Shown: positions 1 to 64,000 of the stretch, in pieces
Position numbering within the stretch: the stretch's first letter is position 1
Layout of the letters: the number at the start of each line of letters is the position of its first letter
Assembly (NCBI GenBank): GCA_029259175.1
Contig: JAPDJH010000001.1
Span: forward strand, 1-64,000
Direction of reading: 5' to 3'
Source of the DNA: Hadesarchaea archaeon
Lineage (GTDB): Archaea; Hadarchaeota; Hadarchaeia; Hadarchaeales; Hadarchaeaceae
Length of the DNA: 64,000 bases
Translations under genes and position numbers: made by a program
The notes under the pieces: model-generated
What the model was told of the DNA's origin: nothing
What the model saw: the letters and a program-made list of their open reading frames with translations, nothing else
Databases searched by the model: none

Positions 1-31
1 CAGGTAGCCCGAGGGGAACGAATGATTCCAT
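1..31 (-). CDS. 5' end of a gene running off the window (MESFVPLGLP...), possibly an IS transposase
   Basis: Minus strand GGAGGTGA Shine-Dalgarno (38-45) 6 nt before ATG at 31; only 10 codons visible. Confidence 0.35.
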   Translation of the reverse strand, partial: MESFVPLGLP

Positions 32-91
32 AGAGCATCACCTCCTTGGAGTTGTTTCCCATCCCCTCGGGTCCTAGCCCCCAATCGTTCT

Positions 92-1134
92 ATGAGGAGA
101 GACCTAAAGCGTTATTTGAACAGCATCGGTGAAAATAATTCAGGAAAATCCACCATCTTGGACGCGATTTATTGGGCATGTCAAGAACTTACCAATCCGA
201 ATGGAGATACTTTGAGAGAGGTGTTACACAGACGGATAGGGCGTGATATAGGACGTTCAGAAATATTCTTTGGTTATAATCAGGATGCCATTATAGAAAT
301 CTCTTTGAGCACGAAAGCTGGGAAAACTTATACCTTTCAAATCGGTCGAAGTGAGAAGATTTTCCCTCGACTGTCTGACGTGCCCACTTTAGCTGGAGTT
401 CGTTTTTCATTGTCGGCGTGGACATATTCGCTCCTCTTCAAAACCGGAGAGGAAGAATGGTACTTTGTCAAATCCGTGGATGCAGGGCTAAGATCTCGCC
501 CGCCCTATCACTCTTCCTATGAAAATAAGGTTGATTCTGACATGCTTCGGTATGCGAAAGAGAGCGATTTCTTGTCCTCTCATCTTCGGATAAATGACTT
601 GAGCGATCAACTGGATAAAAACCTAGGTGAATTGAAATTGGCTCCTGAACTGGAAAAGAGATTCTGTAGAATGATGAAAGAAATCGTCGGATCACCTGCC
701 TATGAATTTACCCCCCGTCCGGAAAATCCATCTCAGAGAATTATCACATTCCAAGATGGTCAATATCGTGTTTTTGGAGAGTTTCAGGGGGCGGGTCTCC
801 TGCGGGTTGCTCAAATACTTTCCACAGGATTGCTTAGACGGGGCACCGGATTGTTTATCGAAGAGATCGAAACGTACCTCCATCCAAAATCGCTAGAAAA
901 ATTGGCTGGATATCTCATCGAGATAGCAAAAGAACACGATATTCAACTTTTATAACCACTCACAGTTACCACGATGCCCTAAGATACTTTGATTCAGCGT
1001 TTGAGGATGAAAAGTCTAAAAATCAATATTTTCGGTGTTTCGTCGTCTCTCGAGCAAATGGTAAAGTAAGAGTTGAAACAGGAAACGTGATGGAAATTCT
1101 CAACTCACTGTATAAAACAGGCTATCAAAAGTGA
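92..1134 (+). pseudogene. ABC/AAA_15-type ATPase (OLD/AbiEii-like), frameshifted and apparently N-terminally truncated
   Basis: Walker A GENNSGKST, Walker B IEEIETYLHP; ORF stops at 955 (IQLL*) but one extra T in the T-run at ~948-951 restores IQLFITTHS and reads to TGA 1132-1134. Confidence 0.75.
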
Positions 1135-1494
1135 TGTTTTCGGACTAGATTAGGCCTTGATTTTACTCACCATACAATTCTAAGTTTTATGCACATAAAA
1201 ATTCGCCCAACATGGTTACTTTCGGTTATGATCGGTACATTTGACATTGGATGAGTACTGATATTTGCCGTTCCTGAAGGGATCTACCTAGAAACATTGC
1301 GAATGTCGCTCAACTGTGAAAGCTCATAGGACAGTTTACCTGTTCATTTTGAGTTGGTAGCATCCTCGATAGAAGTCTAGTTTTTGAGATGGTGGCAATT
1401 GATTGATGCGGAGAGCTTTGGACAAATGCCTCGGTATCTCGGAATTTTATCGAAGTCCTCTTTAAACGGTTTGCAAAACATGTCTTGGAGGTCT

Positions 1495-2016
1495 ATGAAA
1501 ATAGTGGAGAAAAAAGAAGTAGAAAGAGAATACTATCCCAAGATAAAATCAAAGCTTGAGGAAATTTTTAGTGAAATTTTCCATGATGTATACTTTGAAA
1601 TAACCGCCGATGGAAAGTTCAGTAACAAACTAAAAAGCCAAATCAGCGATTATCGAAATATCGTTTTCGTTTTTCTGAAAAAAGGTACTTCTCCTGATAT
1701 TACAGGATTTGTAAACAACGTGAGAAAAGAGCATAGTGCGAAATATGGCATTCTTCCTGGTTTTGTTGTTGCAGAGTTCAAAAAAGAAAAAATAAAGCTA
1801 GACGACATTTATCAAATTCGGAAATATGCCGAACTACTCGACGCGAGATACGCATTCTTAATTTCTTTGGATCCAATTCCTGAAGAGATAAAACGACTTT
1901 CACGCACGGTATATTCACTACTTTCTCTGCCCGGATATCAGAGAGTGACTCTCGTGCATTGGGATAAAGAGAGTGAACAAATAATCGAATTTTATCCACA
2001 GAAACCGTTTAAGTAA
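1495..2016 (+). CDS. Hypothetical protein, probable PD-(D/E)XK restriction-endonuclease-like fold
   Basis: PDITG...VVAEFK...DIYQIRKY motif spacing; GGAGGT before ATG 1495. Confidence 0.55.
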   Translation: MKIVEKKEVEREYYPKIKSKLEEIFSEIFHDVYFEITADGKFSNKLKSQISDYRNIVFVFLKKGTSPDITGFVNNVRKEHSAKYGILPGFVVAEFKKEKIKLDDIYQIRKYAELLDARYAFLISLDPIPEEIKRLSRTVYSLLSLPGYQRVTLVHWDKESEQIIEFYPQKPFK

Positions 2017-2042
2017 AAAAAACGAAACAGGAGTGTGGAAAA

Positions 2043-2834
2043 ATGAGACAAGCATTTGGTCCCGGAATGTATCTATTTATCGCAGCATGGTACTTGGTGA
2101 TTACAACTATTGTGTTTTCCATTTATTATCCAACTTTAATTCCACAAATTTTTCTCGGGTCGATACAAGCTTTTGTTGGTATTGCGCTTGTCGTACACGC
2201 TTTTTCAAGAAATCCAAAACCAGTGTTAATGTCGGTTTTAGTCGAACCTGAAGATGAAAATAAGAACATAGTTGCAGACGAGAAATATTTAGTTCCTGTC
2301 AGAAGACACGGACGACCCGATCGACCCATAGTCAGACCGGCATATGTTCGCGAAATGAAATCTTTCTGGATTATGATGACTTACTTGGGACTCGCATTTG
2401 TATGTGCATTAATACCCCCATTATATGCCGCTTCATATGTTCTCTCGGCAATCGGTATCGGGTATTTTACAAGTCGTCGCTTAGAACGAAAGATTGAATG
2501 CAAGAGGCCCCCGAGGAAACTTCGAGTAGCTTTTGATATAGGAAATGCGGGACTTACTGGGGTAACGGTTCATGAGATCCAATATCAGATGATAAAACCG
2601 AAAATCGGAGTTCCTCACATAATCTCTCTAGAAACGAAAAATAATGAAAGAAAGTATCTTCGCCCTCATGAAAGAATCACCTCAGAATTTCGATTTCCTG
2701 AAAACAAACAAAGTAGACTTAAACCTGGTTACTACGAGTTTAGGGTCATCCTTTATACGACAAAAATGGAGAGCAAACTTCATATCAACATCCATGTTTC
2801 TGAAGACATGAAAACAATTCGATTTAGCTATTAA
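2043..2834 (+). CDS. Hypothetical membrane protein with C-terminal beta-rich domain
   Basis: 263-aa ORF with ~4 hydrophobic segments, AT-rich. Confidence 0.6.
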   Translation: MRQAFGPGMYLFIAAWYLVITTIVFSIYYPTLIPQIFLGSIQAFVGIALVVHAFSRNPKPVLMSVLVEPEDENKNIVADEKYLVPVRRHGRPDRPIVRPAYVREMKSFWIMMTYLGLAFVCALIPPLYAASYVLSAIGIGYFTSRRLERKIECKRPPRKLRVAFDIGNAGLTGVTVHEIQYQMIKPKIGVPHIISLETKNNERKYLRPHERITSEFRFPENKQSRLKPGYYEFRVILYTTKMESKLHINIHVSEDMKTIRFSY

Positions 2835-3270
2835 CTTTGGTGTAGTCAATTTTTATCCGTCGCACTTTATTATGGTTGAAGAGAGTCGCTTAGTTTAGAT
2901 TTCACACAAGTAAGAGTCATTTTTATCGAGGGTCTCACGAATCCCAAGTCCTAACATATCGCTCTTCATCGTTTTCCTTGGCTTTTCATTTCCTCACTTC
3001 AGCAGATATCTTACCGATTGATTTCCGACACGCAAACAATGAAATCCAATCAATCACCCAAAATTGCCTTTCCTCCGTTGGTTTCGCGAAACCGATGCCC
3101 CACCGATAAATCACCCGATGCATCGGCGATGATGGATCCAACCAATCGCTTTAATCGCCCAAAAAATCGCTCTCCCCATCGCCCCCGTATCGACCGATGC
3201 ATCGCCGATGAAATCGGTTTTTTCCCACAGGTAGATAGAATGGGCTGGTGAATCGGTCGATTATCTGGCC

Positions 3271-4035
3271 TTAGGGAGCGTCAAAGAGATGCTTAAGTAG
3301 TTTCAAATCAAAACAATTTTTCTCTTTGCGGGGTTTCTCAAAAAGACAAGGATGAGGGATTATCCTAGGGATAGTCGGAGGAGCTTTATCAAAAGTAAAA
3401 CCATTTACGGTTATTGGTGGAGGAACCCTATTAACATAGTTTAAAACCAGTTTAAACGAGGTCTCTGGCTTTATGTAAATAAAAGCCTCCTTGTGTTTCC
3501 ACGTATAAATTTTCAGCCCGACTTTTTCATGAACTTCTTCGAAAAGTGTACGTAAGTGTTTATTCACTTTTCGTATGGCGGCTTCGCTGAGTGGGTTCAC
3601 TAAGCCTGTGTTTCTTACCAACTTTTCAACTTGTTTTGGAACTGGTTTAGATTTTTTCTTAATTGGATGAACGATTTTCTTGAGCAAAACTTTAATTTCC
3701 TTATCTTTTCTACAGATTTCATCTAAATCTATATGCAAAGCAGCGACGAATCCGGCCCACCAACAAACTTTAGATAATTTTACGGCTGTTTCTAGATCAT
3801 GGAGCAGAATTCTGTGTTTGTCGCCTAAATACTTGGCCGGATGATCTAAGAGGGAGTGTACCCAGCAGTGCTTTCCCTCATATTTTACCCCGATTACTGA
3901 GCCAGTAAATAGACAATGAACCCAATCGTCGGGCACATTCAATTTTCTCCGAAATTCAGATAAAAAATTTACCACTCGTAATCCGCTAGATTCAGAAGAT
4001 GTTTGGATGGAGAAGCGACGATTCGAAATGTGCAC
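3271..4035 (-). CDS. Hypothetical His-rich protein (HxxxD...HRxxxH...H)
   Basis: 254-aa ORF; His cluster suggests metal binding; start uncertain. Confidence 0.45.
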   Translation of the reverse strand: MHISNRRFSIQTSSESSGLRVVNFLSEFRRKLNVPDDWVHCLFTGSVIGVKYEGKHCWVHSLLDHPAKYLGDKHRILLHDLETAVKLSKVCWWAGFVAALHIDLDEICRKDKEIKVLLKKIVHPIKKKSKPVPKQVEKLVRNTGLVNPLSEAAIRKVNKHLRTLFEEVHEKVGLKIYTWKHKEAFIYIKPETSFKLVLNYVNRVPPPITVNGFTFDKAPPTIPRIIPHPCLFEKPRKEKNCFDLKLLKHLFDAP

Positions 4036-4204
4036 AAAGACAAACTGATGGCTAATTTGTTCTCGAGCACGAAAACAGCGTTATATACGATGTTTAGGGA
4101 TGCTCTACCCGCCTAATGTTCATGAGGAAATAAACTTTGCCAATTTGTAGACCGCGGAAGTACACAAAAAATGTGAATGAAGTTTTACGCGGATAAAATC
4201 ACGC

Positions 4205-4954
4205 ATGATCGAACACCGCCCAGAGTTTTATGTGAAAATTCGATCATTTAATGGTGTGATGAAATACAAACAGTTGATCATTCAGATCCTTCGAAAGCTC
4301 AATCCTGCCGAAAGGAACCGTCTATTTCATTGCTCGCTCTTCGATCCGTCCGCATGGGAAGAGATGCCGAGAGATTTCACCAGCTACCGGGCGGAACTCG
4401 ATGAGCGCGTGATTGGAATCCTCCGCAAAGTCGACCCGAAATTTTGCAGAAGAATCACTCGATCCCTGCAAGCCAAGGCACAGTTCCTTCACGGCTTCGT
4501 GTATAACGGAGATCTGAGCGCCCTCATGATCGCTGAGGCGCTGAGTGCAACCAAGAAAATTGGAACGAGAACCCACAAAGGCGGACTTCCCGACCTCATC
4601 TCACGGGTTCGGGGAGAGGAAGTCGGGATAGAGATAAAGCGGCTGGCGGTGGCCAAGGATCCTTCCCAGCGCTTGAGGGATGAGGTGCTGGACAGGCTAA
4701 GCCCGGAGGTTTGGGACAAGCCGTTAGTGCTTCTCCTAATCTTTCCGGAGCTGGAGCTTGTCAGGGAAGACCCGATGAGAGTTCACATGTTCCTGAGCGG
4801 GTTCCGCTTTCTCGGGGATCTCATACGAGGCAAGACGGGAGCACCAGCACGCGTCCTGTGCAAGTACATCGCCTCCGAGTACTCCAAGGAGTTCTCGTTC
4901 GATGCAATGGTTTGTGAGCTGGCAAAAGTAATAAGGGAGGCGGGAGGCAGTTAA
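4205..4954 (+). CDS. PD-(D/E)XK nuclease-like protein (candidate toxin)
   Basis: LPDL...VGIEIK motif; directly upstream of a Panacea-like gene. Confidence 0.55.
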   Translation: MIEHRPEFYVKIRSFNGVMKYKQLIIQILRKLNPAERNRLFHCSLFDPSAWEEMPRDFTSYRAELDERVIGILRKVDPKFCRRITRSLQAKAQFLHGFVYNGDLSALMIAEALSATKKIGTRTHKGGLPDLISRVRGEEVGIEIKRLAVAKDPSQRLRDEVLDRLSPEVWDKPLVLLLIFPELELVREDPMRVHMFLSGFRFLGDLIRGKTGAPARVLCKYIASEYSKEFSFDAMVCELAKVIREAGGS

Positions 4955-4956
4955 TA

Positions 4957-5406
4957 GTGGGGTGTGCGCCGTTGGGGATCCGCGATGTCTTGGTGTATTT
5001 GGTCCGAAAGCTCGGCTCCAAGAGCGAGGGCAGGAAGAAGCTCATGAAGCTCGCCTTCTTGGTCGAGCACCTAGACGTGCGCTCCGGGAGACTTCGGAAG
5101 GAGCCCAGGCTCGGCGATGTGTTCTTCATCTACTACTACGGGGTGTTCAGCTTCGACGTGATGAGGGAGTACGAGAACTTGGTGCGTGAGGGCGTGCTGG
5201 TTGACGGGTATCCCGTAAAACTCGGCTGTGAGGTCGAAACGCGGCTGGAGGAACGGCTGAGGCACGACGTAGACGAGATCCTAGAGCGCTACGGCGACCG
5301 CTCCGGTTACGAACTCGAGCTGGAAACCCTACACATGCTCGGGATTGAGCCCCACAAGAAGGATTTGTATTTTGGGAAGAGGGTCGACGAACTCATTCCC
5401 CCTTGA
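4957..5406 (+). CDS. Panacea (DUF4065/SocA-like) antitoxin domain protein
   Basis: KKLMKLAFL...F.YYYGVFS...V...YGD.SG.ELE..T pattern typical of DUF4065. Confidence 0.7.
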   Translation: MGCAPLGIRDVLVYLVRKLGSKSEGRKKLMKLAFLVEHLDVRSGRLRKEPRLGDVFFIYYYGVFSFDVMREYENLVREGVLVDGYPVKLGCEVETRLEERLRHDVDEILERYGDRSGYELELETLHMLGIEPHKKDLYFGKRVDELIPP

Positions 5407-5663
5407 GTTTTCGACCCAAGACTGGGTTTGGGACGAAAATCGCTAGCGTTTTCTAGAAATGCTGAGCCCCAGTGCCCGCACATCTTGGGGTCGTAGCTCG
5501 ACGGTCCACTCATGAACCTCCGCCCCCGCCCCAAGCCCTTTTAAAAAAAAAAAAACATAAATTTTGGGTGGGGGCATGTTAAAGAACCCACCACCATCTA
5601 AGTTTAAACTCGTTGAAGGCTTCACGAAACGTTTGAGGGGGGGGGGGAGAGCGTACTGCAGTT

Positions 5664-8600
5664 GTGTCGAAGCTCCTTGCACTCACAATAGCTGCTATAA
5701 TTTTGGCCAATCCGCTCGCTATCTTCGCCAGCACCCCCATTTCTGCGGCTGCTAGACAAAGCCCTGTTGTTACCTATCAGAGCTTAGATAACACTTTGGT
5801 TTTTCCTCCACCGTCTACTAATAATATCCAAGACATCTCCTTCACGGTAGATTTTGGTAAACTCTGGGTTGAGAATCTAGACAACTATCACCTAGTCAAG
5901 ATTGCGGGGTGTGGTCTGTGGAGCGGTGGGGAGGGCGAACCCACTGTTCCAGCGCGCACCGTTCTAGTTTTGCTTCCCCCAGATGCGACCATTTCGTCCG
6001 TTGAAGTCACTGCTCTGCCCACCCTATCAAGGGCCCTGTCGGAAGAAATCCGTTTGTATCCCCACCAGCGCCCGATCCCCTTACACCTGCTCGATAATTT
6101 GAAACGTAGATTCGTGCCTCCTGACCCACAGATCTACTCCTCGTCTAATCCCTATCCGGGCCAGCGAGGAAAACTTGCGTTCCTCACAATCGACAAAGGA
6201 TATCGGATAGCAGGAATAACTCTCTTTCCGATCGCCTACATCCCTTCGCAGCGCAGAGTTGTGTTCTATCCCAAGCTCAGCGTGCACATCAAGCTCAAGA
6301 GCGCTGCGGACGCGAGAAGCCTAACGAGGGTAAAGCCTCTACCAGGCGATGATGAACAACTCAGAAAGCTCGTGGTTAACCCCGAGATTCTTAGTACCTA
6401 TTCCACGATAACTCCAACCAGCGCAGGCTTTAGCACTCTAGCCTCGGGTGATTTCGCTCCAACCAGCACGGGCTCCAGCGCTTCAACCGAGGAATCCAGC
6501 TCCCTGCTACCACCGGGCACCTACCCCTATGTAATCATCACCAGCGATGAGCTGAAGAATTCAGGCGAATGGCAACCCTTAATTGACCGGAAGAACTCAA
6601 GAGGTCTAAACGCAACAATTGTCACGGTCGAATGGATTTACTCCAATTACAGTGGTTGCGATAACCCTGAAAAAATTCGGAACTTTATCATCGATGCTCA
6701 CAACACTTGGCAGACAAAATGGGTTCTCTTGGGCGGTGACGATACGGTAATCCCCCCGAGATATTTTTACGTAGAATCATGGGAGGGGGGCTATGCGACA
6801 TATATGCCTGCTGATCTCTACTACAGTTGCCTCGACGGTAATTTTAACTATGATGGCGATTCCCAATGGGGAGAACCGAACGATGGTCCTGATGGAGGAG
6901 AGGTAGATCTATACGCGGATGTTTATGTCGGTCGAGCGCCCGTTGCTAGCGCGTCCGATGTGTCGAACTTCGTTTCCAAAACTTTGGCATACGAGGATTT
7001 CGTCCCATCGCCAAAGTATCTTGCTTATATGGTGGGCGAGTACTTGGGTTTTGGTGGAGTCACCGAGTACGCAAAGCCATCGTTGGAGGAGATGAGGCTC
7101 GGCTCAGATGCCCATGGCTATACTACGGCGGGTTTTGTCGACTCGGATAACTTTACGACTCAAACTCTTTACGAGGCTGACTCTCCTTGGTCAAAGGACG
7201 ATCTGATAAATATCATAAATAATGGTCTCCGGGTGATAAATCACTTAGGCCACGGCAATACCGACCATGCTATGAAGCTTGACAACCCAGATTTGGATTC
7301 CCTTACCAACACGCAATACTTTTTCGCTTACAGCCAAGCTTGTTTGTCTGGGGCCTTCGACGTTGGAGAGGCTTGGGCAGAGAAAGTTGTTCGGATGGCA
7401 CACGGCGCTGCAGCCGTTGTTATGAACGCTAGGTACGGATGGGGAGCGGTGGATAGCACTGATGGACCCTCCCAGTGGTTCGCTAGGCAATTCTGGGATG
7501 CGGCATTCGGAGAAGGCATTTACAACTTGGGTAAAATGAACTCAGATTCGAAAGAAGACACAATTGAAATAAGGTATAACTGGGAGTGCTGGCGGTGGTG
7601 TTATTATGAACTCAACCTCTTCGGCGATCCGGAACTTAATCTCGGTCAGCTCATTCTCACAAGCCCCCCAGCTCTTACAATTGATGTCGAGCCAGAGCTG
7701 AGCAACGGAGAAACAACGATTACGGTGAGTTCAACGCAAGATTTAACATCGCTAACTGTGACCGTAACAGCCCCCGACGGAACCTCCACGAACGTCAGCA
7801 TGTCAGAAATTGCCCCGCTGAAGTGGTCGGGAACCTACACTGTTACTCAAGACGGAACCCACACCGTTCATGCCGAGGGAATAAACGCGGCAGGTATGGT
7901 GGGCACAGCTGATGCGACATTCGTGGGCGATGTCACCCCTCCGACGATTCAGAACCTCAATGCCAACCCTGGGAGTTTTAACCCAGACAATGGAGAGAGC
8001 ACCTCGATAACGGCAAGTATAACCGAGCAGGCCAATTGGACCCTCACTATAAAGGAATCCTCCGAACCTCAAACCCCTCCTTACTGGCGTATCGGACTCG
8101 AGAACCTCGTTGGCTATTGGCGCTTTGACGAGGGAACCGGGACAGAGGCTGGTGACAGTGCAGGAAAAAATGACGGGAAAATTTATGGCGCGATTTGGGT
8201 TCCCGGCAAGCTGGGTTCTGCTCTCTATTTCGACGGGGTGGACGATTACGTTGAGATTCCAGATTCAGAGAGTTTGGATCTCACCAGCTTCACGGTTGAG
8301 GTTTGGGTATATCCGAGAGAGATCAAGTCCGATTATCAGCCCCTGATAGTCAAGGGGGAGCAGGAGCGTAACTACGGCTTACTCATCCGTCCCGACGAGA
8401 TGCGCATCCACTTCTCGTTCAAGCGGACGGACGGGACTTGGGCTGCCAGCGACAGCGTTGGCTCGCTCACGCTGAATGCTTGGAACCACGTTGCCATGAC
8501 TTACGACGGATCGAAGCTCAGGCTCTACCTCAACGGGCAGCTGGATCGTGAGGTGGCAGAGAGCGGTACACCCATGCAAAGTGGCGCCCCCGTAAGAATA

Positions 8601-11600
8601 GGCAAAGGGATTTCGATGTTCACACCATTCAAAGGTATGATTGACGAGGTTCGGATCTACAACCGGGCGCTAAGCACAAGCGAGATTGAAGAATACTATG
8701 AAAACTGTATCAGGGTTCTCAGGAGCTTTGTTGGTTCGGACAACTCGATATCGGAGACTTGGCGCGGTATTCGCGATGTCGAGGTCTGGGTTCAGACCTC
8801 GCGCGCCGATTTCGAGCAGGGAACGCTCACAGATGTCGACACAGCGACTAGACCAGGGGACATCAGACTAGCTGTGGAGTCTAGTAACATTTGGTCTTCG
8901 CTTCCAGACTTACCCCAGAGCCTAATTATCTCCGACGACTATAAACACTGTCGTCATCTCCTTGCCTCAGACAACTTTCACACATATTTTATAAACAACG
9001 GATACGCCGCAAACTTTTACTTCGGTGAGTACGACCGGAGATTCAATTCTTGGACGCAATGCGCTTTTCCCCCATCTTTTGGAAGTAAAGGAGTCTTGAC
9101 TACAGGAGAACCCGCCCCAGACGGCAGATATGTGTATTATATAACCAATAGCGGGTACTTCGGAAAGTATGATCTCTCAACCGACTCTTGGACGAGCCTT
9201 ACTTATCCTCCCGAAGATTCACCATACGGTGTTTTGACTTCGGACGGAACCTACATCTACTATACTCCTAACTCTGAGGATGGAGATAATGTTTATAGGT
9301 ACGATCCTGGAACAGACTGCTGGACCCTTATCACTAGACTCCCAGGGTGTAGGATGGGAGATCTTATCGCGGACGGCACCTATCTTTATTACATAGCTTA
9401 CTTCGGCGCTAGGGGATTTTACAAATATGATCCCTCGACAGACGCTTGGACCCGCCTCCCGGATCCTCCAGAATATTCCGACCGCGGGGTCCTAGCCTCC
9501 GATGGCACCTATATCTACTACTGCCTAAACAGCGAGGCCAAATTTTACGGGTATGATTTGGAAACAGGCTCTTGGACGGTTCTAGCGGATGTTCCGTATG
9601 GAACCAATTATGGGCGTCTAGCTTCAGATGGTACCTATGTCTACTACGCCCCGATTTGTGTCTCTGCAAGTAAGTTATATAACTTTTATAAATACACTAG
9701 GGTGGTCTACAAATCGTCGGGGACTTATACCTCGCCGGTCTTCGACGCTGGCAGGGAAGTCAAGTGGGGGACTATTCACTGGAGTGCAACTACGCCATCC
9801 GGCACATCCCTTTCAATTGAAACACGAAGTTCAAGCGATGGTGTGACATGGTCTGAGTGGCAGCAGTGTACGAATGGTGGAGAGATTCCAAGTCCGAGCG
9901 GTCGTTATCTCCAATACCGGGCCAACCTGAGCACGTCAAAGATCAATCACACACCTTCTCTCCATCACGTTGTAGTGACTTATGGATCTGAAGCTTCTCA
10001 GGGTAGCTACACCATATACGCCGACGCAGTCGATCTGGCGGGCAATCTATCGTCAACGGCATCAACAACGGTATCGGTGAACTTGCCTCCCGAGTTCACC
10101 GTAAAGGTCTCCCCCGCTCCGAGCCCAGGAGGCTCGGTCACGGTAGAAGTGGTTTCAAACGAGAATTTGGGGGCCACGCCCTCGGTCAAGGTTTGGGCTC
10201 CCGACAACACCTCGAGCGAAGTCGCGGTCAACAAGATTGCTGACTGTAAGTGGCAGGGCACTTACAACGTGACTCAGACGGGGGCTTACTTGGTCAGGGT
10301 CGAAGGTTATGATTTGAGTGGTCTCCAAGGAACTGCTGAAAATATCTTTGAAGGTGATCTAGTCCCCCCAGTCATTTCGGACCTCTCGGCAGTCCCCAGC
10401 CTCTTCACCCCCGATGGGGACGGTGAGAACGACGAAACCGTGATAACCGCAGATGTCACCGAGGCGGTGGACTGGACGATTAGAATAGAAAACAGCGGCG
10501 GTGCAACTGTAAGGACGATTACGGGTTCCAACTACGACGGACTCGTAGGGTATTGGAAGTTCGACAACGGGTGCGGAATAGTGGCAGACAGTTCTGGCAA
10601 TGGAGCTCATGGGACGATTTATGGTGGGGCAACTTGGGTGGACGGCAAATACGGTTCAGCCCTGAGCTTCGACGGGGTGGACGATTATGTTGAGCTACCG
10701 CAGCTGATGACGGGGGTCAACAACACGTTCACGCTGGAGCTGTGGTTCTTCCCCAGGGACAACACGGCTGGGGAGTTATTCGTGCACAGGGCAGATTGGA
10801 GGGACAAGATATTGAGGTGGAGCCAGGGCGGTGACCAGAAGGTTCACTTTTTGCTTTACGTCCCCAACGTGGAATATCGCGTGAGCTCGGGGGTCCTGTC
10901 CCTGAACACCTGGTACCACGTGGTCGGAACCTACGATGGGTCGACCATGAGGCTCTACGTAAACGGGGAGGAGGTGGGGAGCCTCGACGTGCAGATCGAC
11001 GTGGACTGGTCGACTGGCTATTACGGGACCTACATCGGGGCGGATGCTTACTTTAACAACAGGTTCTTCAACGGCCTGATCGACGAGGTCCGGGTCTACA
11101 ACCGGGCGCTGAGCGCGGATGAGGTCAAATCGACAATCCGTGCGGTGTGGGATGGAAGGGATGATACCGGTGCACTCTTACCGGAGGACAACTACACGAT
11201 TCGTGTTGAGGCAAGCGATCTGGCAGGCAATTCTGCAGGTACGGTTTCTACCAAGGTCACGTTGGGAATCCCTCCGGAACTCGAGGTGACGGTTTCCCCA
11301 ACTCTCTCCCGAGATAATGTTACGATAACCGTAACATCGAACGAGAATCTCATCGGGGCTCCCTCCGTTGTCGTGAGAACTCCGGACTTCCGCTGGCACA
11401 ATGTTTCCGTCACGCAGGTTGGTGAGCGAAAGTGGTCAGGCAGTTTTGATGTGACCCAGACCGGTGTTCACTTGGTCAGAGCGGTGGGGTATGACTTGCT
11501 TAACCTCAAAGGGGAGGCCGAAAACACCTTTGAGGGAGACATCACCCCTCCAGAAATAAGGGTAAAAGTGCCCGAAATCACGCCGGGCGATGTTACGATA

Positions 11601-14600
11601 ACGGTGGAATCTAGCGAGAACCTGCAGACCCTGACTGTTAAGGTCATCGCCCCCGACCTTACGGAAAATACCGTTGAGATGTCGGGGCCTGATCTTCTAA
11701 CTCCTGCAGTAGTGTTCTACGATAACCGCTATCCAACAGTCTGGATAAGTGCAGAGGAGGCGAAAACTTGTAGGGATTACTTGGTCAGTAGAGGATTCGA
11801 GGAGATGAACGCGGATGAGCTTAAGACTTTCATGGAAACTAATGGGTCAGGCACAGTCGTGGTAATGGCCCAAGACGTTGTCCCAGATACCGTTGCCAAA
11901 TTGTGTGGTCCAGATGTCACCATTCGAAGATACCTGAACCGTGGTGGCAGGATAGTTTGGATGGGAGAGGTTCCGTTTTATTACCAAGGACATGCAGATG
12001 GAAGCTGGACCGCGTGGGGTGAGCAAGGACAGGAAAACGTGCTGGGTGTTGGTCATGGCACTTGGGACATTGGGGATTTGGTAACGATAACCTCCGCAGG
12101 CCACGAGTGGGGGTTGAAAGAGAACTGGACGAGCAATCGCCCGGCAAACGCAGATAATGTTACCGCTGTTCTCGCCAGCTCTTCAGGAGGAGCCGCAGCC
12201 TGGTTTAAGAACTTCAACTCGGACTATCCGACCTCCGGTTTTGTCAGGATTTGGGATGCAGATGTTTCTCTTTCACCGTCCCTTTTGGCGGATCTTTATG
12301 CTATTGCAACTCACGATATCCAGTTGGTCCGTGCGAGGTGGTCTGGCACCTACACGGCGACACAGGAAGGTACCCACACCGTTAATGTTCAAGGCAAGGA
12401 TTTTGTTGGTTATGAAAACCAGGTACAGGTGACATTTGAAGCGGATTTAACGGATCCAACTGTTGAGAACCTAGAGGCAACTCCGAGCACGTTCGACCCC
12501 TGCCTGGAGAACACGCTCATCACGGCTGACATCTCGGAACCCTCGGATTGGTGGCTGAGCATCATAGACAACACCAGGCCCGCTCCCCTCGGCTCGGGCG
12601 CCGTGGGTTACTGGCCCCTCGACGAGGGTGAGGGAACGACAGCAGGAGACAGCTCGGGCAACGGCAACAGCGGCAGAATCTATGGGGCAACTTGGGTGGA
12701 CGGCAAGTTCGGGAAGGCCCTGAGCTTCGACGGGGTGGACGATTACGTTGAGATTCCAGATTCAGAGAGTTTGGATCTCACCAGCTTCACGGTTGAGGTT
12801 TGGGTATATCCGAGAGAGATCAAGTCCGATTATCAGCCCCTGATAGTCAAGGGGGAGCAGGAGCGTAACTACGGCTTACTCATCCGTCCCGACGAGATGC
12901 GCATCCACTTCTCGTTCAAGCGGACGGACGGGACTTGGGCTGCCAGCGACAGCGTTGGCTCGCTCACGCTGAATGCTTGGAACCACGTTGCCATGACTTA
13001 CGACGGATCGAAGCTCAGGCTCTACCTCAACGGGCAGCTGGATCGTGAGGTGGCAGAGAGCGGTACACCCATGCAAAGTGGCGCCCCCGTAAGAATAGGC
13101 AAAGGGATTTCGATGTTCACACCATTCAAAGGTATGATTGACGAGGTTCGGATCTACAACCGGGCGCTAAGCACAAGCGAGATTGAAGAATACTATGAAA
13201 ACTGTATCAGGGTTCTCAGGAGCTTTGTTGGTTCGGACAACTCGATATCGGAGACTTGGCGCGGTATTCGCGATGTCGAGGTCTGGGTTCAGACCTCGCG
13301 CGCCGATTTCGAGCAGGGAACGCTCACAGATGTCGACACAGCGACTAGACCAGGGGACATCAGACTAGCTGTGGAGTCTAGTAACATTTGGTCTTCGCTT
13401 CCAGACTTACCCCAGAGCCTAATTATCTCCGACGACTATAAACACTGTCGTCATCTCCTTGCCTCAGACAACTTTCACACATATTTTATAAACAACGGAT
13501 ACGCCGCAAACTTTTACTTCGGTGAGTACGACCGGAGATTCAATTCTTGGACGCAATGCGCTTTTCCCCCATCTTTTGGAAGTAAAGGAGTCTTGACTAC
13601 AGGAGAACCCGCCCCAGACGGCAGATATGTGTATTATATAACCAATAGCGGGTACTTCGGAAAGTATGATCTCTCAACCGACTCTTGGACGAGCCTTACT
13701 TATCCTCCCGAAGATTCACCATACGGTGTTTTGACTTCGGACGGAACCTACATCTACTATACTCCTAACTCTGAGGATGGAGATAATGTTTATAGGTACG
13801 ATCCTGGAACAGACTGCTGGACCCTTATCACTAGACTCCCAGGGTGTAGGATGGGAGATCTTATCGCGGACGGCACCTATCTTTATTACATAGCTTACTT
13901 CGGCGCTAGGGGATTTTACAAATATGATCCCTCGACAGACGCTTGGACCCGCCTCCCGGATCCTCCAGAATATTCCGACCGCGGGGTCCTAGCCTCCGAT
14001 GGCACCTATATCTACTACTGCCTAAACAGCGAGGCCAAATTTTACGGGTATGATTTGGAAACAGGCTCTTGGACGGTTCTAGCGGATGTTCCGTATGGAA
14101 CCAATTATGGGCGTCTAGCTTCAGATGGTACCTATGTCTACTACGCCCCGATTTGTGTCTCTGCAAGTAAGTTATATAACTTTTATAAATACACTAGGGT
14201 GGTCTACAAATCGTCGGGGACTTATACCTCGCCGGTCTTCGACGCTGGCAGGGAAGTCAAGTGGGGGACTATTCACTGGAGTGCAACTACGCCATCCGGC
14301 ACATCCCTTTCAATTGAAACACGAAGTTCAAGCGATGGTGTGACATGGTCTGAGTGGCAGCAGTGTACGAATGGTGGAGAGATTCCAAGTCCGAGCGGTC
14401 GTTATCTCCAATACCGGGCCAACCTGAGCACGTCAAAGATCAATCACACACCTTCTCTCCATCACGTTGTAGTGACTTATGGATCTGAAGCTTCTCAGGG
14501 TAGCTACACCATATACGCCGACGCAGTCGATCTGGCGGGCAATCTATCGTCAACGGCATCAACAACGGTATCGGTGAACTTGCCTCCCGAGTTCACCGTA

Positions 14601-17600
14601 AAGGTCTCCCCCGCTCCGAGCCCAGGAGGCTCGGTCACGGTAGAAGTGGTTTCAAACGAGAATTTGGGGGCCACGCCCTCGGTCAAGGTTTGGGCTCCCG
14701 ACAACACCTCGAGCGAAGTCGCGGTCAACAAGATTGCTGACTGTAAGTGGCAGGGCACTTACAACGTGACTCAGACGGGGGCTTACTTGGTCAGGGTCGA
14801 AGGTTATGATTTGAGTGGTCTCCAAGGAACTGCTGAAAATATCTTTGAAGGTGATCTAGTCCCCCCAGTCATTTCGGACCTCTCGGCAGTCCCCAGCCTC
14901 TTCACCCCCGATGGGGACGGTGAGAACGACGAAACCGTGATAACCGCAGATGTCACCGAGGCGGTGGACTGGACGATTAGAATAGAAAACAGCGGCGGTG
15001 CAACTGTAAGGACGATTACGGGTTCCAACTACGACGGACTCGTAGGGTATTGGAAGTTCGACAACGGGTGCGGAATAGTGGCAGACAGTTCTGGCAATGG
15101 AGCTCATGGGACGATTTATGGTGGGGCAACTTGGGTGGACGGCAAATACGGTTCAGCCCTGAGCTTCGACGGGGTGGACGATTATGTTGAGCTACCGCAG
15201 CTGATGACGGGGGTCAACAACACGTTCACGCTGGAGCTGTGGTTCTTCCCCAGGGACAACACGGCTGGGGAGTTATTCGTGCACAGGGCAGATTGGAGGG
15301 ACAAGATGTTGAGGTGGAGCAGTGCGGGCGAGGATAGAAGAGTTAGGTTTATGCTTTTCGTCCCTAACGTGGGTTATGAGGTTCGCTCCGATCCCTTGCC
15401 CCTGAACACCTGGTACCACGTGGTCGGAACCTACGATGGGTCGACCATGAGGCTCTACATAAACGGGGAGGAGGTGGGGAGCCTCGACGTGCAGATCGAC
15501 GTGGACTGGTCGACGAGCTATTACGGGACCTACATCGGGGCGGATGCTTACTTTAACAACAAGTTCTTCAACGGCCTGATCGACGAGGTCCGGGTCTACA
15601 ACCGGGCGCTGAGCGCGGATGAGATCAAGGGGCACTACGAGGGCTGCCAGAGGGCGTTCACCGGCTCGGGAACCTCGATCTCCGTCGTGTGGGACGGGAG
15701 GGACGAGGACGGCTCGATCGTCCCCGACGACAACTACAAGGTCCGCGTCGTCGCGACCGACCCGTCGGGTCGCACGGGGGAGAACGAGATAACCGTTGAG
15801 GTCTACGGCCTCCCGCCGGCCGTGGAGAACCTGGAGGCGACCCCGAGCACGTTCGACCCCTGCGTGGAGAACACGCTCATCACGGCCGACCTCTCGAAGC
15901 AGGCTGATTGGACACTCACCGTCGAAAACCTAGCCCCACCGGAAAACTGGTGGAACCCCAACTGGCAATACCGAACACCCATAACTATCAACAACTCGGG
16001 GAGTGCGCTAACCAATTATCAAATCTTGATTACCCTCGATACCGCCTCTTTGATTTCGGCAGGCAAGCTCCGCTCTGATGCGGGGGATTTGAGATTCGCA
16101 ACACCCGACTGTATAAAACTGTCTTATTGGATAGAGTCTGGCATCAACACAAGTTCAACTAAAGTCTGGGTGAAAGTCCCATCGATCCCCGCAGGAACGA
16201 CAACGATTTACCTCTACTACGGAAATCCGGAGGCGACGAGTGAAAGCAACGGAGATAATGTTTTTGAGTTCTTTGATGATTTCGAGGACAATTCTCTGGA
16301 TACAAGTAAGTGGTCAAAATCAGGCGCTTTTGCTAGTAATATAAATGAAGTAAATCAACACATCGAGTTCTACATGCCACACAGTTTTGACGGTAACAAT
16401 TACACAGTGCTTGCTACAATTAAAGCCGCAAACGGACAATATTGGAGGTGGACATACAACCATGTGAACGATATGAATGCCCAGTCTGAACTCCTTACTC
16501 TCGAGTTTAGCGAAGACGGCAGTACTTGGACCGCTACATGGCAGTGGGGAAGATGGAGCGGGAACCCTCAGCCAGACGGTGTGCTTGATTCGTCGTATAA
16601 TGGAATTTGGGAGTTCAAATGGAATGGAACAGATACTATCGAGATGTTTGTAAATGGGGTCTCAAAAGGAACAAAAACCCTTAACATCCAGCCCAAATAC
16701 ATGCGACTTAAACATCACGGAGTTGACACAACCTATGCAGGAAATCTACAGTTTGACATGGATAATTGTTATTCTCGCAAATACTCCTTCCCAGAGCCAA
16801 CGACCTCGGTGGGAGCAGAAGAAGAGTACGCCTTAGAGCCGAATGTGATTAGATATTGGACAGGTTCGGGAACATCAATTTCCGTGGTGTGGGACGGTCG
16901 AGATCAAGGCGGCTCGGTAGTACCGTACGGCTCTTACACCATCAGAGTTAAGGCTACTGATATGAGCGGCCGTCAAGGTACCGCGTCAGCCCAAGTTCAG
17001 GTAGCAAAGGGTATCGCTCCTCCTCCCCTTGTGGCCCCTGCCGACGGGGAGAACCTAAACGATAACACCCCAACGTTTAGGTGGGACAACACCTATGTGG
17101 CCGATAACTATGAGCTCTGGGTAGATGATGACATCAATTTCGGCTCGCCAGAAGTCAAGGAGAACACGGTTGACAACTGCTATGAGATCACGACCCAGCT
17201 AGCTGAGGGGGTGTATTACTGGAGGGTTCGGGCTTACCAAGGAGAAAGCATCAGCAACTTCTCGTCCGTGTGGTCTTTCCGTATCGACATCACTAAGCCC
17301 GCTGCACCCGCCCTCATTTCACCCAGAGAGGGTACGTGTGGAAATGACCCGACGCCGACACTCGTCTGGGGCACGGTTACTGAAAACTCCTTGCCGGTAC
17401 TCTACCGTGTCTACGTGGATAATGACCCTGATTTCTCATCGATTGAGCGCGATTCGGGCTGGATAACCGACAATCAGTGGGAAGTGACACCAGCTTTACC
17501 AGATGGGACTTGGTACTGGAAGGTACAAGCGAAAGATAATGCCGGCAATGTTGGTGATAATTCAGTATCTCGATCCTTTATCATCGACACAAGTCCGCCA

Positions 17601-20600
17601 GCCGCCCCCATCCTGCTCGCCCCAGAAAACAACGCGCACGTGCAGGCTGGCTCGATAACCTTTGGGTGGTACTCCGCAACCGACACGGGATCAGGGGTTG
17701 CCCGCTACTGGATCCAAGTGGACAACGAGCCGAGCTTCGACCCAACATACTTCGTCTATGAGAACGATCAGGTTACCGAAAACTACCTTTCGTTGACCAT
17801 CGGAAGCCCCGGAACCTACTGGTGGCGCGTGCGGGCCGTGGACGGTGCCGGCAACTTAGGCGAGTGGGCAGATAATTTCAGGTTAGATGTCTGCAGCTGG
17901 CGTTCACTCGAGTCGTGGTCGAGTCCAGCTCAGAGCCGGTTGGTAGGCTGGCACTCTGCTGAACTCTGGATCGAAAACATCGGGTCACAATCACCCTACC
18001 CGGGCCGACCCATCCTCCACTCGCCCGAAAACGCCGCATCTGTCACCCAGACGGTGAAATTGGAGTGGACCAACGGCGCAAACGCGGACAATCACCGTGT
18101 CGAAATCGACAACGACGATAACTGGAACAACGGATGGTATGAAAATGTGTGGGTCGACATGCCAGAGAACAGCGTAACCGTTGTGCTGCCTTACGGTACT
18201 TACTGGTGGCGGGTGGTGGCAGTGAACCAGACGGGAGAGAACACGTCCGAGAACACATGGACGTTTACCGTAGTGGCTGTGTGGAGGGTTCTGGAAGGGT
18301 GGAAGGCCGGAACACTTACGGTAGCAAGCTGGAAGGCGCCGGAAAGCTGGACGGGCAGAGCGAGAGCTGTGGCTTTCTGGCAAAGCCCAGAGTCGTGGAG
18401 CGGGCGCCTCCAAAGCAGGAGGACCAATTGGAGAGTCGCTGAGAGATGGGAATCCGAAGTGCAAACCGTCGCATCGTGCTGGAGCATCGTAGAGGACTGG
18501 AGCGGGGCTGTAAGGATCGCCGTCTCATGGGGGGCCCTCGAGAGCTGGAGCGCTCAGGTTAATGCAAAGGCTCCAATGTGGAGTTCCGTTGAGAACTGGA
18601 CTGGACGGGTGACAGTTAGGATGCTGGCATGGAGTTCTGTTGAGTCATGGACTGGTCAAGCCGGAGCCAAGACTCCAACATGGGGAGCGGTTGAAACTTG
18701 GACAGGTCAAGCAAGGGCTAAGCTCCGGGTATGGAGTTCGATCGAAACTTGGAGTGGAGAGATCAAAGTCAGAGCCCCAGCATGGAGTTCGATCGGGCTG
18801 TGGAATGCTCAAATCAAGTCAAAAGTCTCCGTGTGGTATTCCGTTGAGTCATGGACTGGAACTGTTCAAGCACCGCTTGCCGCACCGACCCAGCCAGTGC
18901 TTTACAGGCCAGGGGACTTCAGAACCCTTGGGGCCTACGAGCCCATCCGATTCGAGTGGACCAACGGGGCAAACGCGGAGAACCATCGCCTGATCGTTGA
19001 CAACAGTCTTGGCTTCGACGACGGGGAGAACGTGCTCGATGTAACGATGATCGGGGACAACTCGTATCTGCTCAGCGAAGGGCTGGCTCCAGGCCTCTAC
19101 TACTGGAAGGTCGTAGCCCAGAACCAAGCTGGAGAAAACGAGTCAGGGGTCTGGTGCTTCTGGACTGCGACTTGGAGATCTTTCGAATCATGGATTGGTC
19201 AAGTTGGAGCCAAGATTCCAACATGGAGAACTGTCGCTGAGTGGTCAGGATTGGCCGAAACTGCCCCGCTTTGGCGCGCTATCGGGAACTGGCAATCGAG
19301 TACCCTCAGCGCGGCCCCACTTCTCCTCTCCCCGGCCAACAATACCATCACCAACACGCCGACCGTCACGCTTCGCTGGGACAACCTGTGCCCAGTGGAC
19401 ATCTTCTGGCTCCAGGTGGACAACGACCCCGACTTCTCCTCCCCCACCATCGACAACGACAACATCGGGGAGAACTCCTACACCGCCACGCTCGGGGACG
19501 AGGTGTGGTACTGGCGTGTGGGAGGATACCGCTCTGGAAACCAGCTACGGTGGTCAGAGGTTTGGAACTTCCAGATTGATACCGCTCGACCACAGTTCTT
19601 CGACATGAGTGTCCCCTCCTCACCAACAACCGAGACCTCTCTGGACTACAGCGGAAAAGTCAACGGGACGGGAACCGACATCACATGGCTGCGCTACAGC
19701 GTGGATGGTGGCGCGTGGGAGCCCATCGTCGACATCAGTCCTGCCCTCCCGGCCCCAGAGGTGAGCTTCAGCTTCAACACAGGGGCCCTCTCGACCGGCG
19801 ACCACACCATTCAAATCAAGGCCATAGACGCGGCGGGAAATGAGAAAATCTATGCTCACACGGTAACCATCCAAGAGGCTGGCGCTCCCGCTCCCGGTCC
19901 AGCTCCCGCCCCCGCGCCCACACCGGTTCCGCCCGTGTCCTTCGTCGAAAACATCGAGCCTTACTGGCACTCGCGGCTCCCGGTAACCATCACTGCGCAA
20001 GCCAGCGACGCGGACGGGACGGTCACAAGCGTCACCCTCTACTACCGCTACCGCGCGAATGAGAACGACCTCTGGAGCGAGTGGAAGAGTTTCGCGACCG
20101 ACACCGAAGCCCCCTGGAGCTGGTCCTTCACCGCCCCAGAAAACGATGGACACTACGAGTTCTATTCGATCGCCACGGATGACGGCAACAACACCGAGGC
20201 CCCGCCCGAAACCGCCGACACCCGCTGCGGAATCGACACAACTGCACCCATCATCTCCTCTCTGCTTATCAACGAGGGGGCCTTCTTCACCACTTCTCCG
20301 CAAGTCACCCTGAGCGTGAGCGCCTTTGACAACGGTTCCGGCGTCGATTCCATCCAGCTCAGCACCGACCTGTATACGTGGACCAAGTGGCAGCCCTACT
20401 CCGACTCGATCAGCTTCACCCTCCCGACCGGCGACGGGCTCAAAACCGTGTACGCCCGCGTGCGCGACCGAGCCGGGAACGTGAGTGAGGTGGCATCAGA
20501 CTCGATCGAACTTCATACCGAGAGCGGAGTAATTTTCATCGAGCACGCCGAGGAGAACGAGAGCCCCTCCTGCGACTTCTCCCAGTTCGGCTTCAGCACA

Positions 20601-21092
20601 TCTGCTGTCACCATCAGCTTCGCCCAGCCCGTCGACAACCGCTGGGTGCGTGTACGCGAGTTCGACCAGCCCCCTGAGAACGTTCAGCCCTTCCCCCACC
20701 GCGTTTTCCTTTACTTAGAAGTTGATACCAACCTTTCCTCTGACGCATGGCATCGGATTACCGTCACCGTACGTGTCCCACTCACTTGGCTGAAGTCCGA
20801 GCATGATCGCGATCGCGTGCGCGTCTATGGTTGGGATCCAGCAGAAGGCTGGCGGGAACTCCCGACTCACTTGGAGCGCCAAGAACACGGAAATCTCTAC
20901 TACTCGGCTGAACTCTCTCACCTCTCGGTTCTCGCTGTGGGACTCAAGCCCGTATCACCTGCACCTCCAACCACTCTACTAGCCCTTGTGGCCGCTGTGT
21001 CCGCCTTTTTGGGGATCTTGTGTTTCTGGCATCGTATGCGCTGGTCTAAGTTGCTCGGAACTATGCTCCGCCGAATTTTACAGCGCAAGTGA
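5664..21092 (+). CDS. Giant secreted cell-surface protein: C25 (gingipain-like) propeptide and peptidase, 4x LamG, FlgD-Ig, 2x Kelch-like propeller, DUF2341, FN3/Ig modules, Trp-rich repeats, PGF-pre-PGF-like domain, C-terminal TM
   Basis: Signal peptide; YVIIT, VLLGGD, DLYY, YVGR, NHLGHG (His ~7251), SQAC (Cys 7341), LFGDP = C25; FDGVDDYV...W.HV..TYDG...LY.NG...F.G.IDEVR.YNRALS = LamG; DLRF...YWIE...VWVKVP...YLYYGN = DUF2341; WRELPT...YYSAELSHLSVLAVG then TM. Confidence 0.9.
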   Translation: MSKLLALTIAAIILANPLAIFASTPISAAARQSPVVTYQSLDNTLVFPPPSTNNIQDISFTVDFGKLWVENLDNYHLVKIAGCGLWSGGEGEPTVPARTVLVLLPPDATISSVEVTALPTLSRALSEEIRLYPHQRPIPLHLLDNLKRRFVPPDPQIYSSSNPYPGQRGKLAFLTIDKGYRIAGITLFPIAYIPSQRRVVFYPKLSVHIKLKSAADARSLTRVKPLPGDDEQLRKLVVNPEILSTYSTITPTSAGFSTLASGDFAPTSTGSSASTEESSSLLPPGTYPYVIITSDELKNSGEWQPLIDRKNSRGLNATIVTVEWIYSNYSGCDNPEKIRNFIIDAHNTWQTKWVLLGGDDTVIPPRYFYVESWEGGYATYMPADLYYSCLDGNFNYDGDSQWGEPNDGPDGGEVDLYADVYVGRAPVASASDVSNFVSKTLAYEDFVPSPKYLAYMVGEYLGFGGVTEYAKPSLEEMRLGSDAHGYTTAGFVDSDNFTTQTLYEADSPWSKDDLINIINNGLRVINHLGHGNTDHAMKLDNPDLDSLTNTQYFFAYSQACLSGAFDVGEAWAEKVVRMAHGAAAVVMNARYGWGAVDSTDGPSQWFARQFWDAAFGEGIYNLGKMNSDSKEDTIEIRYNWECWRWCYYELNLFGDPELNLGQLILTSPPALTIDVEPELSNGETTITVSSTQDLTSLTVTVTAPDGTSTNVSMSEIAPLKWSGTYTVTQDGTHTVHAEGINAAGMVGTADATFVGDVTPPTIQNLNANPGSFNPDNGESTSITASITEQANWTLTIKESSEPQTPPYWRIGLENLVGYWRFDEGTGTEAGDSAGKNDGKIYGAIWVPGKLGSALYFDGVDDYVEIPDSESLDLTSFTVEVWVYPREIKSDYQPLIVKGEQERNYGLLIRPDEMRIHFSFKRTDGTWAASDSVGSLTLNAWNHVAMTYDGSKLRLYLNGQLDREVAESGTPMQSGAPVRIGKGISMFTPFKGMIDEVRIYNRALSTSEIEEYYENCIRVLRSFVGSDNSISETWRGIRDVEVWVQTSRADFEQGTLTDVDTATRPGDIRLAVESSNIWSSLPDLPQSLIISDDYKHCRHLLASDNFHTYFINNGYAANFYFGEYDRRFNSWTQCAFPPSFGSKGVLTTGEPAPDGRYVYYITNSGYFGKYDLSTDSWTSLTYPPEDSPYGVLTSDGTYIYYTPNSEDGDNVYRYDPGTDCWTLITRLPGCRMGDLIADGTYLYYIAYFGARGFYKYDPSTDAWTRLPDPPEYSDRGVLASDGTYIYYCLNSEAKFYGYDLETGSWTVLADVPYGTNYGRLASDGTYVYYAPICVSASKLYNFYKYTRVVYKSSGTYTSPVFDAGREVKWGTIHWSATTPSGTSLSIETRSSSDGVTWSEWQQCTNGGEIPSPSGRYLQYRANLSTSKINHTPSLHHVVVTYGSEASQGSYTIYADAVDLAGNLSSTASTTVSVNLPPEFTVKVSPAPSPGGSVTVEVVSNENLGATPSVKVWAPDNTSSEVAVNKIADCKWQGTYNVTQTGAYLVRVEGYDLSGLQGTAENIFEGDLVPPVISDLSAVPSLFTPDGDGENDETVITADVTEAVDWTIRIENSGGATVRTITGSNYDGLVGYWKFDNGCGIVADSSGNGAHGTIYGGATWVDGKYGSALSFDGVDDYVELPQLMTGVNNTFTLELWFFPRDNTAGELFVHRADWRDKILRWSQGGDQKVHFLLYVPNVEYRVSSGVLSLNTWYHVVGTYDGSTMRLYVNGEEVGSLDVQIDVDWSTGYYGTYIGADAYFNNRFFNGLIDEVRVYNRALSADEVKSTIRAVWDGRDDTGALLPEDNYTIRVEASDLAGNSAGTVSTKVTLGIPPELEVTVSPTLSRDNVTITVTSNENLIGAPSVVVRTPDFRWHNVSVTQVGERKWSGSFDVTQTGVHLVRAVGYDLLNLKGEAENTFEGDITPPEIRVKVPEITPGDVTITVESSENLQTLTVKVIAPDLTENTVEMSGPDLLTPAVVFYDNRYPTVWISAEEAKTCRDYLVSRGFEEMNADELKTFMETNGSGTVVVMAQDVVPDTVAKLCGPDVTIRRYLNRGGRIVWMGEVPFYYQGHADGSWTAWGEQGQENVLGVGHGTWDIGDLVTITSAGHEWGLKENWTSNRPANADNVTAVLASSSGGAAAWFKNFNSDYPTSGFVRIWDADVSLSPSLLADLYAIATHDIQLVRARWSGTYTATQEGTHTVNVQGKDFVGYENQVQVTFEADLTDPTVENLEATPSTFDPCLENTLITADISEPSDWWLSIIDNTRPAPLGSGAVGYWPLDEGEGTTAGDSSGNGNSGRIYGATWVDGKFGKALSFDGVDDYVEIPDSESLDLTSFTVEVWVYPREIKSDYQPLIVKGEQERNYGLLIRPDEMRIHFSFKRTDGTWAASDSVGSLTLNAWNHVAMTYDGSKLRLYLNGQLDREVAESGTPMQSGAPVRIGKGISMFTPFKGMIDEVRIYNRALSTSEIEEYYENCIRVLRSFVGSDNSISETWRGIRDVEVWVQTSRADFEQGTLTDVDTATRPGDIRLAVESSNIWSSLPDLPQSLIISDDYKHCRHLLASDNFHTYFINNGYAANFYFGEYDRRFNSWTQCAFPPSFGSKGVLTTGEPAPDGRYVYYITNSGYFGKYDLSTDSWTSLTYPPEDSPYGVLTSDGTYIYYTPNSEDGDNVYRYDPGTDCWTLITRLPGCRMGDLIADGTYLYYIAYFGARGFYKYDPSTDAWTRLPDPPEYSDRGVLASDGTYIYYCLNSEAKFYGYDLETGSWTVLADVPYGTNYGRLASDGTYVYYAPICVSASKLYNFYKYTRVVYKSSGTYTSPVFDAGREVKWGTIHWSATTPSGTSLSIETRSSSDGVTWSEWQQCTNGGEIPSPSGRYLQYRANLSTSKINHTPSLHHVVVTYGSEASQGSYTIYADAVDLAGNLSSTASTTVSVNLPPEFTVKVSPAPSPGGSVTVEVVSNENLGATPSVKVWAPDNTSSEVAVNKIADCKWQGTYNVTQTGAYLVRVEGYDLSGLQGTAENIFEGDLVPPVISDLSAVPSLFTPDGDGENDETVITADVTEAVDWTIRIENSGGATVRTITGSNYDGLVGYWKFDNGCGIVADSSGNGAHGTIYGGATWVDGKYGSALSFDGVDDYVELPQLMTGVNNTFTLELWFFPRDNTAGELFVHRADWRDKMLRWSSAGEDRRVRFMLFVPNVGYEVRSDPLPLNTWYHVVGTYDGSTMRLYINGEEVGSLDVQIDVDWSTSYYGTYIGADAYFNNKFFNGLIDEVRVYNRALSADEIKGHYEGCQRAFTGSGTSISVVWDGRDEDGSIVPDDNYKVRVVATDPSGRTGENEITVEVYGLPPAVENLEATPSTFDPCVENTLITADLSKQADWTLTVENLAPPENWWNPNWQYRTPITINNSGSALTNYQILITLDTASLISAGKLRSDAGDLRFATPDCIKLSYWIESGINTSSTKVWVKVPSIPAGTTTIYLYYGNPEATSESNGDNVFEFFDDFEDNSLDTSKWSKSGAFASNINEVNQHIEFYMPHSFDGNNYTVLATIKAANGQYWRWTYNHVNDMNAQSELLTLEFSEDGSTWTATWQWGRWSGNPQPDGVLDSSYNGIWEFKWNGTDTIEMFVNGVSKGTKTLNIQPKYMRLKHHGVDTTYAGNLQFDMDNCYSRKYSFPEPTTSVGAEEEYALEPNVIRYWTGSGTSISVVWDGRDQGGSVVPYGSYTIRVKATDMSGRQGTASAQVQVAKGIAPPPLVAPADGENLNDNTPTFRWDNTYVADNYELWVDDDINFGSPEVKENTVDNCYEITTQLAEGVYYWRVRAYQGESISNFSSVWSFRIDITKPAAPALISPREGTCGNDPTPTLVWGTVTENSLPVLYRVYVDNDPDFSSIERDSGWITDNQWEVTPALPDGTWYWKVQAKDNAGNVGDNSVSRSFIIDTSPPAAPILLAPENNAHVQAGSITFGWYSATDTGSGVARYWIQVDNEPSFDPTYFVYENDQVTENYLSLTIGSPGTYWWRVRAVDGAGNLGEWADNFRLDVCSWRSLESWSSPAQSRLVGWHSAELWIENIGSQSPYPGRPILHSPENAASVTQTVKLEWTNGANADNHRVEIDNDDNWNNGWYENVWVDMPENSVTVVLPYGTYWWRVVAVNQTGENTSENTWTFTVVAVWRVLEGWKAGTLTVASWKAPESWTGRARAVAFWQSPESWSGRLQSRRTNWRVAERWESEVQTVASCWSIVEDWSGAVRIAVSWGALESWSAQVNAKAPMWSSVENWTGRVTVRMLAWSSVESWTGQAGAKTPTWGAVETWTGQARAKLRVWSSIETWSGEIKVRAPAWSSIGLWNAQIKSKVSVWYSVESWTGTVQAPLAAPTQPVLYRPGDFRTLGAYEPIRFEWTNGANAENHRLIVDNSLGFDDGENVLDVTMIGDNSYLLSEGLAPGLYYWKVVAQNQAGENESGVWCFWTATWRSFESWIGQVGAKIPTWRTVAEWSGLAETAPLWRAIGNWQSSTLSAAPLLLSPANNTITNTPTVTLRWDNLCPVDIFWLQVDNDPDFSSPTIDNDNIGENSYTATLGDEVWYWRVGGYRSGNQLRWSEVWNFQIDTARPQFFDMSVPSSPTTETSLDYSGKVNGTGTDITWLRYSVDGGAWEPIVDISPALPAPEVSFSFNTGALSTGDHTIQIKAIDAAGNEKIYAHTVTIQEAGAPAPGPAPAPAPTPVPPVSFVENIEPYWHSRLPVTITAQASDADGTVTSVTLYYRYRANENDLWSEWKSFATDTEAPWSWSFTAPENDGHYEFYSIATDDGNNTEAPPETADTRCGIDTTAPIISSLLINEGAFFTTSPQVTLSVSAFDNGSGVDSIQLSTDLYTWTKWQPYSDSISFTLPTGDGLKTVYARVRDRAGNVSEVASDSIELHTESGVIFIEHAEENESPSCDFSQFGFSTSAVTISFAQPVDNRWVRVREFDQPPENVQPFPHRVFLYLEVDTNLSSDAWHRITVTVRVPLTWLKSEHDRDRVRVYGWDPAEGWRELPTHLERQEHGNLYYSAELSHLSVLAVGLKPVSPAPPTTLLALVAAVSAFLGILCFWHRMRWSKLLGTMLRRILQRK
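8229..10810 (+). repeat. Copy 1 of exact ~2.58-kb intragenic direct repeat
   Basis: Appears identical to 12726-15307 (offset 4497); minor ORFs in the track recur at the same offset. Confidence 0.92.
12726..15307 (+). repeat. Copy 2 of exact ~2.58-kb intragenic direct repeat
   Basis: Matches 8229-10810; a diverged ~90-bp patch follows, then near-identity 15401-15623 vs 10901-11123. Confidence 0.92.
18282..18876 (+). repeat. 12 tandem 16-17-aa Trp-rich protein repeats (W-x3-E-[ST]-W-[ST]-G)
   Basis: WRVLEGW, WKAPESW, WQSPESW ... WYSVESW; 5 more copies at ~17898-17970 and ~19173-19295. Confidence 0.85.
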
Positions 21093-21291
21093 AAGCGGGC
21101 TTCATCTTACGGCTATTTCTTCAGGGTATTTACTTAAATTCTTCAGACATATTTTTCATACCGATGTTCAAATCGGCAAAGAGTCGACCTTGATTTTTGT
21201 TCCATTCTTGGTCTAGACCAAAAATTGAAGCTCAAATTTTTTTGACGTTCTCAGCTCCCACTTCGCAGCGACAACTGAACAAAATCAGCAA

Positions 21292-22908
21292 CTAAGGCTG
21301 TAAACCCGCTTCCGCTCCTCTTCTCAGATTCCTCCATACAATAAATGCGACTGCCGCGACAAGGGCGATCCCGCCGAAGACCGCGACCCCGAGCGGCGGG
21401 AGCTGCGCGACCGGCTGGGTGGGCAGGGTCGTTATGGTTATCGTGTGCGTCGAGAAGCCCGGGATGGAGACCAGCACCTGCGCGCCCTTCGCCCCCACCA
21501 AGATCAGGTACTCAGCCGATTCGTCATCATCCGGGTTCAGCACGTCGGCGTAGTCGTCCGCCATCGGAATCTCTTGGTTGTCGAAGAGGACCCTGAGCTG
21601 TCCGGGCGGCAGGACCTCGTGGCTGATGTTGAGCAGGACAGTCCGCCCGCCCTTGAGGTCCGAGCTGACCTCGAGATCCACGCGGTGGTTCACCACGACG
21701 TTGCTGACCCTCACGCTCACTAAGTGCTCGAAGTCCTTGCTGACTCTTGGGTTGCCGCCCTCGACCCCGACGCTCAGGCTCGCGCCCACCCTCCCGGCGG
21801 CGATCGCCTGCGCCAGCAGGTTCTCCGCCTGCTCGATCTTCAGCTCCAGCTCCGAGATGCGCTGCTCAAGGTTCTCCACTAGCTGGGTGATGCTTGCTTG
21901 GTCGAGGGACACGGTGGGCGCGGCCTGCTGGCCTGCCGCCGGCGCGAGGTACTGTGCCAAGTTCGGGACGGGCGGCTCCACCTCCCCAAGTATCCTGCTT
22001 TTCACTTTCTCCGCCAGCGTGAGCACGTAGTTTTCCAGGCCGTCCTCAGACGCTCCGGAGAGCGAGACCAGCAGGTAGCCCGCCACGTTGCCGACCCTGA
22101 GAACCGCGTAGGCGTTGGACGGCGACACCCAGATCGCGCTGTTGTCCCCGATCACCTCGTGCTCCACGAGGTCGTTTGGGGTGAAATTGAACCCGAGATA
22201 CGCGTGCCGGAACAGCTGCTCGAAGCGCTCCCGGGCCGCGTTCTCGTCCGGCTCCACGAACACGTACTGGACGAGCTCGCCCCACAGGTTTTCGTTCTCG
22301 GGATAGAGCTTCAGCGCCAGGTGGTTGGGGTTCTCAGGCTGCGTCGGGCACCACTCGATGAGCAGCCTCCAGCCGGGCAAGTCCCGCTCGGTGAGCTTGA
22401 TCTCGTCCGGGCTCCTGCCCACTGGCTCGGTCGCTCCGGTCTCGCCCTGCCCGCCGGTTCCCAGATAGTCTCTGTCTGCGTACTTCAGGTACTCGGAGGG
22501 GTAGGCGGTGTGGACCCGTCCGCCGTAAGCCCCGCCACTGATCTCATAGTACGCCGAATCGGCGCTTTCGAGGATGAAGACCATGTAGACGCTGGCGTCG
22601 GGGAATGCCTGCTGGAGAGCCTTTTTACCCTCCTTAAACATTGCTTCCTGATTCTCCGTGAACTGAAAGTTTATCACTGGTTCCTCAGTCCATATGGCCA
22701 CGAGGGCGCAGTTCCACACACCCCACTCGTTCTGCCCCTCGTTGTACTCCACGTAGGTGACGTCCCAGCCGAAGTTTTCGAGGTAATCCACGACGTACTG
22801 CTCCTCCGGCGTAAGCTCCTGAGCCGAGACTGTGCAGACCGGAGCCAGCGAGGCGAAGAGCAACGCGATGACGGGGATGATACACAGGAACTTGTTTAAA
22901 TCCCTCAC
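21292..22908 (-). CDS. Secreted, C-terminally membrane-anchored surface protein
   Basis: Signal peptide, coiled coil, beta-rich C-terminal domain ending IPGFSTHTITI, TM plus basic tail. Confidence 0.8.
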   Translation of the reverse strand: MRDLNKFLCIIPVIALLFASLAPVCTVSAQELTPEEQYVVDYLENFGWDVTYVEYNEGQNEWGVWNCALVAIWTEEPVINFQFTENQEAMFKEGKKALQQAFPDASVYMVFILESADSAYYEISGGAYGGRVHTAYPSEYLKYADRDYLGTGGQGETGATEPVGRSPDEIKLTERDLPGWRLLIEWCPTQPENPNHLALKLYPENENLWGELVQYVFVEPDENAARERFEQLFRHAYLGFNFTPNDLVEHEVIGDNSAIWVSPSNAYAVLRVGNVAGYLLVSLSGASEDGLENYVLTLAEKVKSRILGEVEPPVPNLAQYLAPAAGQQAAPTVSLDQASITQLVENLEQRISELELKIEQAENLLAQAIAAGRVGASLSVGVEGGNPRVSKDFEHLVSVRVSNVVVNHRVDLEVSSDLKGGRTVLLNISHEVLPPGQLRVLFDNQEIPMADDYADVLNPDDDESAEYLILVGAKGAQVLVSIPGFSTHTITITTLPTQPVAQLPPLGVAVFGGIALVAAVAFIVWRNLRRGAEAGLQP

Positions 22909-23516
22909 TTCCGATCCGCCCCCAGCTTCGGCTTCAGATCGCGGATAAGCTCTCCGACGAAGGGCCCCTCGAAGCGCAGCATGACCTCGCCCCGCTCATC
23001 CCAGCGCGACAGCACGTTCGCGGAGCCGACGTACGCCACGCGCTCCCCGATCACCACGGCCTTTTCGTGCATGCAGGGCACGAACTCCACTCGCAGCCCG
23101 AGTTCCTTCAGTTCCCTCACGCACCGCTCGTGCCACTCACGCCTGCTGTGCTTCCATTCCGGCCTGCGCTCGTCCGGGATGTCCTCGGGCGGGCGTGTGT
23201 AGACGACCTTTTCATCCGCGCGCGAGTCCCTCAGATCCGGGCCTAGATCCTTGACGGTGTCTAGGTGCAGGAACGGGCTGTAGACCTCGATCCTCGTTAC
23301 GGCCGCGTGCTGCAGGTCCTCCTTGAGTTTCTGGTAGAACCCGTCACGGTCTAGCACCTCGGGGTTCAGGAGCGAGGCCAGCAGCTCACGGAGCCTCGGG
23401 CAGCCGTCGAGCAGGGCGCGCAGGAAGGGGTAGCCCTCCCGATCCAGTATGTAAGATATCTGTTCCGGCAGCCCCTCGTCCAGCAGCTTCCGGATCAGCT
23501 CCCCGGCCAGCATCAC
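22905..23516 (-). CDS. Phospholipase D-like (single HKD-type) nuclease domain protein
   Basis: YSPFL, MHEKAVVI...YVGSAN, E.M motifs. Confidence 0.8.
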   Translation of the reverse strand: MMLAGELIRKLLDEGLPEQISYILDREGYPFLRALLDGCPRLRELLASLLNPEVLDRDGFYQKLKEDLQHAAVTRIEVYSPFLHLDTVKDLGPDLRDSRADEKVVYTRPPEDIPDERRPEWKHSRREWHERCVRELKELGLRVEFVPCMHEKAVVIGERVAYVGSANVLSRWDERGEVMLRFEGPFVGELIRDLKPKLGADRK

Positions 23517-23605
23517 TACACTCTAGAAGTCCAACTATTTGAACCTTGTCCATCTTATGGTGATATTTCCTTTTGAGCGGTCCCGGTCCAGTCTCATCGA
23601 TCCAG

Positions 23606-23872
23606 ATGCGGATTTCGGGTGTGCTTGAGATCCCGGCCGTGCGCGTCCTGCTGCACCTGCACGAGCGGGGAGAGGCCCGCTACTCCGAGCTGCTGGACCT
23701 GCTCGGGAGTCGCGGGACGCTCGGCCTCAGCCTGCGCGACCTTGAGGCGGAGGGCCTAATCGAGCGCCGCGTGGTCGAGTCGAGGCCGGTGCGTGTGTAC
23801 TACCGGCTGACCGAGCGCGGGAGGCGGGCCGCGAAGCACCTCGCCGGGCTGAAGCAGATCCTGAAGGCGTGA
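23606..23872 (+). CDS. HxlR-family winged-helix regulator
   Basis: RYSELL...SRGTL...LRDLEAEGLIER...PVRVYYRLTERG. Confidence 0.85.
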   Translation: MRISGVLEIPAVRVLLHLHERGEARYSELLDLLGSRGTLGLSLRDLEAEGLIERRVVESRPVRVYYRLTERGRRAAKHLAGLKQILKA

Positions 23873-24022
23873 GACCCCGAGTGGAAAACCTCATTCTGCA
23901 TGTCGAAACGACCGCCAAAAGCCTCCCAGCCACTCCGCTGCCGGGGCGTCCCGTATGCCGTCGGACGTGATCACGAACTTCGCGATCTTCTTCCACAGTC
24001 GCGCAGCTCTCGGTGGTCACCC

Positions 24023-24256
24023 TCACCGGCGCGGGATCACCCTAAGCGCACGCACAGCTCCGAGGACGAGGAACAGCCCAGCAAGCACGAGGATGAGGGA
24101 GAAGACCACGGGGTCGGCCACGAGCAGGATCAGCAGGCGCCAGCCCCCCCAGAGCACCAGCCCGACTCCAGCGATGCCGAGGAGCAGCGCGGCCAGCAGG
24201 GCAAGGAAGAGTTCGAGCAGCTCCGCCAAGCAGCGGGCGGCCAGCCTGACGAGCAC
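24023..24256 (-). CDS. Small hydrophobic membrane protein
   Basis: 77 aa, two TM segments, abuts the upstream gene. Confidence 0.5.
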   Translation of the reverse strand: MLVRLAARCLAELLELFLALLAALLLGIAGVGLVLWGGWRLLILLVADPVVFSLILVLAGLFLVLGAVRALRVIPRR

Positions 24257-24484
24257 CTACCTCTCCTCCCTGGGCTCGGTCTCCTCGAGGTACCTGCGCA
24301 GCGCCTTTTCTATGATGCCCGCGAGCGTCGCCCCCTCCTCGAGCGCCCTGATCTTGGCGGCCTTCCACACGTCGTATGCGATCTTGATCGTGGTCGTCGC
24401 GAGCCGCTCGGCCTGCCTCGCCACCTCGACGGCCCCCTCAGCCGCGACCTCAGCCGGACGCTTCCGCTTCGCCACCGTATTCAC
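24257..24484 (-). CDS. Ribbon-helix-helix (CopG-like) DNA-binding protein
   Basis: TTTIKIAYDVWKAAKIRALEEGATLAGIIEKALRRYL; GGAGGTGA RBS. Confidence 0.7.
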   Translation of the reverse strand: MNTVAKRKRPAEVAAEGAVEVARQAERLATTTIKIAYDVWKAAKIRALEEGATLAGIIEKALRRYLEETEPREER

Positions 24485-24848
24485 CTCCTTCTCCTATCTT
24501 CACGTTCCCGGATTTGAGCTTGGGCACGGCCCCCCACGTAAGCTGCGAGTCCAGGAAGCCGATCTTCAGCGCGGGGAAGGGGGGAGACGGTCCGCGCGGG
24601 AAGCCGGCCTTCACCTCGCGGAACTCGAAGCCGTTCCCCTCGGCCAGAGCGATGAGCTTCCGAAACCTTTCCGAGTCCACCCACCGCTCCCCGGTGTCGC
24701 AGAGGTAGTAGATCGTCTTCTGCCCCTCGATGTGGGAGTAGCACCAGCTGACCTCAGCCCGGATCCCAGCCCGCTCCGCGAGCCCGCGCAGGAGCTCCGC
24801 CTTGGCTTCCGGTGTAGGCTCACGCATGCTTTCCCTCCAGCGGTACAA
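24450..24848 (-). CDS. Hypothetical protein of the integrated element
   Basis: Part of a chain of overlapping minus-strand ORFs; loosely resembles the neighbouring ORF (FRKL..LA...GF). Confidence 0.45.
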   Translation of the reverse strand: MYRWRESMREPTPEAKAELLRGLAERAGIRAEVSWCYSHIEGQKTIYYLCDTGERWVDSERFRKLIALAEGNGFEFREVKAGFPRGPSPPFPALKIGFLDSQLTWGAVPKLKSGNVKIGEGGEYGGEAEASG

Positions 24849-25158
24849 ACTCTAACCTGAACCCGAAGCGCGCGTCGCGGAAGATTATGGTGAGATCTGG
24901 GCGGGGCTCCATAATCCAGTCCACCCCAACGCTCTCGAGCACGAAGCCAGCGCGCCGCGCGAGCCGCTCCAGCTCCCGCAGTTTTCGAAAGTCGACCGCA
25001 CGCCGCGTTCGGTATCGTAGCACCAGGTGCCTGCGCCCATCTCCCGTGGGGCGCCGCCCGAGCCCTTCTATGCTCTCCTTGGGGATCTCGCACCCGCTCC
25101 ACCGCTCGAGCACCGCGCGCAGGGTCTCGACCCGGTCCTCGGGGCTCAGCCGCCTCAT
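24820..25158 (-). CDS. Hypothetical protein of the integrated element
   Basis: 112 aa, downstream of an AT-rich divergent promoter region (25160-25210). Confidence 0.5.
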   Translation of the reverse strand: MRRLSPEDRVETLRAVLERWSGCEIPKESIEGLGRRPTGDGRRHLVLRYRTRRAVDFRKLRELERLARRAGFVLESVGVDWIMEPRPDLTIIFRDARFGFRLEFVPLEGKHA

Positions 25159-25233
25159 CGATATTATGTTTACGCAAACATTTATTTAAACATTTCGAGA
25201 AACATAATTCTGGGAGTGCCGGAGGGTCCGGCC

Positions 25234-25716
25234 ATGCCTGAAAGGCCACAGCACCACGAGAGGTCAACTCGACCGGACAGCACGCCCGACTGGCGCTCCA
25301 TCCTCAGCTCGTGCGAGCCGGGGATACGCGACTTGGTGGCGGCCTTGTGGAGGCTCGGGATCGAGACCGGTGCGTCGTGCGAGGGGCACATACCGCCCGC
25401 GTTCGCCCGCGGACCCTTCCCGTACGTCGTGTTCGACGCGAGAGAGAAAAACCTCCAGCGCCTGCGCAAACTCTTCGCGGTGCTCCGCGAGTTCAACGCC
25501 AAGAGCGCGGTCAGGTAGTCCGTGAAGGAGTGGTGGTGGGAGAGACCGATTGGCTCCGACAGACTCCAAGACTTGGCCGTGAAAAAGACGCTCTTGATGC
25601 TCTGCCCGGAAGACCCGGCAGCGGGTGCCGAGGAGCTGGAACTCCAGCGGAGGAGCGCGCGGGAACTGGCATCGTTCATCATCCTGAAAATCCAGCAGCA
25701 GGACAATTCGTCCTGA
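25234..25716 (+). pseudogene. Hypothetical protein (GIETGASCEGH motif) split by an in-frame TAG
   Basis: ORFs ending 25518 and starting 25522 share a frame: ...GTC AGG TAG TCC GTG AAG... Confidence 0.55.
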
Positions 25717-25744
25717 CTTGCCGCTGATGATTTGCTCAAAAAAA

Positions 25745-26620
25745 TCACCACGCGAGCAGGCGGGAAAGCTTGGACTCGAACGAGTGCACGATTTCCGCCT
25801 CGCTCCACCCGGCCTCGAGCAGCTCCACCGCCTCGGCCTCGAGCCGCGCGGCGAGCCCGGCGAGAACCCCCTCGACCAAGCGCCGAGCCTGGAGCTTCCG
25901 CTCCCTGCGCTCCAGTACCTCGCGCGGCACCAGCCTGCGCAGCTCCCGCTCGAGTATCCGCCTCAGCAGGTCGGGCGGCATCGCCTCGATCTCCCAGCAC
26001 CGGTCGCCGTAGCGCCTGATGTACTCCTTGGCCCGGGAGTCGCGGCGGTTCACGGGAACCGAGGGTAGGCGGTACCGCTGGATCTGCTCCCAAGTGAGCG
26101 CTATGCGCCTTATAGGGATCCCAGTCTCGCGCTCGCTGACGCGGTCGATGAGCAGGCCCGAGGGGTCGAAGTCGCCGATGTAAAGCACGATCAGCTTCCC
26201 CCGCCGGCGCGCCCGCTCGAGCGCGTCGCGCAGGGCGCTTAGGGAGGGGAAGCCGTGCAGCAGGACTATGGAGGCCCCGAACCGCATGGCGATGTCGCGG
26301 ATGATTCCGATGAAATCTTTCTCGCACCAGATCTCGATCCCGGTGGGCTCGGGCGGCTCGATGACTATCCGCGTGCGGTCCACGATGCGGGCGTGCAGCC
26401 ATGGGTGGAGCCTGCGGAGCTTGCCCACTCGGTATACAACTTTTTTATAAAACCGGTGCCCGGCCTCGTACGAGAACTTAGAGATAAGGATGTAGTAAAT
26501 GTGACGCACGGTGAACACGACCAGCTCGATCGCGATGGCCAGAATGCGTTCTTCAAGCAGGCGGGAGCCCCTGCCCTTTGTCCCCACCCAGGCACACCAC
26601 GACTTGCTGTTCCTCCGCAA
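25745..26620 (-). CDS. Spo11/topoisomerase VI-A-like protein (WHD plus TOPRIM; Mini-A-like)
   Basis: TVRHIYY catalytic-Tyr motif, EIWCEKD, GFPS, LYIGDFDPSG, WEIEA; no Top6B partner nearby; start may be CTG 26641 after GGAGGTGA. Confidence 0.8.
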   Translation of the reverse strand: MRRNSKSWCAWVGTKGRGSRLLEERILAIAIELVVFTVRHIYYILISKFSYEAGHRFYKKVVYRVGKLRRLHPWLHARIVDRTRIVIEPPEPTGIEIWCEKDFIGIIRDIAMRFGASIVLLHGFPSLSALRDALERARRRGKLIVLYIGDFDPSGLLIDRVSERETGIPIRRIALTWEQIQRYRLPSVPVNRRDSRAKEYIRRYGDRCWEIEAMPPDLLRRILERELRRLVPREVLERRERKLQARRLVEGVLAGLAARLEAEAVELLEAGWSEAEIVHSFESKLSRLLAW

Positions 26621-27040
26621 ATGCTTTCGATTTTTGTTCAGGGCGCATCACCTCCGAGCGACAAGTGCATACCCGCTTTGCCGTTCTTTGAGAGCAGATC
26701 ATCGATCCTCAAGCCCGTTCTTTCTGACGAACCTTCACGAATCGGGACCCAAAAGTAGAGCTCGATAACTATTTCATCGCCACAGGTTTCTCTCACGACG
26801 CCGACGATTTCCGCCCGGAGGGAACAACGATCCCATCCGGACTCCGAAAAGTGTACTTGGTTTGAGGACTCTATGCTCGTGAGTGGAAGATAAGCAGCCT
26901 TACCATGTCCGTGACACAAACGGGGGCGAGTAGCGGACTCGTGGTTCCCAAGTATCCGCCCTTCCGACTCGGTCGCACGCTCACCCCGTGTTCCATGTTC
27001 TTTCCCCGCCTTCCAACGGAATGGTATCCGCCCTGCTCGC

Positions 27041-27346
27041 TCATTTTTCCAGAAGTTCATTAGAATCCCTCCCAGCGTTTTGTTTTTCATGCTCGGGACG
27101 AACTGGGCTGAAAACCAAGCCAGCGCTTCGGACAGAATGAACCAAGAAAACTTGCGTTTCTCCAGCAGTCGAATTCATCTGTGTTTCGAGGTTGAAAACC
27201 CGAAGCCAGACACGAACCATTCCCACGAACTCATCTGCGGGCACTTCATCGGCTTCGGAAAGAATGAGGTTGCGGAGAATGGGGTAGCCTGGAAGCTCGG
27301 AGCGCGTGAAGCGCTTCAGCGCCCGCAGGTCGACTTTTCTCTCCAT
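27041..27346 (-). CDS. Small hypothetical protein, integrase-associated
   Basis: 101-aa ORF divergent from the RHH gene. Confidence 0.55.
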   Translation of the reverse strand: MERKVDLRALKRFTRSELPGYPILRNLILSEADEVPADEFVGMVRVWLRVFNLETQMNSTAGETQVFLVHSVRSAGLVFSPVRPEHEKQNAGRDSNELLEK

Positions 27347-27383
27347 CGTTAACTATGTTGTTCATCAAATATTTATCCTTCCG

Positions 27384-27399
27384 TGTGACGATTGTCACA
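27384..27399. promoter_or_regulatory. Palindromic operator TGTGAC-GATT-GTCACA
   Basis: Perfect 6-bp inverted repeat between a TATA-like ATTTAT (27371) and the RHH start. Confidence 0.5.
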
Positions 27400-27746
27400 T
27401 GATGGGGAAGGCACGCGGTCCGAGGATTTGGGCCAGGCTGAACCAAAGGGAGCTGAAGATGCTCGACAAGATCAGGAGAGAGCTAGGATACTCTAGCACT
27501 GGGGAGACGCTCAGGTTCTTGATAAAGCACTACTGGTCGTCTTACGAAAGGCGCGAGCGGAGGATAGTCGCGGCGCTGAGACGCGTCCTGCCGAGGCTGA
27601 AGTCAAAGCAGCCGCCCCTTGAGGAGATAGCGTTCAGGGTGAGGGCCACACCCGAGGAGATCCGAAACTTATGCTTCAAGTACAGGATAGCGATCCCGTG
27701 GCTTGGCATCCCGCTCCCAGAGGAGAAATACCCGCTTCGCGAGTAG
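27399..27746 (+). CDS. Ribbon-helix-helix regulator
   Basis: RIWARLNQRELKMLDKIRRELGYSSTGETLRFLI. Confidence 0.65.
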   Translation: MMGKARGPRIWARLNQRELKMLDKIRRELGYSSTGETLRFLIKHYWSSYERRERRIVAALRRVLPRLKSKQPPLEEIAFRVRATPEEIRNLCFKYRIAIPWLGIPLPEEKYPLRE

Positions 27747-27747
27747 G

Positions 27748-29088
27748 TCAGGATCGCTCGAGCACGACCTTCCCGTTGGGCAGGTTGGTGACGGGGTTCC
27801 AGCCCTCCTCGATGAGGCGCTCGGCCTCCTCGGGCGGGACGACGCGCCTCTGGATCGCGCTGCGCACAGTAGACGTGAGCCGCTCGCGCACGAGTTCCTG
27901 AAACTCGTCATCGCTCAGCTCCGCCAGCCTCATGTCGGCAATCTCCTCGGGCTTGAAGCCAGCGGCGAGCAGAAGCTGACGCCTGAACTCGATGCGCACG
28001 TTCTCGCGACTTGCGGTGCCGGTGGTCTGCAGGAACTCTTGGGCGCGCTTGTAGGCCTCGCGCATATCCTCGACGACCTCCTGAGGCAGCTGGTACTTGT
28101 TCGTCGTGTACCTGGACTCGATATCCCCCTTGTGGCCCATCCAGAACTCCCGGTAGTCGCGGATCAGCAGCCCGCGCCCCTCGGCCATCATAAGCCACGT
28201 GTCGAAGTAGCTCCGCAGCACGTACGGACGCCAGTTGAACCCCGCCTTCCTGATCGCCCTGCGGATGCAGCTGGTTATCTTGGGGGTGGTAACGAAGCGC
28301 GATCGGAGCCCCTTGAACTTCGAAGTTATGACGGGGGAGTCGGGCCCGAGCTTCTCCCCCTCCCTCAGTCTGCGGTTTAGGTACTCCTCGACATACCTGC
28401 ACCCTTCCTCGCTAAGGAACGTGAAGTACTGGTGCTCGGTTTTGCTCACCTCCTCGCGTACGATCACCATCGCCGGAACCCTAGTGAACCTCACGGTTCG
28501 CTTGCCGAGCTTGAGTTCGGGCAGGTCTTTTATCCTGAGCCCGTCGCTGCCCTCGTAGTCCCCCAACGTCTCCGGGCGCAGGCCAGCGTGGGCCATCAGC
28601 GCGCACGCAGCGCGAACCCGCTCGTCGCCCGCCAAGAAGATGCGTCTAAGCTCGTCTTGGTTCGGGACGCGTTCCTCGCGGAGTGTCGGGGTGCTGTCCG
28701 CCCTCTTTATCTTGACCTTGAACCTGACCTCCCGGTCGTTGTAGTCGAGCCAGGACTTGATGGCCTTCAGCACGGACTTGATGTAGCTCCCCGCTTTGCC
28801 GGAACGCTCGGCCTCCGACACGAAGTCCATCACGAGATCTCGAATTCGTTTGTCTGGCATCCGGGCAAGGCGCTTTGGACTCAGGCCACGCTTTGCGCAA
28901 AACCAGCCGAGTCTGCGGAGGTACACATCCGCCGTAACCGGTGAGCCACGTGCGGTATTTTCATACCACCTCCGCAAGTCTGGCTCGTCAAGCAAATGGA
29001 TATATTTTGCTCTCCGCTCGGCTGCTTGCCGTCCTGCCTTTATCATTTTTCTCGTTTCTCCAGCGACCATCTGCACTCTGAAAAACAA
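27748..29088 (-). CDS. Tyrosine recombinase / site-specific integrase
   Basis: GLRPET (R), SKT (K), YVLRSYF, MGHKG...RY; adjacent to tRNA 3' end. Confidence 0.92.
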   Translation of the reverse strand: MFFRVQMVAGETRKMIKAGRQAAERRAKYIHLLDEPDLRRWYENTARGSPVTADVYLRRLGWFCAKRGLSPKRLARMPDKRIRDLVMDFVSEAERSGKAGSYIKSVLKAIKSWLDYNDREVRFKVKIKRADSTPTLREERVPNQDELRRIFLAGDERVRAACALMAHAGLRPETLGDYEGSDGLRIKDLPELKLGKRTVRFTRVPAMVIVREEVSKTEHQYFTFLSEEGCRYVEEYLNRRLREGEKLGPDSPVITSKFKGLRSRFVTTPKITSCIRRAIRKAGFNWRPYVLRSYFDTWLMMAEGRGLLIRDYREFWMGHKGDIESRYTTNKYQLPQEVVEDMREAYKRAQEFLQTTGTASRENVRIEFRRQLLLAAGFKPEEIADMRLAELSDDEFQELVRERLTSTVRSAIQRRVVPPEEAERLIEEGWNPVTNLPNGKVVLERS

Positions 29089-29127
29089 TCGGCTCCGTTC
29101 TATTTAAAGGTTCCGTACCCTAAAGTG

Positions 29128-29205
29128 TGGTGGGCCCGGAGGGATTCGAACCCTCGACCATCCGGTTATGAGCCGGACGCTCTGACCTGGCTGAGCTACG
29201 GGCCC
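29128..29205 (-). tRNA. tRNA with CAT anticodon, most likely tRNA-Ile2
   Basis: GGGCCCGTAGCTCAG...CCGG CT CAT AA CCGG...GGTTCGAATCCC...GGGCCCACCA; GGGCCC acceptor and A73 fit Ile. Confidence 0.9.
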
Positions 29206-29286
29206 GCTTCTACTCAGCATCCCTCCTTTTTTCTTTTATCAAACACACCATTAAAAACAAGACCATCGATTAGATTTGGTGAGTGC

Positions 29287-30267
29287 TTGCCGGTGCGGAT
29301 CCTCGCTCACGGGGACACTGATGGTGTGTGCGCAGCAGCTATTGCGAAATCCCAGTTCCCGGACGCCGACGTGTGGTTCACCCGCCCCGTGCGCCTGCTC
29401 CGCTACCTCCAAGAAATAGAGCCCGGCACCACCGTGATGATATTCGACATCGCGATCAACGAAACGGAAAAGGACGAGATCTTCGCCCGGATGCGCGAGC
29501 TAGCCCGCGCCGACGAAGTCATCTACGTGGACCACCACCCCTTGCCCGCCGACACGCTCAAAAAGGATATCCCAGCCACCCAGCTCGCCCACGAGGTTGG
29601 AATCAGCTCCTCGGAGCTCACCTTCAGGCTGCTCATCCAGGACCCGCGATCCGATCTCGACCGCGTGGCTCTGTGGGGCGCTATCGCCGACTACTGCGAG
29701 CAGACCGATTTCGTCCAAGAAAAGCTCAACAAGTATGACCGCCGCACCATCTACATGGAGGCCGGACTGCTGAGCCAGGCCCTGGGAGAGGCCAGAGGGG
29801 ACTACGACTACAAGCGCCAGGTGGTCGAGGCGCTAGCCCGCGGAATCCCACCCAGCGACATCCCGGAGCTGCCCGAACGGGCGCTCAGGGCCACCAAACG
29901 CGAGTGGGGCGTGTACGAGTACGTGAAAAACCACGTGGTGCTGGAGGGGAACATCGCAGTGATCTACAACCTCCCCCACGGCAGTCTCGGAAAAGCCGCC
30001 CTCTACGCAATGGGCATCACCGGGGCCGCCGTCGGGATGTGCACCCGGCAGGAAAACGACGAGGTGGACATCAGCATGCGGAAGCGCGCCAACGCCAAAG
30101 TCGATCTGAACATCCTCCTGCGCCGGATCACCGCACGGCTCGGCGGATCCGGCGGCGGACACGAGGGTGCGGCCGGTGCCACCATTCCGGCTCACATGCT
30201 GGACACGTTTCTGGAGATCGTGAAGCGCGAGGTCGCCCCCATCTCGCGCCTCAGCCCAACAGCTTGA
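29287..30267 (+). CDS. DHH/DHHA1 family phosphoesterase (RecJ-like)
   Basis: HGDTDG, FDI, VDHH, GGGHEGAAG. Confidence 0.9.
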   Translation: MPVRILAHGDTDGVCAAAIAKSQFPDADVWFTRPVRLLRYLQEIEPGTTVMIFDIAINETEKDEIFARMRELARADEVIYVDHHPLPADTLKKDIPATQLAHEVGISSSELTFRLLIQDPRSDLDRVALWGAIADYCEQTDFVQEKLNKYDRRTIYMEAGLLSQALGEARGDYDYKRQVVEALARGIPPSDIPELPERALRATKREWGVYEYVKNHVVLEGNIAVIYNLPHGSLGKAALYAMGITGAAVGMCTRQENDEVDISMRKRANAKVDLNILLRRITARLGGSGGGHEGAAGATIPAHMLDTFLEIVKREVAPISRLSPTA

Positions 30268-31300
30268 TCTTTCTGCCGCGCTTGAGCTTAAGGGCCTTCC
30301 GGTACACGACCCAATCGGTCACTATGTCCTGCACTGCGAGCCCCGTTGAGTCGAACACGGTGATCTCGTCCTCGCTCTCCCGCCCGGGCTTCTTGCCAGC
30401 CACTATCTCCCCCAGATCGCCGTAGATGTCGGCCCTCGCGATCAGACCCAGTGAGAGCGGCACGTTTACTTCCCCGCTGTGGATTGCCTGCTGGATGTCG
30501 TCCACGACCACCTTGGCCCTCAGCAAAATCTGCGGGTCGAGCTCCTGCTTCCCGGGTGCATCGGCTCCTATGGCGTTTATGTGAGTGCCCTCCGAGATCC
30601 AGTCGCTCATGACCACGGGCTTGGTGGAGGGGGTCGTGGTCACCACGATATCGGCTTCGCGCACGGCTCGCTCGGTAGAAGCCACAACTCTGAACTCAGC
30701 ATCCACGCGCCTGCTCATTTCAGCAACGAAGCGCTTGGCACTGCTACGCGAGATGTCGTTCGCCCTCACCTCCCGGATGGGGAAGAGCTCCTTGAGTCCC
30801 AAGAGCTGGGTGCGGGCCTGCGCCCCCGTTCCCACCATCGCAACTATCTCAGAATCTTTTCTTGCCAAGTACTTCGCCGCAACAGCTCCAGCCGCCCCCG
30901 TCCGGACGTTGGTGATAAACGTGCCGTCCATAATGGCGATGGGGGCACCAGTGCGCGGGTCGAGCAGAACGATCACGGCCATCACCGTGGGCAGCCCGTG
31001 GCGTTCCGGATTTTTGGGATGCACGTTCACGATTTTCACGCCAGCGGCATCAAGGCTCTCCACGTAGGCCGGCATGACACGAAAGTCCCCGTGATAGCGG
31101 CGCAGAAAAACATAGGACTTGGGCGGCATCTGGACCTTGCCGAGCCCCTTGGCACGGAAAGCCTCCTCCACGGCATCGATGGCCTCGCGCATGGTGAGAA
31201 GGCGCTCGATCTGCTTTCGGGAAAGGAGGAGCAATCGAACCCCCAATTCTCTATCAGCGGGTAGTGGCTTCAACTTTTCGGTAAGGCGGTGCCAGAGCAC
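30251..31300 (-). CDS. ala: Alanine dehydrogenase, ornithine cyclodeaminase family
   Basis: MPPK, GVKIVNVHPKN, RTGAAGAVAAKYLAR, GADAPGKQELD, FDSTGLAVQD; true start probably downstream. Confidence 0.85.
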   Translation of the reverse strand: MLWHRLTEKLKPLPADRELGVRLLLLSRKQIERLLTMREAIDAVEEAFRAKGLGKVQMPPKSYVFLRRYHGDFRVMPAYVESLDAAGVKIVNVHPKNPERHGLPTVMAVIVLLDPRTGAPIAIMDGTFITNVRTGAAGAVAAKYLARKDSEIVAMVGTGAQARTQLLGLKELFPIREVRANDISRSSAKRFVAEMSRRVDAEFRVVASTERAVREADIVVTTTPSTKPVVMSDWISEGTHINAIGADAPGKQELDPQILLRAKVVVDDIQQAIHSGEVNVPLSLGLIARADIYGDLGEIVAGKKPGRESEDEITVFDSTGLAVQDIVTDWVVYRKALKLKRGRKIKLLG

Positions 31301-31436
31301 GCGGACTACGAACCTTCGGAGTACAAACTGACTGAAGAGAGCAACACAAACTGCTCGCGGGCACTAGCACCCGTCTGTTCAGTTTTCAGAAAACAAGTTG
31401 GAAAAAGTATAAATAAAAATTCTTACAAAGTAAGAA

Positions 31437-31709
31437 TTGAAATTCATGAGATTTAAGAGAACAATCGGGCCCAAAGGACAGATCGTGGTACCCAAGGACG
31501 TGAGAGAGTATCTGGGACTAAAGCCGGGAACAAGGGTGACCTTCGAAGTTAGGGAAAGGGAACTCGTGATCAGGCCCGAGGCGGATCCAGAAAAGTCCGT
31601 AGAAGAGTTCTGCTCGGTGATCCCAAAAAAACTCAAAAAACCCATAAACATAAAGAAGATCATCGAGGAAGAACTGGAAGAGAGGTTTGGAAGACTTGGT
31701 GTACGTTGA
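31437..31709 (+). CDS. AbrB/MazE-fold antitoxin (VapB)
   Basis: IGPKGQIVVPKDVREYLGLKPG. Confidence 0.9.
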   Translation: MKFMRFKRTIGPKGQIVVPKDVREYLGLKPGTRVTFEVRERELVIRPEADPEKSVEEFCSVIPKKLKKPINIKKIIEEELEERFGRLGVR

Positions 31710-32106
31710 TTCTAACGTGTTCATCTACGCCGCAATTTACGATACCGAGAAGGGAAGGGTTGCAAAGAGGATTCTAACAGAAATCGCCAAGGGGAAGCTG
31801 GACGCTCGCACCGCTTCGCTGACTTGGGACGAAATCGTGTGGGTCATATGGAGAGTGGGCGGAGCAGCGGCGGCGAGAGCAGAGGGAGAAAAATTTCTGC
31901 GTTTGCCGAATCTTAAACTGCTTCCCGTGAACGGGGTGCTGGATACCGCCCAGAGAGTCATTGAAAAGTACGGGCTCTCCCCCCGCGATGCCATTCACGT
32001 GGCCTGCGCGCTCAAAAACCGGATTTTTGAGATAATCAGCGACGACAGGGAACTGGACAAAGTAAAAGAGATCAGGCGCATCCCCCTCCACAAAGCGGTC
32101 GAATAG
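31687..32106 (+). CDS. vapC: PIN-domain toxin VapC
   Basis: YVDSNVFIY, E, DAIHVACA, SDDRELD; overlaps antitoxin. Confidence 0.9.
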   Translation: MEDLVYVDSNVFIYAAIYDTEKGRVAKRILTEIAKGKLDARTASLTWDEIVWVIWRVGGAAAARAEGEKFLRLPNLKLLPVNGVLDTAQRVIEKYGLSPRDAIHVACALKNRIFEIISDDRELDKVKEIRRIPLHKAVE

Positions 32107-32372
32107 ATCGAGATTGGAATGCAAGCTTCGCGCCAAAACCACAATGACCCTGCGCTGACACGTCCTCAAAGACGAAGTCCGGCCGCTCGCGAATTCAAAC
32201 CAAAAAATCGGGGCACGGGTCTCCGAAAGCAAAACGCATTCCATGTGGGTTTCCCCTAATCTCCCGAACTACCGCTGCTATCAGAATGTTGGCATCCTCT
32301 TACCCAAACGAGAGGAAAGCACTTCAGAAAGCCTGGAAAGCCAAAAAATCAACACCAAGGCTGGGCAGAAAA

Positions 32373-32505
32373 TGGCGCCGGGGGGAGGACTCGAACCTCC
32401 GACCTCACGGTATCCGCACGGCCTCGCGTCAGCACACAGGGATTGAGGCTCGTTCTTCATCCGCCGCTTAACAGCCGTGCGCTCTACCTACTGAGCTACC
32501 CCGGC
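32373..32505 (-). tRNA. tRNA-Asn(GTT) with 57-nt intron at 37/38 (32412-32468)
   Basis: GCCGGGGTAGCTCAG...CACGG CT GTT A|intron|A CCGTG...GGTTCGAGTCC...CGGCGCCA; BHB: CUGU/GCGG helix with UAA and AUA bulges. Confidence 0.9.
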
Positions 32506-32540
32506 ACCATCTGGATATAAGAGGCTCCCACAATAAAAAC

Positions 32541-33305
32541 TCAACCTAGTCCCCTGAGCCTCGCGGGCCGCAGCATCAAATCGAGCGAGCTCCGCAGGTT
32601 TTCCGAGTTGTCAAAACGCCTCACTATCCGCTCGAGCTCCGACTGCGGTCTCCCAGAGAGCCTCGAAGCCTCCCTCACCAGCAGGGGCACGGCGCGCACC
32701 AAGTTGTCCACTATGGTGATGTGTGCGGCCCGGGCCGTGCGGGAGAGAGGATTCAAATCCACCGCAATCACAAACTTCCTCAGCCTCCTGAGTGCCTCTG
32801 TCCGATCGCCGTCCTCGAGCGGCACGAAGACCACATCCGCGGCCTCAATTCCGCGCTTGTCGACCCATCTCCGATTGCTGTGGATCTCAGGTATCCTGAC
32901 CGCGTAGCGCGGGTCTACTCCCAAAACCCTCCGGGCCCCGTGGTGCACGAGCCAACGCGCGATTCTGCGGGCACGCGCGTCCGAAGCATGGAAGAGATTT
33001 ACCTCCAGCTCCGCCCCCACCACCCGCGCCAGCCTCACTAGCTCCCGCGGAGCCAGCGCTGCGGCATTCCCGTTCACCGAAATCACCGGGCGTGAAGCCG
33101 CGAGCATCGCTGCCGCTGCCACACGGATGGCCCTCCTCGCCCACCTCGTCGTGCGCTCCCCCAGCAAGTAGTCAAACGCCTCGCCGCGCCCATGGGCCGC
33201 CAGCCCCTCCGGCACCACGAGCCCACGCCTGAAGCCTTCCACCAGCCGCTCGCGAATCCGCAGGGACTCGGCTCGCGGGTGTTTGGCCGACACGTGGCTC
33301 ATCAC
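32541..33305 (-). CDS. 4-phosphopantoate--beta-alanine ligase (archaeal phosphopantothenate synthetase)
   Basis: HPRAESL, AHGRGEAFDYLLGE, SVNGN, VPLEDGDR, DLNPLSRT. Confidence 0.92.
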   Translation of the reverse strand: MMSHVSAKHPRAESLRIRERLVEGFRRGLVVPEGLAAHGRGEAFDYLLGERTTRWARRAIRVAAAAMLAASRPVISVNGNAAALAPRELVRLARVVGAELEVNLFHASDARARRIARWLVHHGARRVLGVDPRYAVRIPEIHSNRRWVDKRGIEAADVVFVPLEDGDRTEALRRLRKFVIAVDLNPLSRTARAAHITIVDNLVRAVPLLVREASRLSGRPQSELERIVRRFDNSENLRSSLDLMLRPARLRGLG

Positions 33306-33372
33306 GCGTTATTCTTGGCCCAAAATCAAAAAGCTTTTTGAGACCGCAACCAATCTATGGTGGAGCGAGAGG

Positions 33373-34029
33373 ATGAGAGACATCATCTGGCCAGTGCTGG
33401 CTCTCGTGGTCGCGCTCTTCGCCGTTGTCGTCGCGGTGGCCACCGGCCCGCTCGCCTTCGGGGTGGCCATCGCAACCCTCATGGTGGCTCTAGCAGTGGT
33501 GTACCAGTACCTCTACGTGCCGAAGCCCCAAGAACAAGAGATCCGAGTGGAGGACTTCTCCTGGTGGGCCGATCTGGGCGAGCCGCTTTTCCGATTGAAA
33601 GATGCCGACCCCAGCGATTCCGCCACGGCCGCTCAGCTGGTCGCCTCAGACTTGAAAGTCATCCACAAGAACTGTGCCCTGCTGCACGACCGCATCTCTC
33701 TGCTGATCGGACGGCGCGACTTCGAAGACCTCCCCGCACCCCTGCTCGTGACCGAGACCAAACAGGCTGCTGGTGCCCTCCAGCAAATAATCCAAGAGTG
33801 CGAGCAGGCCCTGCGCGTGCGCCCAGAACTCCACAAAAGCCTCGAGCGCATAGCCTCCCGCTTGGACCGTGTGGGCAACAAGCTGTACGAGTTCGAGCGG
33901 GGGAGGTCGGAGCTAATAAAGACCTATGCGGACCCCCTGAGACGGGCCGCCGAAAAGCTCTCGCGTGACCTGCGCAAAGCCGCCACCAATCTGTTCCAGT
34001 TCGAGAAGCGGATGAAGGGGGCCCAGTAG
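33373..34029 (+). CDS. Hypothetical membrane-anchored helical protein
   Basis: Two N-terminal TM helices then coiled coil; stop overlaps EF-1alpha start. Confidence 0.7.
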
Positions 34030-35282
34030 TGGCCAAAAAGCCACACGTCAACCTCGTTTTCATCGGGCACGTGGATCACGGAAAATCGACCCTGATCGGC
34101 CGGATGCTTGTAGAAAAGGGCGTCATCTCGGAAAAGGAGCTCCAAGAGGAGGCCGGGAGCTTCAAGTTCGCCTGGGTGATGGATCGGGAAAAAGAGGAGC
34201 GCGAGCGCGGGGTGACCATCGACGTCGCCTACCAGAAGTTCGAAACGCCGAAAAATCTCATCACCATCATCGACGCCCCCGGACACCGCGACTTCATCAA
34301 GAATATGATCACCGGGGCCAGCCAGGCCGACGCTGCCGTCTTGGTGGTCGCAGCAGACGACGGCATCATGCCGCAGACGCGTGAGCACGCTGCGCTGGCG
34401 TTCACCCTAGGCGTCGACCAGCTCATCGTCACCATTAACAAGATGGATCTCGTGGACTACTCGGCGGACGTGTACACCAAGCTCCGAACGGAAATCAAAA
34501 ATCTGCTCTCCAGCATTGGATACAAAAACGTTGATCAGATCCCAATAATTCCGATCTCCGCCTTCTACGGAGAGGGGGTGACCAAGCCCAGCGAGCGCAT
34601 GCCCTGGTACAAGGGGCCCGTGTTCGTGCAGGCACTTGAGGAGCTGAAGGAGCCTCCCAAGCCAGTAGACAAACCGCTGCGAATCCCCATTCAAGACGTG
34701 TACTCCATAACGGGAGTCGGGACCGTGCCCATCGGCAGAGTCGAGACGGGAGTGCTCAAAGTCGGCGACACCGTGGTGTTCGAGCCAGCGGGAGTGAAGG
34801 GCGATGTGAAGTCCATCGAGATGCACCACGAGTCCATCCAGCAGGCGGAGCCGGGAGACAACATCGGGTTCAACGTGCGCGGAGTTGCAAAGGACCAGAT
34901 CAGGCGCGGAGACGTGGCCGGCCATCCAGACAACCCGCCAGCGGTCGTGCGCGAGTTCACCGCCAAAATCGTCGTGCTCACATCGCCCGGAGACATCGGC
35001 CCTGGATTCACGCCCACCTTCCACTGCCACGCGGCCCACGTTCCCGGACGCATAACCCAGCTCATGCAGAAGATCGACCCAAAAACCGGAAGCGTGGTGG
35101 AGGAGAACCCAGCAGCAATCAGGAAAGGGGACGCCGCCGTGATCCGTGTAGCTGTCCTCAAACCGCTTGTGATGGAGCGCTCCAGCGACATCCCCCAGCT
35201 GAGCCGGTTCGCCATACGGCACGCGGGGCAGACCATTGCAGCCGGAATATGCGTAGATATCGTGCCAGCTAAAAAATCATAG
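34029..35282 (+). CDS. tuf: Translation elongation factor EF-1alpha
   Basis: [44 protein letters not shown]. Confidence 0.93.
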
Positions 35283-36077
35283 AACGGGCACGACCGGCGG
35301 ACTCAGCTTGTGCTGATTGCTCGCCTCGCGTCGGATAACCTTTCTCACAACTGCCAACGAAACGTGCAGCGCACGTGCGATCTCAGCTGGAGCGAACCCG
35401 AGATCAAGAGCCACGAGCACACGGTCTAGCACTTCGTAGGAGAGACCGAGCTCCGCCTCGTCCGTCTGCCCCGGCCAGAGCCCTGCACTCGGCGTTTTCT
35501 CTATAATCGACTGCGGAACGCCCAGATACCTCGCCAGCGCCCTCACCTGGGTCTTGTACAGAGCACCCAGAGGCAGGAGATCGCAGCCGCCGTCCCCGTA
35601 CTTGGTGAAGTAGCCCATGCGCAACTCGCTCCGATTCCCCGTGCCAACGACCAAGGCACGGCGCGCATTGGCGTGATAGTACAGAATGCACATGCGGATA
35701 CGGGCCTTCAGATTGGCGAGAGCCAGCAAATGAGGGCGAAGCACACCGCGAAACGGTTTGAGCAGAGGAGCTATGTCGATGGTCTTGACTTGGATTCCCA
35801 GCTGCTTTGAGATCGTGCGCACATCGCGCTTGTCCTCCGGTGGTGTGACTCCCCGCTCCGGGAGAAAGAACATCCACGTCTTCTTCCTTCCCAGAGCTCG
35901 GACACAGAGATGAGCGACAACCGAGGAGTCCACCCCCCCGCTCACCCCCACCACCACTCCTCTAGCACCCGCCGCTCGCAACCGTTTCCTGAGAAATCCC
36001 TCTATCTGGCGCGCGACTTTCGCCGGTCGGATTTCCAGCGAGCGCTCAACTGCCCGAACCACACGTTCAGAAACCAT
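35277..36077 (-). CDS. nadE: NH3-dependent NAD+ synthetase
   Basis: [35 protein letters not shown]. Confidence 0.95.
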
Positions 36078-36120
36078 CGACCTCGTAAGACTATGGTGGT
36101 GAAACCGTTAAAAATTGAGC

Positions 36121-36939
36121 TCAGAACTTTCTGGGATACGAGCCCAAGATCTTCAACATCGCGGTCTTTTGCCTCACGCCCTCCAGCGCCTCCACGACGA
36201 CCGGATCCTCGCGGTGGCCCTCGAAATCGATGAAAAAGAGATAATCGCCCAGTGCCTTCTTGGAGGGTCTCGACTCGATCTTCGTGAGATTGATCTTTCT
36301 GGAGGCGAACTCTCCGAGAATCTCGTACAGGATGCCAGGACGATCCCGCTCCGTGTAAAACACTATCGACGTCTTGTCCTTTCCCGAGGGGGGCGAGTCG
36401 GATTTGCCAAGACAGAAGAAGCGCGTGAGGTTTTCCTCGCCCTCGGAGACGTTATCTCTCAGTATCTCCAGCCCGTAGAGCTCAGCAAGCCGGGCCGGGC
36501 CCACCGCCGCCATGTGCGATTGTCTCAGCTTGGCCACCTGCTCCGCGGCGCGCGCGGTGCTCGTCATCTCGATCAGCTCCACATTGGGGAGGTGGGTCTG
36601 GAAGAACCTCCGGGATTGGGAGAGAGCCTGCGGATGCGACAGTACCTGCGTTATCTGGTCCAAGCGCGTGCCCGGAACCACCAGCAACGCATGAGTCACG
36701 GGCAGAACGATTTCCGCTTTAACCCTGACGTCCATCCACGCCAGCGCATCCAGCGCTTCTCCCACCGAACCCTCGCGCAAGCTTTCGACCGGGATGACCC
36801 CGTGCTCCACCGCTCCCTCAGCAACCAAGCGTGCCACGTCCGTGATGCTCTGGCAGTAGAAAAAATCCGCTTTCCCGAAGTATTCCAGCGCCGCCAGCTC
36901 CGAGAAAGTCCCGCGCGGACCCAGAACGGCAACCCTCAT
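36121..36939 (-). CDS. pheA: Prephenate dehydratase with ACT domain
   Basis: LGPRGTFS, SHPQALSQ, TRF, NLTKIESRP. Confidence 0.95.
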   Translation of the reverse strand: MRVAVLGPRGTFSELAALEYFGKADFFYCQSITDVARLVAEGAVEHGVIPVESLREGSVGEALDALAWMDVRVKAEIVLPVTHALLVVPGTRLDQITQVLSHPQALSQSRRFFQTHLPNVELIEMTSTARAAEQVAKLRQSHMAAVGPARLAELYGLEILRDNVSEGEENLTRFFCLGKSDSPPSGKDKTSIVFYTERDRPGILYEILGEFASRKINLTKIESRPSKKALGDYLFFIDFEGHREDPVVVEALEGVRQKTAMLKILGSYPRKF

Positions 36940-37790
36940 TCCATCACCTCGAAATTCTCGTACAGCTTCTTGTACGCGTCCTGCACATCTGACTGTGGAA
37001 GGATCTCACGCAGCTTTTCGAAGACCTCGTGGACGCTTTTCAGATTGCCCGCGGAGAGCATGGTGTCCAAGCTCTTACAGGCCTCGATCAGACGCGCACG
37101 CACGATTCTGGAATATGTGTTGTACACCTGAATCTCACCGTAGAGCTCCGGACTGGCAGCCAACATGGCCTCCGCCGTCCTGAAGAGGGAGTTGAACAAA
37201 GGTGTGCGGATGGGCCGCTTGTCAAACTCGCGCAGCGACTCGTAGGCCGAGAGATAGCCCAAGAGCACGAAGTGGGTCATGCACTGAATCACTGCCATGA
37301 GCTTGTCGTGATCCTCGGCGCTCATCTCGGTGACTCTCGCGCCCAGCGACTCCAAGGACCTTACGAATCGCTTGTAGACGCTGGCCGTGCGCACCGGGAC
37401 GCTGATCACGTCCTTTCCTTGGAGCGTGGTGGCGCCGGGACCGAAAAGGGGATGGATGGACGCGAGCTCGCAATCGGTGCTGAGGCCCTTCATCGTATCC
37501 ACCACCCGTTCCTTCACCGAGCTCAGATCGACCAACAAACGATTTTTCTTCATCTTTGGAGCGATGTCCTCAAGCACCCTCGGGGTCTCGGGAATGGGCA
37601 CGGCCACCATCACCACATCGGCATCCGGCTCGAGCTCCTTCGCGCTCACGTACTCCACTCCCAAACGCGAAGCAACCCGGCTGGCCTTGCGCCCATCGAT
37701 ATCGCACAGCACCACCTCTCCCACGTTCTCCTTCCACACACGGGCCATCCAGCTGCCCATCGCTCCACATCCGATGATGAGCACCCTCAC
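36936..37790 (-). CDS. tyrA: Prephenate dehydrogenase
   Basis: IIGCGAMG, DLSSVK, HPLFGP, HDKLMA. Confidence 0.92.
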   Translation of the reverse strand: MRVLIIGCGAMGSWMARVWKENVGEVVLCDIDGRKASRVASRLGVEYVSAKELEPDADVVMVAVPIPETPRVLEDIAPKMKKNRLLVDLSSVKERVVDTMKGLSTDCELASIHPLFGPGATTLQGKDVISVPVRTASVYKRFVRSLESLGARVTEMSAEDHDKLMAVIQCMTHFVLLGYLSAYESLREFDKRPIRTPLFNSLFRTAEAMLAASPELYGEIQVYNTYSRIVRARLIEACKSLDTMLSAGNLKSVHEVFEKLREILPQSDVQDAYKKLYENFEVME

Positions 37791-38638
37791 TCTCGTCCCT
37801 CCGCAGCTCTTTTAGCCGCGCGCATCATGGTGTGTAAAGGGGGATCCCTCCGCGTCCACAGCTTGAAAGAGAGCGCCGCTTGGTAGACCAGCATCTGGAG
37901 ACCGTCCACGGTCCGGCACCCTGCTTTCTCTGCCTCCCTCAGCAGTCTGGTCCGAAGCGGCTTGTACACGATATCCATCACCGATACCTCCGGACTCAGC
38001 ATGTCTGCCGTAACGAGTGTGTCTTCGGGATGCGGCAACATGCCAACAGAGGTGGCGTTTATCAACAGATCGGATCCGGAAAGCGCTTTCTTTAGCTCAC
38101 GCTTACGCAGCCCTATGATTCTGATCTCCGCGCCGAGCTTTTTCCGGAGGATTGCGGCGAGCGCCTCAGCACGAGACACCGTTCGATTCGCAACCACCAC
38201 CTGGCACCCCTTCTGCACCAGAGAAAAAACTATCGCGCGAGCGGCGCCGCCCGCGCCCAGCACCACTACCCGCATCCCGCTTATGGGCCCGAGATTTTTC
38301 TCGAGGGCCCGCATCGCCCCCTCTCCATCCGTGTTGTAGCCCACAAGGACCCCTTTTCGGTTCACCACGGTGTTGACGGCCTCCACCAACGAGGCCGAGC
38401 GATCCAAGCGGTCCAACAAGCTCATCACATCAACCTTGTAAGGAATAGTGACGTTGAAACCCTTGGTCCAAAACCTTGAGGCGCTGACCACTTGGGAGAG
38501 GTATCCCTGCGGGGTCTCTACAGCAACATAAAGGGCGCGCATCCGCAGGGCGCGAAAAGCCGCATTGTGAATGGCGGGCGAAAGACTTCCAGACACCGGA
38601 TTGCCGACCAGCATATAGAGCGAAAAGGGCCTGCTCAA
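37787..38638 (-). CDS. aroE: Shikimate dehydrogenase
   Basis: SLSPAIHN, NVTIPYK, AVNT, NTDG, GAGGAA. Confidence 0.95.
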   Translation of the reverse strand: MSRPFSLYMLVGNPVSGSLSPAIHNAAFRALRMRALYVAVETPQGYLSQVVSASRFWTKGFNVTIPYKVDVMSLLDRLDRSASLVEAVNTVVNRKGVLVGYNTDGEGAMRALEKNLGPISGMRVVVLGAGGAARAIVFSLVQKGCQVVVANRTVSRAEALAAILRKKLGAEIRIIGLRKRELKKALSGSDLLINATSVGMLPHPEDTLVTADMLSPEVSVMDIVYKPLRTRLLREAEKAGCRTVDGLQMLVYQAALSFKLWTRRDPPLHTMMRAAKRAAEGRE

Positions 38639-39360
38639 TCTTCGACCTCCCAGCGCGGAAGCGAACTCAGTACCCGCACCGTTTCCCGCACACTCAGCTG
38701 TCCCGGTGCCGTTGGCTTTCCGGCTGCCGCGTACACAAGCGGAACCCCCACTATGGGCCCAACGAAGCGGGTGAACATTCCGGCCTCTCCCATGGCAAAC
38801 GCGATGACTGGCCGATCCACCACATCACGACTTGAAACGACGAATTCAAGAATTCTCAGACCGTCCCTCAGCGTGCATGCAGTCGTAACTATTTTGAGCA
38901 AATCGCAGGGGCGCCGAGCCATCCGCCCGGCCAGCGCAAGCAATCGAGCTGGTCTCGGAGTTCGCTTGAAGTCGTGATGCGAGAGAAGAATTGACGTATG
39001 CCCAGCCTTTTCCCGAATCTGAGCGGCCAAACGAGGGGGCGTCGAGAACTCCACATCCACGCACTCCACTCCACTCGAGACCCCCTGAACGAGAAGGCGA
39101 ACCCGCTCTGACTCCGATCCACGGAAGTGCCCCCCCTCTCTCGGGGAACGATTGGTAAGAATTACAGGACCATCCAGATCAAGTACTCTCTCCCACCCAC
39201 CGAAATTTCTTAGAGAGTCTATCCGGAGCTCAACCACATCAGCACCCTCTGAGATCGCCTTCTTAGCTAATTGGAGCATCGACCTCGGCGTGGGGGCCTG
39301 GACCGCTGCACAAACAGCTGGGGTTCTGATGCGTCTTCGACCCAAACGGATCTCGCCCAT
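38635..39360 (-). CDS. aroD: Type I 3-dehydroquinate dehydratase
   Basis: ELRID, R...EGG, SHHDF, K, MGEAG, APGQ. Confidence 0.93.
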   Translation of the reverse strand: MGEIRLGRRRIRTPAVCAAVQAPTPRSMLQLAKKAISEGADVVELRIDSLRNFGGWERVLDLDGPVILTNRSPREGGHFRGSESERVRLLVQGVSSGVECVDVEFSTPPRLAAQIREKAGHTSILLSHHDFKRTPRPARLLALAGRMARRPCDLLKIVTTACTLRDGLRILEFVVSSRDVVDRPVIAFAMGEAGMFTRFVGPIVGVPLVYAAAGKPTAPGQLSVRETVRVLSSLPRWEVED

Positions 39361-39366
39361 AACTGC

Positions 39367-40476
39367 TCACCGCTCGACCAGCGTCTCCTCCACCCGCTTG
39401 CCGAAGTGCCGCCCGCCCGCCTCCACCAAAACCAGCAGCTCTTGGCCGGGGGACAGACGGGTGACCGGAATCGGGTTTCCATTAGCATCCACAAGATTGA
39501 TCGTTTCAGCGTTCTGCAACAAGACCTTGAACGTCCTGCCGGCGCTCTCCGCCTCAACAAGCACCATGGGTCTGCGCTCTATCTTCACTCGTCCCACAAC
39601 CGCCGGGCGTCCCCTTCCCTTAGAATCGACGACCAAGACCTCGTCCCCTGCTTTCAGCTCCGAGAGATACTTGGTTTTCCCTCCCGGCACGCGGATGTAG
39701 GAATGTACCCCACCGGCGTTCACGCGGAAAGGTCTGGGCTCCACGAACTCGCTCGGAAGCGTCTCGGAGTGCACGAGAAAGAGCCCCTCTGCCTGGCTTC
39801 CGACCAGCATTCCCTCTCCAACCTCCAGCATCGAAGTGGTGTCGACGCAGGCCCTGTCGCCAATCCCGGCGGGCGTAACGCTGACTACGCGGGCAGTTGT
39901 CAAGGAGAGCGACTCCCTGCTCAGCTCGTCCAGGCGCTCACACGTTCGTTCGATCTCCTTTGGATCGCGTGAATCGAGCAGAACACCGTGTGTTCCAACC
40001 TCAAGTGTTTGGGCCGCCAGCACGGCCTCGTCAGCGCTCCTCACCTCAGCCAAAAGCCGTCCGGGGAGTTTTTGGAAATCGGCGATCAGGTTTTCCAGCG
40101 GGATTATCTTCCAGTCCTTGGCGCAAACCAAAACAAAATCGGCGACAGACCCCAGCTCCGCCGCCGCTCGCTCGCTCTGCTTGTCGACCACATCAACAGT
40201 CACTGCTGTTTTCTTTCCGCTCTGCTTCACGCGCGTGGCCCAGCCCTTCACCTCCTGCAGCTCGGATGGCGAACTCAACCGCCTGAGGACCACACCCACC
40301 CCTGGCAGGTCCTCAGAGGAGGCGACTAGCACTGATCCGAGCTCCAGAACCGGGCGGACTTCGTCGGGGCGGACCACTATGGCATCCACGCCGCACTCTA
40401 TGGCTTTCTTCACGAGTTTCTTTTTAGTGTCCCAGCTCTCCTCTCCATCGGCCCGAACCCACACCAACTTGCGCAA
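39367..40476 (-). CDS. aroB': 3-dehydroquinate synthase II
   Basis: DWKIIPLENLIA, GDRACVD, RPFRVNAG, LQNAET, RHFG. Confidence 0.95.
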   Translation of the reverse strand: MRKLVWVRADGEESWDTKKKLVKKAIECGVDAIVVRPDEVRPVLELGSVLVASSEDLPGVGVVLRRLSSPSELQEVKGWATRVKQSGKKTAVTVDVVDKQSERAAAELGSVADFVLVCAKDWKIIPLENLIADFQKLPGRLLAEVRSADEAVLAAQTLEVGTHGVLLDSRDPKEIERTCERLDELSRESLSLTTARVVSVTPAGIGDRACVDTTSMLEVGEGMLVGSQAEGLFLVHSETLPSEFVEPRPFRVNAGGVHSYIRVPGGKTKYLSELKAGDEVLVVDSKGRGRPAVVGRVKIERRPMVLVEAESAGRTFKVLLQNAETINLVDANGNPIPVTRLSPGQELLVLVEAGGRHFGKRVEETLVER

Positions 40477-40483
40477 CGTTTCT

Positions 40484-41293
40484 TCACCCTTCGAGTTCCT
40501 TCATTGCCTCATCGACAGAAAAACCCTCGTGGACGATTTTGGCTAGAGCCCGCGTCATGCGCATTGGGTCGCGATGCTGGAAAATATTGCGGCCTATGGA
40601 GATCCCAATAGCCCCGGCTTCGATCGCGTCGGCCGCCATTTGCAACACGTCTCGCTCGGTGGCCGCCTTGGGCCCGCCGGCTATCACGACTGGAACGGGA
40701 CAACCGCGAACCACCTTGCGGAAGGAATCCACATCGCCAGTGTAGACAGTCTTCACGATGTCGGCCCCGAGTTCGGCACCCACACGTGCCGCATGGGCGA
40801 CCAAGTCCGGATCGTGCTGATTCTTGACTTTCGGGCCACGCGGATACATCATGGCAAACAGAGGTATCCCCCATCGATCACACGCTTCGGCAACCTCCCC
40901 CAGAGTTCTAAGCTGCTCCGGCTCGTTCGTCGCCCCCACGTTGATGTGAACCGACACTCCATCGGCGCCCAATGCGAGCGCCTCCTCAACCGAGGCCACT
41001 TGGACCTTAGAGTTCGGGTCCGGACCCAAGGACGTGCTTCCCGAGAGGTGAATTATCAGACCGATATCGCGGCCGTATCCGCGGTGCCCTGCTCGAACGA
41101 TCCCCTTGTGGAGCACCACCGCGTTGGCGCCCCCTTCAGCAACACTGTTGATGGTGGCCGCCATGTCCTCCAAGCCCTGAATCGGACCCATGGAAAGGCC
41201 GTGGTCCATGGGGACGATCACGGTGCGTCTTGTCTTCCTGTCGATGATGCGCTCAAGCCTTATTCGCTTGCCCACCTCGGACAGCCAAATCAC
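40484..41293 (-). CDS. aroA': 2-amino-3,7-dideoxy-D-threo-hept-6-ulosonate synthase
   Basis: [33 protein letters not shown]; upstream of aroB'. Confidence 0.92.
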
Positions 41294-41362
41294 CCTCTCA
41301 TACTAACTCCAACCCAATTAAAAGGTGTGTGGTCAGTCATGCGCGACGCAACTGGAAGAGGA

Positions 41363-41569
41363 CTACGATAAATCGTGGAGTTCCAAGATCGGGTTTCGAG
41401 ACTACGATAAATCGTAGTTGGTGCTGATTCTGCATGTTCTCCCCTTGCGCTCGTGGTGATGAGCTCTACGATAAATCGTAGAGTTCCCCAACTCAAATCG
41501 CGAGGTCTACGATAAATCGTAGACTTTCCATTCCGAACCGGGGCGCGAGAGGACTACGATAAATCGTAG
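41363..41569. repeat. Five copies of 16-bp palindrome CTACGATAAATCGTAG
   Basis: Starts at 41363 (1 mismatch), 41402, 41466, 41507, 41554, between divergent aroA' and aroA. Confidence 0.95.
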
Positions 41570-41619
41570 ACCTTCTTCTCAATTCAGTCATCATTATAGG
41601 CTCACAACACAAAACCAAC

Positions 41620-42915
41620 TTGATGAAACTGCTCGTGCGTCCCTCGCGGCTCTCGGGAAAAGTAAGAGCGCCCCCATCGAAATCCTACACCCACCGGGCC
41701 TTCATCATTGCCGCCCTAGCCGAGGGTGAAAGCCGGATTCATCACCCCCTCCTCAGCCTCGATACGCAAGCGACCATTGAGGGAATAAAAGCACTCGGTG
41801 CCCGCGTTGAGCGAAAGGGCGAAGCGTGGATCGTGAGGGGAACTGGAGGACAGGTCCGAGCGAAGCAAAGAGAGATCGATGCCCTGAACTCGGGAACAAC
41901 CCTCAGGATTCTTGCCGCAGTCGGTGCACTCTCCCCAGCCCCTATCCGCCTCACGGGAGATCGCTCGTTGCTCAGACGGCCCATGGGGCCGCTAATCGAT
42001 GCGCTCAAACAGCTCGGAGCCGAGGCGAAATGCCAAGGGGCCAACGGACGACCGCCAGTGGTCGTCGGCGGAGGACTCGAAGGTGGAGAAACCGAAATCA
42101 CCGGCACTGTTAGCTCACAATTCATATCCGCCTTGCTCATCGCTGGCACCCAGGCACGGGAGGATGTGGAGATAACCATAACCGATGAGCTTCGATCCAA
42201 GCCCTACGTCGAAATCACCTTGGATCTGTTGCGAAAGGCCGGGGCGCGCATCAAGCACGACAAATCGCTCATGTGGTTCAAAGTCGAGGGGCGCCAAAGA
42301 CTGAAACCGCTCGACATCGAGATACCAGGTGACTTTTCCTCCGCCAGCTTCGTGCTCGGGGGGGCGGCCCTCACCGGCTCCTGCGTGGAAGTCGACAATC
42401 TGAACTACCGGGGTGTCCAAGGGGATCGGCGCATAGTGGACTATCTTCGCGAATTCGGCGCAGAGGTGGAGGTAAAAACCGGCGCGATCTCGGTTCGTGG
42501 AAGCGAGCTTTCGGGCAGCGAGTTCGACTGTGCCGACACGCCCGATCTCGTTCCAGTGCTAGCTGTGCTCGGCAGTATCGCAGACGGAACCACCGAAATC
42601 CGAAACGTCCCGCATCTCCGGATCAAGGAAAGCGATCGCATCAGAACGCTGACCATTGGGCTCGAGCGCTTGGGAGCACGGGTAAAGGAGCTGGAAGACG
42701 GTTTGAAACTCTTTGGGCGTAAGGGGCTGACGGGGAACACGGTGGACTCCTATGGAGACCACCGGATAGCCATGGCGCTGACGATTGCTGGGCTCGTAGC
42801 CACCGGGCAAACTCTCGTAAGCGGTGCTGAAAGCATTCCCGTATCGTATCCGGGTTTTGTCGACGATTTGAAAAAGCTCGGGGCTCGAATAGAAATTATC
42901 ACTTCTAAACCCTAA
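41620..42915 (+). CDS. aroA: EPSP synthase
   Basis: PPSKSYTHR, NSGTT, RPM, SSQF, PGDFSSA, KESDR, DHR. Confidence 0.95.
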   Translation: MMKLLVRPSRLSGKVRAPPSKSYTHRAFIIAALAEGESRIHHPLLSLDTQATIEGIKALGARVERKGEAWIVRGTGGQVRAKQREIDALNSGTTLRILAAVGALSPAPIRLTGDRSLLRRPMGPLIDALKQLGAEAKCQGANGRPPVVVGGGLEGGETEITGTVSSQFISALLIAGTQAREDVEITITDELRSKPYVEITLDLLRKAGARIKHDKSLMWFKVEGRQRLKPLDIEIPGDFSSASFVLGGAALTGSCVEVDNLNYRGVQGDRRIVDYLREFGAEVEVKTGAISVRGSELSGSEFDCADTPDLVPVLAVLGSIADGTTEIRNVPHLRIKESDRIRTLTIGLERLGARVKELEDGLKLFGRKGLTGNTVDSYGDHRIAMALTIAGLVATGQTLVSGAESIPVSYPGFVDDLKKLGARIEIITSKP

Positions 42916-43053
42916 AACACAGCAGCACAAAGCCTGTTTCTAATTTTCACTTACTGTTTGGCTTTCCCAACAGCACGATCGGCGGGTTGTTGGTGTACAG
43001 GCACACAAAGCAACGGTTAAGAGAGTAAAAACAGAAATGAGAGGGGTCAGCAC

Positions 43054-44148
43054 ATGGGAGGAAACTCCTTTGGCACTGCGTTCAAAGTGACCACTTGGGG
43101 GGAGAGCCACGGCAGGGCCGTCGGTGTGGTAGTCGACGGTGTTCCCGCCGGACTCTCGCTCTCGGAAAAAGACATCCAGCGCGAGCTCGACCGGCGCAGA
43201 CCGGGGAGTTCGCGGGTGACGAGTCCTCGGCGCGAACTCGACCGTGTCGAGATCCTCTCCGGAGTTTTTAGAGGAAAAACACTCGGCACCCCCATCTCGA
43301 TGCTCGTGTGGAACAGGGATGTGGACTCCAGACCATATGAGCTGATAAAACGAAAGCCCCGGCCAGGACACGCCGACCTCACCTACTGGCTGAAGTATGG
43401 CCACGTGGACTACCGCGGTGGAGGGCGGGCCTCGGCACGTGAAACCGTGGGGCGAGTAGCCGCTGGCGCGATAGCCAAAAAGCTTCTGGGGCTGAAGAGA
43501 GTGGAGATTCTCGGCCACACGATCGAAGCCGCTGGAGTTTCCGTGGGAAGGGAAATCAAGCCAGCACAGATCAAACGCTATGCCGAAAAAAACGAGATGC
43601 GTTGCGCCGATCCCAAAACGGCAAAGAAAATGCTTCAAGCGGTCTTGGATGCTGCCTCCCGAGGGGACACCACAGGAGGGGTGGTAGAGGTGATCGCCTT
43701 AAACGTCCCCGCTGGACTTGGCGAACCGGTCTTCGACAAACTGGATGCGGATCTCGCAAAGGCAATGATGTCGATCGGCGCGGTCAAAGCTGTTGAGATG
43801 GGAGCCGGCCGAGACTTCTCCACCATGCTGGGCTCCGAAGCCAACGATCCCATTTCCGTTCGTCGAGGGCGAATCGTAACATTGACGAACAAAGCCGGGG
43901 GAATCTTGGGTGGGATCTCAACCGGCATGCCAATCCGTGTGAGGATAACAGTAAAGCCGCCGTCATCGATCCGTAAACCCCAAACGACTGTCGATCTTGA
44001 AACATGGAAGGAAACTGAACTCAAACTTGCAGGACGGTTTGACCCGAACCTCTGTCCACGCGTTGTACCTGTTGCTGAAGCGATGATGGCCATAGTGCTC
44101 GCAGACCACATGTTGCGAGCGGGCATCATCAACCCGAACCAAGTCTAG
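43054..44148 (+). CDS. aroC: Chorismate synthase
   Basis: [36 protein letters not shown]. Confidence 0.96.
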
Positions 44149-45026
44149 TGAGGCGAGCAGGATTGTACAGTGTTGGAATCGCGTCGGCTTGCGCCTCAGC
44201 TACGATTGTGAATGCTTTGGCGACTGGAAAGGGCGCTGCCTTTGGGATAGAGCTGCGTGTGTACGCTCGGGTCGAAATCGGAGACAAATTGCGTGGAGTA
44301 AAGGGGCGCGTGGAAGGGAAAACGTGTGATCCGCGGCTTGTCGAACTTTGCGTCGAAAAAGTGCTCAAACGCGTTGGCATCTCAGCGGGGGCGAGAGTCC
44401 ACACGACTTCAGATATTCCGATCGCCGTTGGGTTGTCCAGCAGCAGCGCCGCCGCGAACGCTGCAACGCTCGCTACCTATGCGGCTCTCGGAGAAAAACC
44501 GAGCGAAAAAGAAATACTAAACATCGGGATCGAAGCCGCCTTTGACGCTGGCGTAACGCTGACGGGTGCGCTTGACGATGCCGCGGCTTCTCTTTTGGGA
44601 TGCGGGGTGGTGACCCACAATCTGAAACGCAAGATTCTGAAAAGAGTGCGCATACCGAAAAAGTACAAGGTCGCCGTTTTAGTACCCAAGCGCCGCATAT
44701 ATACCGCTGCTCTCGCCCGGAAGGACTTCTCCCGAATAGCATCCGGAGTAGACGAGGCTCATCGACTTGCACTTTCTGGAGAAATATGGCCGGCAATGAT
44801 TCTCAACGGACTGCTGTATTCATACTCGCTTGACATTGACCCCTCGCCAGCTCTCGAAGCTCTGCGCTCCGGCGCGGTGGGCGCCGGACTGACAGGCACG
44901 GGGCCGGCAGTCGTTGCAGTAGGCGAACTCGACGCCATCTTGGAAACCGTGCGCCTCTGGAGGAAAAGGAAGGAAACCATAATCTTAACAGCACCCGCAC
45001 AGAAAGGAGGGAGGGTGGAAACATAG
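44148..45026 (+). CDS. aroK: Archaeal (GHMP) shikimate kinase
   Basis: TIVNALATGKGAAFGI, GLSSSSAAANA, TGALDD, GLTGTGP. Confidence 0.93.
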   Translation: MRRAGLYSVGIASACASATIVNALATGKGAAFGIELRVYARVEIGDKLRGVKGRVEGKTCDPRLVELCVEKVLKRVGISAGARVHTTSDIPIAVGLSSSSAAANAATLATYAALGEKPSEKEILNIGIEAAFDAGVTLTGALDDAAASLLGCGVVTHNLKRKILKRVRIPKKYKVAVLVPKRRIYTAALARKDFSRIASGVDEAHRLALSGEIWPAMILNGLLYSYSLDIDPSPALEALRSGAVGAGLTGTGPAVVAVGELDAILETVRLWRKRKETIILTAPAQKGGRVET

Positions 45027-45814
45027 CAGTAAGCAAGGAACTCAAAGCCCTGCGCCAGCAAATTGACAGGATCGACCAGAGCATCCTCGAATTGGTTGCA
45101 CAGCGCCTGAAGCTGGCCAATCAGATAGCCCAACTCAAAAGCAGGCTGAAACTGCCGGTAACGGATGAAGTACGGGAACAAAAGGTGCTCTCACGGATTC
45201 GAAAAAAAGCAGCGGAACTCCGGATCGACCGCGACATGGCGGAATCGCTCATCCGTTATCTGATGGCGTGGTCGGTGGGAAAACAGCGGGAGCGAATAGA
45301 AAGCCCATCCGTGTGGTCTCGAATCAATCAGGTATTCGAAAACTATCCTGCCCAGCTGGAGGTGGTGAAGTTCTTGCTAAAACACGGGCTTCACGTCGGA
45401 GACGATGAAAACATATACTGTGAGGAAATCAAGATTCCCTTTACACAGATAGCCCGCCACATCGGTGTTGATCGGCGCACGGTCGAGATGACCGCCAAAA
45501 AGATCTTGGAAGATCCACAGCTGAAAAATATCTTTCAGAACTTGGAATCCACGGCATTTCTCCGCCGAGTCGCTAGAGAGCTGAATCTAGGAGTGATCGA
45601 GATAATCCCCGATGACGCTGCAAAGCCGGGCATAGTCAAGAGCGTAGCCGAAGTGGTGTCCAACGCGGGAATAAGCATCCGGCAGGTAGTCACAGACGAT
45701 CCCCACTTGAGCACCGCGCCCAAGCTGACGGTCATAACTGAGTGCCCAGTGAAGGGCGAGGTCATAGACGCTCTCAAAAAAATCCCCCACATCCGGAGCA
45801 TCATCGTGTATTGA
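45023..45814 (+). CDS. Chorismate mutase (AroQ) fused to HTH-ACT amino-acid regulator (COG2150-like)
   Basis: LRQQIDRIDQSILELVAQR...K...V.D.VRE; then QIARHIGVDRRTV and ACT; CM helix lies upstream of first NTG (45092), ATA at 45023 follows GGAGG. Confidence 0.8.
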   Translation: MAVSKELKALRQQIDRIDQSILELVAQRLKLANQIAQLKSRLKLPVTDEVREQKVLSRIRKKAAELRIDRDMAESLIRYLMAWSVGKQRERIESPSVWSRINQVFENYPAQLEVVKFLLKHGLHVGDDENIYCEEIKIPFTQIARHIGVDRRTVEMTAKKILEDPQLKNIFQNLESTAFLRRVARELNLGVIEIIPDDAAKPGIVKSVAEVVSNAGISIRQVVTDDPHLSTAPKLTVITECPVKGEVIDALKKIPHIRSIIVY

Positions 45815-45827
45815 GGAGACCCAAAAC

Positions 45828-46568
45828 ATGCGCATCCCCACGCTTCGATTCGGCAGCATCGAAAGACCTGCAAACGTGCGTCGCGTTGCCGACATGGCGG
45901 ATGTCATCTTAGATCAGGAATGGGCCGCTAAAAACCAAGACTTACCGCTCTACTATATGTATCGGGATCTGTGGTTTGAAGAAGACCGAGAGCTCATCAT
46001 GCGCCACGATCTTCGCTACGACATTACGGTCATTCCTCCGCTCGTGATGGGGAAGGAGCTGGTGAAAACCAAGGGGCACTATCACCCCGAATGTGCCCCG
46101 GGCATAACCTATCCCGAAATCTACGAGGTCGTGGAAGGACGAGCGCACTTCTTGCTCCAGAAATCCGAAGGGGACAAAATCGTAGATGCTGTGCTGGTCG
46201 AAGCGAAGAAGGGCGACAAGCTGGTCATTCCGCCCAACTACGGCCATGTGACCATCAATCCGGGGCCGAACACTTTAAAACTGGCCAACTGGGTGAGCCG
46301 CGCGTTTTCATCCCTCTACGATGAGTACGTCAAAAAGCGTGGAGCAGCGTATTACGAGCTGGTCGACGGGACCCTCACGCCCAACCCCCACTATGGCGAC
46401 GTTCCCCAGCTGAGAAGATTGAAAGCTGTTGAGATTCCAGAACTAGGAATAGAAAGAGCACGGGATTTGTATTCGCTCATCAAAAACCCAGAACGTCTGG
46501 CTTTTCTGAACCGGCCACAGGAGTTCACATGGTTGTTCGCACGAACCTTGGAACGGACTACATCTTGA
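45828..46568 (+). CDS. pgiA: Cupin-type glucose-6-phosphate isomerase
   Basis: LRYDITVIPP, KTKGHYH, YPEIYEV, IPPNYGHVTIN. Confidence 0.88.
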   Translation: MRIPTLRFGSIERPANVRRVADMADVILDQEWAAKNQDLPLYYMYRDLWFEEDRELIMRHDLRYDITVIPPLVMGKELVKTKGHYHPECAPGITYPEIYEVVEGRAHFLLQKSEGDKIVDAVLVEAKKGDKLVIPPNYGHVTINPGPNTLKLANWVSRAFSSLYDEYVKKRGAAYYELVDGTLTPNPHYGDVPQLRRLKAVEIPELGIERARDLYSLIKNPERLAFLNRPQEFTWLFARTLERTTS

Positions 46569-46848
46569 CTAGCTGAGCGTGTGGGACCCCCTGAAACCTA
46601 AAAACACAGCGCCGGTCGATTAATCCTGCTTTGATGGCGTGTTCAACGATGGAGCCCACAAGGTTGGCAATCGTGGCGTCTTCGAGGGCCCGCATGCATT
46701 CCTCGATGCTTGCTTCGCGGCCCCTGTAGAAGCTCTCCTTGACCTCCAGCTTCATTTTCCGGTGTCTGAAGGTTTTCCCCAGCAGCTCTCGATCACAAAC
46801 GATCACCAAAGTCTCTCCGCGGGTGCGAACGACCCTCAGCAGAGGCAT
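46558..46848 (-). CDS. DUF424 family protein
   Basis: CDRELLGK, FYRG, IANLVG, VPHAQ. Confidence 0.85.
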   Translation of the reverse strand: MPLLRVVRTRGETLVIVCDRELLGKTFRHRKMKLEVKESFYRGREASIEECMRALEDATIANLVGSIVEHAIKAGLIDRRCVFRFQGVPHAQLVKM

Positions 46849-47259
46849 TCACGTCCCTCGAACCGGAGTCCTTGCCCCACACGCCTCGCAGCGCAACACC
46901 AGAATCCGATCGATTTTCTCAAGGCGGGTATCGGGTTTTCCACATTCCTTGCACAGCACGTATTCTTGCACGTAGCGATTTATCCTCTCCTGAATCACGC
47001 CGGGCGGGAATTTGCCTTGGACCACAAGCTGATTTTCCTTTAGCGCCCCGGCTGCTGCGAGTTCGCGAAGCAGGAACTTCGCCAGATGTGTCGGATCACG
47101 GTTCAGCGCCGAGGCAACAGAGCGAAGGTTCTTCACCACTGTCTGACTTCCCGCCACGGTCACTTCAGCCTCCGGGATCTGAAAACGTGTGTCGCTCTTC
47201 GAGGTCTTTGGGAGGCTCTGAAAAGCCCGCTCCAGCAGCTCCTCGTACTCATCCATCAC
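46849..47259 (-). CDS. eif2b: Translation initiation factor aIF-2 beta
   Basis: YEELLERA, LNRDP.HL, YVLCKECGKPDT, CEACGA. Confidence 0.93.
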   Translation of the reverse strand: MMDEYEELLERAFQSLPKTSKSDTRFQIPEAEVTVAGSQTVVKNLRSVASALNRDPTHLAKFLLRELAAAGALKENQLVVQGKFPPGVIQERINRYVQEYVLCKECGKPDTRLEKIDRILVLRCEACGARTPVRGT

Positions 47260-47957
47260 ACCACCCTGTACCTGCCAGATTCTGGCTCATAAATGCGCCC
47301 GTCAGCCAAGAGCTCGCGCAACGCCTCGTCCACTTCGCGAGGTGCGAGGTCCACCCGATCATAGATCTCCGAGATCGTTACACCCGAGGGGAACTGTTTC
47401 ACCACTTCTAACACTTTCTCTTTCAAGGACTCGTCTACTCCACCCCCCTGCTGAGGGGCCGTCTCCGGAGAGGTCTGTTTTTCGATGACCACTTGGGTGG
47501 GCTCCGGTTCTGGTTCAACAGAAGGTCGCGCGCCGCATGCTAGCATTTTTCTTCGCTCGCGGACGATTTCGAGAACGCGAACCGTCTCCCAGTTGGGATC
47601 TCGCACTTTGATTATCGTTTCGGGAGCCAAGTACACCTCTCCCTCGAACTCGCGAACCCGGCCAATCACGTCTACCAAATCGCCCACGTTTGTGTCCGAT
47701 ATCTTGTCCACATCCTTTCCCCAGACCTTGACCCGGATAATCCCGCTGCCGTCGTCCAGAGTAAAAGTCCCGTAGCTCCCGTCCTCTCGTATGAACTTGT
47801 CTACCACTGTCCCCATCACCCGGGCCCTCGTCAGCTGTACGCCCCAAGGAGTTACCAGATGTGCTGGCTCCGTTCCGTCCTCTGATCGCTTGTACTCGCC
47901 GGTAACAAGCTCTTCGATCCTCACCTTGCGTGCCACTGGTCTCATCCGCACGACCAC
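47256..47957 (-). CDS. OB-fold plus wHTH protein (RPA32-like)
   Basis: RARVMGTVV, LDDGSG.IRVK.W, C-terminal GRIYEP..G.Y. Confidence 0.85.
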   Translation of the reverse strand: MVVRMRPVARKVRIEELVTGEYKRSEDGTEPAHLVTPWGVQLTRARVMGTVVDKFIREDGSYGTFTLDDGSGIIRVKVWGKDVDKISDTNVGDLVDVIGRVREFEGEVYLAPETIIKVRDPNWETVRVLEIVRERRKMLACGARPSVEPEPEPTQVVIEKQTSPETAPQQGGGVDESLKEKVLEVVKQFPSGVTISEIYDRVDLAPREVDEALRELLADGRIYEPESGRYRVV

Positions 47958-48037
47958 CTAAATGTGGAGGGCTGGACTTATGAATTTCACTATGGGGGCA
48001 AAGGAGAGTTATAGGTGAAGAGGCAAATGGTGAAACG

Positions 48038-48565
48038 ATGCGCATCTACCGAGTGGCCGGAATGCGAAAGGTCGTGGGTGTGGAAGGCGGAAAAGGGAGG
48101 GTGAAAGATCCCGAGGAGCTGATCGAAAAAGCCAGGGTGATAGGGAAACGCAACGCCACTATTCTGCAGGTATTCGATGCCGAATACATAGCGGGGCCTA
48201 TCCATCTCGTCCACGCTGTTCGTCAAGCCCTGCTCGCCATGCGCACCGGCGAAATGCGGGCTCAGTCTCCCGATCTTGAAATCCTCCGATGGGCGGCAGT
48301 GGAAAAGGAGATCCGCCGTGCCATAGCCAAGGTGGGGGTGCACGAATCCACTCGAAACTTTGCATTCGTGTGCGTCGGAGAAAATACCAAGTCCGTGCGG
48401 AACTCCATAACAACCCTCCTGAACGAATTCGGTATCAAACCCACGAACACCGCTCTCAAGCTCACCCGGAAAAAGGCCGAGCTAATCAAGCAGAAGTACG
48501 GGATAAAGGAGAACAGGGTGGAGGAAAAGATGATCGAGCTAATCGCGGGGCTGGCGCTCGTTTAG
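48038..48565 (+). CDS. cgi121: KEOPS complex subunit Cgi121
   Basis: QVFDAEYIAG..HL..A...A, LEILRWAA..KEI..AI.KVG. Confidence 0.8.
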   Translation: MRIYRVAGMRKVVGVEGGKGRVKDPEELIEKARVIGKRNATILQVFDAEYIAGPIHLVHAVRQALLAMRTGEMRAQSPDLEILRWAAVEKEIRRAIAKVGVHESTRNFAFVCVGENTKSVRNSITTLLNEFGIKPTNTALKLTRKKAELIKQKYGIKENRVEEKMIELIAGLALV

Positions 48566-48844
48566 GAACTGAGTGAAAGTATCGTCTCGCTCCACATCGA
48601 TCAGTTTCGCACAAGAAGGAGGGATCGGCTGTTCTGAGACTTTTAGATTGCCCTCGTCATCGATCGACACGTACTTCCCGTTCAGCGGTTTCTCGCTTTT
48701 CGTCGCGATGCAGAGAAGCTCGCTCTCGACTCCTGCATACACGTAATAATAATGAGCGTCATTGGCCACATAATGGAAGATCCATCCGTAAGCCCGCGCT
48801 ATGTTTACTATGTCCTCCAGATCGCGACACCACACGATCCTCAT
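48539..48844 (-). CDS. Hypothetical protein
   Basis: 101 aa, coupled to upstream gene by ATGA overlap. Confidence 0.65.
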   Translation of the reverse strand: MRIVWCRDLEDIVNIARAYGWIFHYVANDAHYYYVYAGVESELLCIATKSEKPLNGKYVSIDDEGNLKVSEQPIPPSCAKLIDVERDDTFTQFLNERQPRD

Positions 48845-50013
48845 TCTCCAGCTCCCTCTCGTATTGCTGTTTCAACACCTGTTTTGCTCCCGCGCAGGAA
48901 AAGAACGTCACCAGGTCTGATCTTGAAATTCCGCCCCGGTCTCACAACGTATCGCCGGCCGCGCTTCACCATGAAGACGTATACCCCCAGTCGCTTCCAC
49001 AGAGCAAGTTCACCGAGAGGCCTGCCAGCGAAAGAAGAACCAACACTCACGGTAGTCCGGCCTATCTGCTCTTGGGAATCGCTGAGTACCGTCGAGAACA
49101 ACGGGTGGAGCTCCTCTTGCCGGCGCACCACGTCCGCAATGGTGTCTGCGGCATCTGATATGCGCTCCATGGAGCGCACGAGCTGCAAGACACTATTGAG
49201 TTTTTTCAAGTTTGGTTCATGGCGTGCTGCCCTCAGAGTCTCCAACCACAGAGAGTAGTTGAGCTTGTCAAACTTTTCCTCTAGATCTCGCACCTCCTCC
49301 GAGATCTCCCTGGAGTTAAACAGGAGAGAGGAGTACGCCATATCCACCATAGCCACGGTCAGGTCCTTCATCTCGGCTAGCGCCTTCCTGAGAGATCTCA
49401 GCCCATCGCGCTGCCGCACAGGGCGCCCGCTGGGCTTGCTACCGGACATCCGGCAGAGCTCGGCCACTCCCTCGCGCGGGCCTTTAGAGAGCATCACGTC
49501 GCCAGCCTCTATTTGCGTGTCGCTGGGGGGTGACAATATCCACTGTTTGCCCTTCCTGAGACCAAACGTCCAGACACCTATTCGGGACGGCAAGCGAAGA
49601 TCTCTGAAGGTCTTTCCGGCGAGCTCCGAGTTTTCGGCCACCTTTATCTTGACCATCTGCTCGTCGGAAATCGTGAACGCCTCCTTCACCACCGGGTGAA
49701 TTTTCAGACCCCTGCGGATGATGTCAGCGATGTCACCCGTCGCGTTCGAAATGGCTTCGGCGCCGCTCGCCACCTGAAGCATGCCGGTTATCTGGCGGGC
49801 CTCGTCCACATTTCGCGTAACGACAGCTGCCACCGCTCGAATGTCATACATCAGCTCATCCATGCGCTCCTCCAGCTGGGACATGTAGCGGGCGAGCTCG
49901 CGATCCTCAAAAAACACTGTCGCATATGCTAGATCCACCATCAGGTCGGAGACGTCCTTCATCTGAGTGAGCAGCTCACGAACATTCGGTGGCTCCACGT
50001 CCTCGCCGTTCAC
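48841..50013 (-). CDS. Tandem (PhoU-like plus TrkA_C)x2 protein
   Basis: Two MKD....MVD.AY units, E.IS.A...IAD, two RCK-C domains. Confidence 0.85.
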   Translation of the reverse strand: MNGEDVEPPNVRELLTQMKDVSDLMVDLAYATVFFEDRELARYMSQLEERMDELMYDIRAVAAVVTRNVDEARQITGMLQVASGAEAISNATGDIADIIRRGLKIHPVVKEAFTISDEQMVKIKVAENSELAGKTFRDLRLPSRIGVWTFGLRKGKQWILSPPSDTQIEAGDVMLSKGPREGVAELCRMSGSKPSGRPVRQRDGLRSLRKALAEMKDLTVAMVDMAYSSLLFNSREISEEVRDLEEKFDKLNYSLWLETLRAARHEPNLKKLNSVLQLVRSMERISDAADTIADVVRRQEELHPLFSTVLSDSQEQIGRTTVSVGSSFAGRPLGELALWKRLGVYVFMVKRGRRYVVRPGRNFKIRPGDVLFLRGSKTGVETAIREGAGE

Positions 50014-50146
50014 TCAGCAACCCCACTATCCCTATTAGAGCCTCCTCATATAACTTCAACCATGCGCGCGGACACGGGGCTGGCGGTTCAGGTTCGGCTT
50101 GACCACGCGGACCCAAAAACATGTACAATTTGGGCTACTTGCAAGC

Positions 50147-50234
50147 TGGTGCGGGGGAGGGGATTTGAACCCCCGAACCCCTACGGGACCAGCCCCTCAA
50201 GCTGGCACCTTTGACCTGACTCGGCCACCCCCGC
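50147..50234 (-). tRNA. tRNA-Leu(GAG)
   Basis: GCGGGGGTGGCCGAG...CCAGC TT GAG GG GCTGG, long variable arm, GGTTCAAATCC...CCGCACCA. Confidence 0.93.
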
Positions 50235-50363
50235 ACCGGTAGAGTTCTTGGAAGTGGGGGGATTAGAAGGTTTCCTTTGCTGTGCTACCAACTCATCCAT
50301 GCTCGCTGAACTCATCAGTTCAGATTTATTACGGGCAAACGGGGAATAGCTTATGGAGTCTGG

Positions 50364-51650
50364 ATGCCGTCAAAAGCCCTCCTCGCAGTTGGAATTCTGA
50401 CAGTGATAGTTTTCAGCGGACTTGCCCTCCTAGTCCTGATCCGCCTCCCAGCTGAAAACCAAGAAACGCCTCCTCATGAAACTTTTCCTCAACAACCCCC
50501 AGCCACCCCGCCCGCAGAAGAAGTGAAGTTCACACACTTGCCTGTGAATCTTGACTTGCTGTGCCAGCTCGATGAGCAAAGCGGAGACATCCCAATCGCC
50601 CCCTATCACTGCTACTTCTACTTCACTACGCACATCGAAGGAGCCCGCAAATGGTATTTCAAAGCTCCGGACGACTATCCTGCTTGGAGCGACAATCTAG
50701 TGAAAGTTTATCTGCCCGCGAGAGGTACGGTGAGGAGTGACGACATCGATGTTTCTGATGAGCACACCATTTTGGAAGGCGAGCAGGTATTCGTGAACAC
50801 ACAAGTAGACTTCGACCTTGGATCTGGAGTCGAGATATGCTTTGACCACTTGGCCCTGCGGAAGTCCATCAAGAACGAGGTGGACGAGTGCGGCTCCGTG
50901 ACCTACGAGGCCGGAACTCACATCGGCTACCTCTACTATCCGGACGGAAACCACACGCTCGACTTCGAAGTGCTGGACGAGAGCTTCAACGCGGGCATCA
51001 CACCCGACCCGAACGATCGAAACAACTGGAGCGCCAACCCGCTCGACTACTTCACACCAGAGCTCAGAAACCACATCCTCGAAAAATACGCACCGTTCTA
51101 CGACCGAATGGTGCAGAGCGGGGAGTACCCGTTCTCGGATCTCACAGACAACCGTGGAAACGTGACCATCCCCGGAACGATCTGGGGTGTTTGGTTCCGC
51201 GACGACTTTGAAGGCGAAGTCGGGCGCGATGTGGACCCTGCCTCGGAGGCTTGGACCATCGTAACCCTGCTCGAACGCAGCGTGTTCAACCCCGAGACCT
51301 ACTGGAAAGTGCTACAAGAGACTCCACCTATCTCAGGAATCATGCTTGAGGAGTGGGAGGGCTGGAGTCCCTCTCAAACCGTGAAACTTTACGACCAACA
51401 ACCCCTAGGAACAACCAAATTTTACATCGTCTCAGGAGATAACCGTGAGGGAGTGGCAAAAATCGTCGGCTACTACTCCAACGATCAGCGTGTGTTTTAC
51501 CTGAAATTCAAGCTCGTGGAAAACACAAGCAGCGTGTTCGATGACAAACTGGTGATGGAGGGCTTTTCCAGCCAAGCAGAGGCTGAACAAAGCGAGTTCT
51601 CCGACAAAGCCGTGACTTTCCGGAGAACCCCATCTAAACTCAGCTTATGA
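50364..51650 (+). CDS. Membrane-anchored extracellular hypothetical protein
   Basis: N-terminal TM, Pro-rich linker, acidic domain with loosely M23-like VYLPA.G.V...H...H.LDF. Confidence 0.75.
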   Translation: MPSKALLAVGILTVIVFSGLALLVLIRLPAENQETPPHETFPQQPPATPPAEEVKFTHLPVNLDLLCQLDEQSGDIPIAPYHCYFYFTTHIEGARKWYFKAPDDYPAWSDNLVKVYLPARGTVRSDDIDVSDEHTILEGEQVFVNTQVDFDLGSGVEICFDHLALRKSIKNEVDECGSVTYEAGTHIGYLYYPDGNHTLDFEVLDESFNAGITPDPNDRNNWSANPLDYFTPELRNHILEKYAPFYDRMVQSGEYPFSDLTDNRGNVTIPGTIWGVWFRDDFEGEVGRDVDPASEAWTIVTLLERSVFNPETYWKVLQETPPISGIMLEEWEGWSPSQTVKLYDQQPLGTTKFYIVSGDNREGVAKIVGYYSNDQRVFYLKFKLVENTSSVFDDKLVMEGFSSQAEAEQSEFSDKAVTFRRTPSKLSL

Positions 51651-51665
51651 GCTCGCTCGGATCGT

Positions 51666-52454
51666 TCACAGCCGTTTAACGGCCTTCACAAAATCGCCAA
51701 ACTTTTTCACCAGTGACTCGATCGCAAGCAGCACTATCTGATCCGGAGGCAAACCCCCCGTTGACTCCACCTTAAACACAAACTTCGACGGGTCTCCCGA
51801 GACCTCGATGGCCTCCGTGGGGCACGCTTCCACGCACGCCTTGCAGAGAGTGCATGAAAGCACATCCTCAACCTTGAGCTCCTTGTTCTCCAGCTTGAGC
51901 ACCCCTCTGGGACACGCCTCCACGCACTTTCCACACGCGGTGCATTTTTGTTCGTCGATTTTGATAACGGGCATGTATTTGTATCCCACCGCCGCCGTCT
52001 GCCACTTAGCGTGCTCCTTCCCGCGGCCAAGCCTGGCAATGGCCACGAGCTCTAACTTCTGACCATCGAGCAACCGCAGAATGGGGATGGAGGGGCTTAT
52101 GGGCTTGACCTGCTCATCCGAGGATTTCAAATCACCGCTGAGCACCGTTGCCGGCCCCTCAGCTTTCAAGGTCAGCTCAACCGAACACTTCGGACATCGC
52201 CCAGTACCGCACTTGCACTCATCGGGAAACACGTAGCCGCGGAGCGGAGTCTTAAGGGGGATCATGGCGAGCCGGTGCGCGAGCACCTCGTCGTACATCG
52301 CTGAGTCGTTGCGCACGAACTCCACTTCATCGATCGCCATCACCGGAACTTCCTCGAGCATCGCCCGGCGCAGAGTGTTGGCCAAGGCCGGCGTCGCATC
52401 AGAAAGGATGAAATGCAACTCGGCCCCATCGTGTTTGATCAGTTCAACTTCCAT
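51666..52454 (-). CDS. rpoD: RNA polymerase subunit D (Rpo3) with Fe-S domain
   Basis: ANTLRR, DEVLAHRLAMIPL, GKEHAKW, CxxCxxCxxxCP x2. Confidence 0.96.
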   Translation of the reverse strand: MEVELIKHDGAELHFILSDATPALANTLRRAMLEEVPVMAIDEVEFVRNDSAMYDEVLAHRLAMIPLKTPLRGYVFPDECKCGTGRCPKCSVELTLKAEGPATVLSGDLKSSDEQVKPISPSIPILRLLDGQKLELVAIARLGRGKEHAKWQTAAVGYKYMPVIKIDEQKCTACGKCVEACPRGVLKLENKELKVEDVLSCTLCKACVEACPTEAIEVSGDPSKFVFKVESTGGLPPDQIVLLAIESLVKKFGDFVKAVKRL

Positions 52455-52500
52455 CTTATCCGAACTCCTACACGTCGAAGGATTTAAAACCCTTCACCTC

Positions 52501-52911
52501 TTAGACACGTCTCCCGCGCCTGCCTCCCGGCTTGCGGGTCCCATCATGTGGAATGGGAGTGACGTCCTCGATACGCCCTATGCGCAATCCGGCTCGAGCA
52601 AGCGCTCTAATGGCAGCTTGCGCTCCCGGACCAGGGATCTTGGGACCATGACCTCCCGGAGCGCGCACCTTGATATGAACTCCCTCGATACCTTTATCCA
52701 TAGCCTCCTGAGCAGCTCTAAACGCCGCTTGCATCGCCGCGTAGGGGGAGGACTCCTCGCGATCGGCTTTCACGATCATCCCACCCGACGCGCGAGCAAT
52801 AGTCTCTGCCCCGGTGAGATCGGTTATGTGCACGATGGTGTTATTAAACGAGGAATAGATGTGTGCCACGCCCCACTTTTCCCTTCGCTCCTGACCTTCC
52901 GGCATGGTCAC
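52501..52911 (-). CDS. rps11: 30S ribosomal protein S11
   Basis: [38 protein letters not shown]. Confidence 0.97.
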
Positions 52912-53465
52912 TCACTCGCAGTAGCGGCTTCCGTTTCGGCCGTTTCTCCGGCCTGCGCTTCGCTCACTTCTGTGACCTGTGCTGGTTTTGCCTCCCCTCT
53001 GGAAGGAAGCGACACCTCGATGAGCCCCTCCTCGCTCACCGGCACCATGTAGGTGGGCGACCTAACCCGCCGATTACCAATTTGCACGTGCCCATGAACT
53101 ATCAATTGCCTAGCATGCCTTGGGGTTCTCGCCAAACCCTTCTGGTACACCACCCATTGCAGAAAACGCTCGATCACTTTTTCCACAGTCAAGCTCAAGA
53201 CGTCGTCGAGGGTGGGATTCTCTCCCACCAAGCCGAACTTTTGTAGCCGCTCAAAGAGCTGTCGAGTCTCGAGTTCCGCCTGCTTTCCGGTCTTGGTGAG
53301 CAACAAGCGCGCTTGGGTTCTAAACGTGCGTAGGATGGTTTGGGCCTTCCAAATCTCGCGCTTCCGTCTGAGCCCGTACTTCCGGAGAAGCTGGTCCTCA
53401 TAGTCCATGCGTTCTTTTTCCCAGGGATGGCGAGGGGTTGTGTACTTCCTGCGCTGTCTCCTCAT
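52908..53465 (-). CDS. rps4: 30S ribosomal protein S4
   Basis: [24 protein letters not shown]. Confidence 0.96.
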
Positions 53466-53950
53466 TTCTTCTTCTCCTCCTTCTTCTCACCCGATGGCTG
53501 TCCCTCTTTCTTCCTGCTAACACCAACCGTCATCCCCTTTCTGCCGGTGGTTCTCGTGCGCTGCCCCCTAACCGGCAGCCCCAGTTCGTGTCGTATACCC
53601 CTTCTGCTCCGAATCCTGCGCTCCCTACCAATATCCGCCCTAACCGTGAGATCGATATCCATCTCCAACAGGTGCAGATCTTTCCCCGTAACGAAATCTT
53701 TGCGTCGGTTTAGAATCCAGCTCGGAATCCCGTGTTCAAGCGGATTTTTGAGCACCTGCTCCAGCTTGGCGATTTCCTCGTCGCTCAGCGCCCCCAGTCT
53801 TCTGAACGGATCCACCCCTGCCGCATACGCCACGGCCCGCGCAAAGCTGAAGCTCACTCCCTTAATCTGACACAGTGCTCTGTGAACCGCCTTTGTCCCG
53901 TCCAGGTCCTTCCCGACCAGACGAACCACGTGCTTGATTTCTTCCGCCAT
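53462..53950 (-). CDS. rps13: 30S ribosomal protein S13
   Basis: IKGV, NRRKD..TG, RGIRH..GLPVRGQRT. Confidence 0.96.
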   Translation of the reverse strand: MAEEIKHVVRLVGKDLDGTKAVHRALCQIKGVSFSFARAVAYAAGVDPFRRLGALSDEEIAKLEQVLKNPLEHGIPSWILNRRKDFVTGKDLHLLEMDIDLTVRADIGRERRIRSRRGIRHELGLPVRGQRTRTTGRKGMTVGVSRKKEGQPSGEKKEEKKK

Positions 53951-54077
53951 GTTCCAACCTCTCATAGATTTCTTTGTCGGATTTAAAAAGGTGAGCAAGC
54001 GCTGGGGAGGGGAGCGTGGCTTGAGGTCAAAAGGCCCCGGCCGACTACGAAGAACCGGGTTTTTCGTAAATTATCTG

Positions 54078-54096
54078 TGGAGCCGTCGGTGGGATT
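54078..54096 (-). other. Orphan tRNA 3'-end fragment (att-like), AATCCCACCGACGGCTCCA
   Basis: Geometry AAT + 5-nt T-stem + 7-nt acceptor strand + T73 + CCA; matches none of the four tRNAs in the window. Confidence 0.55.
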
Positions 54097-54239
54097 ATAG
54101 GGCGCAGGTCAAACTTTGAGGGCTCAAGTTAAACGGCGCGAGATCCGAATCAGGCACTATCTATGGGAACTGTGAGTGTTTATTCTCTCATTGGCAAAAC
54201 AACAAAAAAGATTTAATATGCCGGTGCTCTAGTTAGATT

Positions 54240-54301
54240 GACCTGTCGGGGTGTCTACCTATCTAGGATAGGTCCCCCGGCCGGGATGATAACCTCGCTT
54301 T
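54240..54301 (+). ncRNA. Putative small structured RNA convergent with the DUF3800-like gene
   Basis: BRE/TATA-like AAAAAAGATTTAATAT (54204-54219) ~25 nt upstream; stems TCGGGG/CCCCGG and ACCTATC/GATAGGT. Confidence 0.45.
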
Positions 54302-54871
54302 CTAGAAGTGTTGCAGAATGTTTTCTAGCTCATGCCGGTCGATTTCGATGGCTGGTAATTTACCCAATCTCGCAAGCTTTGCCACAATATCTGCCAACCC
54401 GATACTTTCATTGTAGGAAGTGCCGATTTCTACGCTTGGATTTTCTCTCCTCAACTTGCGCAAAAGAAATGACACAGATGAACACAGAAATCTCATTTTG
54501 TTATAGTCGTAGTCCTTGTCGATAAGCACCACGTCTTCATTCCGAAGCTCGAGATTTTTCAACGTGAGAAAGATAACGGATGCCAGTAACCTAGCTTCTG
54601 GATCACGGAAGTACCTGAAATTCTTGAGGCATGAACCGTACACAGGAGACCTCAACACTGCTACCGAAAAAACGATACCGCGCTTTAGCGTTTCGATTTC
54701 CTTTTGGTTCAGGTACTTGCCATCGAGCCTCCTTCTCCTCAGCACGATGGGGAGCCTCTTTCCAACACTTTTCTTAAGCTCTTCCAGCAGCCCTCCCCGC
54801 ATTTGCTTAACAGCCGCGACCCACATAGGCAACTGATTTAGCTTACCTGAGGTGTCGATTCCAATTATCAT
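54302..54871 (-). CDS. DUF3800-like RNase H-fold protein
   Basis: MIIGIDTSG...VLID...IGLADIVA resembles DUF3800 (IDESG...D...QLAD). Confidence 0.6.
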   Translation of the reverse strand: MIIGIDTSGKLNQLPMWVAAVKQMRGGLLEELKKSVGKRLPIVLRRRRLDGKYLNQKEIETLKRGIVFSVAVLRSPVYGSCLKNFRYFRDPEARLLASVIFLTLKNLELRNEDVVLIDKDYDYNKMRFLCSSVSFLLRKLRRENPSVEIGTSYNESIGLADIVAKLARLGKLPAIEIDRHELENILQHF

Positions 54872-55067
54872 CCTCGTCCTGTAGTTGTTCTCATGAGCTC
54901 CTTTAACTGTGAATTTTGGCAGGGATTCCATCAAAACTGGAACCGCCGGTGGGACAGCGAGTTGAAGGGCTTTTGACTTCAAGCGCTGGGGAGCTGGCAA
55001 AATTATGGCAAAAGACCTTGGGTCGCGAAGAGCATCTTTTTATTGAACAGAGCAGAAAATTAACCGT

Positions 55068-55310
55068 ATGAAAAGATTGTCGTATCGGGTCATACTCAGA
55101 AAGGAGCCGGAGGGCGGCTATACCGTGATTGTTCCTTCCTTACCTGGATGTGTTACGTATGGAAGTACTAAGAAGGAGGCTATAAAGATGGCGGAGGAAG
55201 CCATCGAGCTGTATTTGGAAAGCCTGCAGGAACACGGTGAGGAGATCCCAACCGAAGAACGCATCTTGGAGCACACCGTGACCGTGAAAGCACCTGAAGT
55301 TCATGCCTAA
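55068..55310 (+). CDS. hicB: HicB antitoxin
   Basis: GGYTVIVPSLPGCVTYG.T..EA..MA.EAI.LYL. Confidence 0.92.
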   Translation: MKRLSYRVILRKEPEGGYTVIVPSLPGCVTYGSTKKEAIKMAEEAIELYLESLQEHGEEIPTEERILEHTVTVKAPEVHA

Positions 55311-55527
55311 GCTTCCAGTTCTCACGCCAGAAAAAGTCATCAAAGTGCTAAAAAGAAAGGGATTCGTTTTGGACAGGATCAAAGGGAGCCACCACTTATA
55401 TTATCATCCAGAAACCAAGCGAAGGGTTGTTGTTCCACTTCATAAAAAGGATCTACCGAAGGGGACCTTGCTCGAAATTTTGAGACAAGCCGGCATAAGT
55501 AAAGAAGAGCTAAGAGAACTGCTGTAA
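55303..55527 (+). CDS. hicA: HicA toxin
   Basis: L...GF...RIKGSH...VVVPLH..DLPKGTL..IL.QAGI. Confidence 0.93.
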   Translation: MPKLPVLTPEKVIKVLKRKGFVLDRIKGSHHLYYHPETKRRVVVPLHKKDLPKGTLLEILRQAGISKEELRELL

Positions 55528-55606
55528 TCCACCCGCGTGCAGTGTATGGCATGGTATTCAGAAATCTTTCCAAAAACACGAAAGAACACTTTCAAAACAC
55601 AACGAG

Positions 55607-55623
55607 CGCCGGGGAGGGGATTT
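55607..55623 (-). repeat. 17-bp exact duplicate of tRNA-Ser 3' end (att site)
   Basis: CGCCGGGGAGGGGATTT identical to 57195-57211. Confidence 0.85.
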
Positions 55624-55649
55624 TGGCACCTTTTTACTGGTAAAAACTC

Positions 55650-57062
55650 TCAATTACTTTTTTTGATAAGAACCACTACGCCAATTGCTATCACGACAAC
55701 AGCAATAGTGGCGATGACCCACAAAATTGGGAACTGGGAAACCTCGGTGAGCTTGACGGTTGCCTCGCCACCTGTTGAGCTGATAGAAGTACTCCCCATG
55801 TATCTCCCATCTGAAGTTTTGAAGTAAATTGTCCGTCCACCAAAGTCGGAGTTCTCTAATTCTATTTTGCCTTCATCATTGGTAGTACCAAGATAATTAG
55901 TGATCTGGTCGCTGGAGTAACCATAATAAATCTCGGCGTTAGCAAGGGGGGTTCCATCTATTTTGTTAAAAGTCAAAACAGCAAAGAGGAGGGTGCAAAA
56001 CGAATTGTCGCTGCTCTCTGAGTATTTGTTGCCTTCTCCTGCAAAGGACGCAGAAATAATTACGGGATCCGGAGAATAAATTTCTGGAGCAGTGAAAATA
56101 GCAGAAATTTGTCCTGCAGAATTCGTTTCGTGGTATAGTGGACTGATGGTGCCTGAACTTGCATGCCAACTAACGGTTTTATTTGCGAGAGGTTTTCCAT
56201 CAAAGGTAAGCGTGGCTGTCAAAACCATGTTTTCCTTGGGCAATAAGCGAAAGTCTCTTTGTGAAATACTCAGGGCGGTGGGGGGCACGATAATATGGAT
56301 TTTAGCATAATGTGCCCCGTCTCTGGTCACGATACAGTAAGTGTGCCCTATAACAGCGGGCGTGTCCAGACAATTGTAGAATTCATATAGTCCGACACCC
56401 AAAGAAGCATCTGGGGCCTCGGCAACGCTCTCCATGGGAACCGCGCCCATGTCGTGAATTCCCCCAGAGCCATTATTTGCCAAGAAAGAGTATGGGCAAT
56501 CTTCAGAATCGGAAAAATACAGGTCGGCTACTACGCCGGTCCTTGTGGCCGTGGAGAAAATGAATCCCCGGGGAAAGGGGTCAATGGAGTATAAAATGGT
56601 GGTCCCACTTGGCAGGTTGTCAGAGTAGAGGTCGGTTGTTCCGTTCGGTTGATAGACCCAGTTAAAAGCAACCCATTTTCGCCCATGGAGGATCAAATCC
56701 GGAACCTCTACCGTGCTCCCAGGAGGGGCTTCCGACGACCAAATAGTATACTGATCCCCACTGTAATCCTCCTTGGATGCTATGACCGAATAAAAATCGT
56801 TGCCAGAGAGAGGGGGCACGTTATCCATCATGTAAGATCCATCGACAGCGGTTGTCGTGCTCGCTACTACATTCCAAGATTGTCCATTAAGCCAGACTTC
56901 GATAGTTATCCCGCTGTGATCAGTTGCTTCCTCTAACATTGCTTTTCCCCTGATTGTTATGGTAGATTCTGACGCAACAACCGGAAAAGGCGTGGAGAGT
57001 AAGATCAGTAGTAGTGTGGCTGAGCTGATAACAACAAAAATTGAAGTCTTACTCTTACTCAT
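55650..57062 (-). CDS. Secreted Ig-like (Big_1/carboxypeptidase-regulatory-like) surface protein with C-terminal TM
   Basis: Signal peptide, LTATL..DGKPLANKTV.W...TNSAG motifs, TM plus KK tail; AT-rich. Confidence 0.8.
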   Translation of the reverse strand: MSKSKTSIFVVISSATLLLILLSTPFPVVASESTITIRGKAMLEEATDHSGITIEVWLNGQSWNVVASTTTAVDGSYMMDNVPPLSGNDFYSVIASKEDYSGDQYTIWSSEAPPGSTVEVPDLILHGRKWVAFNWVYQPNGTTDLYSDNLPSGTTILYSIDPFPRGFIFSTATRTGVVADLYFSDSEDCPYSFLANNGSGGIHDMGAVPMESVAEAPDASLGVGLYEFYNCLDTPAVIGHTYCIVTRDGAHYAKIHIIVPPTALSISQRDFRLLPKENMVLTATLTFDGKPLANKTVSWHASSGTISPLYHETNSAGQISAIFTAPEIYSPDPVIISASFAGEGNKYSESSDNSFCTLLFAVLTFNKIDGTPLANAEIYYGYSSDQITNYLGTTNDEGKIELENSDFGGRTIYFKTSDGRYMGSTSISSTGGEATVKLTEVSQFPILWVIATIAVVVIAIGVVVLIKKSN

Positions 57063-57194
57063 TTCATCCCACCTTCCTTCATCAAGTCACGTATTATAAT
57101 GATTTCGTTTCGGAGCCCACCGGCAACCCTCGAAAAGCTCACATCACATTTTTGACGGCAGATACCGCCGTCTGATGAGAAGTTGACTTTATGA

Positions 57195-57279
57195 CGCCGG
57201 GGAGGGGATTTGAACCCCTGAGGCCCAAAGGGCCACGAGCTCTCCAGGCTCGCGCGCTACCTGGCTACGCCACCCCGGC
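57195..57279 (-). tRNA. tRNA-Ser(GGA)
   Basis: GCCGGGGTGGCGTAG...CGAGC CT GGA GA GCTCG, variable arm GGCCC/GGGCC, G73; CCA not encoded. Confidence 0.93.
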
Positions 57280-57373
57280 CATCCAATACTTAACCCCAAT
57301 GCTTCTTTTGAGTTTTTGTGAAACACAACGCTAAAAAGGGTCTTCACATGAGTTAGAAAGGTGAGGTGAGCGG

Positions 57374-57607
57374 GTGAGACGAGCAAGCAAGCTCTTGGGG
57401 ATGCGCATTTACAGCGATCGCGGGAAGTACATAGGAGCGATTGAAGACGTCGTGATCGAGGACCGCGAAGGCGTGGTGGTGGGCCTTGTCTTCGGGAAGA
57501 AAGCAGGACGAGCACTCACCATTCCCTATAAGAGCATAATGGCGATCGGAGACATCGTGTTGGTGTACTCCAAGCGAGAAGAAGAAACGGGCGGTGTGCC
57601 CTCGTGA
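57374..57607 (+). CDS. PRC-barrel domain protein
   Basis: LGMRIYSDRGKYIG.IEDVVI...IPY..I.AIGDIVLV. Confidence 0.88.
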   Translation: MRRASKLLGMRIYSDRGKYIGAIEDVVIEDREGVVVGLVFGKKAGRALTIPYKSIMAIGDIVLVYSKREEETGGVPS

Positions 57608-58125
57608 TCCAGGAGTTCGGCAAGAAAAAACCCAGAATCCACCCCACTGCAATGATTCATCCATCAGCAGTTATCATTGGAGATGTGGAAATAGGAGCGC
57701 ACTCGAGTGTATGGCCCGGGGCGGTGCTACGGGGTGATTTCGGCAAAATCACGATCGGACGCTACACCTGCATTCAGGACAACGCGGTCGTGCACGTCGG
57801 CGATATCTACGATGGAAAACCGCGTTACGCTTCGGTCAAAATCGGGGACTATGTGATAGTCGGCCACCAGGCGCTGATTCACGGAGCCACCATCGAGAAC
57901 CAGACTGTTATCGGCGGAGGCGCAACTGTGTTCAATCGTGCGCGCGTCAGACGGGGAGCGATCGTGGGTTTGGGAGCTGTGGTGCTAAGAGACGCCGAGA
58001 TCCCGCCAAAAACCATCGTAGTCGGTGTTCCTGCCAGACCGTTGCGTGCCCTCACTCCCCAGGAATACAAGAACATTAAAACCCAAGCGCTGAACTACGC
58101 AAGGCTGGCTGAGCGCTATCGCTGA
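57604..58125 (+). CDS. Gamma carbonic anhydrase family protein
   Basis: IIGDVEIG, VLRGD, IQDNAVVH, VGHQALIHG. Confidence 0.92.
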   Translation: MIQEFGKKKPRIHPTAMIHPSAVIIGDVEIGAHSSVWPGAVLRGDFGKITIGRYTCIQDNAVVHVGDIYDGKPRYASVKIGDYVIVGHQALIHGATIENQTVIGGGATVFNRARVRRGAIVGLGAVVLRDAEIPPKTIVVGVPARPLRALTPQEYKNIKTQALNYARLAERYR

Positions 58126-58634
58126 CGCTTCTTCAGCTTCCGCAAGCCCACGTCCAGGAGGAGGTCGATATCCGAGGGTAGGAACTCGCACAACGCCTCC
58201 CCGTGGTTCCGCATGATCTCCAATTTTTGCCTGGGGTACTTGATCGAGTACATCACTCGACAGCGATCGGAATACCTGGAGAATTGGACGCCCAGCACGC
58301 CCAAAAACAATCTGACAGGGGCGGAGCCACTCGTGTAGTTGAATATCACCTCGTGCTCAAAAATATCCACAGCTTTGAGCAACTCAAGCAAACAATCTCT
58401 AATCGACTTGGGGTTGAACACGTCGCACTGTTTGAAGATCACTCGCGTGCGTGTTTTCCTCGCTTCTTCCACTATCAGGTCCCGGTTTTTCTTCTCGAAG
58501 GAGGGATGAACATAATTTAGCTGATACTCAGAACACACGATGTAGGCGACATCGGGCTTGAGCTTGCGGATCGAAAGAAGTACTGGAATTGGGACCTCTC
58601 CCAGCCCTTGAATGAGGACGCGCATCACATTCAT
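58116..58634 (-). CDS. Stand-alone CARF-like Rossmann domain protein
   Basis: LIQGLGEVP.PV...KPD...IVCS; VIFNYTSGS. Confidence 0.55.
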   Translation of the reverse strand: MNVMRVLIQGLGEVPIPVLLSIRKLKPDVAYIVCSEYQLNYVHPSFEKKNRDLIVEEARKTRTRVIFKQCDVFNPKSIRDCLLELLKAVDIFEHEVIFNYTSGSAPVRLFLGVLGVQFSRYSDRCRVMYSIKYPRQKLEIMRNHGEALCEFLPSDIDLLLDVGLRKLKKRQR

Positions 58635-58655
58635 TTCGACGACATCTGATAAAAA

Positions 58656-59723
58656 CTACTCGAGCGGAATGTAGGTCGTCTCCAGACGATCAAACGTTGG
58701 GTACTCCTCCACAAGCGCGAATCGAAGTGAGGGCTCAAGCTTGCTCAGCTTCTCAGCCAGCCGCCAGTGGATCTCCAGCCGCCGTTTCTGGAAATCCACA
58801 TAAACGTCCTTCGGAGAAAGAGAGTACCTGCGGATAAGCCGTTGCCTCGTTGACCTCAGCTGGCTTAAGGACAAACCCTCAATCACTCCCTTGAAGAGAA
58901 GACCCTCCTCGGTTATCTCTTCGTGCGGCTTGGCGATGTGGAGCGCCTTTCGGATCAAACGGTTTTTCAGCTGTACGGCGTCCTTCAAACGGCTTGGGCA
59001 GTAGTGGACGCTCATGTCCACATGTGTGCTGGCCCATTCTAATACTCGCTTCGCCGTTCGCTCACTGCCCCGCACGGCCATCGAGGTCTCGGATTTCAGC
59101 TGAAATCCTCTCTCCAGCAAAGCACGAGCATTCGTTTCCGAGAACTCGAGCTCGTTCAGATTTGCAAAACGGCAACCAATCGAATCGAGACGTCCGAGAT
59201 ACTCAATCAACCGCTTCTCCGTCTTCGGTATCGCCGGCAGCTCCACGCCCGCATTCAATCCAGCTTTCAGTGCTCTCTCGACCGGCTCGATAGTCCACGT
59301 GTGGAAGCGAATTTCGTCTAGGCCCGCCCGTCTGAGTGCCTCGAGCTTTGACATCGGAAGATCAGCACAGCAATAGAGATGCACATGGTGCTCGCGCCCG
59401 AATTCCTTTTTCAGCAACTTAATAAATCTCAACAAGCGGCGAAAACGGAGTGTTGGGCTTCCACCAGTCAGACCGGTTCCTAGAGCGTTCATCTCGCGTG
59501 CCTCCCTGAGCACGTCAGCCCACCGCCTCACAGGACGCTCGTTTGCGTAGACTACATCTTTGTTTTTGCGTTTTTCCGACAAAGGACAGTAAAAACACCC
59601 GCGATCACATAATCCGGTAACGAACAAAACGAGCTTTGCTCCCTTAACGCACAACCGGCATCCGTGCGGCATCTCCCCCACCAACAGTGACCCCGCCTTC
59701 GTCTGTCGGATTTTCCTAGCCAT
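58656..59723 (-). CDS. Radical SAM protein (archaeal COG2108-like)
   Basis: GC.LC..GAKLVLFVTGLCDRGCFYCPLS, GLDEIRFH, NLNELEFSETN. Confidence 0.9.
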   Translation of the reverse strand: MARKIRQTKAGSLLVGEMPHGCRLCVKGAKLVLFVTGLCDRGCFYCPLSEKRKNKDVVYANERPVRRWADVLREAREMNALGTGLTGGSPTLRFRRLLRFIKLLKKEFGREHHVHLYCCADLPMSKLEALRRAGLDEIRFHTWTIEPVERALKAGLNAGVELPAIPKTEKRLIEYLGRLDSIGCRFANLNELEFSETNARALLERGFQLKSETSMAVRGSERTAKRVLEWASTHVDMSVHYCPSRLKDAVQLKNRLIRKALHIAKPHEEITEEGLLFKGVIEGLSLSQLRSTRQRLIRRYSLSPKDVYVDFQKRRLEIHWRLAEKLSKLEPSLRFALVEEYPTFDRLETTYIPLE

Positions 59724-59781
59724 CGAGCACGCCCCACCCCTTTATAAACCCCCCTGCTCATTTACCTTTAGGTTGGAGGGT

Positions 59782-60321
59782 ATGGCCAAGGTGAAAATCG
59801 AGATTCAAAACATCGTTCTCTCCGTGACCTATCCCAATACAGAATTCGACCTCGAAAAACTGGCACGTTCGCTTGAGGGGGCACGATACGATCCGGAGGT
59901 CTTTCCAGGTATCGCCTACAAATCTGAGGATCCGCCAGCGTCATTCCTCATCTTCGCTTCCGGAAAGATGAACTGTGTGGGTGCGAAGGGAATGCGCGAT
60001 GCAAAACAAGCGATCGCCAAGCTCACCAGAAAACTGAAGCGGATAGGCGCCAAAATTCGTGGGCCTCCAAAAGTTCAGGTCCAAAACATTGTGGCGTCCT
60101 TTGACTTCTTCCGGGAGTTCGATCTGGAGCGCATAGCTCGCAGCTTCGAGAACACCGAATACGAACCCGAGGTGTTTCCCGGACTCGTGTTCCGACTGGA
60201 GGACCCCAAAGTGGTGGTTCTCCTGTTCGTTTCTGGTAAAGGGGTGTGCGCCGGCGCAAAAAGTATGAAAGAAATCCGAAGGGCCGCCGACACCGTTCTA
60301 AAGCTACTCAAAGACTACTGA
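59782..60321 (+). CDS. tbp: TATA-binding protein
   Basis: Two repeats IQNIV...YDPEVFPG...LIFASGK..C.GAK. Confidence 0.96.
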   Translation: MAKVKIEIQNIVLSVTYPNTEFDLEKLARSLEGARYDPEVFPGIAYKSEDPPASFLIFASGKMNCVGAKGMRDAKQAIAKLTRKLKRIGAKIRGPPKVQVQNIVASFDFFREFDLERIARSFENTEYEPEVFPGLVFRLEDPKVVVLLFVSGKGVCAGAKSMKEIRRAADTVLKLLKDY

Positions 60322-60351
60322 AGCCCTTCCATTTTCTTTTTTACTTCACAG

Positions 60352-61377
60352 GTGCTTCTAAATCTGATGCAAACGGTGCTTGTGCGATACGGGGAGCTCG
60401 CTCTCAAGAGCGAGCCGGTTCGGCGCCTCTTCGAGCACCAGCTGATAAACAACATCACGCGCATGCTCGGAAAAAATGCGAAAATTAGACGTGTTCGCGG
60501 CCGGATATTCGTGTACGCCCCGCAGCCACGAAAGACCGCTCGAATTCTCTCGAAAATCCCAGGAGTAGTGTCCTGCAGCCCGGCAATCGAAGTACCAGCA
60601 GATATGTCTGCTATTCTGGACACAGCCCTGAAGGAAGCAAGGCGAAGATTGCGACCTGGAATGCGGTTCGCCGTGAGGGCGAAGCGACACGGAGACTTCC
60701 CGCTAACAAGTCAGCAAATAAATCAGATAGTCGGTGCCGGGATTCTGAAACTCCTGCCAAAAACCAAAGTGGATCTGGAAAAACCCGATCTCCAAATCTT
60801 CATCGAGATCTGGGAAAACAAGGCATATGTGTTCTCCGAGATCGTTGATGGGCCGGGCGGATTACCCGTGGGGACCCAAGGCAAGGCGCTGGCATGGTTC
60901 GAGGGGAAGCGCGCCGACACAGAAGCGGCCGCCCTAATGTTTAAACGGGGATGCGAACTCGAACTCGTGATTCCTCATCGAAAGGCTCTGAAAAAAGCTC
61001 GTCAGTTGCTTCGCTATCACTATCAAATCGTTGCCCATGTGCTTCCAACAGAAGTATTGAAAAAGCGCGGTGCTTCGTTGGATTACTCGCTCAAATGCGC
61101 ACTCGCCGAAGCGATTGCCAACAAACGCGGAGTAAAAGCAATAGTGATGCCGGACACCGTTCAAACGCTGGTTAGTGTGGGGCTGGAAAAAATCGGAGAA
61201 ATCGACAAAAACTCGAGTGTCCTCATCCTGCGTCCTCTCGTCGGGCCCTCGTTGCTCAAGACGAAAAAACAGAAAAAGAAAGAGGTCGCGCGCGTTGGGG
61301 AACAAAGAGCATTGAAGAGAGAGATAAGCAAAATCGTTGAAAAAACACAGTCAGTGCTATTGCGGGTGAAACCGTGA
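60352..61377 (+). CDS. ThiI-like THUMP protein with degenerate PP-loop
   Basis: VRYGELALKS, THUMP, GPGGLPVGTQGK; SGGxDS replaced by EGKRADT. Confidence 0.75.
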   Translation: MLLNLMQTVLVRYGELALKSEPVRRLFEHQLINNITRMLGKNAKIRRVRGRIFVYAPQPRKTARILSKIPGVVSCSPAIEVPADMSAILDTALKEARRRLRPGMRFAVRAKRHGDFPLTSQQINQIVGAGILKLLPKTKVDLEKPDLQIFIEIWENKAYVFSEIVDGPGGLPVGTQGKALAWFEGKRADTEAAALMFKRGCELELVIPHRKALKKARQLLRYHYQIVAHVLPTEVLKKRGASLDYSLKCALAEAIANKRGVKAIVMPDTVQTLVSVGLEKIGEIDKNSSVLILRPLVGPSLLKTKKQKKKEVARVGEQRALKREISKIVEKTQSVLLRVKP

Positions 61378-62645
61378 AGTTGGTTGTATCGCAAGCAAAA
61401 CATTTGTCCACCAAGCTGGAAGCTCTCCCATCCAAATTTCACACACAACTGGCTTGCGTTGCTGGAATGCTTGGCAAGAGAAAGAGTCTGATCAAATCCC
61501 CATCGAGGGTACGAGACACCCAAATCTTGCTCAAGATCGGAGAAATCTTTGATGTGATTGTGAGCAAGAGCGGAGGTAGCTGGCTTTTTTCCCCTCCCGA
61601 ATCGCTCAGATTGAAAACCCGGTCAATCGATGCCAAGAACTCGGGCACCGTGCTCTCGCTTGTCATCCCCCTCGTTATCGCTGGAAACGCGGCTGCAATC
61701 GTTACTGGAGATCCCTTTCTGCGCAAAAGAAAGGTCGGAGGACTCCTGAGCTTGCTCCACAAGTTGGGGGTTGAGGTGCACTCCATCGCTCCCGCAGAAA
61801 CGCCGCCGCTAATGGTCTTCAACACCGCTCCGCGCGGAGGTCGCGTAGCTTGCCAACCGCATGAATGTTATCATTTGCCCGCTGCATTGCTGCTTTCTCC
61901 TTTCGCTAACGAGGATGTGGAAATTCGTCTGCCAAACCAGCAATGCATGATACGGGCAGAACCCGTGCTGGAAATCATGAGGGCCTCTGGAATTCGGATA
62001 GCTGTTCAAAGAAAGAACATCCTCGTATCTCCCAGCCGATATCGCGGATTAGAATATTCAGTACCAAAGGAAATATCGGCTGCCGCTCCGTTCGTGATCG
62101 GGAGTTTGTTGGTCGAAAAACAGGTAGAAGTACAGTGTAAGGATGAGACCCCCCGAGACCGGGAATTCCTCGAGCTTTTGAAAAACATGGGTGTCGTGGT
62201 CCACCGGCGCAGACACGCCGTTTTTCTAAACGCTGAACGCCTGCGGGGGCGTGCACTAAACCTCTCAAGTATGCCCGAACTCGCTCCTTTCTTCGCCGTT
62301 CTCGGAGTGTTTGCGAGGGGCAAAACCCGAATTGTGGAGGCTCAGGAGGCTCGAAATATGAAAACGGATAGAATCGCGGCGATTGTGCGTGCGCTTAAAA
62401 TCATGGGGGCAAAAATTGTCGAAACGCCTGACGGTCTCGTAGTGAAGGGTACGCACCGCCTGAAAGGAAAAGAAGTAGATGGGGCAAACGACTACGCCGT
62501 CACAGCCGCACTGACAGCCGCCGCTCTCAGGTCGGAGGGGGACACCCGAATCACAAACGGGATAGAATCTCTTAAACGCGGATATCCGCAGTTCATCCGA
62601 ACCTTCAGAAATCTGGGGGCAGAAATCGGGACGGCAATAAAATAG
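61374..62645 (+). CDS. Second, degenerate EPSP-synthase-like protein
   Basis: NSGT, TGD..LRKR, TDRI retained; KSxTHR, SSQF and DHR replaced. Confidence 0.75.
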   Translation: MKLVVSQAKHLSTKLEALPSKFHTQLACVAGMLGKRKSLIKSPSRVRDTQILLKIGEIFDVIVSKSGGSWLFSPPESLRLKTRSIDAKNSGTVLSLVIPLVIAGNAAAIVTGDPFLRKRKVGGLLSLLHKLGVEVHSIAPAETPPLMVFNTAPRGGRVACQPHECYHLPAALLLSPFANEDVEIRLPNQQCMIRAEPVLEIMRASGIRIAVQRKNILVSPSRYRGLEYSVPKEISAAAPFVIGSLLVEKQVEVQCKDETPRDREFLELLKNMGVVVHRRRHAVFLNAERLRGRALNLSSMPELAPFFAVLGVFARGKTRIVEAQEARNMKTDRIAAIVRALKIMGAKIVETPDGLVVKGTHRLKGKEVDGANDYAVTAALTAAALRSEGDTRITNGIESLKRGYPQFIRTFRNLGAEIGTAIK

Positions 62646-62807
62646 ATAATGATGCCGATCGGAATCAAATGTTTTGGACTTTTGTCACCAAAGGGTTCGC
62701 CCACAGTGGTTATTTCATTCACATTAAAACACAACAGGACCCAAGAATCTCATGGACTGGCGAGCGCCATGCACAATCTAATTAATCCGCGGAGGTCAAG
62801 TTATGCT

Positions 62808-63659
62808 GTGAAAGGCCAGCTGAGTTTAGAATTCATGATCGTGTTCGTAGGGCTGTTGCTCATAGTGGGAAGTATCACATATCCCCTGTATGAAACTTCG
62901 CGAAACAAAGCAGAACGGCTTAACACGCTGGCGGAAGCCCGGAAGGCTGCGACGCTTCTCGCAACGGCGCTCAACTCGGTCTATGCTGGCGGGCCCGGAT
63001 CGAGGCAGACCGTGGAGTTCTGGTTGCCGCGAGGTGTCGTGAACATTGAAATGAACACGCTGAACGACGGGGTCGTAACCAGTGATGGGGCGGTGCAGCC
63101 CAACGGAAGAATCGATGTCCAAGTTTTCTTCGACTTCAACGGGGACGAGAACTGGGACAACACCCGCGATTCCGTCGTGATCGTTGAAACTCTCCTTCCC
63201 AGTGCTTGGGACGAAAATGGGAATGAGAGAAGCAGCTCTTGGCTAACCGAAAATGCAATACAGATAATAAGAGACGAGAATTTTATTTATGATTCGATAC
63301 ATCGGACAAAGCACCGGGTTACTTTGGAATATCAAATTCGGTATTACGAGAACGTGTTGGTGGACTGGACTCCGATAGAAGACCGGTGGGGGGTTGATTT
63401 TAAATTCCGGGCGATTGTCAACGGAATTCAACTCAGAGTGCTTGCCGAAAATCTGATTTGGAACGACTGGGTGTGGGCGAAGTTCGGAAACAAGTGGGAT
63501 ATGGATACCGGCAACACTTTTACCATTACGTTAACGGAAAACGGTACCACAGTGGCCATTGAAGTTGAGAATGGCCAGATAAGAATAACCTACGCGCCTG
63601 TTTTGCCCCCTTGGTATCGATGTATATCAATCACTGATGAAATCTTGGAGCGTGCATAG
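62808..63659 (+). CDS. Class III signal peptide (type IV pilin-like) protein
   Basis: KG|QLSLEF followed by hydrophobic helix; GGAGGT before GTG 62808. Confidence 0.85.
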   Translation: MKGQLSLEFMIVFVGLLLIVGSITYPLYETSRNKAERLNTLAEARKAATLLATALNSVYAGGPGSRQTVEFWLPRGVVNIEMNTLNDGVVTSDGAVQPNGRIDVQVFFDFNGDENWDNTRDSVVIVETLLPSAWDENGNERSSSWLTENAIQIIRDENFIYDSIHRTKHRVTLEYQIRYYENVLVDWTPIEDRWGVDFKFRAIVNGIQLRVLAENLIWNDWVWAKFGNKWDMDTGNTFTITLTENGTTVAIEVENGQIRITYAPVLPPWYRCISITDEILERA

Positions 63660-63661
63660 GG

Positions 63662-64000
63662 ATGCGTGGGCAAACAGCCGTAGAGTATCTCGCCGTGTTC
63701 TCAGTGGCTCTGGTCGTTATCGCCGTCGCTGCCGTCGCCCGGATGATAGATCCTGCCCGGGAGAGTGGTGAATCGGCTCTTGTCATGGCACAGGCTAGGG
63801 AAGCCGTCGACCTCATAGCGTCGGCTGTGGATTCAGTGTACGCGAGCGGGCCGGGATCCGCAGATGGGGTCACCGTCCGCGTGGATGCAGTGTGGAGCTT
63901 GATTCTGGACAACGAGAATTCGGAAGTCAAAATCCAGGTCTCGACCTCAGGAGGTGTTAAAGAGTTCCAAGCCTCGCTTCGTTATCCTCTGAATGGCCAG
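63662..64000 (+). CDS. Class III signal peptide pilin-like protein (runs off the window)
   Basis: MRG|QTAVEYLAVF..., VYASGPGS motif shared with the upstream pilin. Confidence 0.8.
   Translation, partial: MRGQTAVEYLAVFSVALVVIAVAAVARMIDPARESGESALVMAQAREAVDLIASAVDSVYASGPGSADGVTVRVDAVWSLILDNENSEVKIQVSTSGGVKEFQASLRYPLNGQ

Follow-up and report, generated by a model that had tools for sequence, protein, structure and literature searches.

A palindrome array between divergent aromatic biosynthesis operons of a Hadarchaeota genome: possibly a gene-less copy from a selfish Cas2-like cassette

The five palindromes (CTACGATAAATCGTAG) found between two divergent aromatic amino acid operons of a Hadarchaeota genome could derive from a selfish Cas2-like cassette specific to Hadarchaeota, as a copy of its recognition-site array that came without the gene, a reading to which we would give about an even chance of being right. 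A complete cassette would comprise one gene, coding for a ~70-aa protein with a Cas2/VapD-type fold, and several 16-bp palindromes of 7-2-7 plan, with the palindrome being specific to each version of the protein. In the typical layout, one unit would lie at the transcription/translation start and one over the 3′ end of the gene, with more units alongside. The cognate gene of CTACGATAAATCGTAG would be a small gene on contig C7, with the first unit of the local array forming its last codons and stop, and a unit-spacer block would have been copied from C7 to two intergenic sites, one on contig C14 and the other in the gap between the aro operons. This would tie the array to a so far undescribed, lineage-specific family of small Cas2-fold proteins, each with its own 7-2-7 palindrome, and the tempting reading of the array as an aromatic amino acid operator or a centromere finds no support. 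None of the titles and abstracts found in the literature described such a module.

The array in the window and its copies in the genome

The window, i.e., the whole stretch of 64,000 nucleotides that was analysed, comes from a Hadarchaeota MAG of 1.3 Mb in 23 contigs (90.9% complete). The array occupies a 326-bp gap, a size given by an earlier note on this DNA and confirmed here, between the gene of a DeoC/LacD-family aldolase (40484..41293, − strand), the first of a leftward operon, and the gene of EPSP synthase (41620..42915, + strand), the first of a rightward operon. The leftward operon encodes the aldolase, DHQ synthase II, type I DHQase, shikimate dehydrogenase and prephenate dehydrogenase, and represents the archaeal route to shikimate; the rightward operon encodes EPSP synthase, chorismate synthase, a GHMP kinase and chorismate mutase.

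A motif scan recovered the five palindromes described before, all in the same orientation and four of them perfect. The first unit (CTACGATAAATCGTGG, 41363..41378) has one mismatch (...CGTGG), and the four perfect units follow at 41402..41417, 41466..41481, 41507..41522 and 41554..41569, all on the + strand, so that the units span 41363-41569 with start-to-start spacings of 39, 64, 41 and 47 bp, the same values as reported earlier. The AA centre stands on the + strand in 5/5 units. Allowing up to three mismatches, the scan of the window gave 10 matches, each of the 5 sites being counted once per strand; shuffled sequence gave a mean of 0.23, and 0/100 shuffles reached 10. The statement that the window holds no other copy was thus borne out. 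Two further statements of the earlier note could be kept only in part. The spacers are unique inside the window but not genome-wide, since they are homologous to those of the C14 and C7 arrays, and the symmetry said to extend to ~26 bp is partial beyond the 16 bp, where the flanks form a conserved but asymmetric pair, with GA/GGA on the left and AGTTCC or ACTTCC on the right. These asymmetric flanks define an orientation, and therefore explain why all units point the same way.

Putative TATA-like boxes, picked out by eye, lie on either side of the array and outside it: TTTTAATT (41316..41324, − strand) ~27 bp before the GTG of the aldolase gene, and ATTATA (41593..41598, + strand) ~27 bp before the ATG of the EPSP synthase gene (41623) and 24 bp after unit 5. 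The array overlaps neither box and neither start. A candidate inserted block of 243 bp (41341..41583, + strand), with the whole array inside it, is enclosed by two copies of the 8-bp direct repeat TCAGTCAT (41333..41340 and 41584..41591, no strand given), a candidate target-site duplication for which we estimate a probability of ~0.05 of arising at random. Without the block, the gap would shrink to ~75 bp and the two TATA-like boxes would be neighbours. Inverted ends were looked for in a search that was overwhelmed by the signal of the palindromes, and none turned up around the array beyond those of its own palindromes; nor did contigs of sequencing runs show an empty site, i.e., a joint skipping the array.

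Across the genome, clusters of the motif (up to three mismatches) were found at three places only: the window array, C14 and C7. The C14 array (C14:4048-4326) has six units at start-to-start spacings of 71, 38, 67, 40 and 47 bp, and fills the gap between the convergent 3′ ends of the genes for a molybdopterin dehydrogenase large subunit and an aldehyde:ferredoxin oxidoreductase. The C7 array (C7:6771-6875), in the opposite orientation, has three units and a truncated one at ~6743; it precedes a TRM5/TYW2 methyltransferase gene, with a carbamoyltransferase gene ~390 bp away. The three arrays are homologous in register, spacers included, with the window block aligning to C14:4119-4326 and partly to C7:6821-6875. 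Comparison of the window array with C14 gave identity at 78/80 positions for the five aligned cores and at only 88/138 alignment columns (64%) for the four aligned spacers. The register and the far higher identity of the cores indicate that the block was copied whole, after which the 16-mers stayed constant while the spacers drifted. On this comparison, the 16-mers are or were under sequence-specific constraint, which would be compatible with a benefit to the host or to the element. Flanking direct repeats or inverted ends were not found at the C14 and C7 arrays, and the window array was not found in plasmids.

The locus varies between strains. The metagenome contig L018 carries the array in the same place, with a flank identity of 2126/2163, and has its first spacer swapped for one otherwise found in the C7 array. 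Logan contigs from another study contained the L018-type variant too, and also units 4-5 joined to a different sequence. With spacers swapped and units rearranged between strains, the arrays are dynamic. A pattern of two units matched a single metagenome contig, from the same locus of a near-identical strain, and matched nothing in genome contigs and viral contigs. Conservation in relatives, which the earlier note had named as a check, was absent: 0/40 related genomes had a cluster of the motif, and one of them had a single site with 1 mismatch. The same-genus genomes share only 60-64% identity in EPSP synthase, and no close relative was among those compared. The aldolase-EPSP synthase arrangement is kept in two of the relatives (G003 and G010), with no array in their gaps.

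The small gene linked to the palindromes

The C7 array begins inside the stop codon of a small gene, and its first unit reads as the end of the reading frame (GAC TAC GAC AAA TCG TAG, i.e., D Y D K S stop). The gene is broken, with the ORF in two frames and an in-frame TAG, owing to a TGG-to-TAG change and a frameshift. The metagenome protein P0008 (74 aa) is an intact ortholog and ends in EDYDKS, the translated unit. Its residues 1-41 share 88% identity with one of the two frames of the C7 gene, with TAG where Trp stands, and its residues 40-74 share 66% identity with the other.

A profile search of six-frame ORFs uncovered paralogs on other contigs, and this 1.3-Mb genome holds about seven modules. 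The paralog at C2:15055-15345 (hereafter C2:15k) is intact and bracketed by six units of CTACGAAGGTTCGTAG, which has the same outer arms as CTACGATAAATCGTAG (CTACGA/TCGTAG) and the same 7-2-7 plan. Relatives have versions of this module too, and an HTH could not be confirmed for it. A second paralog on this contig (C2:26846-27085) is accompanied by six units of TGACAAAGGTTTGTCA, while that at C16:6432-6755 lies inside a cluster of TGTCCCATATGGGACA units, that at C3:60906-61244 is bracketed by TGCACACGTGTGCA, and that at C5:47-415 goes with TCTAGACACGTGTCTAGA. For the paralog at C8:40583-40909, a palindrome was not found.

The family is rare, with 10 representatives at E ≤0.001 among 1.84 billion proteins. 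One of these ten, a protein of 750 aa, is probably spurious. The profile search placed the family in 14/66 Hadarchaeota genomes including this one (13/65 of the others), with several copies in some genomes and stop codons in some. Among 185,579 species genomes, the SGWHY subgroup occurred in Hadarchaeota records only; P0008 was not found in phages or viral contigs, and a word-based homolog search with the protein returned its own cluster only.

Gene and motif are linked in other genomes as well. At 18 loci of other genomes (the own loci of this genome and one duplicate locus being left out), an 11-mer was repeated at least three times beside the gene at 10/18, a perfect palindrome was present at least twice at 10/18, and an own repeated motif was found by either criterion at 15/18; neither was detected at L030, L032 and the truncated L041. 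The class of the motif tracks the protein subfamily, with SGWHY proteins accompanied by CTACG...CGTAG, APGRFY proteins by GACGTATATGCGTC, and IPRKFY proteins by TTGCGCA..TGCGCAA. It is mainly because the motif classes follow the protein subfamilies that the protein is predicted to recognise the repeat. In complete modules, most units are found either ahead of the gene's TATA-like box or to both sides of it. A unit stands between the TATA-like box and the start codon at L031 and in the cassette of genome G057, and at L031 the ATG is inside the unit. Genome G028 has all of its sites but one around the gene. Perfect tandem repeats are present at three loci, with 3-4 repeats of 29 bp before the gene at L029 and L039, and 3 repeats of 31 bp after the gene at L025.

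The protein could be a distant relative of Cas2 and VapD. The AlphaFold2 model of P0008, built on a 19-sequence alignment, has a pLDDT of 87.6 and the order E-H-E-E-H-E, i.e., beta-alpha-beta-beta-alpha-beta. The Asp that ends strand 1 (D5) is invariant in 19/19 sequences, as are the Q and S of the strand that follows (19/19); in alignment, D5 falls on the YD of SSO8090. The best rows of Foldseek were VapD and Cas2 (E 0.09-0.4), and an exhaustive VIA-align search placed generic ferredoxin-like folds first, with the Cas2 structure 3exc at Z 5.2 and rank 41. Pfam CRISPR_Cas2 (PF09827) matched 2/19 members with a best E of 0.0022, below its curated cut-off, and TIGR01573 matched 1/19 (E 0.0081), also below the curated cut-off; in the genome scan, the second paralog on C2 (C2:26846-27085) scored 18.6 bits against CRISPR_Cas2, with the cut-off at 23.8. 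All seven families matched in PADLOC were Cas2 models (best E 0.00033), the two commonest of them matching 3/19 members each. In a profile search of the PDB, the Cas2 protein SSO8090 appeared at E 0.0094, ranked under transgelin-2. This top row (E 0.00073) covers helix 2 and strand 4 only, and was rejected as spurious. A phmmer search of the PDB gave chance rows only, and Pfam had no match for the single small ORFs. An Atlas structure search listed VapD, PaaX_M and ChrB_N, which are leads only, and an Atlas feature search gave unnamed clusters under 0.9. By our count, P0008 is net acidic.

We therefore treat the family, on the grounds of fold and motif, as a divergent, Cas1-independent Cas2/VapD branch, which by curated cut-offs it is not a member of. 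It resembles Cas2 and VapD (SSO8090, 3exc; SSO1404, 2ivy; VapD 6zn8 and 3ui3) in its size of ~70-90 aa, in the fold, in the conserved Asp that closes strand 1, and in the IQxSV strand that comes after it, and Cas2/VapD is the sole family that recurs in the Pfam, NCBIfam and PADLOC scans. The invariant Asp suggests catalysis rather than mere binding. The family differs in that its small gene lies away from cas1 and CRISPR, and a VapX-like partner gene was not seen. An ordinary cas1-cas2-CRISPR locus is present at another place in the genome, with cas1 at C1:216916-217788 and a genuine cas2 at C1:219944-220159, and no cas1 or CRISPR array was found beside the small genes on C2, C3, C5, C7 and C16. 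To our knowledge, short palindromes of its own for each gene are no property of Cas2 or VapD, and we know of no sequence-specific member of this fold to date.

The cassette bears transposon-like ends in another Hadarchaeota genome. Four loci of G057 share a 479-bp cassette, comprising the gene and its palindromes, at ~92% identity, and every palindrome of that genome lies inside a copy of the cassette. The two copies with both ends visible have 13-bp inverted ends, matching at 12/13 and 9/13 positions, and 8-bp direct duplications, matching at 8/8 and 7/8. With its inverted ends and target duplications, the G057 cassette resembles a MITE or small TIR transposon, except that it carries a gene; the window array has only its flanking 8-bp direct repeat, a candidate target-site duplication, and is without separate inverted ends. 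The end motif of G057 has no counterpart in the genome studied here. Gene-less arrays of 5-6 units were found in this genome only, with none in G057 and G028, bar one single extra site in G028.

Possible working of the cassette and competing readings

In complete cassettes, a dimer of the protein would bind the palindrome as double-stranded DNA and shut off its own promoter, as other selfish modules do, while gene-less arrays would be passive extra clusters of binding sites. Such a DNA-binding dimer with autoregulation is favoured because the sites are located at the gene's core promoter or adjacent to it, are palindromic, and fall mostly outside the likely transcript. The binding step itself is one that we infer, and several points speak against it: the fold is that of nucleases (Cas2, VapD) and not that of any known sequence-specific DNA binder, the invariant Asp and the net acidity of P0008 count on the same side, and the single orientation within each array, together with the perfect 29-31-bp tandem repeats, would fit an RNA role at least as well. 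Furthermore, the cores have stayed intact although their cognate gene is broken, which would require either a recent loss of the gene or another binder and counts against the cassette reading. The confinement of gene-less arrays to this genome, the lack of inverted ends at the window array and of both ends and flanking duplications at C14 and C7, and the odds of ~1 in 20 for a random 8-bp repeat weigh against this reading as well. Because the cognate gene is broken, the window array is probably either a relic or a target of the C2:15k paralog; it may now be unbound, or bound only by that intact paralog through the shared CTACGA/TCGTAG arms. An effect on the aro promoters is possible, but it would be a side effect.

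Autoregulated regulators of selfish modules offer a parallel. The C proteins of restriction-modification systems, Aca proteins and type II antitoxins belong to the HTH or RHH type and regulate a cargo gene next to them. Like them, the cassette has a small gene with its own palindromic sites at the promoter, co-variation of motif and protein, and a patchy, mobile distribution; unlike them, it shows a Cas2-like fold, no cargo gene, further sites at the 3′ end, and arrays of 5-6 sites with no gene.

A tentative alternative, which we consider a good deal less probable than the cassette with a DNA-binding protein, would be an RNA-level module resembling type III toxin-antitoxin systems, in which a ribonuclease toxin of Cas2/VapD fold would be neutralised by transcribed hairpin repeats that it binds or processes. 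On this view, the gene-less arrays would be antitoxin arrays orphaned by the breakage of the toxin gene and still useful, or harmless. That Cas2/VapD nucleases are the one family to recur among the matches, with an invariant Asp on strand 1, is consistent with this, as are the tandem repeats at L029, L039 and L025 and the single orientation of all units in each array. The family is patchy, multi-copy and rich in pseudogenes, as toxin-antitoxin genes are. Read on the AA strand, non-Watson-Crick pairs in the flanks are more often G:T (19) than A:C (9), counts that come from related copies and not from independent ones. Contigs of RNA libraries also cover the arrays, namely units 3-5 with the 5′ end of the EPSP synthase gene, unit 1, and the C7 array, and prove neither transcription nor strand nor processing; the parts that they leave uncovered carry no weight. 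On the other hand, many units would need promoters of their own, given the place of most units in complete modules described above, and the folding energies of the two strands show no consistent strand preference over the three arrays (-92 vs -88 kcal/mol for the window array, -92 vs -110 for C14, and -51 vs -39 for C7). Rfam gave no match, with four chance-level rows only for 41000-42000 at E up to 10. The likeness to ToxIN, CptIN and TenpIN consists of a small nuclease-fold gene beside an array of short repeats, perfect and tandem (29-31 bp) in some relatives; the protein fold differs, known type III toxins having other folds, and the spacers of the CTACGATAAATCGTAG family are irregular and non-identical, with the array after the gene. 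Nevertheless, the array may act as RNA rather than as DNA.

We consider it doubtful that the arrays are a dispersed structural repeat of REP/BIME or MITE type, which a transposase or recombination would have scattered and which would serve no function at present and do without the small protein. Such a repeat would account for the homologous spacers at three intergenic sites of unrelated context, including a site between convergent genes, for the 8-bp direct repeat around the window copy, and for units lost, swapped or rearranged between strains. It would not explain why the cores are so much better conserved than the spacers, nor the linkage to the small gene with gene-specific motifs at 15/18 loci. 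REP elements usually occupy tens to hundreds of loci and their units alternate in orientation, whereas here there are three loci, units that run one way, and an archaeal host. A Y1/RAYT transposase (PF01797) had 0 matches in the genome, which is 90.9% complete, and TnpB-like genes occur on C6 and C3, none near any array. The mosaic intergenic clusters of palindromic units with few conserved linkers, in which units are gained, lost and swapped, do recall bacterial REP/BIME. Of the three models in the earlier note, that of a REP-like or hairpin repeat accordingly came nearest, in recognising a dispersed mosaic of palindromic repeats, but it missed the protein-coding cassette, and no Y1/RAYT gene was found to go with it.

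A host operator array co-ordinating the aromatic amino acid genes, the first model of the earlier note, now appears very improbable. The array does lie between two divergent aro operons, and the 24 bp that separate the end of unit 5 from the TATA-like box of EPSP synthase put the unit at a position where archaeal activators can act. However, the genome-wide scan revealed that the other two arrays are not linked to aro, trp or phe genes, the 40 relatives searched lack the cluster, even where the gap itself is kept, and the array touches neither box nor start. The HTH-ACT/chorismate mutase fusion that had been suggested as a binder (window:45023-45814, 263 aa) matched CM_2 (E 1.4e-20) and, weakly, ACT (E 0.002), with no HTH family in Pfam at E up to 0.1. 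This protein is conserved in 5/5 relatives tested, of which G001, G003, G004 and G010 are among the 40 genomes without the motif. An aro operator served by a protein that has no DNA-binding domain in Pfam, and that is conserved where the motif was not found, is thus largely refuted.

A centromere-like cluster of parS or SegB sites, also proposed earlier on the resemblance of 16-bp palindrome clusters at few loci to parS, is the least probable reading of all, for although an ORF with a ParB_N domain exists (C1:153427-153702), it is the only one and lies far from any array, no partition gene adjoins the arrays, the motif is species-specific and not kept in the relatives searched, the spacers common to the arrays mark them as copies rather than independent sites, and the linkage points to the Cas2-like gene as the candidate binder instead.

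Relation to CRISPR repeats and wider meaning

Returning to the cassette reading, the arrays share several traits with CRISPR arrays, in that the repeats are short, partly palindromic and of one orientation, with non-repetitive spacers and a linked Cas2-like gene. Unlike in CRISPR arrays, the start-to-start spacing is irregular (39-71 bp), spacers are common to several arrays, there is no cas1 or leader, and the repeat measures 16-26 bp. A bolder form of this reading, which we regard as rather unlikely, is that a Cas2 branch without Cas1 serves as the sequence-specific partner, whether binder or nuclease, of clustered palindromic repeats, and travels with them as a ~0.5-kb transposon-like cassette. 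If true, it would represent a living Cas2-plus-repeat module outside CRISPR and would bear on the origin of the repeat-recognising half of CRISPR adaptation; it would also amount to a novel type of mobile element in archaea, one by which promoters are seeded with gene-less palindrome arrays. Provided that the protein binds or cuts its sites, selfish cassettes could place ready-made protein-binding arrays in the promoters of their hosts. The sister motif of the C2:15k module is itself present in the window, as a single site (CTCCGAAGGTTCGTAG, 31306..31321, − strand) in another divergent intergenic gap.

Palindrome families and Cas2-like cassettes

Another perfect palindrome, TGTCCCATATGGGACA, occurs in 16 copies in this genome (C16:4659-6937, C2:168906-169155, C2:187721-187779 and C9:2489), half of which (8/16) surround a paralog of the small Cas2-like gene on contig C16. 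The remaining copies, away from this paralog, form clusters without the gene, one of which precedes a 61-aa HTH gene. Gene-less-array behaviour is common to the TGTCCCATATGGGACA family and the motif of the array between the divergent aro operons. The TCTAGACACGTGTCTAGA units are shared by the end of C9 (C9:43100-43489) and the start of C5 (C5:1-420), and since these identical units stand in mirror order, the two contigs probably join there. The assembly seems to have been broken at a palindrome module.

In the Hadarchaeota relative Hadesarchaea MAG-18, a 479-bp cassette (loci L046:1419-1897 and L047), in which a TATA-like box and a single unit precede a 76-aa Cas2-like gene and three units follow it, has 13-bp inverted ends with 8-bp target duplications and is present at four or five loci. 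At three loci of other genomes (L029:1229-1345, L039:1262-1350 and L025:1752-1845), the small Cas2-like gene adjoins a perfect tandem array of 3-4 repeats, 29 or 31 bp long. Every one of these repeats contains the family palindrome, and in our reading they look like a type III antitoxin array.

Candidate binding proteins

The earlier note proposed as binder of the aro array an "HTH-ACT/chorismate mutase fusion" encoded at 45023-45814 (+); Pfam recovered the CM_2 domain and a weak ACT match but no HTH, and the protein is kept in 5/5 relatives tested. A ParB_N domain is encoded by just one ORF in this genome (C1:153427-153702, 284-aa frame), which has no linkage to any palindrome array.

Solitary sister-motif sites

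The sister motif, whose units bracket the intact Cas2-like paralog at C2:15055-15345, also occurs as a single site, CTCCGAAGGTTCGTAG, at window positions 31306-31321 (-), with one mismatch relative to those units. The gap holding it is flanked by a 349-aa gene starting at 31300 (-) and, from 31437 (+), by a small AbrB/SpoVT-like gene and a PIN-like gene. A second site, likewise with one mismatch (C1:216516-216531), lies between the cas1 3′ end and the point where a Cas4-like ORF starts; the CRISPR array (C1:214-215 kb) is about 1.5 kb away. This position suggests that a solo Cas2-like protein may be linked to the adaptation operon.

Follow-up and report, generated by a model that had tools for sequence, protein, structure and literature searches.

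Small integrase-less gene modules in tandem between copies of a tRNA-Ser 3′ end in a Hadarchaeota genome

Results and discussion

Between the tRNA-Ser(GGA) gene and rps13 of a Hadesarchaea archaeon, an uncultured hydrothermal archaeon, we found a 3.2-kb interval that, judged from its sequence, is a tandem array of very small integrase-less modules lying between copies of the tRNA 3′ end (Table 1). We propose, with a probability of roughly 0.55, that this array arose by serial site-specific accretion of att-bounded mini-elements that were moved in trans. Similar stacks are present in related archaea, and tRNA genes of this Hadarchaeota group are therefore probable collection points for small gene cassettes. 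All positions refer to the window, the whole stretch of 64,000 nucleotides that was analysed. The source genome (1.3 Mb) is designated G000, its relatives are labelled from G001 upward and contigs are given as C numbers.

Table 1. Features of the tRNA-Ser(GGA)–rps13 region.
Feature	Position	Strand	Evidence or remark
rps13, ancestral neighbour of the tRNA; flank outside the array	53462-53950	minus	Pfam Ribosomal_S13; synteny
S3, copy of the tRNA-Ser(GGA) 3′ end	53999-54013	plus	14/15 match
Distal arm, tRNA-Ser-type backbone	54014-54077	plus	
Ta, second tRNA-Thr 3′-end fragment	54078-54094	plus	16/17 match
Decayed fourth copy of arm and tRNA-Ser end (tentative, weak)	54095-54145	plus	alignment
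Conserved hairpin just downstream of the 209-aa gene	54230-54295	minus	fold of a 3-sequence alignment
Gene of the 209-aa protein, no family assigned	54302-54931	minus	
Tb, tRNA-Thr 3′-end fragment	54938-54954	plus	16/17 match
29-nt arm after Tb	54955-54983	plus	
S2, truncated copy of the tRNA-Ser 3′ end	54984-54993	plus	CGCTGGGGAG
Unit 2 (612 bp), hicBA, between S2 and S1	54994-55605		
hicB	55068-55310	plus	Pfam HicB_lk_antitox, E 5.8e-14, 52.7 bits
hicA	55303-55527	plus	Pfam HicA_toxin, E 7.4e-23, 80.9 bits
S1, exact copy of the tRNA-Ser 3′ end with preceding G, followed by TGGC	55606-55623	plus	17/17 match
Unit 1 (1571 bp), single gene	55624-57194		identical 17-mers at both ends
Unit 1 gene, 470-aa surface protein	55650-57062	minus	Pfam Big_1, E 7.7e-9
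att core, last 17 nt of tRNA-Ser(GGA)	57195-57211 (plus-strand coordinates)		core repeat
tRNA-Ser(GGA), intact	57195-57279	minus	ARAGORN; Rfam tRNA, 56.9 bits

Relatives support an insertion at the tRNA-Ser(GGA) 3′ end

By synteny, rps13 opens a conserved S13-S4-S11-RpoD operon. In 18 of 40 relatives, among the matches listed, rps13 and tRNA-Ser lie at most ~350 bp apart on one contig, and the AT-richer 3.2 kb are therefore taken as an insertion. G002 and G003, two members of the same genus that were read directly, lack the interval and present the empty site. As originally predicted, the interval is richer in AT than its surroundings: GC is 0.42-0.52 within it, 0.53-0.61 in the rps13-side flank and 0.55-0.58 just past the tRNA. 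As in integrative elements of the tyrosine-integrase type that target tRNA genes, the direct repeats correspond to the 3′ part of a tRNA that is itself intact and the site is empty in relatives (G002, G003 and the 18 of 40), but an integrase of its own is not encoded. These observations support an insertion at the tRNA 3′ end that is bounded by att-like copies. The 5′ flank of tRNA-Ser(GGA) in G000 and G001 is rearranged relative to that in G002 and G003, and therefore the history of the locus goes beyond simple insertions. Two complete copies of tRNA-Ser(GGA) were observed in G001.

Copies of the tRNA 3′ end in the interval

The 17-mer at the tRNA-Ser 3′ end (CGCCGGGGAGGGGATTT) was found exactly at 57195 and again at 55607, in agreement with the original prediction. 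The only other match in the window, allowing up to three mismatches, is the tRNA-Leu gene at 50150. By chance 0.28 matches would be expected, and three were reached in none of 100 shuffles. Two decayed copies of the same end, CGCTGGGGAGGGGA at 54000 and CGCTGGGGAG at 54984, were likewise recovered, together with the 14-mer CAAGCGCTGGGGAG that is common to both (53996 and 54980; S2 completes it with 54980-54983). These are the only exact matches of the 14-mer in the genome. Furthermore, GCGCYGGGGAGGGGA (up to one mismatch) occurs four times in the 1.3-Mb genome, three times at the tRNA-Ser(GGA) locus and once in tRNA-Ser(CGA), and its reversed sequence gave no match in the whole genome. Outside tRNA genes, copies of tRNA 3′ ends with at most one mismatch in 17 are confined to two regions of the source genome, one being the tRNA-Ser(GGA) locus and the other a stretch of C5 that lies downstream of tRNA-Thr(TGT).

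S2 alone is just 10 nt long, which would suit the view that the repeats are due to chance or are regulatory and that the interval is native. However, this view is contradicted by the shuffles and the genome-wide repeat counts, and also by the missing interval in relatives, the lower GC inside and the patchy occurrence of the cargo among relatives. We consider it very improbable. S3 lies 48 nt from the rps13 start codon, at the position of the tRNA end in G002 and G003, and we infer that it is the displaced ancestral 3′ end of tRNA-Ser(GGA). A progressive decay of the copies had been suggested as well. This does not strictly hold, since S2, the middle copy, is the shortest.

Units 1 and 2 carry single functions

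The 470-aa protein of unit 1 combines a Big_1 Ig-like domain with a signal-like segment at its N-terminus and a membrane anchor at its C-terminus, and its gene has its own upstream region (57063-57194). The N-terminal 258 aa of the protein had no match among 64 other genomes of the order, and its C-terminal module has its three best matches in G006, G045 and G047, all of them inside tRNA-Thr units. In unit 2, hicB and hicA overlap by 8 nt; as adjacent genes that both score above the curated Pfam cut-offs (27 bits for HicB and for HicA), they form a HicAB toxin-antitoxin pair.

That no unit encodes a recombinase had been foreseen. Pfam revealed none in the interval, none of the three PF00589 matches of the genome lies inside it, and a tblastn search for integrase remnants with four integrases against eight stack regions gave a best E of 0.19. 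Transposons, MITEs and casposons were considered and rejected: terminal inverted repeats with an abutting target duplication were not found, units 1 and 2 lack inverted repeats at their ends and the 18-nt inverted arms of unit 3 are not symmetrically abutted by a repeat.

Unit 3 combines tRNA-Ser and tRNA-Thr fragments

The interval had been divided into three units at the tRNA-end copies. Modules do lie between such copies, but the scheme is too simple because tRNA-Ser and tRNA-Thr fragments form a nested mosaic in unit 3. Its two tRNA-Thr fragments, Ta and Tb, bracket the 209-aa gene and had been missed by the original prediction. Tb and its arm are also found as a module just downstream of tRNA-Ser(CGA) in G000:C4 and G024:C4, and arms homologous to the distal arm are present in G024:C4 and G041:C16. 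Positions 54019-54036 are an inverted repeat of 54967-54984 (18 nt, 89% complementary). In G024, which belongs to another genus, the arms of unit 3 recur at tRNA-Ser(CGA) and enclose different T-bounded cargo. The possible fourth copy was aligned with 54955-54993 and the tRNA-Ser(CGA) flanks.

Gain and transfer of cassettes behind tRNA-Thr

Similar stacks at other tRNAs, which the original prediction had proposed to look for, were found behind tRNA-Thr in the source genome and five relatives, all without an integrase. The stack in G000:C5 consists of hicAB, then MNT/HEPN, then an MNT-like pair; the others are located in G006:C20, G014:C6, G047:C39, G045:C17 and G037:C1. Single-function units of 0.6-2.8 kb recur in at least seven genomes. 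A conserved distal arm precedes the core in 8 of 14 aligned tRNA-Thr fragments outside tRNA genes, irrespective of the cargo.

Within one genus we observed an empty (G024:C5), one-unit and two-unit series in which the gain lies exactly at the tRNA core. G045 226-3793 and G047 3584-8 are 94.5% identical over 3577 nt, and G047 has 1678 extra bp with one radical-SAM gene between the tRNA-Thr core and the stretch that matches G045. This recent gain is adjacent to the tRNA and has no integrase. Moreover, a 0.65-kb hicBA cassette is 93.5% identical between G024:C4 (L025 328-989) and G037:C1, which represent two families, and the likeness ends in the T cores; the PolD gene adjoining the cassette is 68.7% identical between the same two families. 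The cassette behind tRNA-Thr(TGT) in G000:C5 has 85% identity, and the boundaries of this integrase-less cassette are the same in the three genomes. These data support a recent movement of the hicBA cassette between families with breakpoints at the cores. Of the cassette changes exactly at the repeats that the original prediction had proposed to look for, a gain and a transfer were thus seen at the sister tRNA-Thr arrays (G045/G047 and the hicBA transfer). At the tRNA-Ser/rps13 interval itself, no other genome showed units 1-3 being gained or lost.

The order hicBA then MNT is common to G000:C5 and G037, and therefore arrays may move as blocks. Accordingly, the array, or unit 3 with its arms, might have been built elsewhere, for example downstream of tRNA-Ser(CGA), and have arrived in a single step, either through transfer of a composite or because tRNA-Ser genes recombined with each other, so that its internal repeats would be no record of serial insertion. 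The copies of Tb, arm and S2 at the tRNA-Ser(CGA) flank of G000:C4 and G024:C4, the tRNA-Ser(GGA) 5′ flank that differs between G000/G001 and G002/G003, and the duplicated tRNA gene of G001 would fit such an event, as would the integrase-driven rearrangements between tRNA genes that are reported in Thermococcales (PMC5495485). We nevertheless regard it as improbable, because unit 1 has its own clean and exact 17-bp att pair, S3 occupies the position of the tRNA end in G002 and G003, and the sister array of G045/G047 changes in one-unit steps.

Candidate integrases and the possible loss of integrase genes

At tRNA-Thr in G004 and G005 there are elements that share the core and the proximal arm and carry an integrase. 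For the tRNA-Ser core, a specific integrase was found in no genome, and the three tyrosine recombinase genes of G000 adjoin other tRNAs. PF00589 had no match in 22 of 65 genomes of the order. The stack-bearing G006, G024 and G037 (87, 92 and 94% complete) had no match at all; their cassettes may be immobile.

These three genomes would be expected if the units were dead remnants, left by deletion from larger integrase-bearing elements that had once integrated at the tRNA, no longer mobile and never transferred in the form of small circles. In G014 and G047, units that have no integrase gene retain ~55 nt of the arm that carries the integrase promoter in the G004/G005 elements, as would be expected of deletion derivatives; units 1-3 show no such trace. 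The truncated S2 and the mutated S3 also point to decay, as does G037, which has lost part of the distal T fragment and has an IS in the next gene. In G046, the homologue of the 209-aa gene has no tRNA fragments around it, and sequence similarity stops 60 and 118 nt inside the T fragments. According to the review PMC8371274, archaeal elements that are integrated but have no integrase were probably deprived of it once they had integrated, and a similar fate of bacterial elements is covered by the CIME concept (PMC5704250). On the other hand, no trace of an integrase pseudogene was detected in the eight stack regions by tblastn, units of 0.6-2.8 kb with one function recur in at least seven genomes, the hicBA cassette keeps the same boundaries in three genomes after a recent transfer between families, and the recent gain in G047 was itself integrase-less. 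Trimming of larger islands, which the original prediction had named as its alternative, thus finds indications in the promoter arm of two units elsewhere and in the G046 gene, but no integrase remnant. We judge it the main rival explanation, possible though rather doubtful.

A proposed model of accretion in trans

In the accretion that we favour, modules would be added at the tRNA 3′ end by site-specific recombination. Each incoming circle would bring a copy of the last 15-17 nt of the tRNA, and recombination inside this core would rebuild the tRNA and shift the old 3′ end and the older units toward rps13; the tRNA would then have ended at S3 originally, and unit 1 would have arrived last. The modules may belong to a Hadarchaeota pool of mini-elements that have tRNA-Ser and tRNA-Thr 3′ ends as cores and carry toxin-antitoxin pairs, variable surface proteins or single enzymes. 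Unit 3 would be a tRNA-Ser-type backbone bearing a tRNA-Thr-type site that holds the cargo gene. The putative recombinase would be a candidate tyrosine integrase acting in trans from a related element, as in G004/G005, and such elements, once their integrase gene had been lost or replaced, probably gave rise to part of the pool.

An integron-like accretion by an integrase in trans had been predicted. The att-bounded insertion without a recombinase and the core-exact gain next to the tRNA in the sister array are in line with accretion, but 'integron-like' is an analogy only, because IntI, attI and attC are missing and the cassettes differ in orientation and bring promoters of their own. More tentatively, Hadarchaeota could possess a cassette system on tRNA 3′ ends that resembles integrons and dif modules but uses other parts. 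Its cassettes (0.6-3 kb; cargo, short conserved arm and 15-17-nt tRNA-end core) would be stacked newest-proximal by tRNA-Thr and tRNA-Ser, enter secondary cores on other cassettes as well, be exchanged between genomes and be moved by integrases encoded elsewhere. This wider proposal is speculative, and we would not yet bet on it.

Comparison with known systems

It is already known that elements integrate in tandem at tRNA genes and that att-flanked leftovers without an integrase exist. CIMEs (cis-mobilizable elements) and tandem accretion at tRNA-gene 3′ ends were described for ICESt1-type elements of streptococci (in parts of PMC5704250). Like CIMEs, which keep attL and attR, have no integration genes and lie in tandem at a tRNA-gene 3′ end, our array retains attL and attR and has neither integration nor transfer genes. 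According to the same parts, a new element enters at an att site including the gene end and movement needs a related integrase, both of which we propose here too. In contrast to CIMEs, the host is an archaeon, the units are of 0.6-1.7 kb and single-function, there is no functional integrase-bearing partner in the array and a tRNA-Thr core is nested in a tRNA-Ser-type unit; mobilisation is what we infer here. The parts consulted of PMC8371274 report that archaeal elements integrated in tRNA genes by SSV-type and pNOB8-type integrases have direct repeats equal to the downstream tRNA part, integrate in tandem and lose the integrase after integration. The smallest cryptic integrated element in the covered part of a Thaumarchaeota survey has 2.6 kb and an integrase (PMC6563490). 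Our units differ from SSV-type and pNOB8-type elements in their much smaller size and contain neither an integrase gene nor fragments of a split one. The integration of archaeal elements at tRNA genes and 'gene capture' were reportedly treated by She et al. in 2001.

Integron cassettes are small, mostly single-function modules with a recombination site at their end. They accumulate at a single site, where the newest lies next to the insertion point, and often carry toxin-antitoxin cargo. The small stacked modules, the toxin-antitoxin cargo and the conserved site-proximal arm on some cassettes resemble this arrangement. Unlike integrons, the array has no IntI gene with adjacent attI and promoter Pc, and no PF00589 match lies near it. 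Instead of attC hairpins it has tRNA 3′ ends, and instead of mostly promoterless, co-oriented cassettes it has genes on both strands with their own upstream regions.

Toxin-antitoxin pairs are also found in pdif modules. The dif (pdif) modules of Acinetobacter plasmids and other Xer-exploiting elements (PMC13141974 and PMC6449649) are similar to ours in that they are small, are flanked by the sites of a recombinase whose gene lies elsewhere and are shuffled between contexts. However, our sites are tRNA ends rather than dif-like Xer sites, the arrays are chromosomal and PF00589 is missing from the 22 of 65 genomes mentioned above. Xer-dependent modules (IMEX, pdif) were rejected on the basis of these sites and of the three stack-bearing genomes.

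In the openly accessible articles covered, we found no account of recurrent single-function integrase-less archaeal cassettes that combine core-exact gain, recent transfer between families and nested core kinds. If the cassettes move in trans, they would be an archaeal counterpart of gene capture by integrons or dif modules. This would explain variation of the toxin-antitoxin and cell-surface repertoire in the streamlined 1-Mb genomes of uncultured hydrothermal archaea and provide a simple rule for finding such cargo, namely to search for tRNA 3′-end copies a few kb beyond the tRNA gene. Should the cassettes be decayed remnants and nothing more, the array would be an ordinary yet well-documented example of island decay.

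The cargo gene of unit 3 and its hairpin

The gene of the 209-aa protein is patchy (3 of 65 genomes of the order) and likely starts with the ATG at 54931 rather than the TTG at 55000. Its label as DUF3800-like could not be confirmed: no Pfam family was matched at E up to 10, and a language model pointed weakly to clusters, in one of which 15% of the members carry DUF3800. An assignment to DUF3800 (PF12686) is therefore not supported. Of the RNA that had been placed beside the gene, a conserved downstream hairpin is left; the Rfam scan found only tRNA and no family for it. The hairpin accompanies the gene in G046 and G026, and 3 of its 31 pairs are kept through changes on both sides among the three sequences.

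Tab-separated feature list of the tRNA-Ser(GGA) interval, of the 446-aa gene region and of the stacks 3′ of tRNA-Thr
Feature	Location	Strand	Content or remark
tRNA-Ser(GGA)	57195-57279	minus	ARAGORN + Rfam
S1, tRNA-Ser-end copy	55606-55623		
S2, tRNA-Ser-end copy	54984-54993		
S3, tRNA-Ser-end copy	53999-54013		
Unit 1	55624-57194		same 17 bp on both sides
Unit 2	54994-55605		hicBA
Ta, tRNA-Thr-end fragment in unit 3	54078		TGGAGCCGTCGGTGGGA
Tb, tRNA-Thr-end fragment in unit 3	54938		TGGAACCGCCGGTGGGA
Long hairpin	54230-54295	minus	3′ of the 209-aa gene
446-aa tyrosine-recombinase-like gene	27748-29088		
tRNA-Met	29128-29205	minus	
tRNA-Thr(TGT) stack	G000:C5		hicAB (0.6 kb), T copy, MNT/HEPN pair, degenerate T copy, second MNT-like pair, exact T copy, vapBC-like pair
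tRNA-Thr(TGT) stack	G006:C20		2.8-kb unit, T copy, 1.2-kb MNT/HEPN unit, T copy, core genes
tRNA-Thr(TGT) stack	G014:C6		one unit (221-aa secreted protein), then T copy
tRNA-Thr(CGT) stack	G047:C39		two single-gene units
tRNA-Thr(CGT) stack	G045:C17		one single-gene unit
tRNA-Thr(CGT) stack	G037:C1		hicBA, then MNT

An insertion partitioned by tRNA-Ser end copies

The 3′-terminal 17-mer of tRNA-Ser(GGA), CGCCGGGGAGGGGATTT on the plus strand, has an exact second copy at 55607, and shorter copies are located at 54000 (CGCTGGGGAGGGGA) and 54984 (CGCTGGGGAG), both contained in the 14-mer CAAGCGCTGGGGAG. When searching the window for the 17-mer with up to three mismatches, we found one further match, a tRNA-Leu gene; 0.28 matches were expected by chance, and three were reached in none of 100 shuffles. 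In the 1.3-Mb genome (G000), GCGCYGGGGAGGGGA with up to one mismatch occurs four times, three of them here and the fourth in tRNA-Ser(CGA), while its reversed control has 0 matches genome-wide and the exact 14-mer occurs at its two locus sites only. Repeats of this kind are very improbable as a product of chance. The interval is also AT-richer, with a GC content of 0.42-0.52 compared to 0.53-0.61 in the rps13-side flank and 0.55-0.58 just past the tRNA, so the repeats and composition from which the original prediction started are real. By inspection, TGGC follows every S copy after 0-3 nt and a GG(Y)(M)AAAA motif another 4-11 nt on. A candidate extra copy at C2:111232 was rejected, as it proved to be a tRNA-Ser(GCT) gene with an intron.

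Among 40 relatives, 18 carry the rps13 and tRNA-Ser matches on one contig, at most about 350 bp apart; in the remaining 22 the matches are on separate contigs, at contig ends or unlisted. The tRNA end lies about 100 nt (G002) and about 80 nt (G003) from the rps13 start codon in two genomes of the same genus. In the window, S3 is found 48 nt from this codon and keeps the G before CGCC present at the tRNA end of both. Because of this position and the same G, S3 is most plausibly the original 3′ end of tRNA-Ser(GGA), now displaced, and the comparison shows that 3.2 kb were inserted between S3 and the remainder of the tRNA. The wider gap of about 310 bp in G009 was rejected as an insert, since it holds no tRNA-end copy and is a longer spacer.

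In the related G001 (contig C2, L026), two complete and identical tRNA-Ser(GGA) genes (4083-4169 and 5639-5725), with the repeat extending a few nt past both ends, enclose a single gene, whose 426-aa secreted product matches Peptidase_M23 weakly. The arrangement resembles a one-gene unit with whole-tRNA repeats as its borders; its far side is archease/RtcB, not rps13.

Units and cargo

The flanks of unit 1 diverge immediately outside the identical 17-bp pair, a textbook att configuration. The interval encodes a 470-aa protein that starts with a signal-like segment, contains a Big_1 Ig-like domain and ends in a C-terminal anchor. For its C-terminal module, the top three non-self matches all fall in tRNA-Thr units (G006:C20, G045:C17 and G047:C39), whereas its N-terminal 258 aa have no match in 64 other genomes; a metagenome scan with the protein revealed no relative. 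The third cargo, besides hicBA, is a small ORF of 209 aa without a Pfam match, for which a single-sequence AlphaFold model gave no reliable fold (mean pLDDT 32.8). PADLOC gave nothing useful on the four cargo proteins. As had been claimed, Pfam detected no recombinase in the interval, and the three PF00589 (tyrosine recombinase) matches of the genome are located elsewhere.

The proposed division into three simple units holds for the exact att pair of unit 1 and for the hicBA of unit 2, but not for unit 3. Here the 209-aa gene, with its likely start at the ATG at 54931, is bracketed by Ta and Tb, each matching 16/17 nt of the 3′ end, encoded CCA included, of both tRNA-Thr(CGT) and tRNA-Thr(TGT) of this genome. 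On the plus strand the order is S3, arm, T fragment, cargo, T fragment, arm, S2; the arms measure 64 nt next to S3 and 29 nt next to S2 and contain an 18-nt inverted repeat. Judged from this order, unit 3 is no simple unit, two core types appearing nested in it. The same order recurs 3′ of tRNA-Ser(CGA) in G024, from another genus, with homologous arms (77% and 88% identity) and with a hicBA pair enclosed by the T fragments instead of the 209-aa gene. Furthermore, the proximal arm is found 3′ of tRNA-Ser(CGA) on contig C4 of the genome itself, and in G041 the distal arm comes after a copy of the tRNA-Ser end; the tRNA-Ser-type distal-arm pattern had no match in the genome collection beyond two Hadarchaeota records already known. 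A fourth, badly decayed arm with tRNA-Ser-end copy is tentatively placed at 54095-54145. We rejected a transposon or MITE identity of unit 3, since the repeat does not abut the inverted arms symmetrically.

Units 1-3 are absent from the other genomes compared, apart from the unit-3 gene, which has a homologue in G046 (62% amino acid identity, two in-frame stops, no tRNA fragments nearby) and one at a contig end in G026. Of the gene plus RNA suggested for unit 3, we found the 209-aa gene and a conserved hairpin; an RNA gene in 54010-54300 was rejected, since no Rfam family matches there and the hairpin is all that was detected. The hairpin is better conserved than the gene in G046 and G026, and three of its pairs survive changes on both sides.

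Sister stacks behind tRNA-Thr

We searched the genome for further copies of the last 17 nt of each of its 44 ARAGORN tRNAs. With up to one mismatch and outside tRNA genes, such copies are found in two regions only, the tRNA-Ser(GGA) locus and 3′ of tRNA-Thr(TGT) on contig C5. Similar stacks at other tRNAs, which were to be looked for, exist behind tRNA-Thr in this and five other genomes. The exact 14-nt T core is present in 45 of the 65 genomes of the order and clustered (at least two copies within 5 kb on the same strand) on five contigs of four genomes; the stacks in the table come from these contigs and from loci indicated by other searches and are not an exhaustive census. In G006:C20, the 2.8-kb unit combines a small pair, RHH/RelE-like by eye (Pfam assigns DUF7557 to one member only), with a 621-aa beta-propeller/Big_1 surface protein. 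Pfam revealed no recombinase in the tRNA-Thr units, and when four Hadarchaeota integrases were compared with eight stack regions by tblastn, the best E was 0.19.

Of the 14 T fragments aligned from sites outside tRNA genes, eight have a related short arm in front of them, made up of CTGTCCTT and then CTTTCATTAA or TATACTT, regardless of cargo. With two mismatches the 16-nt arm motif is no commoner than its reversed control, so that exact matches alone are meaningful. Three metagenome hits to the distal arm plus T core were taken as chance (without tRNA, GC 0.59-0.68), and viral contigs searched with the arm pattern and the G005 integrase yielded nothing.

Several stacks show further peculiarities. 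Past the last exact T copy of G000:C5 (73058-75914), an AbrB/PIN (vapBC-like) pair is found together with a GC-rich gene that encodes a secreted protein of 708 aa, and further units may be present; the radical-SAM core gene that follows adjoins tRNA-Thr(CGT) in G024, G045 and G047. In G037:C1 (L044, 2130-3413), a deletion that reaches the start of the MNT gene has shortened the distal T fragment, and the MNT gene is interrupted by a two-ORF insertion, IS630-like by eye. A decayed tRNA-Thr(CGT) pseudogene lies in G024:C4 (L025, 160-236), 9 nt from the displaced tRNA-Ser(CGA) end; both tRNAs form an intact tandem in G047, G045, G037 and G005.

Gain and transfer of cassettes

The alignment of G045 (226-3793) with G047 (3584-8), 94.5% identical over 3577 nt, starts exactly at the T core, and the tRNA-Ser/tRNA-Thr segment aligns separately at 88.9%. 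Between both alignments G047 has an extra 1678 bp, one radical-SAM/SPASM gene. In G024:C5, tRNA-Thr directly abuts the same core radical-SAM gene as in G045 and G047. As read from these alignments, genus g8 presents an empty (G024:C5), one-unit (G045) and two-unit (G047) series, in which the new unit adjoins the tRNA. The expected gain at the repeats was thus seen at the T core of this sister array but not for units 1-3, which no other genome holds; all relatives compared are species-level MAGs.

Over 664 nt, the hicBA cassettes of G024:C4 and of G037, a member of another family, share 93.5% identity; in G037 the cassette directly follows tRNA-Thr(CGT), and the alignment ends in T cores. The PolD gene next to it is only 68.7% identical over 959 nt. 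A third copy (85%) is located after tRNA-Thr(TGT) on G000:C5. These comparisons show a recent transfer of the cassette between families, bounded by its cores. A read-contig joint from 54983 to 57195 (X6, 5 letters between) was rejected as excision, since the joint and its loose end match the paralogous tRNA-Ser(CGA) locus on C4; the Logan contigs for X6, X7, X8 and X11 span 150-1200 nt, none bridging a repeat.

Integrases and origin of the array

In two relatives an integrase gene starts 3′ of a tRNA-Thr with the same core, after about 80 nt in G005 and a few hundred nt in G004 (longest ORF). The two integrases share 86% identity with one another, and 40-45% with the protein of G000:C1:118694-119956. 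A TATA-like box is part of the 55-75 nt that separate tRNA and integrase. The unit of G014, which has no integrase, carries an almost identical version of this stretch, and the stretch can still be recognised in the new unit of G047; integrase-less units and integrase-bearing elements therefore have att arms in common. Such arms would fit mobilisation in trans and loss or replacement of an integrase equally well. PF00589 matches occur in 43 of the 65 genomes, with none in the stack-bearing G006, G024 and G037, nor in G001-G003. The 22 genomes without a match at E up to 0.001 include one that is 95% complete in 9 contigs; a XerA-type recombinase may be lacking in the lineage.

We favour, at a probability of roughly 55%, an accretion of mini-elements mobilisable in trans. 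This part of the original prediction draws support from the insertion, its att-like partition, its lack of a recombinase, the sister arrays, the core gain in one of these and the cassette transfer, but has to give up the scheme of three simple units, unit 3 being composite. Units would have integrated serially at tRNA-Ser(GGA), unit 1 being the newest, through a tyrosine integrase acting in trans and probably via circular intermediates. The possibility that the units are immobile remnants of larger islands is less probable; integrase loss would account for the common arms just as well, but the movement of one core-bounded cassette between families speaks against it. It is unlikely that the array was acquired or rearranged as a block, for which three observations speak: the order hicBA-then-MNT is common to G000:C5 and G037, Tb with its arm and S2 copies the tRNA-Ser(CGA) flank, and G000/G001 and G002/G003 differ in what lies 5′ of tRNA-Ser(GGA). 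The gain of a single unit in the sister array of G045 and G047 speaks against it.

Accretion at a tRNA of att-bounded, integrase-less elements is a known kind of array. Integrons and the Acinetobacter dif modules are functional analogues of the stacks with other sites and enzymes. The closest described concept is that of cis-mobilizable elements (CIMEs), together with tandem accretion at the 3′ ends of tRNA genes, in streptococci (PMC5704250). For archaea, a review (PMC8371274) mentions elements integrated in tandem and integrases lost once integration has taken place, and the smallest cryptic integrated element in a survey of Thaumarchaeota is 2.6 kb and carries an integrase (PMC6563490). In the open-access literature covered by our search terms, we found no account of tRNA-end-bounded stacks of integrase-less single-function cassettes in archaea or Hadarchaeota. 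What sets the present stacks apart is their small units, recurrence across the phylum, two nested core types and the demonstration that a cassette was transferred recently.

The 5′ side of tRNA-Ser(GGA) is a PRC-barrel gene in G000 and G001 (from 57280 in the window), the only genomes where PRC-barrel and hexapeptide genes adjoin this tRNA, and a gene read by eye as proteasome-beta-like in G002 and G003; in G000 the latter lies 140 kb from the tRNA (G000:C1:197814-198449). The different neighbours therefore place a rearrangement breakpoint at this side.

The three tyrosine recombinase genes of the genome each lie beside another tRNA: Met, Gly and an odd tRNA near a primase-bearing element. The 446-aa protein in the window matches PF00589 with 25.1 bits, below the cut-off, and its gene starts 40 nt 3′ of tRNA-Met; 27748-29205 is probably an integrated element, and no distal copy of the tRNA-Met end was found with up to two mismatches. 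A very small integrase-bearing element follows tRNA-Thr in G005:C22 (L057, 4139-5779), consisting of a 394-aa integrase and a 79-aa gene before core genes, with no clear distal core found. In G000:C1:118624-124002, the odd 92-nt tRNA overlaps at its end with the gene for a 420-aa integrase that has a zinc ribbon at the C-terminus; next come two genes of 358 aa and 837 aa, the second primase-like by eye; imperfect copies of the end of this tRNA are located at 141452 and 156174.
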